Source of the DNA: Camelus ferus
Lineage: Eukaryota
Direction of reading: 5' to 3'
Length of the DNA stretch: 64,000 nt
Assembly (NCBI RefSeq): GCF_009834535.1
Contig: NC_045704.1
Coordinates: 16,864,001 to 16,928,000 of the forward strand
This document shows, piece after piece, positions 1 to 64,000 of the stretch. Position 1 is the first letter of the stretch, and every line of letters begins with the position of its first letter. Position numbers and translations under genes: made by a program. Below the pieces are notes generated by a model. That model was given only the letters and a program-made list of their open reading frames with translations. It was not told the DNA's origin and did not search any database.

Positions 1-3000
1 ACTGGACCTTATGTGTGTGAAACCCAGAACCCAGTGAGTGCCGGCCGCAGTGACCCATTCACCCTGAATTTCCTCTGTGAGTAATCTCTGTTTCTATGTG
101 GCCCAGGTAGCCTGCCCGAATCTACACAGCCAGAGGCCAGGCCACACCCACTCCCCTCAGGTCCAAGTACATGGACCCTCACCCGTGGATACCAGGCTGG
201 CCATGACTTCCTGGCCCAGGCAAATCTGGGCAGGCCTAGCCTTGAGTCAAGACTGGGAGGGAACAGCTGCTCCTGTCTTGAGAGGCTCAGGATCACCATC
301 CTGTGATGGGAGAATCAGGTTAATGTCTCAGACTCAGGGTGAGTGAACATGAGGGGTCTGGTTGGGACTTTTTAAGACAAGGTTGTGACCCAGCTCAGAG
401 GGACACTTTGGCCCTAACACAAACCAGGATCCTTCCCTTCCCTCTGATTGCATCACCCATGGTTTTATGCACTTTGCTGCAAGTGGCAGGGACACCCTGT
501 CATTTCCCCCTCAGACTCCTATTAACATCCAGAGGCAAACCTCAGCCTCTCCTGCCACAAGCTTCTATCCCAGCCACTAATGATCTTGCTTTATCAACGG
601 GAGACCCCAGCAATCCACACAGGAGCTCTGTACCCCCGCATCATGCCACACAATAGCAAATCCTATATTCTGTGACTGGCCTGGATAGCACCACTTATGA
701 AAAGTCAGTCTCTGGCAAGTGGTCCCTGGACTACTTGGACTGACCTTGGGTGGAGATCTCTCTGATTTTCTAAAAGTACCCTGAAATTAGTTATGTACCA
801 AGCTGTGTGCCACAGGACAGTGGCCAAAAAGTATAATTTATAGGAGGATTAAGTGTACAGTCTTTTGTTAAAACCATAACCACTGCTCTCTAGAGACATC
901 TTTCACTGTGATATTCAATCCACAGACCTGGAATAAGAGATTTCTTCAGATTAAGAAATCATTTAGTTGGAAATTCTCCAGGTCCTAAGGTCATGAAAAC
1001 TAACTGGACCATCTTCATTTTCTACTAAGTTACTTCGCAAAAAGGAACACTTTCCCTAATAATGTAAAGCTGTTCTGGCCCGATACGTGGAGCGCCTGCC
1101 TCCCTGACATACACAGATGTGTATATACACTAGATGAGAGGGGCTGGCATTATGAAGTCACAGAAGACCTTAGGAAAGGGTCACATGGAGGCGTGAGGGA
1201 AAATTTCTACCTGATGATGAGGTTCCTGGGCACATGGGCTGAAAAGGGGTTCCCGGTGCTGATAGTACAGAGATGTCTAGGGGGACCAGGCAAGGGTCAC
1301 CCTGAGGTGATCTGGAGGTCAGAGGGGATGTGTAATCATCTTTCAGATTGTCACCTGAATGAAGACTCAGGGCCTTCTTCATAGGTTCAGGCCGTCCTTT
1401 GGGTCACCTTTACAGAATTGACTGGATCCCAGGAGTGGCTGAGATCTCTCGGGAAGGAGCTCAGCCCCAGGCCACAAATCCTCTCTCAGCCAGTCACCTC
1501 CTCTGTTTCTCCACAAGCCCAGTGGACAGCCCTCCATCCAAGCCAGCAACACCACTGTCACAGAACATGGGAATACCATGTTCTTGACCTGTCTTACAAA
1601 TGACACTGGGATCTCCATCTCCTGGCTCTTCAATGGCCAGAGTCTGTTGCTCACAGAGAGGATGAAGCTGTCCCAGGGCAACAGCACCCTCACCATACAC
1701 CCTGTCAGGAGGGAGGATGCCGGGAATTATCAGTGCCAGGTCTCCAACCTGGGCTATTCCAGCAAGAGTGACGTCCTCAGCCTGGATGTGACCTGTGAGT
1801 GACCCTCATCACCTCCTATAAGTTATTAAAGTCTAAATCTCCTTTTTCTAGGGGGAGGGTATAGCTCAAGTGGTAGAGCATATGCTTAGCATACATGAGG
1901 TCCTGGGTTCAATCTCCGGTACCACCTCTATAAATAATTAAGTAGGCCTAATTATCTCCCCTTCCACAAAAATAAGTAAATAAATCTCCTTTTTCTTATG
2001 TGTACAATAGTGTTTATGATGCACTTTATAGAACTGTTGTGAAGAGACAGTCAAGTGAAGGTGGAAAGCATGTAGCAGACATGTATTCAGGCAGTAAGCA
2101 TTCAGTATGTTACTTGGCTTTGTCATTATTATTGGCTTACTGTCACATTCAACTCCAGATCCCACCACTTGTCTTCCTCACTTGCACCGTCATCTCTGCA
2201 GGGGAAGTGACACCACTTCCTCACAGGGATAGGCGGTGGTTGTTTGCAATGAGAAGTGAGAACACTGAGTACTATGCCCTGCACAAGATCAGTTCTCAGG
2301 ATGGTGTGTTCTGTATCCATCTATTAGATCTCATTGGTTTACGGTGTTTTCACATCTTCTATTTCCTGTATTCAAATTCTGTCTTGCTATTCTATCCAAA
2401 TAGGGTGTTGAAGTCTCACTCTTATGATAGAGCTGTCTATTTCTCCCTTCAGTTCTGTCAATTTTTGCTTCACAACTTTGGTGCTCTGTTGTTAGGTGCA
2501 TATATTCTTATAATTGTTATATTTCCTTGATGAATAGAAACTTTTCTTGATATAGAAGGCCCTACTTTGTCTCTGATCATCTTTTTTGACTTAGATATAA
2601 TTTTATCAGATATGCATATAGCCACCCTAGCTCTCCTTTTGTTGTGTGGAATATTTTTTTCCATCCTTACTTCCATCTTCTGTGTCTTTGTACCTAAAAT
2701 GAGTCTCTTAAAGAAAGCATAGGGATGGGTCATAATTTTTATCCATTCTATCTTTAATTTGAAGATTCAATCCATTTACAATCCAAATACTTACTGATAA
2801 GGAGGGATTTCTGCCATTTAGCTATTTGTTATCTGTATGTCCTATGTGATTTTTATTCCTCTGTTCTTCCATTACTTACTTTTCTGCTATTTAGCTGATT
2901 TGTTTTTGTTATTTGCCATTTTGATTTCCTTCTTTCCTTTCCCATATTTATTCTAGTTTTTTTCTTGGTGGTGACTTGGAGCTGACAATTAGCATCTGAA

Positions 3001-6000
3001 ATGCTTAACTACCTAGTTGAAATAATACCAAATGAGATTCTGTAATATACAAACACTGTATATTACATCTGCATTCCTCCCATTTTAGACAGTTAGGGAT
3101 CATAAGTTTCATTCATACTTATACATTATGTGCCCATTACCATAGATTTATAAATGTTGCTTATGAAATGCCTTTGAAATAAAAAAGAAAAAGAACAATT
3201 ACAAGGAAGAGGCAATAATAATGGCTTAAATAATATATTTACCTATGGAATTGCTTTACCAGTGTTCTTTATTTCTTCCCATGGCTTTGAGTTACTGCTT
3301 AATGTCCTTTCATATCAGCTTAAAGGATTCCTTTTACATTTCATATATGGCACATATCTGAGTAACAGACTCCTTTGCCTATTGTTTATCTGGAAATGTC
3401 TTATATTACTCCTTCATTCTTGAAGGGGAGTTTTTCTGTATATAGCTTTCCTAGCTGACAGTCTTTCTTTTAGGATTTTAAGTAGGTCATCTCTGTGCCT
3501 TCTGGCCTCTATGGTCTCTGATGAGAAATTGGCTTTTAGTCTTACTGAAGATCCATTGTACATGATAAATCATTCCTCTCTTGCTGCTTTAATCATCTCC
3601 TTCTTTCCTTGGCCTTTCACATTTTGATTATAATGTGTCACAGTGTGTACATCTTTAAGTTATTCTTCTTAGCATTCTTTAACATTCTTTGATGTGTTGA
3701 TTCATAATTTTCAATTTTGAACATTGAAAACTTGAATGCATTATTGGCATGTTTGTCCACTTGAATGGAGTTCTGCATATTCCTATGGCTAGGTTCACTT
3801 TTCTTCATTTTTTTCCCCTTCTACTCCCCAGTCTGGATAATTTCATTTTTCCTATCTTCATATTCAATGAGCCTTTCTTCTATCTGCTCAAATGTGCAGT
3901 TGAACCCATCAGGTAAACTATTAATTTCAATTCTGACACTTCAGCTCCAGGTTTTCCTCAATCCTGAGTAAATCATTTAACAAAGAGTAAGAACATTTCC
4001 TTCTTGAGAAGGAGGTTCTCCTCAGACAGGCCCAATATGGGGATAGCCATCCTCCCACCTTAAGGACACGTTTTAGTCATGGGCACTGATTGTAACATGA
4101 TCTGGGTCAATCTCAGACAAGTACATTTGGAGTAGGAAAACAGGACAGAGAGGAAAGCAGTTGTGGACACTGTGGAGGAAGGTGATGGCTTATCTCAAGG
4201 AGCTGTCAGATGGCATCAGTCAAGGGACTGGCCTTGTCCACAAGGCTGGCATACACTCTTCCCCTTCTACATGACCAGGAACCAGACAGAGATCACCCTC
4301 TTCAGTAGTCAAGCCCTTCCCCTCAGAACTCCCCTGAGAGCCCTCCAGCCTGGACCCAAACTGGCCCAGTGATACAGTGCTTGATCAATCAGTGACCAGG
4401 AGTTTATGGCTCTCTGAGAGGATGAAGCTGTCCCGAGACCATCAGCAGTATTAGGAGGGAGGATTCAGGGTCTTACCAGTGTGAAGTCTCCCCCAGGTCA
4501 ATGTCTGCAGTTATGACCCCATCTGCCAGCTGAGTGCTGTGAGTGACCTTCACCATCTTTACTGCTTCTCTCGTAATTTCACTGGAAGTGGATGTGTAAT
4601 AAATGCAAGTAATGAAAACGTGGGTAGTCTCCATTTAGAGCCTCTAGAACGTGCTTAATTGAGCATGGGAAACCTGGATAATGCTGTCATTGTTTGGTTA
4701 TTCTTTGTACCAACTGTTTGACTATGGGCAAGACACTCGACCTCCTGAGCCTCAGTTTTCTCATCTGTAAAACCAGAATAGAACAGCTGGATCTTAGAGC
4801 TATTGTAAGGATATTTCTAGGAAGTTAATGAGATTAAAGCCTAGACAGGGTCCTACACAGTCAGGGCTCAAGTAATGTTTTATTTTTTGTTTGTTTGTTT
4901 GGGGTTTTGGGGTTGTTGGTTTTTTGTTTGTTTGTTTGTTTAGATTTGGCCATCTTTCATTAGTTACCTTAAAGTTCAAACATAAAACAAGGAAGAATGT
5001 AAGCCTATTTAAAAATACAAATACTCTAAGCAATAGTTTAAATTATTTGGCCCGCAAAACTATTGCTTAAGAAATCAAGTTCATGGGAGTGGTTATAGCT
5101 CAGTGGTATAGCATGCAGGAGGTTCTGGGTTCAATCCCTAGCGCCTCCACTAAAATAAGTAAATAATTTTAATAAAAACAGAAATCAGGTTCAGCTTAAT
5201 TGTAAGTAAATGTAATTATGTCCGAGGCTGGGATATTTGACTCTTCTTTTGGCTGCAGGTTATACTTCTGTGGCTGGAAAAAACGTTCTTCAATAGCACT
5301 GACTAATTCATTTAGTTCTTTCTTCAGCCCCTTGGGATCACTGTTTCTGGGGGACCACACGGTTCCAAATAATATGATTTTGGGCTCTGTCTCACTGGTC
5401 CAAATGGTGGCCACGCCTCCACTAGCAAAGGTAAAGGTGATCATTTGGCTGCTTTTACTAGTGGGAGAGCCCAGGGGACATAAAAGCTGGTGGCAGAAGT
5501 CTGGGGAGAATTCAGCCGCATGAACTTTCCTGGAGGCTGACATCTTGCCTGGGTCATTGGCACCAAGACCTGGCCCCACCCAACAGCCTGTAGGCTTAAG
5601 TCAAGTAATGTTTTCAACGAGTATTATTTTGTTTCTTAACATTCTTGTTATTAGCTGTAAAGTCAAGCAGAACTTGATTAAAAATTTTTTATCACTTCCC
5701 AGTTCTATGACCTACATTGGTTGATTTAAGCACTGTGGGTCTATGTGTGCACACCGGGGATGATCCCGCTCCTTCACGGGGGTGGAAGGATCAGAGCAGA
5801 TGAATGTGCTTGGCACACAGAAGGCAACTGGAAACAGTCAGCTAATATTATTATTACTGATAAGCATTGAGAGGACTGGTAAGGGCCTGCCCTCTAAGAT
5901 CATCGAGAGTGATGGGAAAGAAGATACAGAGAGAAGGGACATGATGTGAGAGAAGAAGAGACTTTAAACGGCAACTGAACAAGACGTGGAACTCACTTCA

Positions 6001-8546
6001 TGTGGGAGAACGAAGAGATAGATCAAGTCCAAGATTTCAAGTGTGAGGAAGAGAAAATGATGCAATGCCCTGCGGTGAGAAAGTCTGGAAGAAATTGTGA
6101 TGGCAAAACACACGCTGCACACAGACCTCAGTTGCATTTCCTTCCTCCCTCACCGGGCCCTCTCCCCCAGAAGGTTTCTCTTGGTTTTCCCTCCAACAGA
6201 GTCAGGACTCCACTTCCCCTCACTCTCTCTCTCTCCTCCTTTTAGGGCAAGAAATCACCCCAGCTCTCAGCACGGGGGCCATTGTTGGCATCGTGGTTGG
6301 GATCCTGGTTGCAGTGGTACTGGTGGCTGCCCTGGGGTGTTTCTATTTCCTTGCAAGGATTAAAAGGTACAATGGCATTTCCCAGATGCCACTTCTGTTC
6401 CCCAGTCTGACCCTAGTTGAGGAGGAAGGACACCCAATCCTCAGATTCTGAGCCTTACTCTCCACGGCCTCCTAACTTCCCTGTGGATATTCCCTGTCAT
6501 CCACTCACTCCTCCCCACCAGATGCTGACCTGGGACGTCTTCTCAACACCTTCCTCATCTATAAATTAGGCTCAGTGAAGGCCCCGCCTGCTCAGTGTTG
6601 TCCTGGAGCAGACATGCAGCTGTGTGGCAGAGAGTAAATACTCAGTAAACGGGACCTCTTGCTGTTTAATTAAATACAACCACCCTGATGAAAGGGATTC
6701 ACAGCATCAGGACTTGAGGGTCATCCTGGCCAAGGTCACACAGCAGGGAGTGGAGCCTGGACAGACTGGGGCGGGGGGGGCGGTCAAATGTCCCCATGTG
6801 GCAGATGTGTTAACCATAGCCCCTGACATGTGAGATAGAAAAACGTGCCAGGACAGCAGATCGTGGGATAGTCCTTTACACCTCATTCCCAGGCAGACAG
6901 AGGTGGAGGTCAAGGCCATGGCCACATTTTAGCATCCCCTGGTCTGAAGGAAGGTGGTCAGAGCAGCGGCACTGCACTCAGAGAGATCCAAGAGGCACTA
7001 GCTCCCCACTTGGCCCTGCTCTCCTTTGTGGGCCTTACCCTCCCACTTAGTCAAAGCCTTTGGTCTAATTCCTTATTTGATCCTTTGTCCCTTCTCTGGC
7101 CACTTTCTCCTGGACCTGCTTTGGCCTGTGGGTCCTTCCCCTCTGGGACCAGGACAGGTGTGGCTTCTTACGGATTTTCCTCAGTTCCCCTCTATTGGGC
7201 CCTCCTCTTCTAAGCAGCACTGGTGGAGAAAGGAGGTTCCCCCACTCCCTGCTTGGAAAAGGGACCTTCCTTGTCCCATGTTCTGACCCCAGAGCTGTGC
7301 CCTCTCCCTGCACTGCTCACAAAGAAGCCTGATCTTTCCTAGCCATAGTTGCCTGCAGAACAACAGAGTGCGCTGCCCCCCAGCGTCCACCCCTGGTGAG
7401 TATCTGTTCACCCTGGGAGTGGCCGGTCCTGCCCCATGGTGTCCACCGCTGCCAGTCACCCCCAGGGCCTCTGACCCTTCCCCTGGGGCTTCAGCGCGGG
7501 GCACCCCGATTGGCTATTCAGCCTGACCTATGCCTTCTGAGTCATGGGTCATCTCCTTGCCCTCAATGGACCCTAAAATTGCAGAGGGTCTCTCCCTGGG
7601 TGGTGCTCTTTCTCTCCTGGTTTTCTGGGAGCTGGACCCCCAGCCTCTGCTGGCTGGGTGGGTCTAAGTTTCCTCACCCCTGGGTGCTAACTCCTGTCTC
7701 TGTTCCCAGGACATGGTCCCTCTGGCAGCTCTGTCTCTCTGGTAAGTACATCCCTTCCGTGTCTCTTCACCCCAGGGTCCCAGCTGCACAGACTGAGGGC
7801 AGGAGGACTGTCCAACCCTGCAGCACAGCACAGATACCCCTCACCCTGGAGTAGCCAGGACAAGACAAACCCACCCTGGCCAGGACCTGGGCCCACTTCA
7901 GGGGCAGGACCACCCACCACCCTGTCCTGAGGTTGCACTGGTCCCCTGTTGGCCTCAGGAGAACCCTGGAGTCCAGCTAGAAGCACAGTGGGCATGGGGA
8001 TCCTCTGGCAGGGGTCCCAGGATAAGGACGGGGGATACAGCCCAGGTGGGGCTGGTGGTGGGGGCTTCAGGCTTGGAGACAGCTCCTCGGGAGGCAGAGC
8101 TGGTCACTCCTGAGGAGAAATGACTCTCCTTCCCTGTCCTGCTCTCTCCCTTGCCCAGGCTTCCCAATCTGACCCTAAGCCAGCTGTTCCCATCTACCAG
8201 GTGAGTGTGGGGATGAATGTTCTGGTCCCACGGACCCAAGGGGCCCAAGGAAATGCCCCCTGGTTGTGTTTGGAGGTCCAGGAAACAGCAGCAGAAATGG
8301 AAAAGGGATGAAGAGGAGGGAGGGGTCTGGGGCAAGAGAACCTCCAGCACAACTAGGCCCCCGGCAGAGCAGCCCTGGGGGCCCAGGGCCTGGGAACTCC
8401 TAGGTCATGTTCTGAGAAGGTTGCATGAGCTCAGAAGCCTCTTCTTTCTTTTACAGGAACTACTACACTCTGACAGAGACATTTACTGTGGGCTCAATCA
8501 CAAAGCAGATGTGGTTTCCTCATCTCTTCCTAGAAATGCTTCTTAA
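1..8546 (+). CDS. 3' part of a CEACAM family ITAM-bearing transmembrane receptor at the CEACAM3 syntenic position; leader and N domain lie upstream of the window
   Basis: IgC A-type exon end 1-76 (TGPYVCETQNPVSAGRSDPFTLNFL, donor GTGAGT at 77). TM exon 6246-6366 (QEITPALSTGAIVGIVVGILVAVVLVAALGCFYFLARIK). Cytoplasmic exons 7343-7395 (53 nt), 7710-7741 (32 nt), 8159-8200 (42 nt) and 8457-8546 (stop TAA). All have AG/GT ends and stay in frame; the 53- and 32-nt sizes match the CEACAM3-type tail as I recall it. AATAAA at 8835-8840. The A2 exon (about 1518-1794) is of uncertain use. Exact paralog name not assignable. Confidence 0.88.
483..714 (+). pseudogene. Degenerate CEACAM IgC B-domain pseudo-exon
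   Basis: Recognisable B-domain motifs in pieces (DT..ISPSDSY, ANLSLSCH, INGRPQQSTQEL, SVTGL). It has a frameshift near 497-502, an in-frame TAA at 523-525, internal deletions, and donor GCAAGT at 715 instead of GTAAGT. Confidence 0.8.
1518..1794 (+). other. CEACAM A2-type IgC exon; open frame but degenerate 5' end
   Basis: QPSIQASNTTVTEHGNTMFLTCLTNDTGISISWLFNGQSLLLTERMKLSQGNSTLTIHPVRREDAGNYQCQVSNLGYSSKSDVLSLDVT, with both Cys and the Trp intact and donor GTGAGT at 1795. The obvious acceptor AG (1516-1517) gives phase 0, whereas the upstream exon ends in phase 1. Confidence 0.8.
1850..1980 (+). mobile_element. tRNA-derived SINE (camelid type)
   Basis: A box TAGCTCAAGTGGTAGA, B box GGGTTCAATCTCC, A-rich tail. 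Perfect 16-bp TSD TAAATCTCCTTTTTCT at 1834-1849 and 1981-1996. Confidence 0.92.
2330..3980 (-). mobile_element. Old LINE-1 fragment including the ORF2 endonuclease region; boundaries approximate
   Basis: Minus ORF 2470-2733 contains RVAICISDKI...IRDKVG...SIHQGNITIIRIYAPNNRAPK, matching the L1 ORF2 APE domain. Surrounded by T-rich antisense L1-like sequence. Confidence 0.85.
4400..4544 (+). pseudogene. Second, heavily decayed CEACAM A2-like exon relic
   Basis: CTCTCTGAGAGGATGAAGCTGTCCC and AGGAGGGAGGATTCAGGG...TACCAGTGTGAAGTCTCC closely match the A2 exon at about 1650-1745. It ends in GTGAGTGACC, like the A2 donor at 1795-1804. No open frame. Confidence 0.7.
4882..5600 (-). pseudogene. 5'-truncated processed pseudogene of PGM2 (phosphoglucomutase 2 C-terminus plus start of the 3'UTR)
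   Basis: Minus translation PTSKSSQMITFTFASGGVAT...TSETEPKI...NSDPKGLKKELNELVSAIEERFFQPQKYNLQPK (about 5465-5244) matches the PGM2 C-terminus. The parental stop appears mutated. A decayed poly(A) tail appears as (TTTG)n/T-rich sequence at 4882-4940. 14-bp TSD TCAAGTAATGTTTT at 4868-4881 and 5601-5614. Confidence 0.9.
5084..5179 (+). mobile_element. tRNA-derived SINE with internal deletion, nested in the PGM2 retrocopy
   Basis: TATAGCTCAGTGGTA...GGGTTCAATCCC plus A-rich tail. TSD AGAAATCA(A/G)GTTCA at 5070-5083 and 5180-5193. Confidence 0.88.
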
Positions 8547-10009
8547 GGGCGGCAGAGAGGGACCCTGCTGAGACCCCAGACTCCAGGTAGGATCAGGAGG
8601 TAGAGCCTAAGCCAGATAACCAGCTCTGAGCCTGGAGGATATTTCGGGAACCTGGGCCCAGGGTCAGGGTCCCTCCTGGAATTTGGAGACCCCACAGGCT
8701 GCCCTGAGCCCTGGATGGACCAAGACTCAATCTCCCATCCCCCCCGGAAGTGGGTGCTTCCCAGGTTAGTGAGGAAGTTAGTGTTAGTGAGAAGTTAGTG
8801 GCCTGCAACCCACTGGGGCCCCCTGAGAGATCTGAATAAAGAGCTCCTTCTCATTTGCCCTTTTCCTGCCCATGGGATCTTGTCTGGGCAGAAATTCACC
8901 TGAAACTCTGCTCCATTCTCTCCTGGGTCCCACAGTGAAAGTATTAGCTCTAAGTTACCCCACATCCCTATCTATTCCCTGGAAAAGAGTTTGGGGTGAG
9001 TGTGTAGAGATGGGGTGGGACCGTACTAACAGGAGAGGGAGGATCCCAAGAGCCCCTGCCCAGCCAGGAGGGCTCTCAGCTGTCCTCACACTGGCCTGGG
9101 GTCATGAACACCTCCCAGTGTTTGCTCATTGGCAAATGCTCCTTGAGTCTCTGAAACACAGAATGTGGAGCCATCTGAGGGCCACTAGAACAGAAGCCAG
9201 GAAGGAGCAGCCATGGGCTGGGCAGATATGATTGGTGAGGCCCCTTTGCAGCCTCTTGGTGTCCTGAACACATTGGCCCTCCTCACCACGCCCTGGTGGC
9301 CCCGACTGGTGGCTGCCTCAGATGAACTTGCCTGTCCCCAAATCCAAGATCTAAGATGCCTACTCTGTCCATGGCTTCTGTTGTGTCCCTAGGCCAACCC
9401 TCAGGACATCGTACCCTCTGGGGGAACACAGAAGTTATCAAAGTAACCAAGGTGGGTGGGACCCAGAATTCATGCCCTGAGCAAGACCCTCCAGGCACTT
9501 CCCGTGGCCTCTACCATCTACTTCCCATGGGTTTCCAATTTGCTCTCTGATGTGGATCTTAGTGAATTCAGCCTTCTCCCCACATGTGAGCCCACGACTT
9601 AGTGCGGGGCTCCTTCTACCTAAACTCACCCTGGCTCCCGTGGCAACGGGACAAACTGTCTCTTCCTTGAAGTGTCCCACAGGCCCTCTCCACCCAGGCC
9701 TTACCTGCAGCCCCCACCACACACCAGGGTCAGCATTTCTCAGTCCTTCCCTGAGGGCCCTGGGATAGGTGCTGTTCACTTGGATCAAGGTTCACTTGGA
9801 TCAGGTGCCCACAGTTGCACAAATAAAGTAAGTCTGCCCACTAAGGTGCAGAACCCACAGTTCACAAGAATGTTCTCTCAATGCCCAAGTATCATTTTTC
9901 GTAAGATGAGAGGAAAGGAAAAAACCTGCAAAGTTTCGCATCATGATTTAGATATAAATTACTGCTGACTCCACATGCACACAATCTTGGATTAGACAAA
10001 GTGACACCT

Positions 10010-10420
10010 CTTGTGGTTCCTCATTGCTGCTGTAACAAATTATCACAACATTAGTGGCATAACTCACATGAATCAGGGTGTCAGTATGGCTCTGTTCTTT
10101 CTGGAGACTCCAGGCTAGACTTTTGTTTCCTTGCCATTCAAGCTGTTAGAAGCTGCCTGCTTTCCTTGGCTTGTGGCCGCTTTCTCCACATTTAAAGTGC
10201 CAGCAGCAAAGCATCTTGAAATCTCTTGGTGCTCTGCTTCCATCATCACATCTCCTTCTCTGGCTCTGCCTCTCCTATCTCCCTCTTTCATTTATAAAGT
10301 GATTATATTGGGTCTAGCCAGATATCCACTGTAATCTCCCAATCACATGATCCTTAATTTAATCTATAGGTTTATTTTATCATGAGGCATATTCTTACAT
10401 TCTGGGAATGAATGTGGACA
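10010..10420 (-). mobile_element. MaLR (MLT1-type) solo LTR
   Basis: Starts ...CATTGCTGCTGTAACAAATTATCACAAC and contains TTCCTTGGCTTGTGGCC, typical of MLT1 LTRs in antisense orientation. Confidence 0.7.
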
Positions 10421-11549
10421 CCCTTGACGGAGCTTTGTTCTGTCTACCCCATCTCCCAAGGCCATGGTCATCATCTTTTCTCACTACAAACTGCTCATGG
10501 GCAGCCTGGACTTGGTCATCCTTCATGGAAGGTGTCACATCCTTCCATGAAGTCTACAGCACCCTCACTGCCCCCCAAAAAGGAGATGAGGCCAGTCCAC
10601 ACTCCCTGCAGCTCTCTTCACCTCTTCTTTTCTAGTGATGCTCATTTTTTTAGTAATGAAAAGAAAGCAGATGCAAATCAAAGATCACAACAGCCAAGCC
10701 CTTGGGTAGTTCACGTTCGTCAGCACCAAGGAGAGTGTCTCTGCTGTGCTCATCCCAGGGGCTGGAGCAAGGAGGACACAAGGAGAAGGGATGGCTGGAC
10801 ATGCTCCCCACCCCCACCCCCCATTTCTCTTCTTTCTATGAGAAAAATACAGTGAGGCAGAATGTTTAAAGGGATAATTTGACTTACTCTTATTTATTAA
10901 TTGTGAACCCTTTGCACCTGTCTGGATATTAACTTTTTGGTACATCCATTACAACTTCCCACATGGCTGAAGGCTGCACCCAGAGTGTGGCCCTGGGGAA
11001 GCCGAGAGCTTACACAGGCCTCCCAGGGAATCTCCCCACCCCTGAGTGTCAGGAAACTGTCTTACCTACAATATGGAGGGACCGTTTCATGATTAACACC
11101 TGACCCTCAGTGCCTGACCTTAGAAACATACCTATCACCCAGCCTGGAGCACCCACTGAGCACAGCCTCCTGTTCTGGAGCCCCAGCTGAGCTCCCCAGA
11201 CAGCAGGGCTGAGAAGAGCCTCTGGAAAACTCTCTCAGGCTGAGCCCCATACCTGGTGTCCTTCTCAGCAGAGCAAACCTTTTTCCCGAGAGACTAGTGG
11301 AACATGAAGACAAATCTCCCGGGTAAAACCTAACACCTGAGGGCTTCTCCATCTGCCTGTGACCCCCCCCCCCGCCAACGCCAGGTGAATGAAGAGGAAG
11401 ACTGGGGCCCTCACAGGCATCCCCTTCTCGCTCATTCCCAATCACATCCCACCCACAAAACCAATGCTGACACTCCAGACTCAGCCCTACCCCTCCCAGT
11501 GGCTCGGGCCCCGTTCGTCCCCTTGTGGTATCTAGTGTAAGGGTCACCT

Positions 11550-13800
11550 CGGTGCTTCTTCTGGTTTGAATTAGGTTCCTTTTGCTCTCATTTGTCTAGT
11601 TTCCTGTGGTAGAAACTTAGATGATTGATTTGAGCACTTTACTCTTTCCTAATGTAAGCATTTTGTTGTGTAAATACCCCCTCTCAGCACTACGTAAGGT
11701 TCCATCCTACAAATGGTGGTGTTATTTAAAATTCATATTAATTATTTTATTTTTTATTCATATTAATTCTGTGTATTTTTTTAATTTCCTTTGAGACTTC
11801 CTCTCTGGCCCATAGATTATTTAGAAATATGTTGTTTACCTTCCAAGTGTTTTGGAGATTTTCCTGCTGTCTTTCTGTTACTGATTTCTAGTGTGGTCTA
11901 TTATTGCCAGAGATTTAAATTATTTTAAACTTGGTTAGGTTTTAGATATAACACTAAGCCTAAGCAACAGAAAAGGATGAATTGGACATTCCTTCTCTGG
12001 GCTATTCTTTAAGGATAGGTCAGCTAGCAACAAATTCTTGTAGTCTTCCTCCATCAGAGAATGTCCTGATTTCTCTTTCATTCCCAAAAGACAATTTTGC
12101 CAGCTATAAAATCCTTAGCTGACAGTCCTTTCTTTTCAACACTGAAAAATGTGCCACTCCTTCTGGCCTCCATGTTTTCAGATACAAAATCTACTGTCAT
12201 TTAAATTCGAGTTCCTTAAGAGGAAATGGGTAGTTTCTCTGGATTTTTGAAAGAAGTTTGCTATGTGTCTTAGTGTGAATTTCATTTAGGTTTATCCTAT
12301 TTTGAGTTTCACTCAGTTTCGTGAACCATTATTTCTTCAAATACTTTTTTGGGGGAGGGTGTAGCTCAAGTGGTAGAGTGCATGCTTAGCATGCACGAGG
12401 TCCTGGGTTCAATCCCCAGTAACTCCTCTAGGAATAAGTAAATAAGTAAACCTAATTACCCCCCCCCAAAAAAAAAAAACTTTTTCTGTCCATGTCCATG
12501 TTTTCTTTTGCTCTGCTTCTGGTACTAAAATGGTACCAAAGTTAGAGCCTTTTGTTTTTGCCCCACAGAGCTCTGGGACTCTGCTCATTTTCTTCCTGTC
12601 TATTTTCTCTCTATTTTTCAGTAGATTCTATTGATCTGTATTCAGGCTCATTGGTTCTATCTTTTACCATCCCCATTTTACTACTGAGTCCACCAATGCA
12701 GTTTATATTTATATATATGTGGAATATGGATGTATCAGTTACTGTATTTTTCAGTTTTATAATTTCCATTTAGTTCCTTTTTATAACATATTTTTCTGAT
12801 GTTTTCCATTTTTTCAAAGGAATTCATAATTGATTGTTGAAGTATTTCTTATGATGATTGCCTTATAAAATCTTTGTCAGATAATTCCAACATCTGATTC
12901 ATCTTGGAATTGGAGTCGGTTGATTGTCTTTTCTCACTCAAACTATGAGTTTCCTGTTGTTTGGTATGATGACTGGTGGTTTGGTTTGTTTTTTTCTTTG
13001 GCTTTTTTTTTTTTTTTTTTTGAATCTTGGACATTTTTGCTATTGTGTTAGCAGCCTTGATTGTATTTAAATCTTCAGTTTTAGCAAACAGTATCCCTGT
13101 TTCAGTTCAGCATGTAGATGGATGCTGGCCTACTTTCATGGGCTTTCATTCCCATGATGGTATAATCACAGAGCCTTTGCACTGCTGTCCTGGTCTACTT
13201 TGGTCTCTGGCACTACCATAGCTTCCGCTCAATCCCTGCCTGTTCTGTGCAGAGGTGGAAGGGGTTTCCTTTGGCTGCGTGTGGGCTACCTTTGGCCAGT
13301 GGGGAAGCGGGGGAGCAGAAGTTGTTGAGCCTGAGTTTCCTATGCTGATGGAAGGAGGGCAGAGAAACCCTTGTAGGTGGATCAAACCACTGCCAGTGAC
13401 CTGGTTGTCAAGTGGGGCCTGGGACTGTCTACCAGAGCTTCTTGCTGCAGCTGCTGCAAAGTCGATCACCATCCCGCAGGTGCCTCAGTTGTGGAGCGGA
13501 GGTTGAGGCTCCCCACTAGGTCTCTGTTAGGCTTCCCCCTTACCAGTCTTTTAGCCAAAGAGACAAGGCTTTGGGGGGTTTCCATCTATGTCTGTTGGCA
13601 GTTCCAAGTTGCAGGCTTCACCCACACCTATTCTCAGGCATTTGGGAGATAAAAAAGAAAAGCCAAAGAACTCACTACCTGTCTGCCTTCTTCTTTCCAG
13701 CTATCAGAATTCTGATGTCTATTGAACAATTCCCAGATATTTTGTTGTATTTGAAAAAGAGGAGCAGGGAAAAGTGAGTGTATTAGTGGGGGTGGGTTGG
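11550..13800 (-). mobile_element. Old LINE-1 fragments interrupted by a SINE; boundaries approximate
   Basis: T-rich antisense L1-like text (TTTCCTTGAGACTTCCTCT, TTCCAAGTGTTTGGAGATTTTCC, AATCTTTGTCAGATAATTCCAACATCTG). No intact ORF. Confidence 0.75.
12351..12480 (+). mobile_element. tRNA-derived SINE (camelid type)
   Basis: GGGGGAGGGTGTAGCTCAAGTGGTAGAGTGCATGCTTAGCATGCACGAGGTCCTGGGTTCAATCCCCAG, followed by the TAAACCTAATTACCCCC-A12 tail. Confidence 0.92.
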
Positions 13801-13851
13801 GGGCAAGAGGGAAGCAATCTTGTTCCAGAATGGGAAGCCTGGGTTATCTCT

Positions 13852-14350
13852 TCGTATTAATTTTCTATCACTGTTATAACAAATCACCACAAACTTAGCA
13901 GCTTAAACAGTGAAGTTTATTCTCTTACATTTTTCTGGAGGTCAAAATTCTGATAAAGGTCTCACTGGGCTAAAATCAAGGTGTCAACAGGGCTGTGTTC
14001 CTTTCCAAAAGCTCTAGGGGAGAACCGATAGCCCTGCCTTTTCTGACTTCCGGAGTCTGCCTGCATTCCTTGGCTGGTGGCCTCCTTCTTTCATCTTCAA
14101 AACCAGCAATGTAGTATCTGGCTGACCCTTCTTCCATCATCCTGTTTCCATCTGACCACAACCAGGAAGAGTTCACTGCTTGTAAGGACTCATGTGATTA
14201 GATCAGACCCACCTAGATAATCCAGCATCATCTCCACATCTCCAGGTCCTTAACCTAGTCAGATCTGCAAAGTCCTTCTTGCCCTGTAGAGTAACCTATT
14301 TACAGGTTCCAGGGACTAAGACATCACTGGGGAGTCATTATTCTTTGGAC
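13852..14350 (-). mobile_element. MaLR (MLT1-type) solo LTR
   Basis: GTATTAATTTTCTATCACTGTTATAACAAATCACCACAAACTTAG...GTAAGGACTCATGTGATTAGA...AGATCTGCAAAGTCC, near full-length MLT1 LTR pattern. Confidence 0.8.
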
Positions 14351-14659
14351 CACATTCCTAAACTACCTTTTGATGTTTCCGTAAGTGGATTTCATCAGTT
14401 CATTCCTTAAGGAAGATGTCTAATAGCATACATTTTTAAAAATGCCAAACCTCTGAGAACTCTGAGCCAGGAATAGTTCATCTAGTTACAGCTTTGTCTA
14501 AAGTACTCCAGAATGCCAGGCCCAGGGCTTTGCAAGGGGCTGCAGGATGGGAAGCAGGCAAGGATCGTTATAAGGCAGCAACTTGGGAAAACAAGTTTGG
14601 GGTGCTAATGCTGAGGGGTCCCCCCAAAAAGCTGTGGATACACACTCATATTAACAAGT

Positions 14660-14820
14660 CACTCTCGGTCTCCTCTTCTGAAAAATGAGGGAGATGATAA
14701 TAGTATTTACCCCTTGTTATCACTGTGAGAATTAAGAAAGGTAAAGTGCTCAGAGCAGTGCTGGGCACATAGTCAGGCTCAATATTTGTCAGTATCATTA
14801 CTGCTGTATTGTCGTTGTTA
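14660..14820 (-). mobile_element. MIR SINE relic, representative of many (others near 2000-2300, 4730-4800, 19200-19350, 23660-23830, 39550-39720, 45940-46200, 48010-48200, 52390-52570, 55560-55830)
   Basis: MIR core motifs such as CTCAGTTTCCTCATCTGTAAAATGGG(G)ATAATAGTA and GAGGAAACTGAGGC recur at these positions. Confidence 0.6.
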
Positions 14821-14924
14821 CTCGTCCCCATGTGATTCCAGGTCTAAAGAATTAAGTTTCCCCCTTTCCACCTCCGAAGGAACACCTTTAGGCTGATATC
14901 ACCCCATTCTGATATTTTTCTCTT

Positions 14925-15074
14925 GATTTTTTTAATATTTTTTATTGTTTTTTAAATTTTGCTTTTGGGGGGATGTAATTAGGTTTATTTATTTTTAATG
15001 GAGGTACTGGGGATAGAACCCAGGACCTCATGCATGCTAAGCTTGTATTCTACCACTTGAGCTATATCCTCCCC
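14925..15074 (-). mobile_element. tRNA-derived SINE (camelid type)
   Basis: Reverse complement reads GGGGAGGATATAGCTCAAGTGGTAGAATACAAGCTTAGCATGCATGAGGTCCTGGGTTCTATCCCCAGTACCTCC plus the family tail. Confidence 0.9.
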
Positions 15075-15486
15075 ACCAATCCCCAAGGCCTTCATCTTAA
15101 AGGGGAGGAAATGGAGGCCCAGAAAACAGGAGAGATTTGGCCAGGATCTCTAAGTCAGTGGCATAACCCAGGCTAGAGCTCAGGTCTCCAGCAGGAGGAG
15201 TAGAAGGGGAATGTTTGGGTTCTTCTTGGATGCTGGGCATGACACTGTCACTTGGCCAGTGATCCTCGTCCCCAGCTCCCTGCCCCCTTCACCACAAGCA
15301 CTGCCCATTGCCCTTCTCCCACCCCACCCCCTGCCCCCACCTCCCTGGACATGCCTCGCCCTCCTCAGATGTGTCACACCTCCATAACCCTCATGGACCA
15401 CAGGACAAAGTAGGAAGGCAACTCTATTATAACTTTATTTGGCTACATGAAAGGGGTATGGGTGCTTGTCTTGTCCAGTTGGATAG

Positions 15487-17167
15487 TCAGTCCCTGAAGG
15501 CAAGCAGGAGCCCTAAGAGGATGCCCCAAGCAGGACTCCGACTAGAGGGCTCCGCACCAGCAGGCTGGACCCTTTCTAAGATGTTGATGACCTCAGTCAC
15601 TCTGATGCTCCCAATATGGTGAAGATCTGCTAAAGCTCTGGTATGTTCACGAGTACAGCCCATGAGGAGGAAGGTGGTATTGAGGGAACCTGTAAGGAAG
15701 AGGAGGAGGAGTGAGGGACACTTTCAAGATTCAAATGCCCTCCTCTTCCCAGACACCCCTCACAAACTAGGACACCCACGCTCCCAGCAAAGACTTGGGC
15801 ACCAGTCACCTTCCCCCCTCCTCCATGGAATGATGTGCTGCAACCCCAATGCCCTGTCCAAATTCCACCTGCCTCCCTCAAGGCTGGGAAGGCACCAGAC
15901 TGCACCTAGCACAGAGTAGGCTTTTCAGAAAGAACATTTCTTTCCTCTCACCTGCCTGAAATTTTAAGGTGGAACTGTAACACTTGGTGGCGTCCCTGGG
16001 GCAAGGCTCAGTGTTGACAAAATTTGGGAGGCAACTCTTAGAGTGCTCGCCCACACAAGTTGGGCAGCCATGGGAAGAAAATGCTAAAGTCTTGGGGGTA
16101 TTGGCCTCAAGTTTCACAAAAGAATCCATGTTGGTGAGGTTATTGCAGAGATACTTCCGGCAGATGCGGCTGTAGGAGGCAATGGACAATCCGGGCGGTG
16201 AAACAAGATAGGAGACTTGCGCAGGGGTAAGATGAGGCTGGGCTGCAGCCTTTAAAACCCACAACTCCCTTTCTGGTCCCTGAGAAGCAGAAGATGAGAG
16301 AGCTCTGATCAGTGTCGCTGACCACACCTGGTCCAACCTCCCAACCTCCCCCTCCACCCTGCTCCTCCTGCTCACTCTGCTCTGTCACCAACTTTGCCTC
16401 CCCTCCCCCAGTGTCCATCCCCTGCAGAGACACAGGGCCCAGATCCCCAGGTCTCCAGCTGTCTCTCCTCACTCCTCACCCCACAGGAGCCCCTCTGCTC
16501 CTCTCTCCCTTGTGTCCCAGACTTTTCTTCTCTCCCAGAGTTCCCCCCTTCTCCTGGGTTCTGCCCTCTTATCCAGCCCCCATCACAACCAGCTGGGTTG
16601 GTATCTTGATGTTGTCCCCAAAGATATAACAGGGTAAATAACTGGAACTCAAGTCCAGGGCCCCTGGGTGCTGGCAATGAAGGTGGGGGTCAAAAGAGCA
16701 AGCGAAACAAAAAAATGAGCACAGTCACTCCCCTTCACCTGTCTCGATGAACACCAACGTCTCCTCACAGCCCTCGCTCAGCCTACACACCGCACTCCTC
16801 ATCAGAAGCCACCTCCAGTTATGGAGACTAACAGCTCTGAAGAGTGAGGCTGTTGCTTCATAGCACAGAAGAGCTCGAGCCCCTAAAGAGAGAATGTTAT
16901 TCCAGTCATCTGCCCCTCACATTGCCTTCTCAGCCCCTGAACTGCCCATCAAGAGCTCAGCCTCCACAGATCCCGCCCCCGAGGAACCTAGATATCCAGC
17001 TTTCCTTCCCGCCAGTGACATGAATCCAGCACCCCGCCCTCCACCCCCACCCCCATCCCCACCAACAGGGTCCTTAAGCATCCAGCCCCTCAGGACATAC
17101 GAGGCAGAGTAGAGATGGCCCCTAGGAGACAGAGCAGCTGCACAGGGCTCAGATGCTGGGGTCCCAT
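15487..17167 (-). CDS. LYPD4: LY6/PLAUR domain-containing protein 4 (sperm GPI-type LU-domain protein); +1 frameshift in coding exon 3 in this sequence
   Basis: Coding exons (minus) 17167-17101 (MGPQHLSPVQLLCLLGAISTLP), 16882-16739 (RARALLCYEATASLFRAVSLHNW...), 16279-15952 (328 nt) and 15689-15487 (...AWGILLGLLLAFRD*). Total 742 nt, which is 1 more than a multiple of 3. Minus-strand AATAAA at 15434-15439. Confidence 0.93.
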
Positions 17168-17499
17168 GTCCTGTGCCTGGGTCCTCAATGCTGAGATCAG
17201 TCTAGAACCAACTTCAGTCTAGGTCTCAAGCTCGGTTCTTGTCAGTCCCTGAATTCGCTGTCCACCTGCCTCTGGGTCACTGTTTCTGGAGCAGAAAGCT
17301 GATTGTCAGTTTCTGTGACATAGACTCCCTGAGACCTTCAGGGACACAGGTCTTCCCATCTCCAAAGTCACCCTCCAACCTAACCCAAATACCATGTTAG
17401 CTTCTCAAGTAATGACTTTCTCTCTCCTGCTTAGGTCCTGCCACTGAACATGGGGCTGGCTTATTCAAAGGATCACTATTATACAGGCTGTTCTCTATC

Positions 17500-19150
17500 C
17501 AGAGACAATGAGACCAGAACAACAAATGTGTGTGTGGAAGTTAACTGACATATTACTAAATAACTCTTGATTTGAAAAAAAAATTTTAAAGTATTTAGAA
17601 CTGAATAATAGCAAACATACTACATTTCACACACACACACACACAAGTGTATGTAAAATCTGGTGAAAACTGAATAAGAGCTGTAATTTAGTTAAGTTTA
17701 GTTACAATGTCAATTTCCTGCTTATTACAGCTATACAGAATGGCCCCATGCGGGACCAGAGGAAGGATTTAAGGGACTCTGTGAACAATTTTTGCAACTT
17801 CTTGTGAGCCAATAATAATTTCAAAATCAAAAGTTTTTTTTAAACTACATGTCAAAATTTGAGAAACAACTAGATCAGTATTTAGATGTAAGTCTAATTT
17901 AAACACATTTATCAGAAGCATTAAAATGTTTATGAGTTAACTCAAGAAGTTATATAAGGAGCAACAAAGCATCCCCCCCAAAAAGGGGGGGGTATAAATA
18001 AAAATAATGGCAGAAATCGATGAAATAGAAAAACAACAAAAAATTACAAAAAGCTAACATTCATTCTTTGACAAGATTATTGAGATAATTCTCCAGCAAA
18101 TCTAATCAAGAGGGAAAAAAGTGAAGATGCAAATAAAATACAAAGTGAAAAATAGGAATTAACAGACATCATATGTTCTAAAAGTAATAAAAGTATCATT
18201 AACAACTCTACATTTATAAATTTGTAAATCCAGATGAAGTGGATAAATTTCTAAAATATATGAAATGCCAAAGTTGGCATAAGAAGAGCATATGCAATGT
18301 CTTAAACCAATGAAAATGGCCAAGGATCTCAGGCAAATTGACAAGAAAAAAGGGATCAAGCCCAGTAGGGAAATGGGCCAAGCGTGTGAAGAGGGACTTC
18401 TCAGAAGAGCAAACCAGAAAGGCTAACAAGCATGTGAAGAGACACTGGCGCTCAACAATAATCAGAGAAATGCAATATATCCCAACGTACAGCCCTCAGA
18501 CTGGTGAGGACTCAGAAAGCTGGAAGAATACAAGCACTGGTAGGACTGCGGGGCTAGAGACCCCCGTGCACTGCTGCTCATGGGAGTAGTTGGGGCGGGG
18601 GATAGGGTCCTCTCCTGCCCCTGAAGAATGGGGGAGTTGAGAGTTCGGATCAATGTCACAGGCCCAAAGTATCATTCATCGTATGGAGGAGTCTGGCAAT
18701 ACTTAGTCAAATTAGGTTTACAAATAGCCATTTCTGATCATCCGAGGTACACAGAGCAGCAATTTCCACCTTCAACTACAAAGGAACACATATGAGGATG
18801 CAACATTGTTGTGGTGACAGTGAGCTGAAGGCAACGGGAGACCTAGTAAACACCCAGCACGCAGGGGTTGTACACCAGCGAACAGCATGCAGCGCTTAGA
18901 AACAACTGGTTAGATGTAGGCATCACGTGCACATGCATGGACATCAAGGCACAGTGCTGATTATTTTAAATAGTAAATAACACTATCACTTGCATAAATT
19001 AAAACCTCATGGACATAAAACACTGCACATCTCGCAAGAACACACACAAACCAAAGATATGCATCACCCACCTGAAATGAGTACCTATGGGACAGTTAGG
19101 GAATAAAAATTGGGAATTGAGGATTACTGGAAAGAAATAAAACATTGTAG
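17500..19150 (+). mobile_element. Several old LINE-1 fragments (ORF2 and 3'-end, L1M/L1ME-like) in the LYPD4 5'UTR intron; boundaries approximate
   Basis: A-rich L1-like motifs (GAAATCGATGAAATAGAAAA, AAATGGGCCAAG...GAAGAGGGACTTCTCAGAAGAG...AATAATCAGAGAAATGCAA). (CA)n at about 17627-17645. Confidence 0.65.
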
Positions 19151-20559
19151 GTGATACAAATTCATAGGCTTTGGACTCAAAGGTAGATCAAGGTTGAAAA
19201 CTTTACCCCTCCACTTACTAGCTGTGCAATCTTGTGCATCATATTGAACTCATTTATAAAATGTATTAATAACACATTTCATAGAGTCACTGTTGAATAT
19301 TAAAAAGATTATTAGTATGAAGTGCCAGGCAAGTTCTAAGCTCTCCAAAAATGTTGGTTCCCCTATCTCTCCAGTATCTAAAGGATCAAGGTTAACCTCT
19401 TTGCTGGCATTCAAGCCTCACATACACCCCCACCCTCCACCCCTAGATTGGCCCCAAACAACCTTGCCAACTGTTCAGTACTGCTCCCTTGTGCAGCAGT
19501 CCAGCTAGAGGTCGCTTCTGCCACACTTTTCTGTCCAGAATGCCTGGCACACAGGCTCCGTAACCAAGAAATCTGTGGCAAACTAAGAGGCCGAGATTTG
19601 CAGAAAAGATGGGACACAGAAAGGGGGAATGAAGGCTGATGAAGGATCACACAAAGGCTTTGGGCCGAGAAGATGGCCCACACCAGCCCAGACCGCAAAA
19701 CGACAGGACCCAACAATCTGAGCACAAACAGGGACACAACCAGAAGAGTGCGATGAAATCCCCAAGGAAAAAAGGACAGAGCAGTGGTCAGAGGAGATGC
19801 TACACCTACAAAAGTGAAACCACAGAAAGAAAGAAGAGCAAACTGATAGAACGGAAATCTGCAGGAAGACAGAGGAGGAGCAGCAGAGAGCTCACAATTG
19901 GGAGTGGCAGAAAAGTGAGGAGCTGGGCACAAAGACCGGGTTCTCAGGGAAAAGAGGAGACAATCTTAGAGGCTGAAAGACAGAAAAGGAGACAGGGCGA
20001 GATGTAGAGAAAAGGGGACAACACAGGATGGCAGGGAAAGTGTGAAATGGATCTAATAGAGGGGCATGGAGAAGGCTAATTACAGAGTGGAGCCCTGAGA
20101 ATGGCGTGAAATCGGGAGGAAGATGAACACAGAGGGTGGAAACGGCTAAGACAACAGGAAAACTACAGAGCGTCTCAGGAATGGAAGAAAGGCGGAAAGG
20201 GGGCCAGGCTATGAGGGAATGAGAGACGAAGAGAAAGGGGGTTGGAAAATCAGCAGGATGGACAGGCAGAGTCTCTGAGAGAAGGAAAAGTCAAATTTAG
20301 CAAAATCAGCACCGACACGGACACGGATGACAAGACACAAGGAAAGGGGTGCAAGCTGAGAAGGTGGGACTCGGGAAGGAAACGGGGATAGCGCAGGATG
20401 GGGAGCACAAAAGGAGAAGGGTCGATCGGGAGCTGGGACACCGGGAGAGAAATGAGAGAAAACAGGCGTTCACGCAGCGACGAGGACTCCCACCCCCACC
20501 GAGAGCGGAATCAAGACCAAAGGCTGAAGACACGCAGCCCTGCAGTGTAGGCGGGAGAG

Positions 20560-20990
20560 CGAGACTGCGCGTGCGCGAGTGGATCCCGGTCAACGCCGGA
20601 TAGCCGTTCCTGGGGGGAAGGGCCAGACTTGTCCTAGAAGCCGTATTCGACGCCCCATTGGCCACCTCCCTCAAAAGGCGAAGAACAATCTGGAAAGGCA
20701 AATCACACGGGGAGGAAGAAAGGGCATAAGATTCAACTCGACGCGCTATTGGCTGGTCTGATAGTCCAGCGCGAGGAGAAGTGGGCCAGAGGTAAGGGGC
20801 GGGCTGTCAGTGCAGGATTTTGAAGCGCATTGGCCGCTAGCCTGGCAGCAGGAGGCGGCGCTTAAAGTTCATTGGTTCTTGTGAGAAGGGGCGGGAAAAG
20901 TGTCGCGAGTGCGGCGGTTTCTAACGCCACAGGCTCATTGCCACCTTTCGCCTCTTCTTGACTGAGTCTGACTCCGCTGGAGGCTGTGGT
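20560..20990. promoter_or_regulatory. CpG-rich head-to-head promoter region between LYPD4 (-) and DMRTC2 (+)
   Basis: CpG-rich. ATTGG (CCAAT) at 20657, 20748, 20829 and 20871; GC boxes at 20796-20803 and 20888-20895; TTTGAA at 20819-20824. It lies between two divergently oriented testis genes. Confidence 0.7.
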
Positions 20991-22040
20991 AACCGCGGGC
21001 AGACGACGCAAACACGACCCCTCCCCTCCCTGTCCCTTCCCCTCCCTCTCTTGCGCTGGATCCGGGCCCGAAGCAACCGCTTGCCTCCCTCTAGAGCCCC
21101 TGGCGCCCCCTTCCACCTCCGCCACCCCGCGGCCCCCCAGCGCGCTCCCCGAGCCCCGCCCCCTCCCTGGGACCCTGGCGCGGGGCGGGGCCGCGGGCCC
21201 AGCGTTTATGGGGACAGCGGCAGAAGAGGGTGCACGCGAGGAACAGCTGCGTGGGGAGGTGGGGCGGGCGAGGCGTGAGGCCAGTTGTTGCGTGTGGGGA
21301 TAGGCTCGTGAAGGCCGGGCGCAGCGGCTGCACGAGCTTGCCCTTGTTTGGAAGGCATGTGGTGCAAGAGAGGAATTCGGGCCGCAGGGAGAGGACTAGG
21401 GTCCATATCAGGGCCTGGCACATGGAAGCGGCTCAGTAAACCTTTGCTGAGTGAATGAAAATAATTCTTGAAAGTGGGGGAAAGGATCTATGAAAATAAT
21501 GTAATTACTGGGATACAAGGGAGTGATCTGATTAAAAGAGGTGCTGGGAGAAATTGAATTGCAGCTCATACATAAGGCTAAGAGTTGAAAGGTGAGCATA
21601 AAAATATGTGTAGAAATTGGATAAATGCAGGAGGGAAGGATGATCCCTGTTGAAGAGGACACCAGGGAAACTGCTAGAATGGGGTGTCGGTGGAAAGCGG
21701 GTGTAAACTGTTGAAGGGGGCACGAGAGTACGGAAGTATGCCTAAAACTGGGATTTGAGCTTGGGAGGATACAGGTGAGCAGAGGAGAATAATGTTTGGG
21801 TTGAAAGAGCCTTAAGAAAGGAAAAAGGAGAGAGGTTCTTGGGAAGGAAGAGTGCCTGGGAAGAAGGATGCCCGAGGAGGAGTGAAAAAGGGAGAAAGCC
21901 AGGGGAGAATGAGGGTGAAAGCTGAGTCCGGGGGTGGGCACAATGGAAAACCCTTCCGGTGTGGCCTCTCAGAGACAGGAGGGCTGGTCAGGAGAGGGCC
22001 CATGTGGCCATCCTGACCCACCACTCCTGCCCCTAGATCC

Positions 22041-25000
22041 ATGGAACCCAATGAAATGCCTGCTGTCCACCACTGCCCCTCAGACTCTGCCACAGAGGGT
22101 GAGACCAGAGCCCCCCAGGGCATGGAGCTGATCCCCAGGAGAGCTGTCAGTCGCTCTCCAACCTGCGCCCGCTGCCGCAACCATGGTGTTACTGCCCACC
22201 TCAAGGGCCACAAGCGCCTCTGCCTCTTTCAGGCTTGCGAGTGTCACAAGTGTGTCCTCATCTTGTGAGTATGAGGTCCAGGGAAGGGAAGAGGATGGAC
22301 CTCATGTAAAAGGTGACTAACTTAACTTTTGACTTGCCACCCCTCCTTTAGGGAGCGCCGAAGGGTCACGGCTGCCCAGGTGGCCTTGCGTAGGCAGCAG
22401 GAGGCACAGCTAAAGAAGCACCTGGCTGAGGGACTAATGAGGAGAGGCGCAGCCCCTCCCAAAGTTCTCAGCCGAGTCAAGAAGGGAGTCATTCGAGCAG
22501 GGGTCCACTGTGAGTTTCTCTTGCCAGGGCCGGGGCAGGGATTTGGGCAAAGAAAGCATAAGAAGGGGAAAGAGTCCCAGTCCTGCCACTGAACTGGTGT
22601 GTGACCTTGGGCAAGCTGTTACTACTCTCTGGGCCTCACCCTCCCCAACTATAAAATGTGATCAAGTGTTGGGAGGATGCAGTGAGATCTGTGGGTAGAA
22701 AAGGGACAGGGGGAGATAAAAAATCAGTTTGGGGTTGGGGTAGGATGGGGGGAAAGAACTCACCAAAGCTCTCTCTGGTCCCTCACAGCTGGAAAGGAGA
22801 ACATAGCACCCCAGCCTCAGACCTCCCATAGGGCAGTCCCACTGGCACTGACACCCCCTGGGAAGGTAAGGAGAGCCTGGACGCTGCTCGTACCCTTTCC
22901 TCTGTGCCCTTAACACCTGAGTTTTAGGTCCGGCCCTGACTTCTTATAACATCTTGGGCAAATCACTTTTCTCCCATGAGCAAAATGAAGGGGTGGGATT
23001 TGATGGCCTTCCAAGCTCTGAAGTTTTGGGATTCTACTCCCATCCTAGTACATACTTATTCCTTCCCCAGCCTACCTGACTCCAGCCTATGCCCCCTGCC
23101 CTTGCAGGAGAACTTCCGGGGGCCTCTGCTCCTCAGCCGTCCCACAGAAGCTTTGCCTTTGCCCTGGACTCCACTGCCTCCAGGCCCTTGGGCCCCTGGA
23201 CACTGGCTATCTCCTGGCCTTTCCATGCCAACCCCAGTGGTGTGCCGCTTGCTATGCCAAGAACCTGCTGTCCCTCTGCATCCCTTCCCTGGTAAGATGA
23301 ATTCAACACTAATCCAACAGATAGTTGAATGACTATACCACTGTATCAGAAAGCGAAGAGGAGAAGGCTACAGGGTAGAAAGTGGGAGGACCTCTATACA
23401 CTGCACATTCTCTTATCCTCTTCAGGTTTTGACCCTGGCTCTGCCCTCCGGCTGCCCACTCATGGGCCCTTCCCAGCCTGCCCAGGATCTCGCCCAATAC
23501 TGATGGCTCCTCTTTCTGGAGAATCCCAAGGGCCCTCTACCCTGCCCCACACGTGAGTAGGGAGAGAAGGATATGTGTTTATGATGTACTATGCTGGACA
23601 CCATAGTAGATGAGAAAAAAGAAAAGGTCTCAGACTAATGGGTGAAGCAGAGCTCTCCTAGCTCTGCCATTGCCTGGCTGCGAACTTCTGTACAAGTATC
23701 TTTACCTCTCTGAGCCATGTTTTTCTATCAGTAAATTGGAGGCACTATTACTTCTCAGGTTGTCACTGAGAATTAGCAATAATGTATGGACTACACCTAG
23801 CATAAGCCCTGGCCTTGACCAAATAGTTGCTAGGAAATCTGCTTAAATAGATAAGATGGGGTCGAACTGCCTGCTGAAATGGGGGCATGGGGTGGGGGAC
23901 ATGGCAAGAGCCTCAGAGGCCTAGGAGAGAGGCCAGAAGCCTTTAGAGAAAGCTTCCTAAAGGTGGCCCAAGCTTCTTCTGGAGTTCCATGGGGACCAGG
24001 GAACTAGTGGGGAAGGAAACCAGACTCTGGTAGGACAGGAACAGTCATCTATTCGCTCTAGACATTTTGTCAGTTTTTAAAAAACTGGCACCAGTGATTT
24101 CCCATAACTCTCACAATATCCCTGGGAGGAAGGAACTGGCAGAAATTTTCATTTTATAGAAAACAAATCAGGCCAAGACAGAGGAAGGGACTTGCCCAAG
24201 GCCACAAAGCCTAATGACACAACAGGCACTCAGATTCCCAGATCAGAATATAGCAAAATCCTGCCCCTCTTTCTATGTGTACATCTGTCCATGTTTAATC
24301 CCCCTGCCATCATTTCTCCTTGTTTCTAGATGCTCGACTCTGATACTGCAGCCCTGTGGCACCCCAGACCCTCTTCTGCTGCAGCCACAGGTCCTGGGAA
24401 AGAAGTGGGATCCAGCACCCTGGGGGAGGGAAGAGCAGGGGATAGTGAAGTAACCAGGGGCAGAGGGAGCACCTGGAGGATGGGCAGAAGTGGGGTTCCC
24501 AGTCTGCTTCTCTCCCTTCCTTTGCAGGCCCCTGGAGCCTCTCGCCTGGCCTGGACCTCTGCCCACTCTGAGAGGCAGCTGCAGCGGGAGGCAGCTGAGG
24601 CTCTTGTGGGGCTGAAAGATTCACCTCAGGCTCCCCGCCTGACCCCTTCTGTTCCCCCCAACCCTGCCTGGATCTCCCTGCTCCATCCCTGTGGCCCCTC
24701 AGGTAACCTGTTCCCTAAAAGGAGAGGATGGGATAGGCATGACTGGCAAATGGAGGTACTGGAGCAAACAGGGACTAACTAAGGAGATCAGGGTGTCAAC
24801 AGGTTGAACATCCCAGGCCCCAGGCTTCTCAACTGGAATTGCAGTTGAGAGTTGTTCAGTGGATCCGTCTTATCCTTTTTGTGCTCAAAAGCAAATATTC
24901 AGTGCCCTGATGTTAAAGAAAGTGAGGCCCAGAGAGAGATAGGGACTTGCCAGAGGGCATATAGCAAGGCAGTGGCAAACCTGGTCTCCTGACCCCAGCC

Positions 25001-25672
25001 CAAAGCTTTCTCTCTGGACCCAAGCTGCCTGCTGAAGTCTGGAGAGGGGCCTGCCTTCAATGAACTTCCATTCTATTTGGGGAACCTGGGTGCCTTCAAA
25101 AAGCTCAGTGGCAACCCTGGAGAGAACTAGAAGGGACAGAAAAGAAAGGCTGAGAATTATTCTGTCCAAAATGGTGGACTGGGCATGGTGAGCAGGTGAG
25201 GCTGAGGCCTGGAGGAGCTGCTGGAACAGGAGGAGGTGAGGCTGAAAGGCTTCTGGTCATGGAGGTCTGGCGTGCCAGGCTTAGCAGTCTAGACTAGCAC
25301 CCATACATGAAGGGGAGCCAGGGAATGTTTCTGGGCTGGGCGGGGACATATCCAGAGATCCTGAGCTTTAGAAATACAAGTATGGTGGCTGTGATAAAAG
25401 GACTGGAGGAGGCAAGGCTAGAGGTGGGAAAACCAGTGAGGAGGAAGTGTCTGCTCTAATCCAGGTAAACAAAGATGGATGGATGGGTTAAAAAGAGGGG
25501 GGTTGTTGGGAGGGGAAATGGATATGACTTGGTCCTGCCCCCTTCCTTCCTGCCTGTAGCTTCTGCTGGAGGAAGAGGATTCCAGCCTGTTGGCCCCTCT
25601 CTCCGACCCAGCCCAGTGCCCTCTGTGGCTCTGCATATTGGACATCTGGGGTCCATCTCCCTCCTAAGCTAG
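22041..25672 (+). CDS. DMRTC2: Doublesex- and mab-3-related transcription factor C2 (DMRT7), 372 aa
   Basis: Coding exons 22041-22264, 22352-22509, 22789-22865, 23108-23291, 23426-23552, 24330-24390, 24528-24702 and 25560-25672 (1119 nt, in frame). DM domain [41 protein letters not shown]; C-terminus [14 protein letters not shown]. Confidence 0.96.
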
Positions 25673-26079
25673 AAGCTCAGAGGTGAAGGCTTCACTTGGG
25701 CAGAAGGCAACAGCCCGTAGGCACTGCATATTTGGTATTTTACTTGCAGATTAATGCATGGAATGTAACGTTGTACAAGCTTCAGGCTTTTAAGCTTTTA
25801 GGTGCTTTGTTGGCTTTTGGTTCCTGTGTAGCATGGGCATTTCCTTGGGCAAAGGTGGATATTCTCTTATCCACCTTGGTTCCTGGGACCTTTTTAAATC
25901 TCCAGCAAAGAGAGAGTTGTGCGGTTTAAGCTAACCAGTATCTAAATAGATTTTTGCATGAGTTCATGTTCCAGGGTATTTATTTGACACATGATCCTAT
26001 ACATACCTGTGCACTCATGTCTGTCTCCATGCATGCAAAAACAGAAGAGTATTTCTTTTCATTTGGTGTCTAGGTTTGT

Positions 26080-26170
26080 GTGAGTAAGCAAGAAATAAAC
26101 CTGTGTTGTTTTAAGCCACTGAGACGTGGAGATTGTTATTGCAGCCTAACCTAGTCTATCCTGACTGACA
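26080..26170 (+). mobile_element. MaLR (MLT1) LTR 3' fragment carrying its own AATAAA
   Basis: AAGCAAGAAATAAACCTGTGTTGTTTTAAGCCACTGAG...TTATTGCAGCCTAACCTAGTCTATCCTGACTGACA. Confidence 0.65.
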
Positions 26171-28999
26171 GAAAAGACTTGTTCAATCCATGTCTCAAAG
26201 TGAAAATCAATTATTCAGTAACTACCACAAAGAAATACAAACTTGGATTTCTTGTTATAGCCAAATAAGAAAGAGTGGTAGAGGGGATATAGTTGGTGAT
26301 TCACTGATTCCATAATTAAGTGACTGCTCTGTGCCAGGCATGGACAGTTTCCAGCTGTCCAGAGGGCCACAAGTTGAAATGCCTGCAGAACCAAGCAGAC
26401 CCTGTAAATGAGTAAGACCAGAGGCACCCTAGAAAACTGAGAATGCATAGAACTGTTCCAAGCATGTGAAGACCTGCTGAGCTGTTCCAGCTAAGGGGGC
26501 AGCTTCCTTTTGGCCCTCCAGATTGTGCCAGGCAGGAATGTAGGTTCGGTATTACCATATCTTCTGATTTTTCAGGAGAAGCTGGAAAATTAGATTTCTA
26601 TGTAAAACATCTTAATTTTAAAATGTTGGCTCAGTTTTCTTTAAATCCTATTTGAGCCAAACAAAACATATCCTCAGGCCAGCTTTGCCCAATGGAATGC
26701 CAGTTCAATCTAACATAACATTTTTCAAATGGGGAGACTGAGAGCAATCAGAACAAGAAAAATCAAGTTAGTCTTTATCAAGGGCTTGTCCAGAATTAGG
26801 GAGGTTCATGTATCTAAATTTTGAAGGATCTATAAAAGGTTAGCGATAATTACCATTTATTGAGTACCCACTGTGTACATTTCATATACATCCTCAGCAA
26901 CTCTATAAGCTATGAATGATTACTCCAATTTTATGAATAAAGGAGCAAGCTTAAAGAGATAAAGTGACTTGACTAAGTATTTTAGGGAAAATTTCTAGGC
27001 AAGTATTGGAGGACGGTTGTTTTTCCTTGCCAGGCCTCAAATCAATTAGCAGGTAATTTTTATAATATGTAGAGTGAAAGATCCAAGACTCCAGGAGACA
27101 GACACAAGTCCCAACAGTTTTTCAAAAAGTCTTTATTTTTCTACTCAAGATATTGGTAAGTAATAATATGATCTTACTCACATTTGTTTCTTCATCCTCT
27201 GCTGTCAAGTCCTTCTCTTTGAACCATTTCAAGCATGTGAAGACCTGCTGAGCTATTGCAAAAACAGGAAGACCTGGAGACCCTCATCCCCATTCCCACC
27301 CTTAGAAGGGCCAGACAGAAATTTCAAGGGTTGTGCCTGAGCAATAATTCTTTTTCCTGATGTAACCTACCTACCTACCTCTCTTTTTATTCAAGATAAT
27401 TGATGGTGATGGAATCCAATTACAACTTGCTCTTTCTTGTCTGGGGCCTTGAGAAGGCGGGCTTCTTCTAACAGTTTAGAGTAACAGATCTGCAGCACAT
27501 CTCGGAACTCAGCACAAGATCATCAAAGGACTGAAATCTGCTTCACACCTTCCTTCCCTACCCTCATTATAACTTAGATATATGATTGCCCCTTAATAGA
27601 CCTGCTTAAGCTTTGCTGTGCCATGCTGTCCCAGTGATAGATGATCAAACCCACACAGTCACAGAAGGGAAGCATTGCAATATGCAACATGGCCAAGACC
27701 CTGCTACTCAGGGCTGACCAAAGGTCCCCAATACACCAAGGTCACACAGCTGGAAAAAGTAAAAGAGAAAGTGTAATTTGGGGTTAAAGGATGACATGAG
27801 AAAATGGAGGAAAGGAGAAATAAAATGATGGAGACTGGCGGAAGGAGCTGGGTGCAGGCCCCTCTTTACAGGCCCTTCTCATTTCTCTGCAGCCCATCTC
27901 CCCCTTTTTGTCCTGGCAGGGCTTTTCACACTACCTGCTAGGCCTACTTTGTCTATCATGTTGTTAGGGCTACCTTTTTGGTGCCTGAGAGAGAGAGGCA
28001 GAGGCTCTGCAGACATCATCAGCTTTGGGGAAAAGAGCAGATTTAAGAATTGCTCATGCTCCCATGTGGCTGCAGCATCCTTCACCTGCGTTTGTGGGGA
28101 GCCAGTGGGCTCTTGGCTTCTGACCAATCCTTGGAGATTACAGCCAATGGACTATGAGCACTGTTTCATATGCCACCCCTTTTCCCATTACAAAGTGAGG
28201 AAAGATGTTGCTCAGGTCTGATAGGGTATTAAGTAAATCATCCCCCTTCTAAGCTTCCTTCGTGTACCATCCTGATTTTCTGCACAAATAACCAGTGAGG
28301 TTCCAAATTTGAAGCACCATCCCTGCTTCTCTCTCCAAACAAAACTCCTCCCTGACAGACACCTATGTTTTTCTTCAAGAGCTCATTTCACATTCTGCCC
28401 TTTGGGAATCCCTGCTCCCTTCACTTTAGCCCTATGTGAGCCTGGTCCACTCCTAACCACATTCCTTGTCCAGTGTTTAACTGACATCATACAGTAGATC
28501 ATCCCCATACAGTTTTTGTACTCAGACCCTCATTGTCTGGTCCATGTAGGCCTCGTTCTGCACCCCTGTCCCATTGTGTAGCTGGCTCTGCAGCCCCCAT
28601 AGCATAGATCCTCATGAGAACCTGAGCTCTTTACAAAAGCAAGATTCATCCTTTTTATCTGACTTTAAATCTGTGATAAGCCTCTCAGGCAGAGTTCTTT
28701 ACATTCCATAGGGCTCCCTGGCCCCTACTTTACAGGCCTGATCACCCTGAGCTATGCCTATTTCTGTCCAACTATGTCTTCCTCTCCAAGAATAAGCACT
28801 CTCAGGGGGCAGGGCCTGCATTCAGTTCCTCTCTTGAGTGCTCAGAATAAATGTCTAAACACGTTGTATTGATTACTTAGGAACTGTTTTTTTCCCTACA
28901 AAGTTAACGCACTCTAATGCCACCTCTCCCCTCGTCACAACATGAACAATGTCCTGACTGCAAACCGATTTTTATGAGTTGTTTTTTGGGGGGGGTTAT

Positions 29000-29215
29000 G
29001 GGTTTTTTGTTTTGTTTTGTTTTTGGAGCAGTTTTTCAGTTCACAGTAAAATTGGGGAGAAAATAAGTGTTCCCATAGTCCCTCTGCTCCCGCAAAAACA
29101 CAGCCTTCTCCACTATCAACATCCCACATCAGAATGGTGCATTTGTTACAATCGATGAACCTATACTGACACATCATCATCATCCAAAATCCATAGTTTG
29201 CACTGGGGTTCACAC
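29000..29215 (-). mobile_element. LINE-1 3'UTR fragment (L1MB-like)
   Basis: T-rich tail, then GCAGTTTTTCAGTTCACAGTAAAATTG...CATTTGTTACAATCGATGAACCTATACTGACACATCAT. Confidence 0.75.
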
Positions 29216-29749
29216 TGAAATGTTCCTCTTTGCAGCCAGTTAACAATTTTATCAGAGCACAGGCCTGTCCCTTGTGTTCTTGGTTATTGGACCTGGTAAG
29301 GATTAAACTAGATAATGCATATAATACTAAATAATGTTTACCAGTGCCTAGGACAGAGTAGGCACACAAAAAATGTTTGTTGATAGAATTAGTATGTGTT
29401 CACTATATACAGAAACAGTCACTTTTAAAGGGGGCAAATAATCGGAATCCCGGCTGTTTCCACTACATCTTTTTTTTCTTATTTTTAATGGAGTGACTGA
29501 AGCCCTGAGAGGGCAAGTGGACAACCTAAAGCTGCACGGGTCAGTAAGGCAGGTAAATCTAAGTGGGCAAAATAAACCTAAAGGGCTGAGAGAACATACT
29601 CAGGCGCTAGGAGGCAGAGCAGCACTAACTTCTTCCAAGGTCCCGCCTCACTCTCTTTGTCCCTGCCCTTATCTGTTCCCCGCCCCCAGAGCCTCCTTCC
29701 GCTATCCTAGGCCGTGGTGAAGCAATTTCTGCCCTAAGAGGGGTGGGGC

Positions 29750-30286
29750 TTCCGTCTTCTGATCTCGCGAGTACTAATGGTCACGGAAGGAAAGGTGGTG
29801 GCTATAATTTCTTCCTTGCCCTTCCCCTGGGCTCACAGTTCCGCCCTTACTAGCGCCACTTCCGGCCAGAAAAGTAGTCGTCCCGTTAGGGGTGCCAGCA
29901 GTGGACAGCTCTCTTTCATTCCCGCCCACCGGTTGCCCCATAACTTCCGCCAGGAGATACAGTCTGCGCCCGCCGCTATTCGTTCCACCCACGATCGAAG
30001 AAAACGAAGCCAGATCCCTCCAGCTCAAGACGGGAGCTCTCCTCTGTTACGCTCCGGGAGAAGGAAGGGCGGGGAAGGAACAAGCCTCCACGCCCGTCCC
30101 CTCACGCCACACCACCCACCAGGTTCGCTGAGGCGAAGCCGCATTTGCCCTGAGAGAGGCGGGGCCGCCTTGTCCAACTTCACTCTCGCGAGCTCTCAGA
30201 ATTCTCGCGATAGCCGACACCCGACTTGTGCGCCCGGGAAACCCCGTTGCTCCCTTTCCCCTGGCTGGCAGCGCGGAGGCCGCACG
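29750..30286 (+). promoter_or_regulatory. RPS19: RPS19 CpG-island promoter and non-coding exon 1 with 5'TOP tract
   Basis: ETS-type CACTTCCGG near 29857; three TCTCGCGA motifs; pyrimidine tract CTCCCTTTCCCCT from about 30250; exon 1 donor CACG|GTAAGG at 30286/30287. Confidence 0.85.
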
Positions 30287-30651
30287 GTAAGGCCAGTGCT
30301 CCTGTTCGGTCTGGGCTCGGGGCATTGGGACCCGACTCCGGAGCCCGGAGCGTCTCCCTGGGGGCTCCGGGGCACCGGTGTGGGGCCGCCCCGCCCCCTG
30401 GAGCCGCGGCCACGTGCGAGCGGCAGGCCCGGGCATGCCTGATCCGCACGGTCCGGGAACCGAGACGGCCTGGTGGACCGGGGTGGCCCCCAGAATCGGG
30501 TCATATGGTGTTCTCACTAACGGGGACAGGCAGCATTCGTACTACCCAGAGAGACCGTGGGCGTCGGGGAACTGTAGGGCCCACAGACGACAGGGCTTTT
30601 AGGGCCCGGAATTGAAGATCTTCCGGCGGTAACGGGAGCGCGGCGGTTTAG

Positions 30652-37681
<7,030 letters not shown>

Positions 37682-39739
37682 AACAAATGATGCTGGGTTA
37701 ATAAATTGCCTCATTCGTAATCCTGGTCTGGGTCTCTTGATCTCTCATGAGGAAGGAGCACTGCACTTCAGCTTGGAAAGAGGGGCCGGGGGGGGTTCCT
37801 GGATGGCTGTGGAGCTCAATAGGCCCAGAAACTTGAGGCCTGGCCTTTTGGGTTCAGACACTTGTGCCCCAAGAGGGCAAGGTGATGGTGCAATCCCAGG
37901 GGCCTTTGTGCCTCCCCCACAACCTGCCTTTGCAAGTCTCAGAAAATAAGAAACTGAAAGTTCAAGCAGTGGCCTCAGCTGGGCCCTTGGGACCTGCTGG
38001 AGCAAAGCAGAAGGGGCCTGGGGCTCGGGTGCTTCTTCCCTGGAAAGAGATGTACAAGGACTGACAGCCCTCACTGCCAGTGGCCCTGTGAGTGCTTACC
38101 GCTGAAGGTGGCCTCTGCACCTCCCTTCCCTGGCTGACACAGGAGCCCTCATTTCCGGGATCTCCGTGGCCTTAGGTCCTGCTAAAATGAAGTTAGCCCT
38201 ACAGCCCCAGGGTTTGGGATGCAGTGTTGAAGGTGTGGTCTCGGGCGGGGTCGCTGCTTCCGCCTCAGGGGAGGGATGCGCATGGCGCCTGCGCACAGGC
38301 TGAGCTCCCAGGACCCTCAGAGCACCACCTCCATGTTGCTGCATGGTGATTGGTTCTTCGCACCAGCTGGGCGGGAGCTCATCCAGTGATTGGACACCTG
38401 GTCGGATGGCAGGAGATACGGAAGGGTGCCCCCCAGGCACGTGCCGAGCTTTAGAAAGGAACCCCCTACCGCCCCCTGTGACCAGAACCCAAATCCCAGT
38501 TAAGAAAACTAAGGTGCCGAGCCTGAGTTGGCTAGGCGAAGACCCCCAAAGTTCCCCCATCCCAAGTAATTCCTCAGGTCACACCTATTTCCTTACAGTG
38601 CCACACCTGGCTTTGGACTCAAAATGACAGTCAAATTCCAACACTGCCCCTAATCCTGTGCCACAGTGAGCAGCTTATCCGCTGAGCCCTCCGCTCCTGT
38701 CTAAAGCAGCTTTCTCCTGCCTGCGGGATTCGGGGAGATGCACAAATGGAAAGATGATCAGAGTCCTACACCCGGTCAGACCTCCCAGCTCAGAGGTTGC
38801 TAGTGCTGGAAGATTTGCACTGAATAAACACTAGAACCTACCCATGCAAGGTACTTTATCAATATACCATTTAATACATTGAGGTAGGTGCCGAAAAGCA
38901 CCCACAGTTTGGAGATGAAAGTAAGTCCAGGTTGGGTAATTTGCCTGATACTCCACAGGTAGGAGGTGGCAAAGCCAGCATTTGGACCCAGGCAGCCCGC
39001 CTCCGGCCCCAGGCTCTAGCCATTGCAGGGCATTGTTCTCAAAAGTGAAGGAAAAGGGAAAATGAGGCCCAAAGAGTTACACTCCTGGGCATGGCCTTGA
39101 GCCACTCACTCCTTGTTTTGGTCTTAAGTTTACTCTTTTGCCAATTGACGGTGAGTTGTCCTGAAAAATGCAATCCCAAGCCGTCCTGAGAATGGTTCAC
39201 TCGTACACCGCCAGACACCAGGGGTGCTGGGTCAGCGGGAGGTGGAGGTGCCCAGACAGACCAGCGGGCCTGAGAGGGCCTGCAATGCGGCAGCCGTGCC
39301 AATCCAGCCACTGGGGGGCAGTTGAGGGCCTGGAAACTGGCTCAGCCAGGAAGGATGCTCTGACAGAGCTGAATTCCTAAAGGCTGTAGCGTCTGGACCT
39401 AGGCTTCTTCCTAGGTGCGGGTCATAAGGAGGAACTGAAGCAAAGAGGGGCTAGTGACCAGCTATACAGCGAGGGGCTCAACAGAACAAACACCTGGGTC
39501 CCTGGAGGGAAGAGGGGAGGGTCTGGGGGCCAGAGAAGAGGAACTGTGTCCTAGGAACTGTGCTAAGCACACTGTGTGATATTCTTACAGCCTCACAAGT
39601 GGGGTTCTGGGAGGTGGTGCTGGACATTGTGCCCAGATTACAGGAGGAGAAACTGAGGCTGAGACAGCCAGGCAATTGGCAGAGCTGAGATTCAAACCCA
39701 GAAGTGTGAATTCTTGAGGCCCACGTTCTGTGTAGGTGA

Positions 39740-40210
39740 CAGTTGCCCTTTTTTAAAACTACGAAATATATCAAGCATGCAAAACAGCGTACATAATAGT
39801 GTAACACAGACCCATGAGGCCACCACTCAGCTTAAGAAGTAAGAATAAAACTAAGACAGACCAAGACCTCTGCATACCCTTCCCAGCCACAACCTCCTCG
39901 CTTCCCCTAAAGGTAACCCCTCTCTGGCATGGGGTGCCACTCCCCTGCACGGGTTTGCACCTTTTCTGCAGACACATGTGTCCCTAACGGCACATGATGT
40001 TTTGCCTTTTGAAAACAAATCAGCCAGATCCTGCCATAGTACGTTTCTTCTCATTTTCTTGTTTCTGAGATGCAGCCTGGTTGACAAGTAAGCGCAGCCT
40101 CTTCTCCGGCCGTGTGCTACTCCATTGGCTGACTCTACCTTAATGTATCCATCCCTTCTGTAAGTGGTCTTTCCGTGTTTCCTCATTTTTCCTACCAAAG
40201 ATCTCCCTGC
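39740..40210 (-). mobile_element. Old LINE-1 3'-end fragment (L1ME-like), flanked by MIR-like pieces
   Basis: Pattern CCACCACTCAGCTTAAGAAGTAAGAA...AGGTAACCCCTCT...TTTGCACCTTT...TTCTTCTCATTTTCTTG, typical of antisense L1ME 3'UTR. Confidence 0.55.
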
Positions 40211-41004
40211 CATGAATTTTCTCCTAGGTGTCTCCTTGTGTGTGTGAGAGATGGTCCCCTAACTGCTCATAGACTTCTCAACAATCTCATTTCATTCTCC
40301 TCCCCCACCTCTCAGGCCCCACTTCCCTCCCACATGACCTGAAATGATGCTCAAAGGAACCCGGGCATACATCAATGACTTGGAATACCTGCTCCACCAC
40401 CAGACTGAATGCTGGACAAGTGACAGTGATGGCGTCCCCTCTCTGTGACGGCATCAGTTTCCTCATCTATAAAATGGGGGGTGGACTACCCTACCTGCCT
40501 GGAGGGGGGCTGAAAGGATGTCAGGAAAGAGCCCATCGTGACCTTGGGTACCGGGAGCATAATTCGTGTCACAACACCAGGGAGATATTTTTATCCTCAT
40601 CGTTTGGATTAAAAATGCCTAGGCTCAAAAAGGGAAGCCACCACCTAGTCACCGAGCTGGTGGACCTGCCTCACTTACTCCTCATGAACATTAATAGGAA
40701 CCAACATTTACTGAGCACCTATGTGCCAGGCCCTGTGCTCAGTGCTCTGCATGCACAACCTCTTAAAGTTCGCTTTTCCTACCCCAAGAAGTGAAGACAC
40801 AGAGAGAGGACAAGTTTTACCCAAGGCCAGTGAGGGGCAGAGACCAAATTCAGGATCACACACGCGCGCACACACACACACACATATACACACACACCTG
40901 CTGCTCCCCCTGCATATAGCAGGCACTCCAAAATCTGGCTCAGTCAGACTTCCTTTCCAGTGACGAGCCAGGCCTTGAACCAACCTCTTTCCCCCACCCA
41001 AGCA

Positions 41005-41257
41005 CACTTCTCTCAGGGGAATTGTGGTGGCCACAGGTGCAGGGAGCGGTTCCTCTCCACTCTCGGCTTGAAGACTTCGGACAGGGGCTGCCCCCCCCCC
41101 CCCCCCGCCCAACAGCCAGAGGGCCCAGCAGTGGGGCCAGTGGAGCCCATCTCCGCAGGGCTGGGCAGGAAGTGGGGCGGGGCTTGGGGCTCGGCCGAGG
41201 TGGGATCTGGTACCCCAGTTTGGCTGCCACCCAGACTAACCAACTCACTAGGAGAAG
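41005..41257 (+). promoter_or_regulatory. CD79A: B-cell-specific mb-1/CD79A promoter
   Basis: Same order as the characterised mouse mb-1 promoter: EBF-like TCTCAGGGGA 41011-41020, Runx TGTGGT 41023-41028, E-box CAGGTG 41034-41039, Pax5/Ets composite GGGGCCAGTGGAGCCCATCTCCG 41133-41155, Ets CAGGAAGT 41166-41173, Sp1 GGGGCGGGG 41174-41182. Confidence 0.85.
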
Positions 41258-44255
<2,998 letters not shown>

Positions 44256-45389
44256 CCCAGCGGGGGCCACCCTGCCGGCTGTGCGCCCAGCCCTTGTCTT
44301 ACCACACTTCCCTGGAACCCGCTCTCTTTTCACAGTCTTTCCTGGGAGTGTCCTGACTCAACTTCCTTCTAGACTGTTCTCAAACCCTCCACACACCCTA
44401 ACAATCCTCCCCCTGCCACCTTTCCCCGGTTCCCCCACAACCAGCAGGTAATGAGCCCTTAATCGCTGCCTCTAGGGGAGCTGATTGTAGCAGCTTTGTT
44501 AGTGTCACTTCCCCCCTCCCTGCTCTGTCATGGCCACTTAGTGATAATAAATCCTTCCCAACTGCAGACCTTGGCAGGAGTCATGGATCTCGTGGGGACC
44601 ACCCCTGTTCCTATTCTGGGGCCCAGGAGCCCAGGAGCCCAGCCCCTCATCCCCCAGCCCCTGCCCACTCCCCACACCTGGGACCAGGTAGCCAGTCTTG
44701 GCTGCCCCCTGAAAGAAAAAAGAAATGTCTTGGGAGGGCCCCATCCCAGGCCATGTGCCTAAGCAGAGGGGGACACACAGGGGACCAGGGACCTAGGTAA
44801 CTTTATTTATGCATACTTGAGTCCCCCAAACACAGGGGACTATCTGGTGGGACTGGTATTGAATTCTGCCTATGACCACATCTGTTCTCTGGGAGTGGAC
44901 TTATAGAAGTGAGATTTGGAGTCTGTGGCCCTAAACTGGGGATGATGGGAAGGCCCAGAGGCAATGACAGAGAGGGACAGAGAGACAGTTTCTGAGATAG
45001 AGAGGGGAAACTGAGACAGAGACAGTGATGGAGACAGAGTAAGTGAACTGAAGGACAGTGAAGGGACTGGGCATCGGCAAGAGACAGGAGGAAGAGAGAG
45101 AAAGGAAAAAAGGATACACAGAAAAACAGACATGGAGAGGCTGACCCCTGAGACTCTAGGGAAAACAGAGGAGTTGGGGAAATGACTGATGGCGATGCAG
45201 AAAGATCCAGATCCAGAGATGGGGAGAGAAGGCTCTGAGGGAGAAAGTGACAGAGAGGAGAGACAAATGGGAGGGAAAGACTCCAACGGAGAAAGGGAGA
45301 GACAGAGACAGAGAGAGGGACACGGACAGAAACACACACACACAGGCAAAGAAGAGAGGAAGACCAAGAGACACACAGAGACCGAAAAT

Positions 45390-47050
45390 AGAGTAGGTTG
45401 CTGCGCAGACTGAGGCGGACGCAGGGCCCCCAGCCTCGCCAGGGAGGTGTCGGCCCACGTCAGGCCGACGTGAGAAACCTGAAGCCCGCGCCCCGCCGGC
45501 GGACAGACGGACAAAGCCGGGAGAGGTCGGGCGGGGGCGGGGCGGGGCGGATGCCCGCGGGTCCCGGGCGGAGCGGGGAAAGGAGGGGCCACGANNNNNN
45601 NNNNNNNNNNNNNNNNNNNNNNNNNNNNNNNNNNNNNNNNNNNNNNNNNNNNNNNNNNNNNNNNNNNNNNNNNNNNNNNNNNNNNNNNNNNNNNNNNNNN
45701 NNNNNNNNNNNNNNNNNNNNNNNNNNNNNNNNNNNNNNNNNNNNNNNNNNNNNNNNNNNNNNNNNNNNNNNNNNNNNNNNNNNNNNNNNNNNNNNNNNCA
45801 TCAGGTACACCGTCCCCGGCCCCGCCCGGCCTCCCTCCCCTGGGCTGGAACGGGAAGTGGCGAGGAGGAGGGAGGGGGCTGGGTGCTGCCCGCAGTGGAG
45901 GGGCCTCCTCCCGGCCCCGCTGAGCCAGCAGCCGCCCATCCCTGGGCCTCAGTTTTCCCATCTGTCAAAGGGGACAAAGAGAGGAGAACTAATATTTGCC
46001 GAGTGCCCAGTAGGTGAGATGAGGGCTGTGAACTGGGGGTCAAGGCCTCCCAACTATCCGGCGGAGGACGGATGATCACTCCCACTGTACGGGTGGGGAA
46101 ATTGAGGCCCAGGGAGTAAAACCAACTCGTCCCAGGGCACACATATCGTGAGACCTAGAGGAGGTGGGATTTGAACTCGCAGGTGCTTTCCGCTAAGCGC
46201 CATCCTCTAACTTTGCATGCTTTAGAGCCACCCAAAAAGAAAAACGACAATAACAGCGCCATAGGCCGTTGTGAAGCTGAAAGTTGCAGAGCGCATTTGA
46301 AAGCGTTTTTTGGAAAAGTCCTTTTCTAGGCCATGAATTATATTCTGGGGGGTGGGTTGTGGGGAACAGAACAGGAGATCTTTCCCCATTGTACAGATGG
46401 GAAGACTGAGGTCCGGGGGGACGTAATTACTTTTTCCAGGTTCCACTGCATGTCAGATGGTAAGGTGTTCTCAAACCGAGGATTTTTGTTTTGCAGCCCC
46501 AGCGGAAAGTGTGCGGGGGTGGGGGTCAGTGCGAGGAGAATTAATGTACGAGCGTTGGGAATTCAAATGGTCCCAAATTAGGGTGGCTAGATTAGGGCAG
46601 GGAGCCCAGTCTAGGGGCTAAGGGCCGGGGCGACTCGTAGATCTCAAATTGAACCTGGGTCAGGGAGCTGGGACCATCCCTATCTCCTGCCTGGGGGCGG
46701 GGACTAGGGGGCGGGACCCAGGAGAGTGATGGGGGCAGTCGAGATACGGAAACGCCAGCCCTCCAAGGCAGGCCAGAGCGGCCCTATCTGGCCAGCGTGG
46801 CTCAGTGGAGAGCTAGAGCGGCCAGCAGGAGGAGTAGAGTTTCCTGGGCAAGAACTTGGCAGGAGCTGGGCTAGAGCGGCTAGAGGGAGCAGTGGAGCTG
46901 GACGCAAAGGTGGCCTGTGGGGCGGCTAGAGCGACTCGGAGGCGGGGGTGGGGGTGCCCAGAGCCGGCGCGCGGAGGCTTCGGTTCAACCGGCTGCGGTG
47001 CTTCTCCGACCTGGAGCAGGTGAGGGACGCGGCCCCCGGCGGGCGTCAGG
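45390..47050 (+). promoter_or_regulatory. ARHGEF1: ARHGEF1 CpG island with two alternative non-coding first exons (one ending at 45804, one at 47019)
   Basis: GGGCGG array at 45529-45550; donor CATCAG|GTACAC right after the N gap; second CpG block at 46700-47050 with donor GAGCAG|GTGAGG. Confidence 0.7.
45595..45798. other. Assembly gap (204 N)
   Basis: Run of N inside a GC-rich promoter. Confidence 1.
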
Positions 47051-50000
47051 CCCTGGCTCCGCACGTCCGCCCCAGCATCCCTGACCGTGCACACTGCCAC
47101 GTCCCCTGTAGGATTTGGGGCCCGTGTACACCCGCCACGTCCTACATGATTTGGGGCTCGTGTAGACCCTCTACGTTCCATGTAGATTACAAAGTTCTAC
47201 AGACCCTCCAGGTTCCTGCTAGCCCCCCTCCTCATGGAAATCCAGCTCCTTACGGACGAGGGGTTCCCATAGATCGATAGCATCCCCTGTCATCCAGGGC
47301 CTTGCAGATCCTGGATCTCGGGGACCCCCACACTCCCCTATAGAATTCTGATCCCCTTTTAAATCTCCAAAAGTCCCATAAACTAGCTATTTTCCCTATG
47401 GAATCCCCAGGATCCTTGTAGACCCACCATGTGTCAGATAGACTCTGGGACCTTATTTATTCAAAGGACCCCTTATGGACTCAGCTTAACAACTGTTTTA
47501 GGTTCTTTAAAACACCCAGAGATTCTTGGAGACCAAGGTCATCCACTCAATATCTTACAGACCCTGAGCCCCGCACAGAACCCAGGTGCCTGTGTAGTCC
47601 CTCACAGGTGCCTGCTCTGCTCTAGGACCCCGATCCCTAAGGACCTTATATACCTGCCCTCATCCCTACAGCCCCATGCATACAGCACCCCCTCTGCTGG
47701 ATCCCTAGCCTTGTCAGTTGCCTATAGATCCATCTGACCACTTCAACCTATAATTCCGTAGCTTTTGTGGGACCCTCTCACCCCCATCTTCTAAGTAGCA
47801 AACGTCCCCAGCCCCACCCCCAAAATCTCTGAGCCTAGGCCTCTGTGGAGCAGCCAAGTCCAATTTGCACTTCTGCCCAGGCCACAGGGCTTGCATACCC
47901 CTGACTCCCAGACACTGTGAAGAGACCTGATGTGTCTCACCTTTGGTTCAGATTTGTTTTCTAAGACTGGGGTGGGGATTCCCCATGCTCTGAGGCAGCA
48001 CATTCTGGGAGTTAAATGTATAAACTCTGGAGCCAGACTGCTAGGATCTGAATCCTGGCTCTGTCTCTTATGAGCTGTGCCTCAGTTTCCTTCTCTGTAA
48101 AATGAGGATAATACTAATAAGAAGACTGACTTCATGGGGTCACTGAGAGGATTAAGTGAGCAATACCTAGCAAGCAGTAATGCTGTGCCTGGCGTGGACT
48201 TAATGGCACTAAGTACACATCAAGTGTTAGCTGTTATTTCGTATCATTGTGACGAGGGATAAAGGAGATGACAACATATCAAGTGCATGATCCATGGCCT
48301 GCCTGGCACCTAAGCGTTTGCTCAGATAACATGTATCCTCTCCTTTGCCCCTTTGGAATCTCCCCTGCCTGTGTCGAACTTTTCCACCCCTGAGTGTGAT
48401 GAGCAGGGACCTGCCCCCCCCACCCCGTGTCCATGCTCATGCTTTCCAGCCCAGAAGTTGCAGCTGGTGGCCTGGTGAAGGTTTTCCATCTCGGATGGGA
48501 GTACTAATAGCACAAGGTGCCTGTGGTGATGAGGGTTCAGGGAGTTACTCCTCGAGACGCACTTAGAGCAGTACTGCAAGTGCTGTGAAAGTTCAGCTCT
48601 CATAATAAATAATTACGATTATTTTTACGCCTTGGTTTGCAAATTTATTTATGTGAACATTTAACAATGCTCAAATCTTAAATTACCCAAGCGTGGGTGT
48701 TGGACAGATACACTTAGTGAAAAAGGATAAAAATGAGGCCTGCTTGGGTGAACCCATAGGATGGTATTTGGACACTCCAGAAAGCATCATTGTTTAATGG
48801 TTGTAATCAGAATCACGGCTGCCATTTATTGAGTGCTAGGGAGGAGGCCTGCGGAAGAGGGAGAAGGGTGGGTCTTCAGCAACTGGAGTTATAAATAGCT
48901 TTGGGCTGTGGGGAGAACCCCCCCCACTGGTTCACCCCACCCCTGTTTCCACAGCTCCTTCCCGCCTGACACGGGCTCGAGTGGCGTTAGTCAGACTAAT
49001 TAAGGACACAGAAGATGTCGGTGGGAAGACGCAGGGAGAAGTGGAGACTCTGAGGGAGACGAGATGGGAGAGACAGCGAGAGATGAGAGAGAGAGAGGAG
49101 AGACAGCACATGAGACAGCGACTCGGACAGGTGCGGGGACGGTGGTGGCAGGACCCAGATGTGGGGAGGCAGAGGCAGAGACAGAGGGGGGAGATGGAGC
49201 AATAGAAGCAGGAGTGGGGTGTAGTGGCCGACGGGGGAGGCTGGGGAGGGAGGTGGGAGGGGACGCAAAGACAGCGACGGTGGGGAAAAGGAGACAGGTG
49301 TGAAGGAGAGAGAAAATGAAGAAATGGGGAAAAAAGGCAAATACATGAGGCAAACTCAAGGGAGAGACAGCCAGGGAGAGCTGGCTGGGGAAAGGCAAGC
49401 TGGCAGACAGACGGACGGACAGGTGGACGTAGGGAGAGGGAGATATTTGCACCTTGGGGATGAGCGGTCTGAGGACCACCCCATATTTTCTGGGACTGGA
49501 AGGCAGAAAGATGCCAGGTCCCTGAGGGAGGAAGGTTCAGAGCTTTGTTTTCTTATGTGGAGGGAGTTGGGGGTTGGGGGGTTTGCCGTTGTGATTTCCT
49601 GTCACAGGAAGTGGGGCTGGTGGGTTCAGAGGCAACATCCTGCCCCAAGCCTGTCACAGGTCAGAGGAGAGCCCCCCACACCCCAGTCATCTCCCTCCTG
49701 GCTCCCCATTAACCTTCCCAACTCTGCTTGCCTCCAGGCCCTGCCTCTCCAGGACCCGCCCCCAGCCCCCTCCTCCATTCGGGACCCAAAATTGCAGGCT
49801 CTCATGGCCACAGCTCTCAGGGACCCAGGCTCCTAGCCTCCAGCTTCCCACCACCACCACCACAAGGCCCCCTGTCCTTGGGCTCCCCGCCCTGGCTGGC
49901 CTCTGAAGGGCTCTTTGTCGCCACACAGAGGCCCCATTGAGCTGTGGAGGCCAGGGTGGGGGGGAGGCTGTTTACTCACCTTCGCACCTGGGCCAGGAAT

Positions 50001-50077
50001 CTGTGAGTAACCGCCCTCGGCGCCTCCTCCCCACCTCTAACCACGGCCCCTCCTCTTCCCCCAGCCCGGCAGAGCCC

Positions 50078-53000
50078 ATGGAAGCAGAAGACGCTGTCGC
50101 CCGAGGGGCGGTGAGTGGAGCAGGGGTGGTGACAGGACTTGGGGGCTGTGAGGTGGGGAACACCCTGGGTTGAAGCCATCCCTCCCCTTCCACAGGCCCC
50201 GGGGCCCCCCCGGCCTGGCCTGGTGCCCGTCAGCATCATCGGGGCTGAGGATGAGGATTTTGAAAACGAGCTGAAGACGGTGAGAGGGAGGTGGGATGGA
50301 AAAGCTTCTTTCTGTCCCAGGGGCCCCAGCCCTAAAGTCCATCCTCAGTGTCCCCTCAGGCCTTCTGTCCTGTTCTCCATCCTCAGATGCTGTCTCTGCC
50401 TCCTCTCACTGCCCATCTCTCTTTTCTTTAATCTTCCTGGTACCTACTTCCTCATCCCCCAACCCCATCCTCAAGGCCTCCCATCACAGTACAGACTCTC
50501 ACCTATTTACTCTAACCCCAACTTTTATTTCTGCCCCCACAACTGCAGCACAGATCCCCGTTCCATCTCTCCTGATTTCTGTCCTCATCACTCACCATTA
50601 TAACATGAAGTCTCGTCCATTTTCCCGCCCCTGACTGCCACTCTCACGGCAGAGACACTGTCAGCACCCCCACCTCCCAGCTTGGATCCATTGGGATGTG
50701 CCAGGAAAGAGAGAAGGTCAGTCCCAAAGACCTTCCTCTGCTCCCCGCTGTCTCACTCTCATCCCCGCCCCCAGAACCCAGAGGAGCAAAATAACCAGTT
50801 CCAGAGCCTGGAGCAGGTGAAACGGCGCCCGGCCCACCTCATGGCCCTCCTGCAGCACGTGGCCATGCAGTTCGAGCCAGCACCCCTGGTGAGGGCAGGG
50901 CTGGGTAGGCACGGGGAGGAGGGGGCTGGGACAGGCTGCAGTGTTCAGTGAGTTAGACCAGTGAGAATGAGCCGGGAGGGTCTGGAAGACAGATGTAGAA
51001 CACACAGCTTGAGAGCCAGGAAGCCAGCCATGTGAGCCAGACAATGTTGCAGGTGCCCAGGCTAAATCTCAGCATTCAGTGGGAACAGGCAGGGTCATGC
51101 AGAGCCACGAAGAATCCAGCAGCCTGGCGGAAACCATGCCCCCGCCCCCTTCCGGGCCCGTGGCAGTATCACCCATCAGTGACAGCGCCCTTTCCCACAG
51201 TCTCTTGAAATCAGATTCTCCGCGCAGCCTCAGCAGGTGCCACCAGTCAGTCCTTCGGGGCTGATGGTTGGGAGAGAGCCGTTAGCCTTCTCAGTTCTAG
51301 GCGGCACAGCAGGCTCTGGTCCAGAAATAAGAAAACCACTACAAGCTGCCCACGAGGCAGAGAGAATGTAACAGATGATCCGGAAGCCTTGTATCAGGCA
51401 GAAAATACCAAAGGTGTATGGATGCGGAGCCATGCCATCTGGAAAACCCCTACAGAGTCTAGAGAACCCAGCAGGTGACTTAGGGAGCAAGAAGCCACAG
51501 TGCTGGCTGGAGGGGACTCCGTGGACCAGGGTCCCATCCCAAGAAGACCCAGTGCAGCTCAGCGCAGGCTGGGAGCTGGGGTTATTCCAGGGTACTGTGT
51601 TGTACTGGAAACGCATAGCAGATCCCTCCAGAAAACAAGGAGACTGATGGAAGTGGCAGGGAGGGACACCTGGGGACCCAGAGAGAAGGGTGCATCGACT
51701 GACATCAAAGCTTCAGAAACTGGCAGCAAATCAGGAGAAAATTGCCTTCTTTCCAGAAGGGTGGCTGCCACCTCCCCTGGTGCTGGAGGCTCTGACCCTC
51801 TGGGCAGGCGGGGTCCCCCTGCTGAGCCTGAGGGTTCTAGAACTCTAGCTCCTGGAACTTAGCCCAGGGGTTGTGCTGACTGCAGTATCCCTTGTGGAAT
51901 GTGGAAACTGAGGCCTGGCAAGGGCCAGGGGTTTGGCTGAGGTGACCCTGATGACCTTTGGCATTTTGAGATTGGTCCTCATGCTGCTCTCACCTCATTG
52001 GCTGGGGAAGCGGCAGGGAGATAGTTGTGGTCCCCGGGGCTGTTTCCTGTTGGCCTCTCTTGGAGGTTTGCTTTATGGGGGGTGGGGAAGGGGCGAGCAT
52101 AGATGATAGGGGCAAGTCTTTAGCACACTGAGACCATGTCTCTTACCTGACGAGAGCCCCCAGAAGCCAGGACAGGTTGGAGGCCCCACAGCATTGCCAG
52201 CGTCACCTAGCACAGGGCTGCTGCACAGGCAGCCTCAGGGAATGCTTGATGAATGAGTGAGTGAGTCCCACTTGTCCATCTGTGTATGTACCCAGCCCCG
52301 CTGTGCACTGGGCCTTGTCTAGGATACAGATGAATCAGAACCTCCCGCCCTATCCCCCAACACTAACCTTCAAGTAACTCATGGAATTGCCAGGCAGTGG
52401 AGAACAGCAGACAGGCTGCCTGAAATCCAGTCCCAGCTTTGCTGCTTACTAGCCATGTGACCTTGAGCAAGCTCAGTTTTCTCATCTGTAAAATGGGATA
52501 ATGATAGTCCTCCCCCTGGTCAAACAGGTTAATGCATATAGAGGGTTTGGACAGCATCAGGTCTGCACCCAGCACTCGTGAGTGTAGCTGATGGTGGTGG
52601 TAGCAGCAGCATCAGGGAGGAGACAGACCACAGAGAACCATTTCACAGGAGAGAAAATTAGCTGCTGTGGTGGCCCCAGGAAGCTGTGAGAGAGGCAGGC
52701 GAGGGCCTGGTGTGGGGATGGTGGGCATCAGGGAGCACTTCCCAGACAGTGTGTGCCCCAAGGCTTTCCAAGGGGCACTGTGGTTCAGGTGGGGTGGGAG
52801 GGAGGGCTGTCACGCTCTGTCTCCCCCAGCTCTGCTGCCTGCATGCGGACATGCTCGGCCCACTGAGTCCCAAGGAGGCCAAGAAGGCCTTCACAGATTT
52901 CTACCACAGCTTCCTGGATAAGACTGCGGTGAGAGACACCTTCCAGGGGCCCCAGTATCCCCTCCTCTTAGCCCTGGACAGCCACCCTGCTCCTCTCTCC

Positions 53001-56000
53001 ACTGCTCCCTCCCCTCAGAGCACCGTCTGGGACCTGGGCTGCCATCCCATTGACCCCATCACTGCTCCCTTTGCTGCTGAGTCCTCCCCTCACTCCATTC
53101 TTTCTCCTGAACAGATTCTTCGGGTGCCGATCCCTCCCACTGTGGCCTTTGAACTTGGTAAGGACTTCGGGATGAGGGAGCAGTCTCTAGCAGGGGCCAA
53201 GAGCCCCAGAGAGGGAGGCCACATCCTCCTGCTCCCTGGACAGCAGAGATTCTTTCCTTCCTTCCTTGTGGCCACGGCAGCCAAGGAAGCATGGCTGTCG
53301 GAGTCCAAGGGTGGGAAGGGAGTCGGAGCCCAGGGAACTGGCCCCCATCCCCAGCCCCTGTCCCTGCAGACCGCACACGGCCTGACCTCCTCCCTGAGGA
53401 CGTCCAGCGACAGTTCGTGCATGAGGTGGTGCAGAAACAGCAGCCAGTTGTCAGCCAGCAGCTGGAGGACTTCCGCTCCAAGAAGCTCATGGGCATGACA
53501 CCCTGGGAGCAGGAGCTGGGCCAGCTGGGGGCCTGGGTTGGGCGAGACCGAGCGAGCTTCGAGGCCAGGGAGCGGCACCTGGCTGAGCGGCAGCTGACCC
53601 ACCTGGAGGAGATGCAGTGAGCGGGGGCCAGCCCCTCCCCAGCAAGGAACGCCCTCTGCTGTCTGCTTCCCTTCCGTTCCATTTCCGGGCTCTCCTCTGC
53701 CATTTCCGGTTCATTTCCTAGTGTTTAGGTTCTTCCTCTGACTTCTGGGCCCTAGCCCCAGCGTTTTAGTCCATCTGGTTTCGCGTCTTCCCTTCCCACC
53801 TCTGGGGTCCCTCCTAGTTTCTGGGTCTTGTCATCTGGTTCAGGCCTGAGGTTTGGATCCTGTTCTTGCAACTCCCATCAGCCCAGATGCGAGTCTATCC
53901 TCCTGTGATTGGCTTTCCCAGCTGCTTCGGCAGTCCCCTGTCTGCCTCTCCCGTCTCCCTGTCCCAGCTTTGAAGGGGGCAGCAATCCGGACATTGGTGC
54001 TGGGTGGACTAGGACCCCAGGCTTAGCAAATTTGTCACAAACTTCTCTCTTCTTACAGACACACCTTATCTGGCGATGAGGAAAAGAGGTGATGGAAACC
54101 GAGAGGCTGGGAGGGAGTTTAGGCTCCTGAGCCTGAGGGAGGAGGGGCTGGGGGCCTAGGGGTTGAGCCACATCCTTGGCTCCGTCCTTTAGAACCCTCT
54201 CTCTCCCCTTTCCTCAGAGATGCTCGGCAGGAAGTGGTTGTGGGGCTGGGGTGGGAAGTTAGCAGAGGGGAATCTGTGAGGGCGGCAGTGTACCTGCGTC
54301 CATTAGAGCGTGCACGGCTGTGCACGTCTGCACTTCGAGGTCCTCACCGTCCCCTCCCTGCAGTGCCGCTGTGGTCAACGCCATCAGCCTGTACATGCGC
54401 CACCTCGGAGTGCGGACTAAGAGTGGGGACAAAAAGTCGGGGAGGAATTTCTTCCGGAAAAAGGTGCTTCCCCAAGCGCCCAAACCTGGCCCTTTCCTCC
54501 CCAGAGACCCTCTGGGGAGCCTCGAGACTCTGCAACTCTGGGGTCTAATTCCTCTTAGTTGGCGTCTCAGCAATGTCCAGCCCCACCTCCCCCTAACCTT
54601 CCACAGGTGATTGGGAACCGGCGGTCGGATGAGCCCACCAAGACCAAAAAAGGACTGAGCAGCTTCCTGGATGCTGCCCGCTGGAACCGGGGAGAGCCCC
54701 AGGGTGAGGTGCCTGGCTTCGGCCCTGCCCCGACTTCCCGATGCATGCCGCCCCCACCTCATGGTCCCATCTCTCTTTTCAGCCCCGGATTTTCGACACC
54801 TCAAAGCCGAGGCTGATGGTAATGGTCCTGAAGCCAGAGCATCCATCCTGAGGACCTAAGAGGGGAGGGAGGAGGACCAATTGAGTCTGAGGGAGGACGG
54901 ACTGGCAGCTGGGACTCCTGGGTCTGAGAGCGGAGGAGGGGTGTCCTGGGTGAAGGGGAGGACGAGGCAGAGCCAGCATCTTGGATCCCTGGGTTGTTGT
55001 GGATTAGAGTCTCTGGACTCTTATTTCTCTCTTTTTCCCTCAATGTCTTCCCAGCTGAGAAGCCAGGCCTTACAGAACGGAAGGCGGGCCTGGGGGTGCC
55101 CTCCCGGGATCGGAATATCGGAGCATCAGGGCAGGACACCCCTGGAGTTTCTCTTCACCCTCTGCCTGGGGACAGCCCTGACCGGGAACCAGGTGAGAGT
55201 TTCCTGGGCCACCAGCAAAACCACTCCTTAGTCCTCTGCATGCCCCTCCCTGCTCCTGGAATAACCACCCCCTTCCCTCAGTTTACCCTTTTCACAGCTT
55301 TGCTGCCAGGCTCTGACCTCTATCCTGGTGACGTGTTTCCCCACCTCTTCGGACTACATTTCCCATCAGCCCCCACAGCTGAACCCCACAGGGTTTGTTT
55401 CCCAGAACCCTCTCTGTTGCCAGTCAGCCACTTAGTGAGCCCTGCTGCCCCCGTGAGCTTCATGCCTCAATCCTTGTGTGGCCCTCAGCCCGCTGGATCT
55501 CAGATAGTTACCTGGCCAGGCCTGGGTTCACATCCTGGCTCTGCACTTTACTTGGGTTAGAGCTTGGAAGTCACTCTCCTCTCTGAGCCTCAGAGAGGCT
55601 TGGGGAGGATTTGAGCGGTTAAGAGTGGACTCCAGGGTCAGCTGCCAGGGGTGAATCTCTGCCCCACCACTTACCGCTCTGTGATCCTGAGCAAACCCTT
55701 CCCACCTCTCTGGGCTTCATTGTTCATGTCTGTTAAATGGAGAAAATGATAGTACCTGCCTTAGGGTTGCTTGGAGGATGACAGGAGATAATTGATGGGA
55801 GGTACTTAGCTCACTGGGGGGGTCTAGGAAAGCTGTGGGAAGGGTCAGTGTTATTAAAGTTGAGGCCAGTGGGCTACAGAGAGATGCTCTAATCTATGTG
55901 GGCAGAACAAGGAATATGGCCCCCTCTGAGCCTCAGTCTCCTCATCTCTAAATGGGGTACATTCTCTTCCTACAAGTCTGGGTTGAGGATTGGGAGAGTG

Positions 56001-59000
56001 AGCAGATGTGGAGGCACGAAGGGCAGAGCATCCAGTCTCCACCCAGAGTATGCAGTTGATACCTAGTTTTGAGGCATCTTCACCCACCGCGCCCCAGCCT
56101 ACCATAGCTGTGTTCTCAGAGGTCATTCCATCCATCCATCCCCTACTGAGGTACAGAGCAGCCACTTGGTGTCCGCCAGGCACTGGCTGGCTTTAGCCCC
56201 CAACCCAGATTCTGCAGCAGAGGAACTAAGGTCCCCATGGTGTGGAGCTCACTGTGGCAGGAGTCTTCCAACCAGCCTTGCTCTCCCTGCCCCCTTGCTG
56301 CCCCTACAGGTGTAGATGCCCTCCCGGAGCTGGGGGACCCGCCCCCGCAGGGCCCGGCCAGCCTGGAGACCCTGGCACCCCCTGAGAGCACCGAGGAGGG
56401 TGCTGACACAGAGAGGTGCCCAGGGTTGGGTGCAGGGGAGGGGCTGGGTGGAGGATCAGGCTTATCTGGGTGCGGGGAGGGTGCGTGGGGGTCGTTGCGC
56501 TGCCATTTGCACCTGCCTATCCCCGAGCCATCTCCTCTCTGCCCTGCTCCTCTCTCTTTCCGTCTTTCTCCTTTTTCTTCTACTTTTGTCTTTTCTCATC
56601 TCCCCTTTCCTTCTTTCTTCCTCCCTTTTTCCTTCGCTTCCTCTTCTCCTTCCTTTTTCACTGATTTTTTTTTCTCTTCTCCGCTTCCTCCCTCTTTCTC
56701 CTTTCCTCCCCCTTCCTCTCCCTTTGATGCTCCTCTCCCCTCACCCCCCACCCCCTCTCCACCCCTCCATCTCCTCCTGGCCCCCTTCCCTCTGCTTCTG
56801 CACTTTTCCATCCCTTCCCCCTTCTCTTCTAAGCCTCCAGCCCAGCCGCCTCGCTCCTGCCACCTGGTGCCCCTTCCCTCGACCCCCAACCCCTTTGTGC
56901 TCCATGCCCCGGGGGCCCTGTCCCCCTCACAGTTGGGGGGCAGGCTCTGCCCCCTGCCTGTCTTTGTGCTGCTGCTTTGGGGACCTTTGGTGGGTGGGGG
57001 AGGTGAGTTGGGTTCCATCTGGGTCAACCTCTGACCCTATGCCCCTCTCTCCCCAGAAGGTGGAAGAGGTGGGTGCCTGGGCCCTGGGTGGGGGGAGGGC
57101 TAGCCCCTCCCCCATTTCTCCCAGCCCCTCCCCTCTCCCCATGGGCCACCCCCTCCCCTTCACCCCTGTGAGGGGTGGGTGGGGACATCACCCTCCCAGT
57201 CGAAGAGCTAAGTATTGAAATCCCCCTTCCCTCCCTCACCTCCTGGCTCTGCCCCATCCTCCTGCCTCAGGGAAGGGAGGGGTCAGTCTTGTGCTCCATA
57301 CTGGGTTCCCTTCCCCTCCCCCACCAATTTCAGTATCCCTCCTTACCACCCCCCACTGCCCCAACGCCCGACGTCCCACTGCTCCTTCTGACTCTCTCCT
57401 CTCTTCTGTTGCATGTTTGATCTCTGTCCTGGTCTCTCCCTGTCTGTCTCTGTCCTGGTCTCTCCCCATCTCTGTCCTGGTCTCTCCCCATCTGTCCCAG
57501 TCCTGGTCTCTCCCCTCCGTCTCTGTCCCTGTCCTTGGTCCTTCCCTGTCTGTCCCTGTCCTGGCCTCTCCCCATCTGTCTCTGTCCTGGTCTCTCCCCA
57601 TCTCTGTCCCTGTCTTGGTCTCTCCTTGTCTCTGTCCTGGCCTCTGCCTGACTCTGTCCTTGGCCTCGGGGTCCAGGCTGTCGGGGCGTCTGNNNNNNNN
57701 NNNNNNNNNNNNNNNNNNNNNNNNNNNNNNNNNNNNNNNNNNNNNNNNNNNNNNNNNNNNNNNNNNNNNNNNNNNNNNNNNNNNNNNNNNNNNNNNNNNN
57801 NNNNNNNNNNNNNNNNNNNNNNNNNNNNNNNNNNNNNNNNNNNNNNNNNNNNNNNNTCCCCCCCCATCCACTGTGAGACAGCGTGGAGAGTCAGGGAGGC
57901 TGGGGTGGGGGTTGTTGCCAGAATTACAGAGAACTGGGTATCGGATGCTGAGGTCATTGAGGGCCTACAGTGGTCACAGGAGAGGGGTAAGAGGTTTCTT
58001 TCCAGAGATTTGGGGGCTGGTCTGCAGCGTGGGCCACCCTGGGGGATGGGGTTGGACACGAAGCAGTCAAAGGCTCCTCCCTGGGACCCCCTGAGCCAGG
58101 ACCCTAAAAAGACCTCTGTCCCACAGCCCTGAGCCTGGAGATGAGGGGGAGCCGGGACGGTCGGGACTCGAGCTGGAGCCAGAAGAACCCCCTGGCTGGC
58201 GGGAGCTCGTCCCCCCAGGCACTCTGCACAGCCTGCCCAAGAGCCAGGTGAAGCGGCAAGAGGTCATCAGCGGTGAGTGCCACCCCTTCCAACCCACTGC
58301 GGCCGAGGACACAGCGCACATGCAGGGAGATGTCCACCTCAGTGTTGTTTACAACAGGCTGAGCTTGAAGGCAGCCTGTCTCTTACCACAGAGGACTATT
58401 TGTTAAGTAAATTCTAGAAGCCTCCACGGAACAGGGACGCAGCAATTGAAATGACGTTTCCAAAGAATTCTTCGTGGCCCAGGCCAGAGCTGGTGTTAAG
58501 AGCCAGAAACGGGCTATGAAACTGTATTTCTAGCATTAAGCCTTTGTTTCCTTATTTGTGAAACATGGACAGTGCTAGTTCTACTTCAAAAGACTCCCGA
58601 AGTGGGGGAGGGTATTGCTCAGTGGTGGAGCACATGCTTAGCATGCACGAGGTCCTGGGTTTGATCCCCAGTACCTGCATTAAATAAATAAATAAATAAA
58701 TAAATAAACAAACAAACAAACAAACAAACAAACAAACTTAATTATTATCTCCCCCCCCAAAAAAAGCAAAACAAAAAAATTTGTTTTAAATAAATGTCAC
58801 TTCTTAAAAAAAAAGACTCCTGAAGCAGAAGATAAGACGGTTGGTGAGCACTGTCATAGTGGTGGACACAGGGTGAGAGCATTTGAATGTGACCCCTATT
58901 ATTACTACGATCTTGAGCGCTCAGGGGAGAAAAAGATTCCCACAGGGAAAAGTTTGAAAAAATAATCAATATGTTAGTGGTGCTTCGCTTCGGGGCAGAG

Positions 59001-62000
59001 AGACGGTGGGAATCTCGTTTTCGCCGTGATTCTTTGCTGTGATTTCAAATTGTGCATGTATAGAGTGGGGCTTGGCAAATGTAGAGGACTTTTGGGAGCT
59101 CATCTGGAAGTTAGTTTACAGATTACTTAATAGTAGGAAGGGTTCTCATTCAGAACTTGGGGGCCATATCCTTCTGAGGATATGATCTGTCTGGAATGAT
59201 GGTAATATGCACTATTGTGCTTTCCAGCACAGTAACCATCAGCCACATAATGGCTGTTGAGCACTTAAAGTGTGGTGGATATAACTGAGAACTGAATTTT
59301 GCATTCTGTTTTATTTTAATTAAGCAAAATTTGGCGAGCTGTGTGTAGCTAGTGACTACCATGTCAGACAGCATAGCAGTTTCTCTCAGCAGAAAAAACG
59401 TGCATGTGTAACACACAAAATCAGACATTTAGTCTCCAGGGACTTCTGGGGCCCCTGGGAACTCAGGCGTGCACCCTCTGGGGGCCCCTGGATCCAAGGC
59501 CATCACCCTGTGCATTGATGATCTGGGATCCATGCCCCAGAAACTGACCTGAGAAACTTGGATGATTAGACACAAAACATGTGCCACAGGCAGTGAGGTG
59601 ACCAACTCGTCCGGGTTTGCCGGGTTCAGCATTGAGGATTCCATGTCCCGGGAAACCCGTGGTACAGGGCAAATTGGGACCAGTGGTCACCCTCGCTGGC
59701 TGCCATGGCCAAAGCAGAAAGGCTGTGGGTGAAGGAATTCTCAGTGGCGATTTCAGGGGCAAGTGACTCCACCCAGTGTCCTGTCCCCTCCTCCTCATCC
59801 CCCAGCCTGCCTCTGAGACTGTCCCCCCATAGCTTGCACGCTCCCCAACCATGCCTCCTGCCTGGTGGCCCTGCAGAGCTGCTGGTGACGGAGGCGGCCC
59901 ACGTGCGCATGCTCCGGGTGCTCCACGACCTCTTCTACCAGCCCATGGTGGGCGCGGGCTTCTTCCCCCTGGATGAGCTACAGAACATCTTCCCCAGCCT
60001 CGACGAACTCATCGAGGTGCATTGTGAGTGCAGGACTGTGGCCCTACTATGTGCCCCACTGCCGGCTCCCTCCTTGGCAGCCTCAGCAACTACCCTGGAG
60101 CTTAGCACGGTCTCCTTGCACACCTATGACAACGGGCAGCCTCTGTTCTAGTACTGGGAACCCCCCCAGAACCCCAGAGCTCCCCTTCTAGGGGCACATC
60201 ATCAACAAGCATGTGGTGGGGGGAGGGGGCGGCCAGGCTCACCCCCAAGGATCAGACATGCCCAGCTGCAGCCTGACCACCCCCCAGCTCCTGACCAGCT
60301 CTGCATACAATCTTGCCGGTCCTGACAGAGCACCCCCTTTCCTCTCTGCTCCCCACAGCCCTGTTCCTCGATCGCTTGATGAAGCGGAGGCAGGAGAGCG
60401 GCTATCTCATTGAGGAGATTGGAGATGTGCTGCTGGCCCAGGTGAGGTCGCCCAACCCAGCCTCCCCCACCCCCGCCCACCCCCACGGAATCCAGGCCCC
60501 AGGAGGACAGGTCTCAAGCCTCACCCTGCCCCACTCCATGGCCCAAGGGTCTGGGTCCCTAGCCCTGTCCTCCTATCTAGGCTGCCATCCGTGCGAGGCC
60601 CTACTCCTCCCAATCCCACCTGAGACACCCTCCCTGGCCTGAATCTTGCTGTAGTTTGATGGTGCCGAAGGCTCCTGGTTCCAGAAAATCTCCTCCCGCT
60701 TCTGCAGCCGCCAGTCATTTGCCTTAGAACAGCTCAAAGTCAAACAGCGCAGGGATCCTCGGTTCTGTGCCTTTGTGCAGGTGAGGCGGGGGTCTGGGCC
60801 CCAGGGTCTGGGGGCAGATGGGCTGGGGGCGGCGTTTGGTCCCCGAGGCCAGCCCTAGCACTGCCACCCCTGCAGGAGGCCGAGAGCCGCCCGAGGTGCC
60901 GCCGCCTGCAGCTGAAGGACATGATCCCCACAGAGATGCAGCGTCTGACCAAGTACCCGCTGCTTCTGCAGAGCATCGGGCAGAACACAGGTAGCAGCTG
61001 GCCCCACCCCACCCTTCTGGCTCCCAGCTCTCCTGTCTCTAACCTTGGCTGCAGGACTGGGAGCTTCCAAGGTTGGGGTTCACCAGGGCTGGCCTCCTCC
61101 TTGTCTGCAGAAGAGCCAGCTGAACGAGAGAGAGTGGAGCTGGCAGCTGAGCGCTGCCGGGAAATCCTGCATGACGTCAACCAAGCCGTGCGAGAGATGG
61201 AGGACCTGCTGGTGAGCCTGGGTGGGGCCCTGGGAAGTGGGGTGTGCCTGGCAAGGGCCAGCTGGCCCCCGGCTTGTCCCCCTCGGGGTCACTGTGGGTC
61301 CACCCTAGCCCTCGGCTTGCCCCTGTGACACCCCCTTCCCTGTCCCAGCGGCTCAAGGATTATCAGAGGCGCCTGGATTTGTCCCACCTGCGGCAGAGCA
61401 CCGACCCCATGCTGAACGAGTTCAAGGTGTACCCCCACCCTACCCCTCCCCTCCCTTCCCCTTCCCTCCACCCTCCCTGGCCCTGGGGCTTCTCTGATAA
61501 TACACGCAGGAAGCAAGAGGGGCCCCCTCAGTTCTGACCCTCTTCTCATTCCCAGCCGGGCAGCTACTCCTGGCCCCATGGTCGGCCCCCCTTCCCCTGC
61601 CCTGCCCTTGCCTTCGCCAACTATCACTCCTTTCTGCCTCCAGAACCTGGACATCACCAAGAAGAAGTTGGTCCACGAGGGCCCGCTGACATGGCGGGTG
61701 ACGAAGGACAAGGCTGTAGGTGAGCACCAGGACAGTGAGTGGGGGATGCAGGGCAGGGTGTCGGGGTTGTGGGGGCTGCTGAGCACGAGCCTGGCCACCT
61801 CCTGCAGAGGTCCACGTGCTGCTGCTGGACGACCTGCTGCTGCTGCTCCAGCGCCAGGACGAGCGGCTGCTGCTCAAGTCGCACAGCCGGACGCTGACGC
61901 CCACGCCTGACGGCAAGACAATGCTGCGACCGGTGCTGCGGCTCACCTCTGCCATGACCCGCGAGGTGGCCACCGGTAAGGGCCCAGGCGCGGCTGTCCC

Positions 62001-63990
62001 CCAGAGTAGGGAGGGAACCCCTTAAAGAGCCGGGCGCGCACATCCTGGCAGAGGGAAGGCCTGGCAGCCTGAGGCCGAGGCTGTGAGAGGGAGGCCCTGG
62101 GCTGGCCAAGCTGGGGCGCCAGGCTGGATGGTGGATTTTATTAAGAAAAGTGGGAAACTGCCCCAGGTTTTTGCACAGAGGAGCAACCAGTTCTAACCAG
62201 TATTTTGTAAAATCATTCTGGCTGCCTCTTGGGAGTTATAGGGGGTTGGTGGGAGCCAGGAGCCCAGTGAAGGGCCCCAGTGGTGGGAGCAGCTCCTGGG
62301 GTTTTGTAGGTAGAGCCAGACTGATGACTCGTTTCCTGATTAAATGAGAGAGGGCTCCAGAGGGGGCATAGGAGGGGTGAATTGGATGCTCGGAGCCCTG
62401 AGGGTGCCACCCTTGTGGGGAGCTCCCCCAGCCTCTAGCCCAAGCTCAGGGAAGGCACACATTGGGGTGACCCTGGCTCTGAGCCCCGCCTCTCCCTTCC
62501 CCTGCAGATCACAAAGCCTTCTATGTCATTTTCACCTGGGACCAGGAGGCCCAGATATACGAACTGGTGGCGCAGTCCGTGTCGGAGCGGAAGAAGTGAG
62601 GGGGTCTGGGTCGTAAGAGTGGGTGGAGGAAGCCCAGGCCCCAGGGTGGGGCTGGGAGGTCCTGGCACAGGGTCTGGGAGCTCTGACTGCCCAAGGGCTG
62701 GTCTGTCTTCCCAGCTGGTGTGCCCTCATCACCGAGACTGCTGGATCCCTGAAGGTCCCTGCCCCCACCTCCCGCCCCAAACACCGGCCCAGCCCTAGCA
62801 GGTGAGGGGGGCCAGGGAGGGAACCGGAGGGCCGGGGGTGGCTTCCTTGTGTGTCCCCAGAACCTGAGCTTCAGCCTTGTCTCCATGTGAATACATGTGC
62901 ATCTGTGTGTGTGTGCTTGTATAGTGTGTGGGCTTGTTCGCCAACCCCACCACGGCCTGTCTGTCTCCTCCCCAGGCCTCTCTGTCTTCCACTGGCCAAG
63001 CCTCCCTGTCTCCCTGTCTCCCAGCCTCGACCTCTGTCTCTGTCTCCGGACCTTCCTGCCTCCCTACCTCCAGTTTTCTGTCTCCCTGTCCCTGCTGCCC
63101 GCCAGGGCTGTGGGGTCACCCAGCACTTGCTCCCCCCAGCATCCGTGAACCCCTGCTCAGCAGCTCCGAGAACGGCAACGGAGGCCGAGAGATGCCCCCA
63201 GCTGACAGTGAGCCTAGAGGGACGCTGGGTGGGAGCGGGGTGTCCACAGGAAGCCCGGCCAGATCTGAGCTCCCTCCCCACTCCCCCACCCAGGCCGGAT
63301 GGAGAGAATCTTCAACGCCCTCCTGCCCTTCTGCAGACCAGGCCCTGAGGGCCAGCTCGCCACCAAGGCCCTTCAGAAAGGTAGCTCAGCCCCTTCCTTG
63401 ACCTTTAATTCAGCCTCTCCCTGGATCTGTCTCCATCCTTGCTGCCATCCTGCCCTGCCCTGATCCCAACCCCAGCCTCACCTCAGCACCCCCTTTCGCG
63501 TCCCCCAGCCCCTTCTGCAGGTCTGGCTAAAGGGAGGTTCACTCCTGCCCGCAGGCCCCTGGCCTCTTTCCCTCCCCTTACCCCCCACCCATCTCTGGCT
63601 GACTCCCCAGTCCCAGCCCGAGTCCCACCTCTGACTCTGTCCCCTCACCCCTGTCCAGTGCTGTCCCTGAAGCAGCTCCTGTCTCTCTCGGAAGAAGACA
63701 GTGGTGCAGGGCCTCCCCTCGAAGGGGATGGGGTCCCAGGGGGCGGCCCCCTGAGCCCAGCACAGACCCAGGACGTTCGGGAGTTGCTACTCAGCCTGGA
63801 GGAGACCATTAAACAGCTGGAGGTAGTGGCCTTGGGGGCGGTGGGGGAAGGAAAGGGCTGACTCAGTGGAGGGACCCTTCTCACTGATGACCAGCCCCTC
63901 AACCAGGAAGTGGAGGAGGAGTTCTGCCGCCTGAGACTCCTCCTGTCTCAGCTTGGAGAGAACACTGTCCCCCAGCCTGGCTGTACCTGA
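50078..63990 (+). CDS. ARHGEF1: Rho guanine nucleotide exchange factor 1 (p115RhoGEF/Lsc; RH-DH-PH), 914 aa main isoform
   Basis: 27 coding exons: 50078-50110, 50196-50279, 50775-50888, 52830-52928, 53115-53157, 53370-53616, 54059-54088, 54364-54463, 54607-54703, 54783-54818, 55055-55192, 56310-56415, 58127-58272, 59877-60023, 60359-60441, 60655-60780, 60876-60990, 61111-61211, 61349-61426, 61644-61719, 61808-61975, 62508-62595, 62715-62801, 63140-63207, 63294-63380, 63659-63822, 63907-63990. Total 2745 nt, in frame, ending VPQPGCT*. Confidence 0.97.
57057..57068 (+). CDS. ARHGEF1: Candidate ARHGEF1 alternative microexon (12 nt, or 9 nt from the NAGNAG second acceptor at 57060)
   Basis: CTGAC branch point at 57031-57035, CCCCTCTCTCCCCAG|AAG|GTGGAAGAG|GTGGGT. 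Frame-preserving; encodes R-(R)-W-K-R. Confidence 0.65.
57418..57662. repeat. CT-rich degenerate tandem repeat, about 9 units of 22-31 bp, core GTCCTGGTCTCTCC
   Basis: Core copies start near 57426, 57452, 57474, 57500, 57531, 57558, 57584, 57612 and 57634. Confidence 0.9.
57677..57856 (+). CDS. ARHGEF1: Candidate ARHGEF1 alternative exon; only the first 16 nt are visible before the assembly gap, so the end is unknown
   Basis: Acceptor TCCAG|G CTG TCG GGG CGT CTG continues the phase-2 frame as RLSGRL, which I recall from the long mouse Lsc isoform insert. N gap at 57693-57856 (164 N). Confidence 0.6.
58603..58810 (+). mobile_element. tRNA-derived SINE with (TAAA)n(CAAA)n microsatellite and extended tail
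   Basis: SINE body at 58604-58680. TSD AAAAGACTCC(C/T)GAAG at 58588-58602 and 58811-58825. Confidence 0.92.
59180..59378. mobile_element. MER3/MER33-like hAT DNA transposon relic
   Basis: AGCCACATAATGGCTGTTGAGCACTTAAAGTGTGG...ACTGAGAACTGAATTTT...GTAGCTAGTGACTACCATGTCAGACAGCATAG. Confidence 0.7.
59595..59693. mobile_element. Short hAT-type MITE (MER94/MER96-like)
   Basis: Terminal inverted repeats AGGTGACCA (59596-59604) and TGGTCACCCT (59684-59693), with a partly self-complementary interior. Confidence 0.6.
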
Positions 63991-64000
63991 GGCTCCTTGC

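Follow-up and report, generated by a model that had tools for sequence, protein, structure and literature searches.

The stretch of DNA analysed here, hereafter the window, comprises 64,000 nt of Camelus ferus and corresponds to CM020776.1:16,864,001-16,928,000 of GCA_009834535.1, whose LYPD4 locus the window contains without a single difference, both over 7.7 kb and over 21.7 kb. This accession is the Camelus ferus assembly BCGSAC_Cfer_1.0 (PMC8069558; PMC7924851). Runs of N occupy 45595-45798 (204 bases) and 57693-57856 (164 bases) of the window. The gene LYPD4 lies on the minus strand in four coding exons, and inspection of the splice sites showed that every intron has GT...AG ends. Coding exon 1 (17167-17101, minus strand, 67 nt) starts with the ATG at 17167, encodes the signal peptide MGPQHLSPVQLLCLLGAISTLPR and is followed by a GT donor at 17100-17099. 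Exon 2 (16882-16739, minus strand, 144 nt) has both its AG acceptor and its GT donor. Exon 3 (16279-15952, minus strand) lies between an AG acceptor at 16281-16280 and a GT donor at 15951-15950, and is 328 nt long here, against 327 nt in all other camelid sequences compared. Exon 4 (15689-15487, minus strand, 203 nt including the stop codon) follows an AG acceptor at 15691-15690 and encodes the remaining part of the LU domain together with a hydrophobic C-terminal tail (AWGILLGLLLAFRD). The translations of exons 1, 2 and 4 equalled the annotated Camelus protein (P0044), and the three exons were 100% identical to a spliced RNA contig (L005). No second lesion of LYPD4 was found at any splice site or in the other exons of the window, in agreement with a preliminary description of this DNA that had called them intact.

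The gene is the orthologue of LYPD4 (Ly6/PLAUR domain-containing protein 4). The annotated Camelus protein has 246 aa (XP_010945058.1, XP_031312891.1, XP_032341795.1), and the window matched it at every residue before and after a frame break in exon 3, with 100% identity in an 89-aa piece (A) and a 157-aa piece (B). Comparison of the 90-aa second half with protein-cluster representatives retrieved LU-domain proteins, and a follow-up search with a relative as the query returned more than 100 mammalian LYPD4 proteins with E-values down to 1e-114. The UPAR_LY6 domain (PF00021) was recognised at residues 141-215 of the annotated protein with 61.5 bits (cut-off 24.8), and the exon-3 piece of the window gave a UPAR_LY6 match of 26.3 bits in the frame one base over. 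Approximately 5 kb from LYPD4, in all three Camelus assemblies, lies a gene encoding DM and DMRT-like domains (372 aa), as expected for DMRTC2 in the LYPD4-DMRTC2 neighbourhood; human LYPD4 likewise adjoins DMRTC2. The identity of both halves, the domain and the neighbouring gene bear out the name LYPD4 that had been proposed from the sequence alone. The protein is probably GPI-anchored.

The cluster represented by the annotated protein contains LYPD4 of Camelus dromedarius and C. bactrianus, whose names are free of the label 'LOW QUALITY PROTEIN', and one Camelus entry that carries it. RefSeq gives this label automatically to a model corrected against its genome, and a real frameshift would receive it too. 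The label seems to belong to the C. ferus accession, which would mean that the RefSeq pipeline had already met the frameshift. An alpaca isoform X2 (P0146, 198 aa) is annotated in which the 144-nt exon 2 is skipped in frame, and short LYPD4 'isoform X2' models (about 211-218 aa) exist in several other mammals too.

Exon 3 of the window is read in two frames. The frame entering the exon encodes GTRKGVVGFKGCSPASSYP and, after the break that follows ...SSYP, continues as CASLLSCFTARIVHCLLQPHLPEVSLQ up to a premature TAA at 16142-16140 (minus strand, codon 117), and the frame one base over encodes AQVSYLVSPPGLSIASYSRICRKYLCNNL...KFQA, also written AQVSYLVSPPGLSIASYSRICRKYLCNNLTNMDSFVKLEANTPKTLAFSSHGCPTCVGEHSKSCLPNFVNTEPCPRDATKCYSSTLKFQA. 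The break lies at 16223..16227 on the minus strand, where the coding strand has CCCC plus T before GCG, at codon 89 (Pro) and at a CpG. The plus strand shows a G4 run at 16224-16227, equal to C4 on the coding strand, on which the insertion-bearing site is spelled CCCCTGCG; window position 16223 corresponds to approximately 16,880,223 of CM020776.1. The coding sequence before the break has 267 nt (89 codons) and is followed by 27 shifted codons, giving 116 aa, and the premature stop is 188 nt from the last exon junction (16140-15952). These exon, stop, product and distance values had all been given in the preliminary description, and all were reproduced. A 116-aa product would be devoid of the Pfam-recognised LU domain and of the hydrophobic C-terminal tail, and an mRNA with this premature stop would be a likely target of NMD. 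Rescue through an alternative splice site or start codon was considered and rejected: conserved coding sequence flanks the break on both sides (SSYP before it, AQVSY after it), so no splice choice restores both halves.

The DNA encoding the annotated protein was compared among three Camelus loci and one alpaca locus. Besides the window's own assembly, these came from C. bactrianus (GCA_048773025.1; locus L007), dromedary (GCA_036321535.1) and alpaca (GCA_048564905.1). The first of these is a domestic Bactrian camel sequenced by PacBio HiFi and Hi-C (PMC12905343), and the dromedary assembly is mCamDro1.pat of the Vertebrate Genomes Project (PMC13603154). In all three other assemblies exon 3 was 327 nt long (TACCCCGCGCAA) and read ...TCTTACCCC-GCGCAAGTC... 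at the site in question (TACCCC-GCG; TAC CCC GCG CAA, Y P A Q), as compared with ...TCTTACCCCTGCGCAAGTC... in the window. The four-way alignment showed that the extra T (window 16223; A on the plus strand) was private to the window's assembly. The coding sequence of each of the three others was 741 nt long and translated exactly to the annotated protein. Among the Camelus haplotypes, LYPD4 showed three synonymous and no non-synonymous differences, which are small numbers, and alpaca LYPD4 showed three amino acid differences and three or four synonymous changes. Nothing in these sequences suggests relaxed constraint on LYPD4, although the numbers are too small for a formal test. The gene span of 1681 nt in C. 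bactrianus, the same as in the window, was considered as a sign of a shared insertion and rejected; it results from an extra T in the T-run of intron 1 of the HiFi assembly (L007 position 10453).

Further evidence came from the RNA contig, a 932-nt Logan contig of run SRR33129666 that is the source of cluster member P0148. It represents a spliced LYPD4 mRNA with a 5' UTR, a 741-nt ORF, a 3' UTR and an AATAAA signal. Aligned to the window, it fell into four blocks with the introns removed and was 100% identical in exons 1, 2 and 4 and in the 3' UTR. Its exon 3 has 327 nt and an intact frame (TACCCTGCGCAA), with the site reading ...TCTTACCCTGCGCAAGTC... (TACCCT-GCG; TAC CCT GCG CAA), exactly the codons that the preliminary description had expected. 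At 17111 (minus strand), a synonymous C>T change in codon 19 (TCT) is shared by the window and the contig, and the other three assemblies have C. The match at this position assigns the contig to the haplotype of the window. The T at 17111 marks a haplotype that also carries T at codon 89. At least one Bactrian-type animal thus transcribes LYPD4 and splices it correctly, and the contig shows that an intact form of the window's haplotype exists, not that the reference animal has it. A search of the literature for the species and tissue of SRR33129666 did not find them; its alleles are Bactrian-type. LYPD4 is testis-specific in mouse and human, and the run therefore probably derives from the testis of a Bactrian-type camel.

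The three assemblies and the contig agree on the length of exon 3 and differ in the base at the break itself. Codon 89 (CCC followed by G, thus a CpG) ends in C in the three assemblies and in T in the contig, a synonymous difference, and a C/T change at a CpG is the commonest kind of point change. Bactrian-type camels are polymorphic for C and T at this synonymous site, and it is the T haplotype (CCT) that was assembled. The window string TACCCCTGCG can be obtained from the C allele by adding a T, or from the T allele by adding a C. Relative to the three other assemblies, the extra base is accordingly the T beside the run (16223); relative to the contig, whose haplotype is the closest one, it is one base of the run. 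The preliminary description had placed the extra base in the G4 run, which holds against the contig and does not hold against the three assemblies. The two descriptions, both alleles written in a row or C3 counted as C4, are equally good.

The position of the extra base, exactly where C and T alleles both occur, suggests merged alleles and not a random read error. In the simplest account, the codon-89 C/T site would probably be heterozygous in the reference animal, and a consensus or polishing step would have put down both alleles, C and then T. Alternatively, the C3 run before the T on the T haplotype may have been counted as C4. Either error would add one base, turning a 327-nt exon into one of 328 nt with a false +1 frameshift, and the true gene would be an intact, expressed LYPD4 of four coding exons encoding 246 aa with an LU domain. 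If the base is an artefact, we would lean towards merged alleles as its origin, and a miscount of the run would be a realistic, less probable origin.

To place this base in its context, 21.7 kb (window 5487-27167) was aligned to two HiFi Camelus assemblies, with the dromedary used to polarise the changes. Over this distance 18 substitutions and 12 indel events were derived in the window lineage; the HiFi Bactrian lineage had 11 substitutions and two indels, each of which lay in a homopolymer of at least 7 bases. The 12 events included two alignment-edge effects and several in homopolymers or microsatellites. Four were private 1-nt insertions outside repeats (16223, 13461, 11699 and 6870), a class with no member in the HiFi Bactrian lineage; all four of these non-repeat events were insertions, and no private 1-nt deletion was found among them. 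On the minus strand, each of the four reads 'CT' where the other sequences have C only or T only, and all four are compatible with both alleles of C/T sites put in a row. The excess of private insertions, four against none in 21.7 kb, is suggestive; it is not statistically strong and is not proof. An alleles-in-a-row error may have generated +1 frameshifts systematically in this genome, and the local pattern of private insertions suggests that the assembly contains many false ones. Private length differences in homopolymers or microsatellites were seen at 17992, 24085, 11374, 17897 and 17646 (they include C8 vs C7, T6 vs T7, GC beside a G-run, TA and a TG repeat); these could be real polymorphism or error.

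On this evidence, it is very likely that the extra base arose as an error of BCGSAC_Cfer_1.0 and that the gene of the animal is not mutated here. None of the other assemblies compared shares the insertion, and an RNA contig of the same haplotype contradicts it, which is the pattern of a false indel. Because the other camelid sequences are intact, the frameshift almost certainly reflects an assembly error and not a loss of the gene, and the reference animal itself presumably lacks the insertion. The preliminary description had favoured a homopolymer error or recent allele over a true loss, a preference that the intact sequences support; a 327-nt exon elsewhere, which it had named as the observation that would count against the frameshift, was what the three other assemblies and the contig contained. 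The frameshift is thus correct as an observation and ordinary in its meaning.

A different explanation, which we regard as improbable, is that the sequenced wild camel carries a real and recent loss-of-function allele, probably in the heterozygous state, in which a C was duplicated within C3 on the T haplotype. The deposited sequence does contain the insertion, 1-nt duplications in short runs are ordinary mutations, and the remainder of the gene is intact, as it would be for a young allele. Moreover, the wild camel population is small, so that deleterious alleles can drift, and heterozygous carriers would be fertile, as Lypd4+/- mice are (PMC6744855). However, the insertion is missing from three other assemblies and from the contig of the same haplotype, and further private 1-nt insertions outside repeats lie close by in the same assembly. 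By our own estimate, an artefactual indel in a 741-nt coding sequence of this assembly is tens of times likelier than a real private frameshift in a given gene. The shifted product was also sought in a collection of 5.8 billion proteins. The shifted-frame ORF had no match there, and no protein carried the frameshift tail when the ORF ending in it was the query; the sole match to this second query was the intact ORF of another species. The collection contains no camel genomic ORF of exon 3, intact or broken, and the negative result therefore carries little weight.

Still further from what the data favour, and in our view highly improbable, is an inactivation of LYPD4 throughout Camelus ferus as a fixed or common loss, with sperm transport proceeding without LYPD4. 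The frameshift, seen in the single C. ferus assembly compared, is the only observation in its favour. Against it, the lesion is single, with no decay elsewhere in the gene, and all Camelus sequences encode an identical protein and differ only synonymously. The C. bactrianus HiFi assembly, which differs by only 11 substitutions in 7.7 kb, has an intact LYPD4, and the contig that shares the marker allele at 17111 is spliced and has an intact frame. The lesion of a unitary pseudogene would be shared within the lineage, and neither the other three assemblies (C. bactrianus, dromedary, alpaca) nor the contig has it; there was also no loss of the normal transcript in SRR33129666, in which spliced exons 1-4 with the full ORF and the 3' UTR were present. 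In addition, male mice without Lypd4 are almost sterile, with a pregnancy rate of 3.7% for Lypd4-/- males against 93.3% for heterozygotes (PMC6744855; Fujihara et al. 2019). A true loss of LYPD4 in camels, which the preliminary description had raised as a possibility, is therefore unsupported, the gene being intact in every other camelid sequence compared.

A fixed loss of LYPD4 in a mammal would be remarkable, and the evidence here speaks against it. A screen that trusted this assembly would score camels as being without a gene on which male fertility depends in mice. The local pattern of insertions means that other apparent losses in this genome need checking against HiFi camel assemblies first. 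If the insertion were instead a real allele, a fertility-relevant loss-of-function variant, carried by the reference animal, would be segregating among wild Bactrian camels, which are critically endangered; by analogy with the mouse, subfertility would be expected in homozygous males, and this would matter for the management of a very small population.

An assembly error, the explanation that we prefer, has a close parallel in the uncorrected long-read indels that truncate proteins, which have been discussed for the camel assemblies CamDro2/3 (PMC7468183). The C. ferus assembly of Ming et al. has contigs much longer than those of Illumina-based assemblies (PMC7468183). The window resembles the CamDro2/3 cases in showing a private 1-nt insertion in an otherwise perfect gene of a long-contig assembly, and differs from them in that its extra base sits at a site where C and T alleles are found elsewhere. 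The second known system is the mouse knockout. LYPD4 is testis-specific and located on the outer acrosomal membrane, and Lypd4-/- sperm do not pass the uterotubal junction and bind poorly to the zona, by an ADAM3-independent route (PMC6744855), which confirms the knockout infertility cited in the preliminary description. By analogy, camel LYPD4 may likewise be needed for the passage of sperm through the uterotubal junction, and since the knocked-out gene is the orthologue, a real camel null would be expected to look alike. In contrast to the knockout, however, there is no evidence of any camel without the protein, and the camel gene looks intact, transcribed and spliced.
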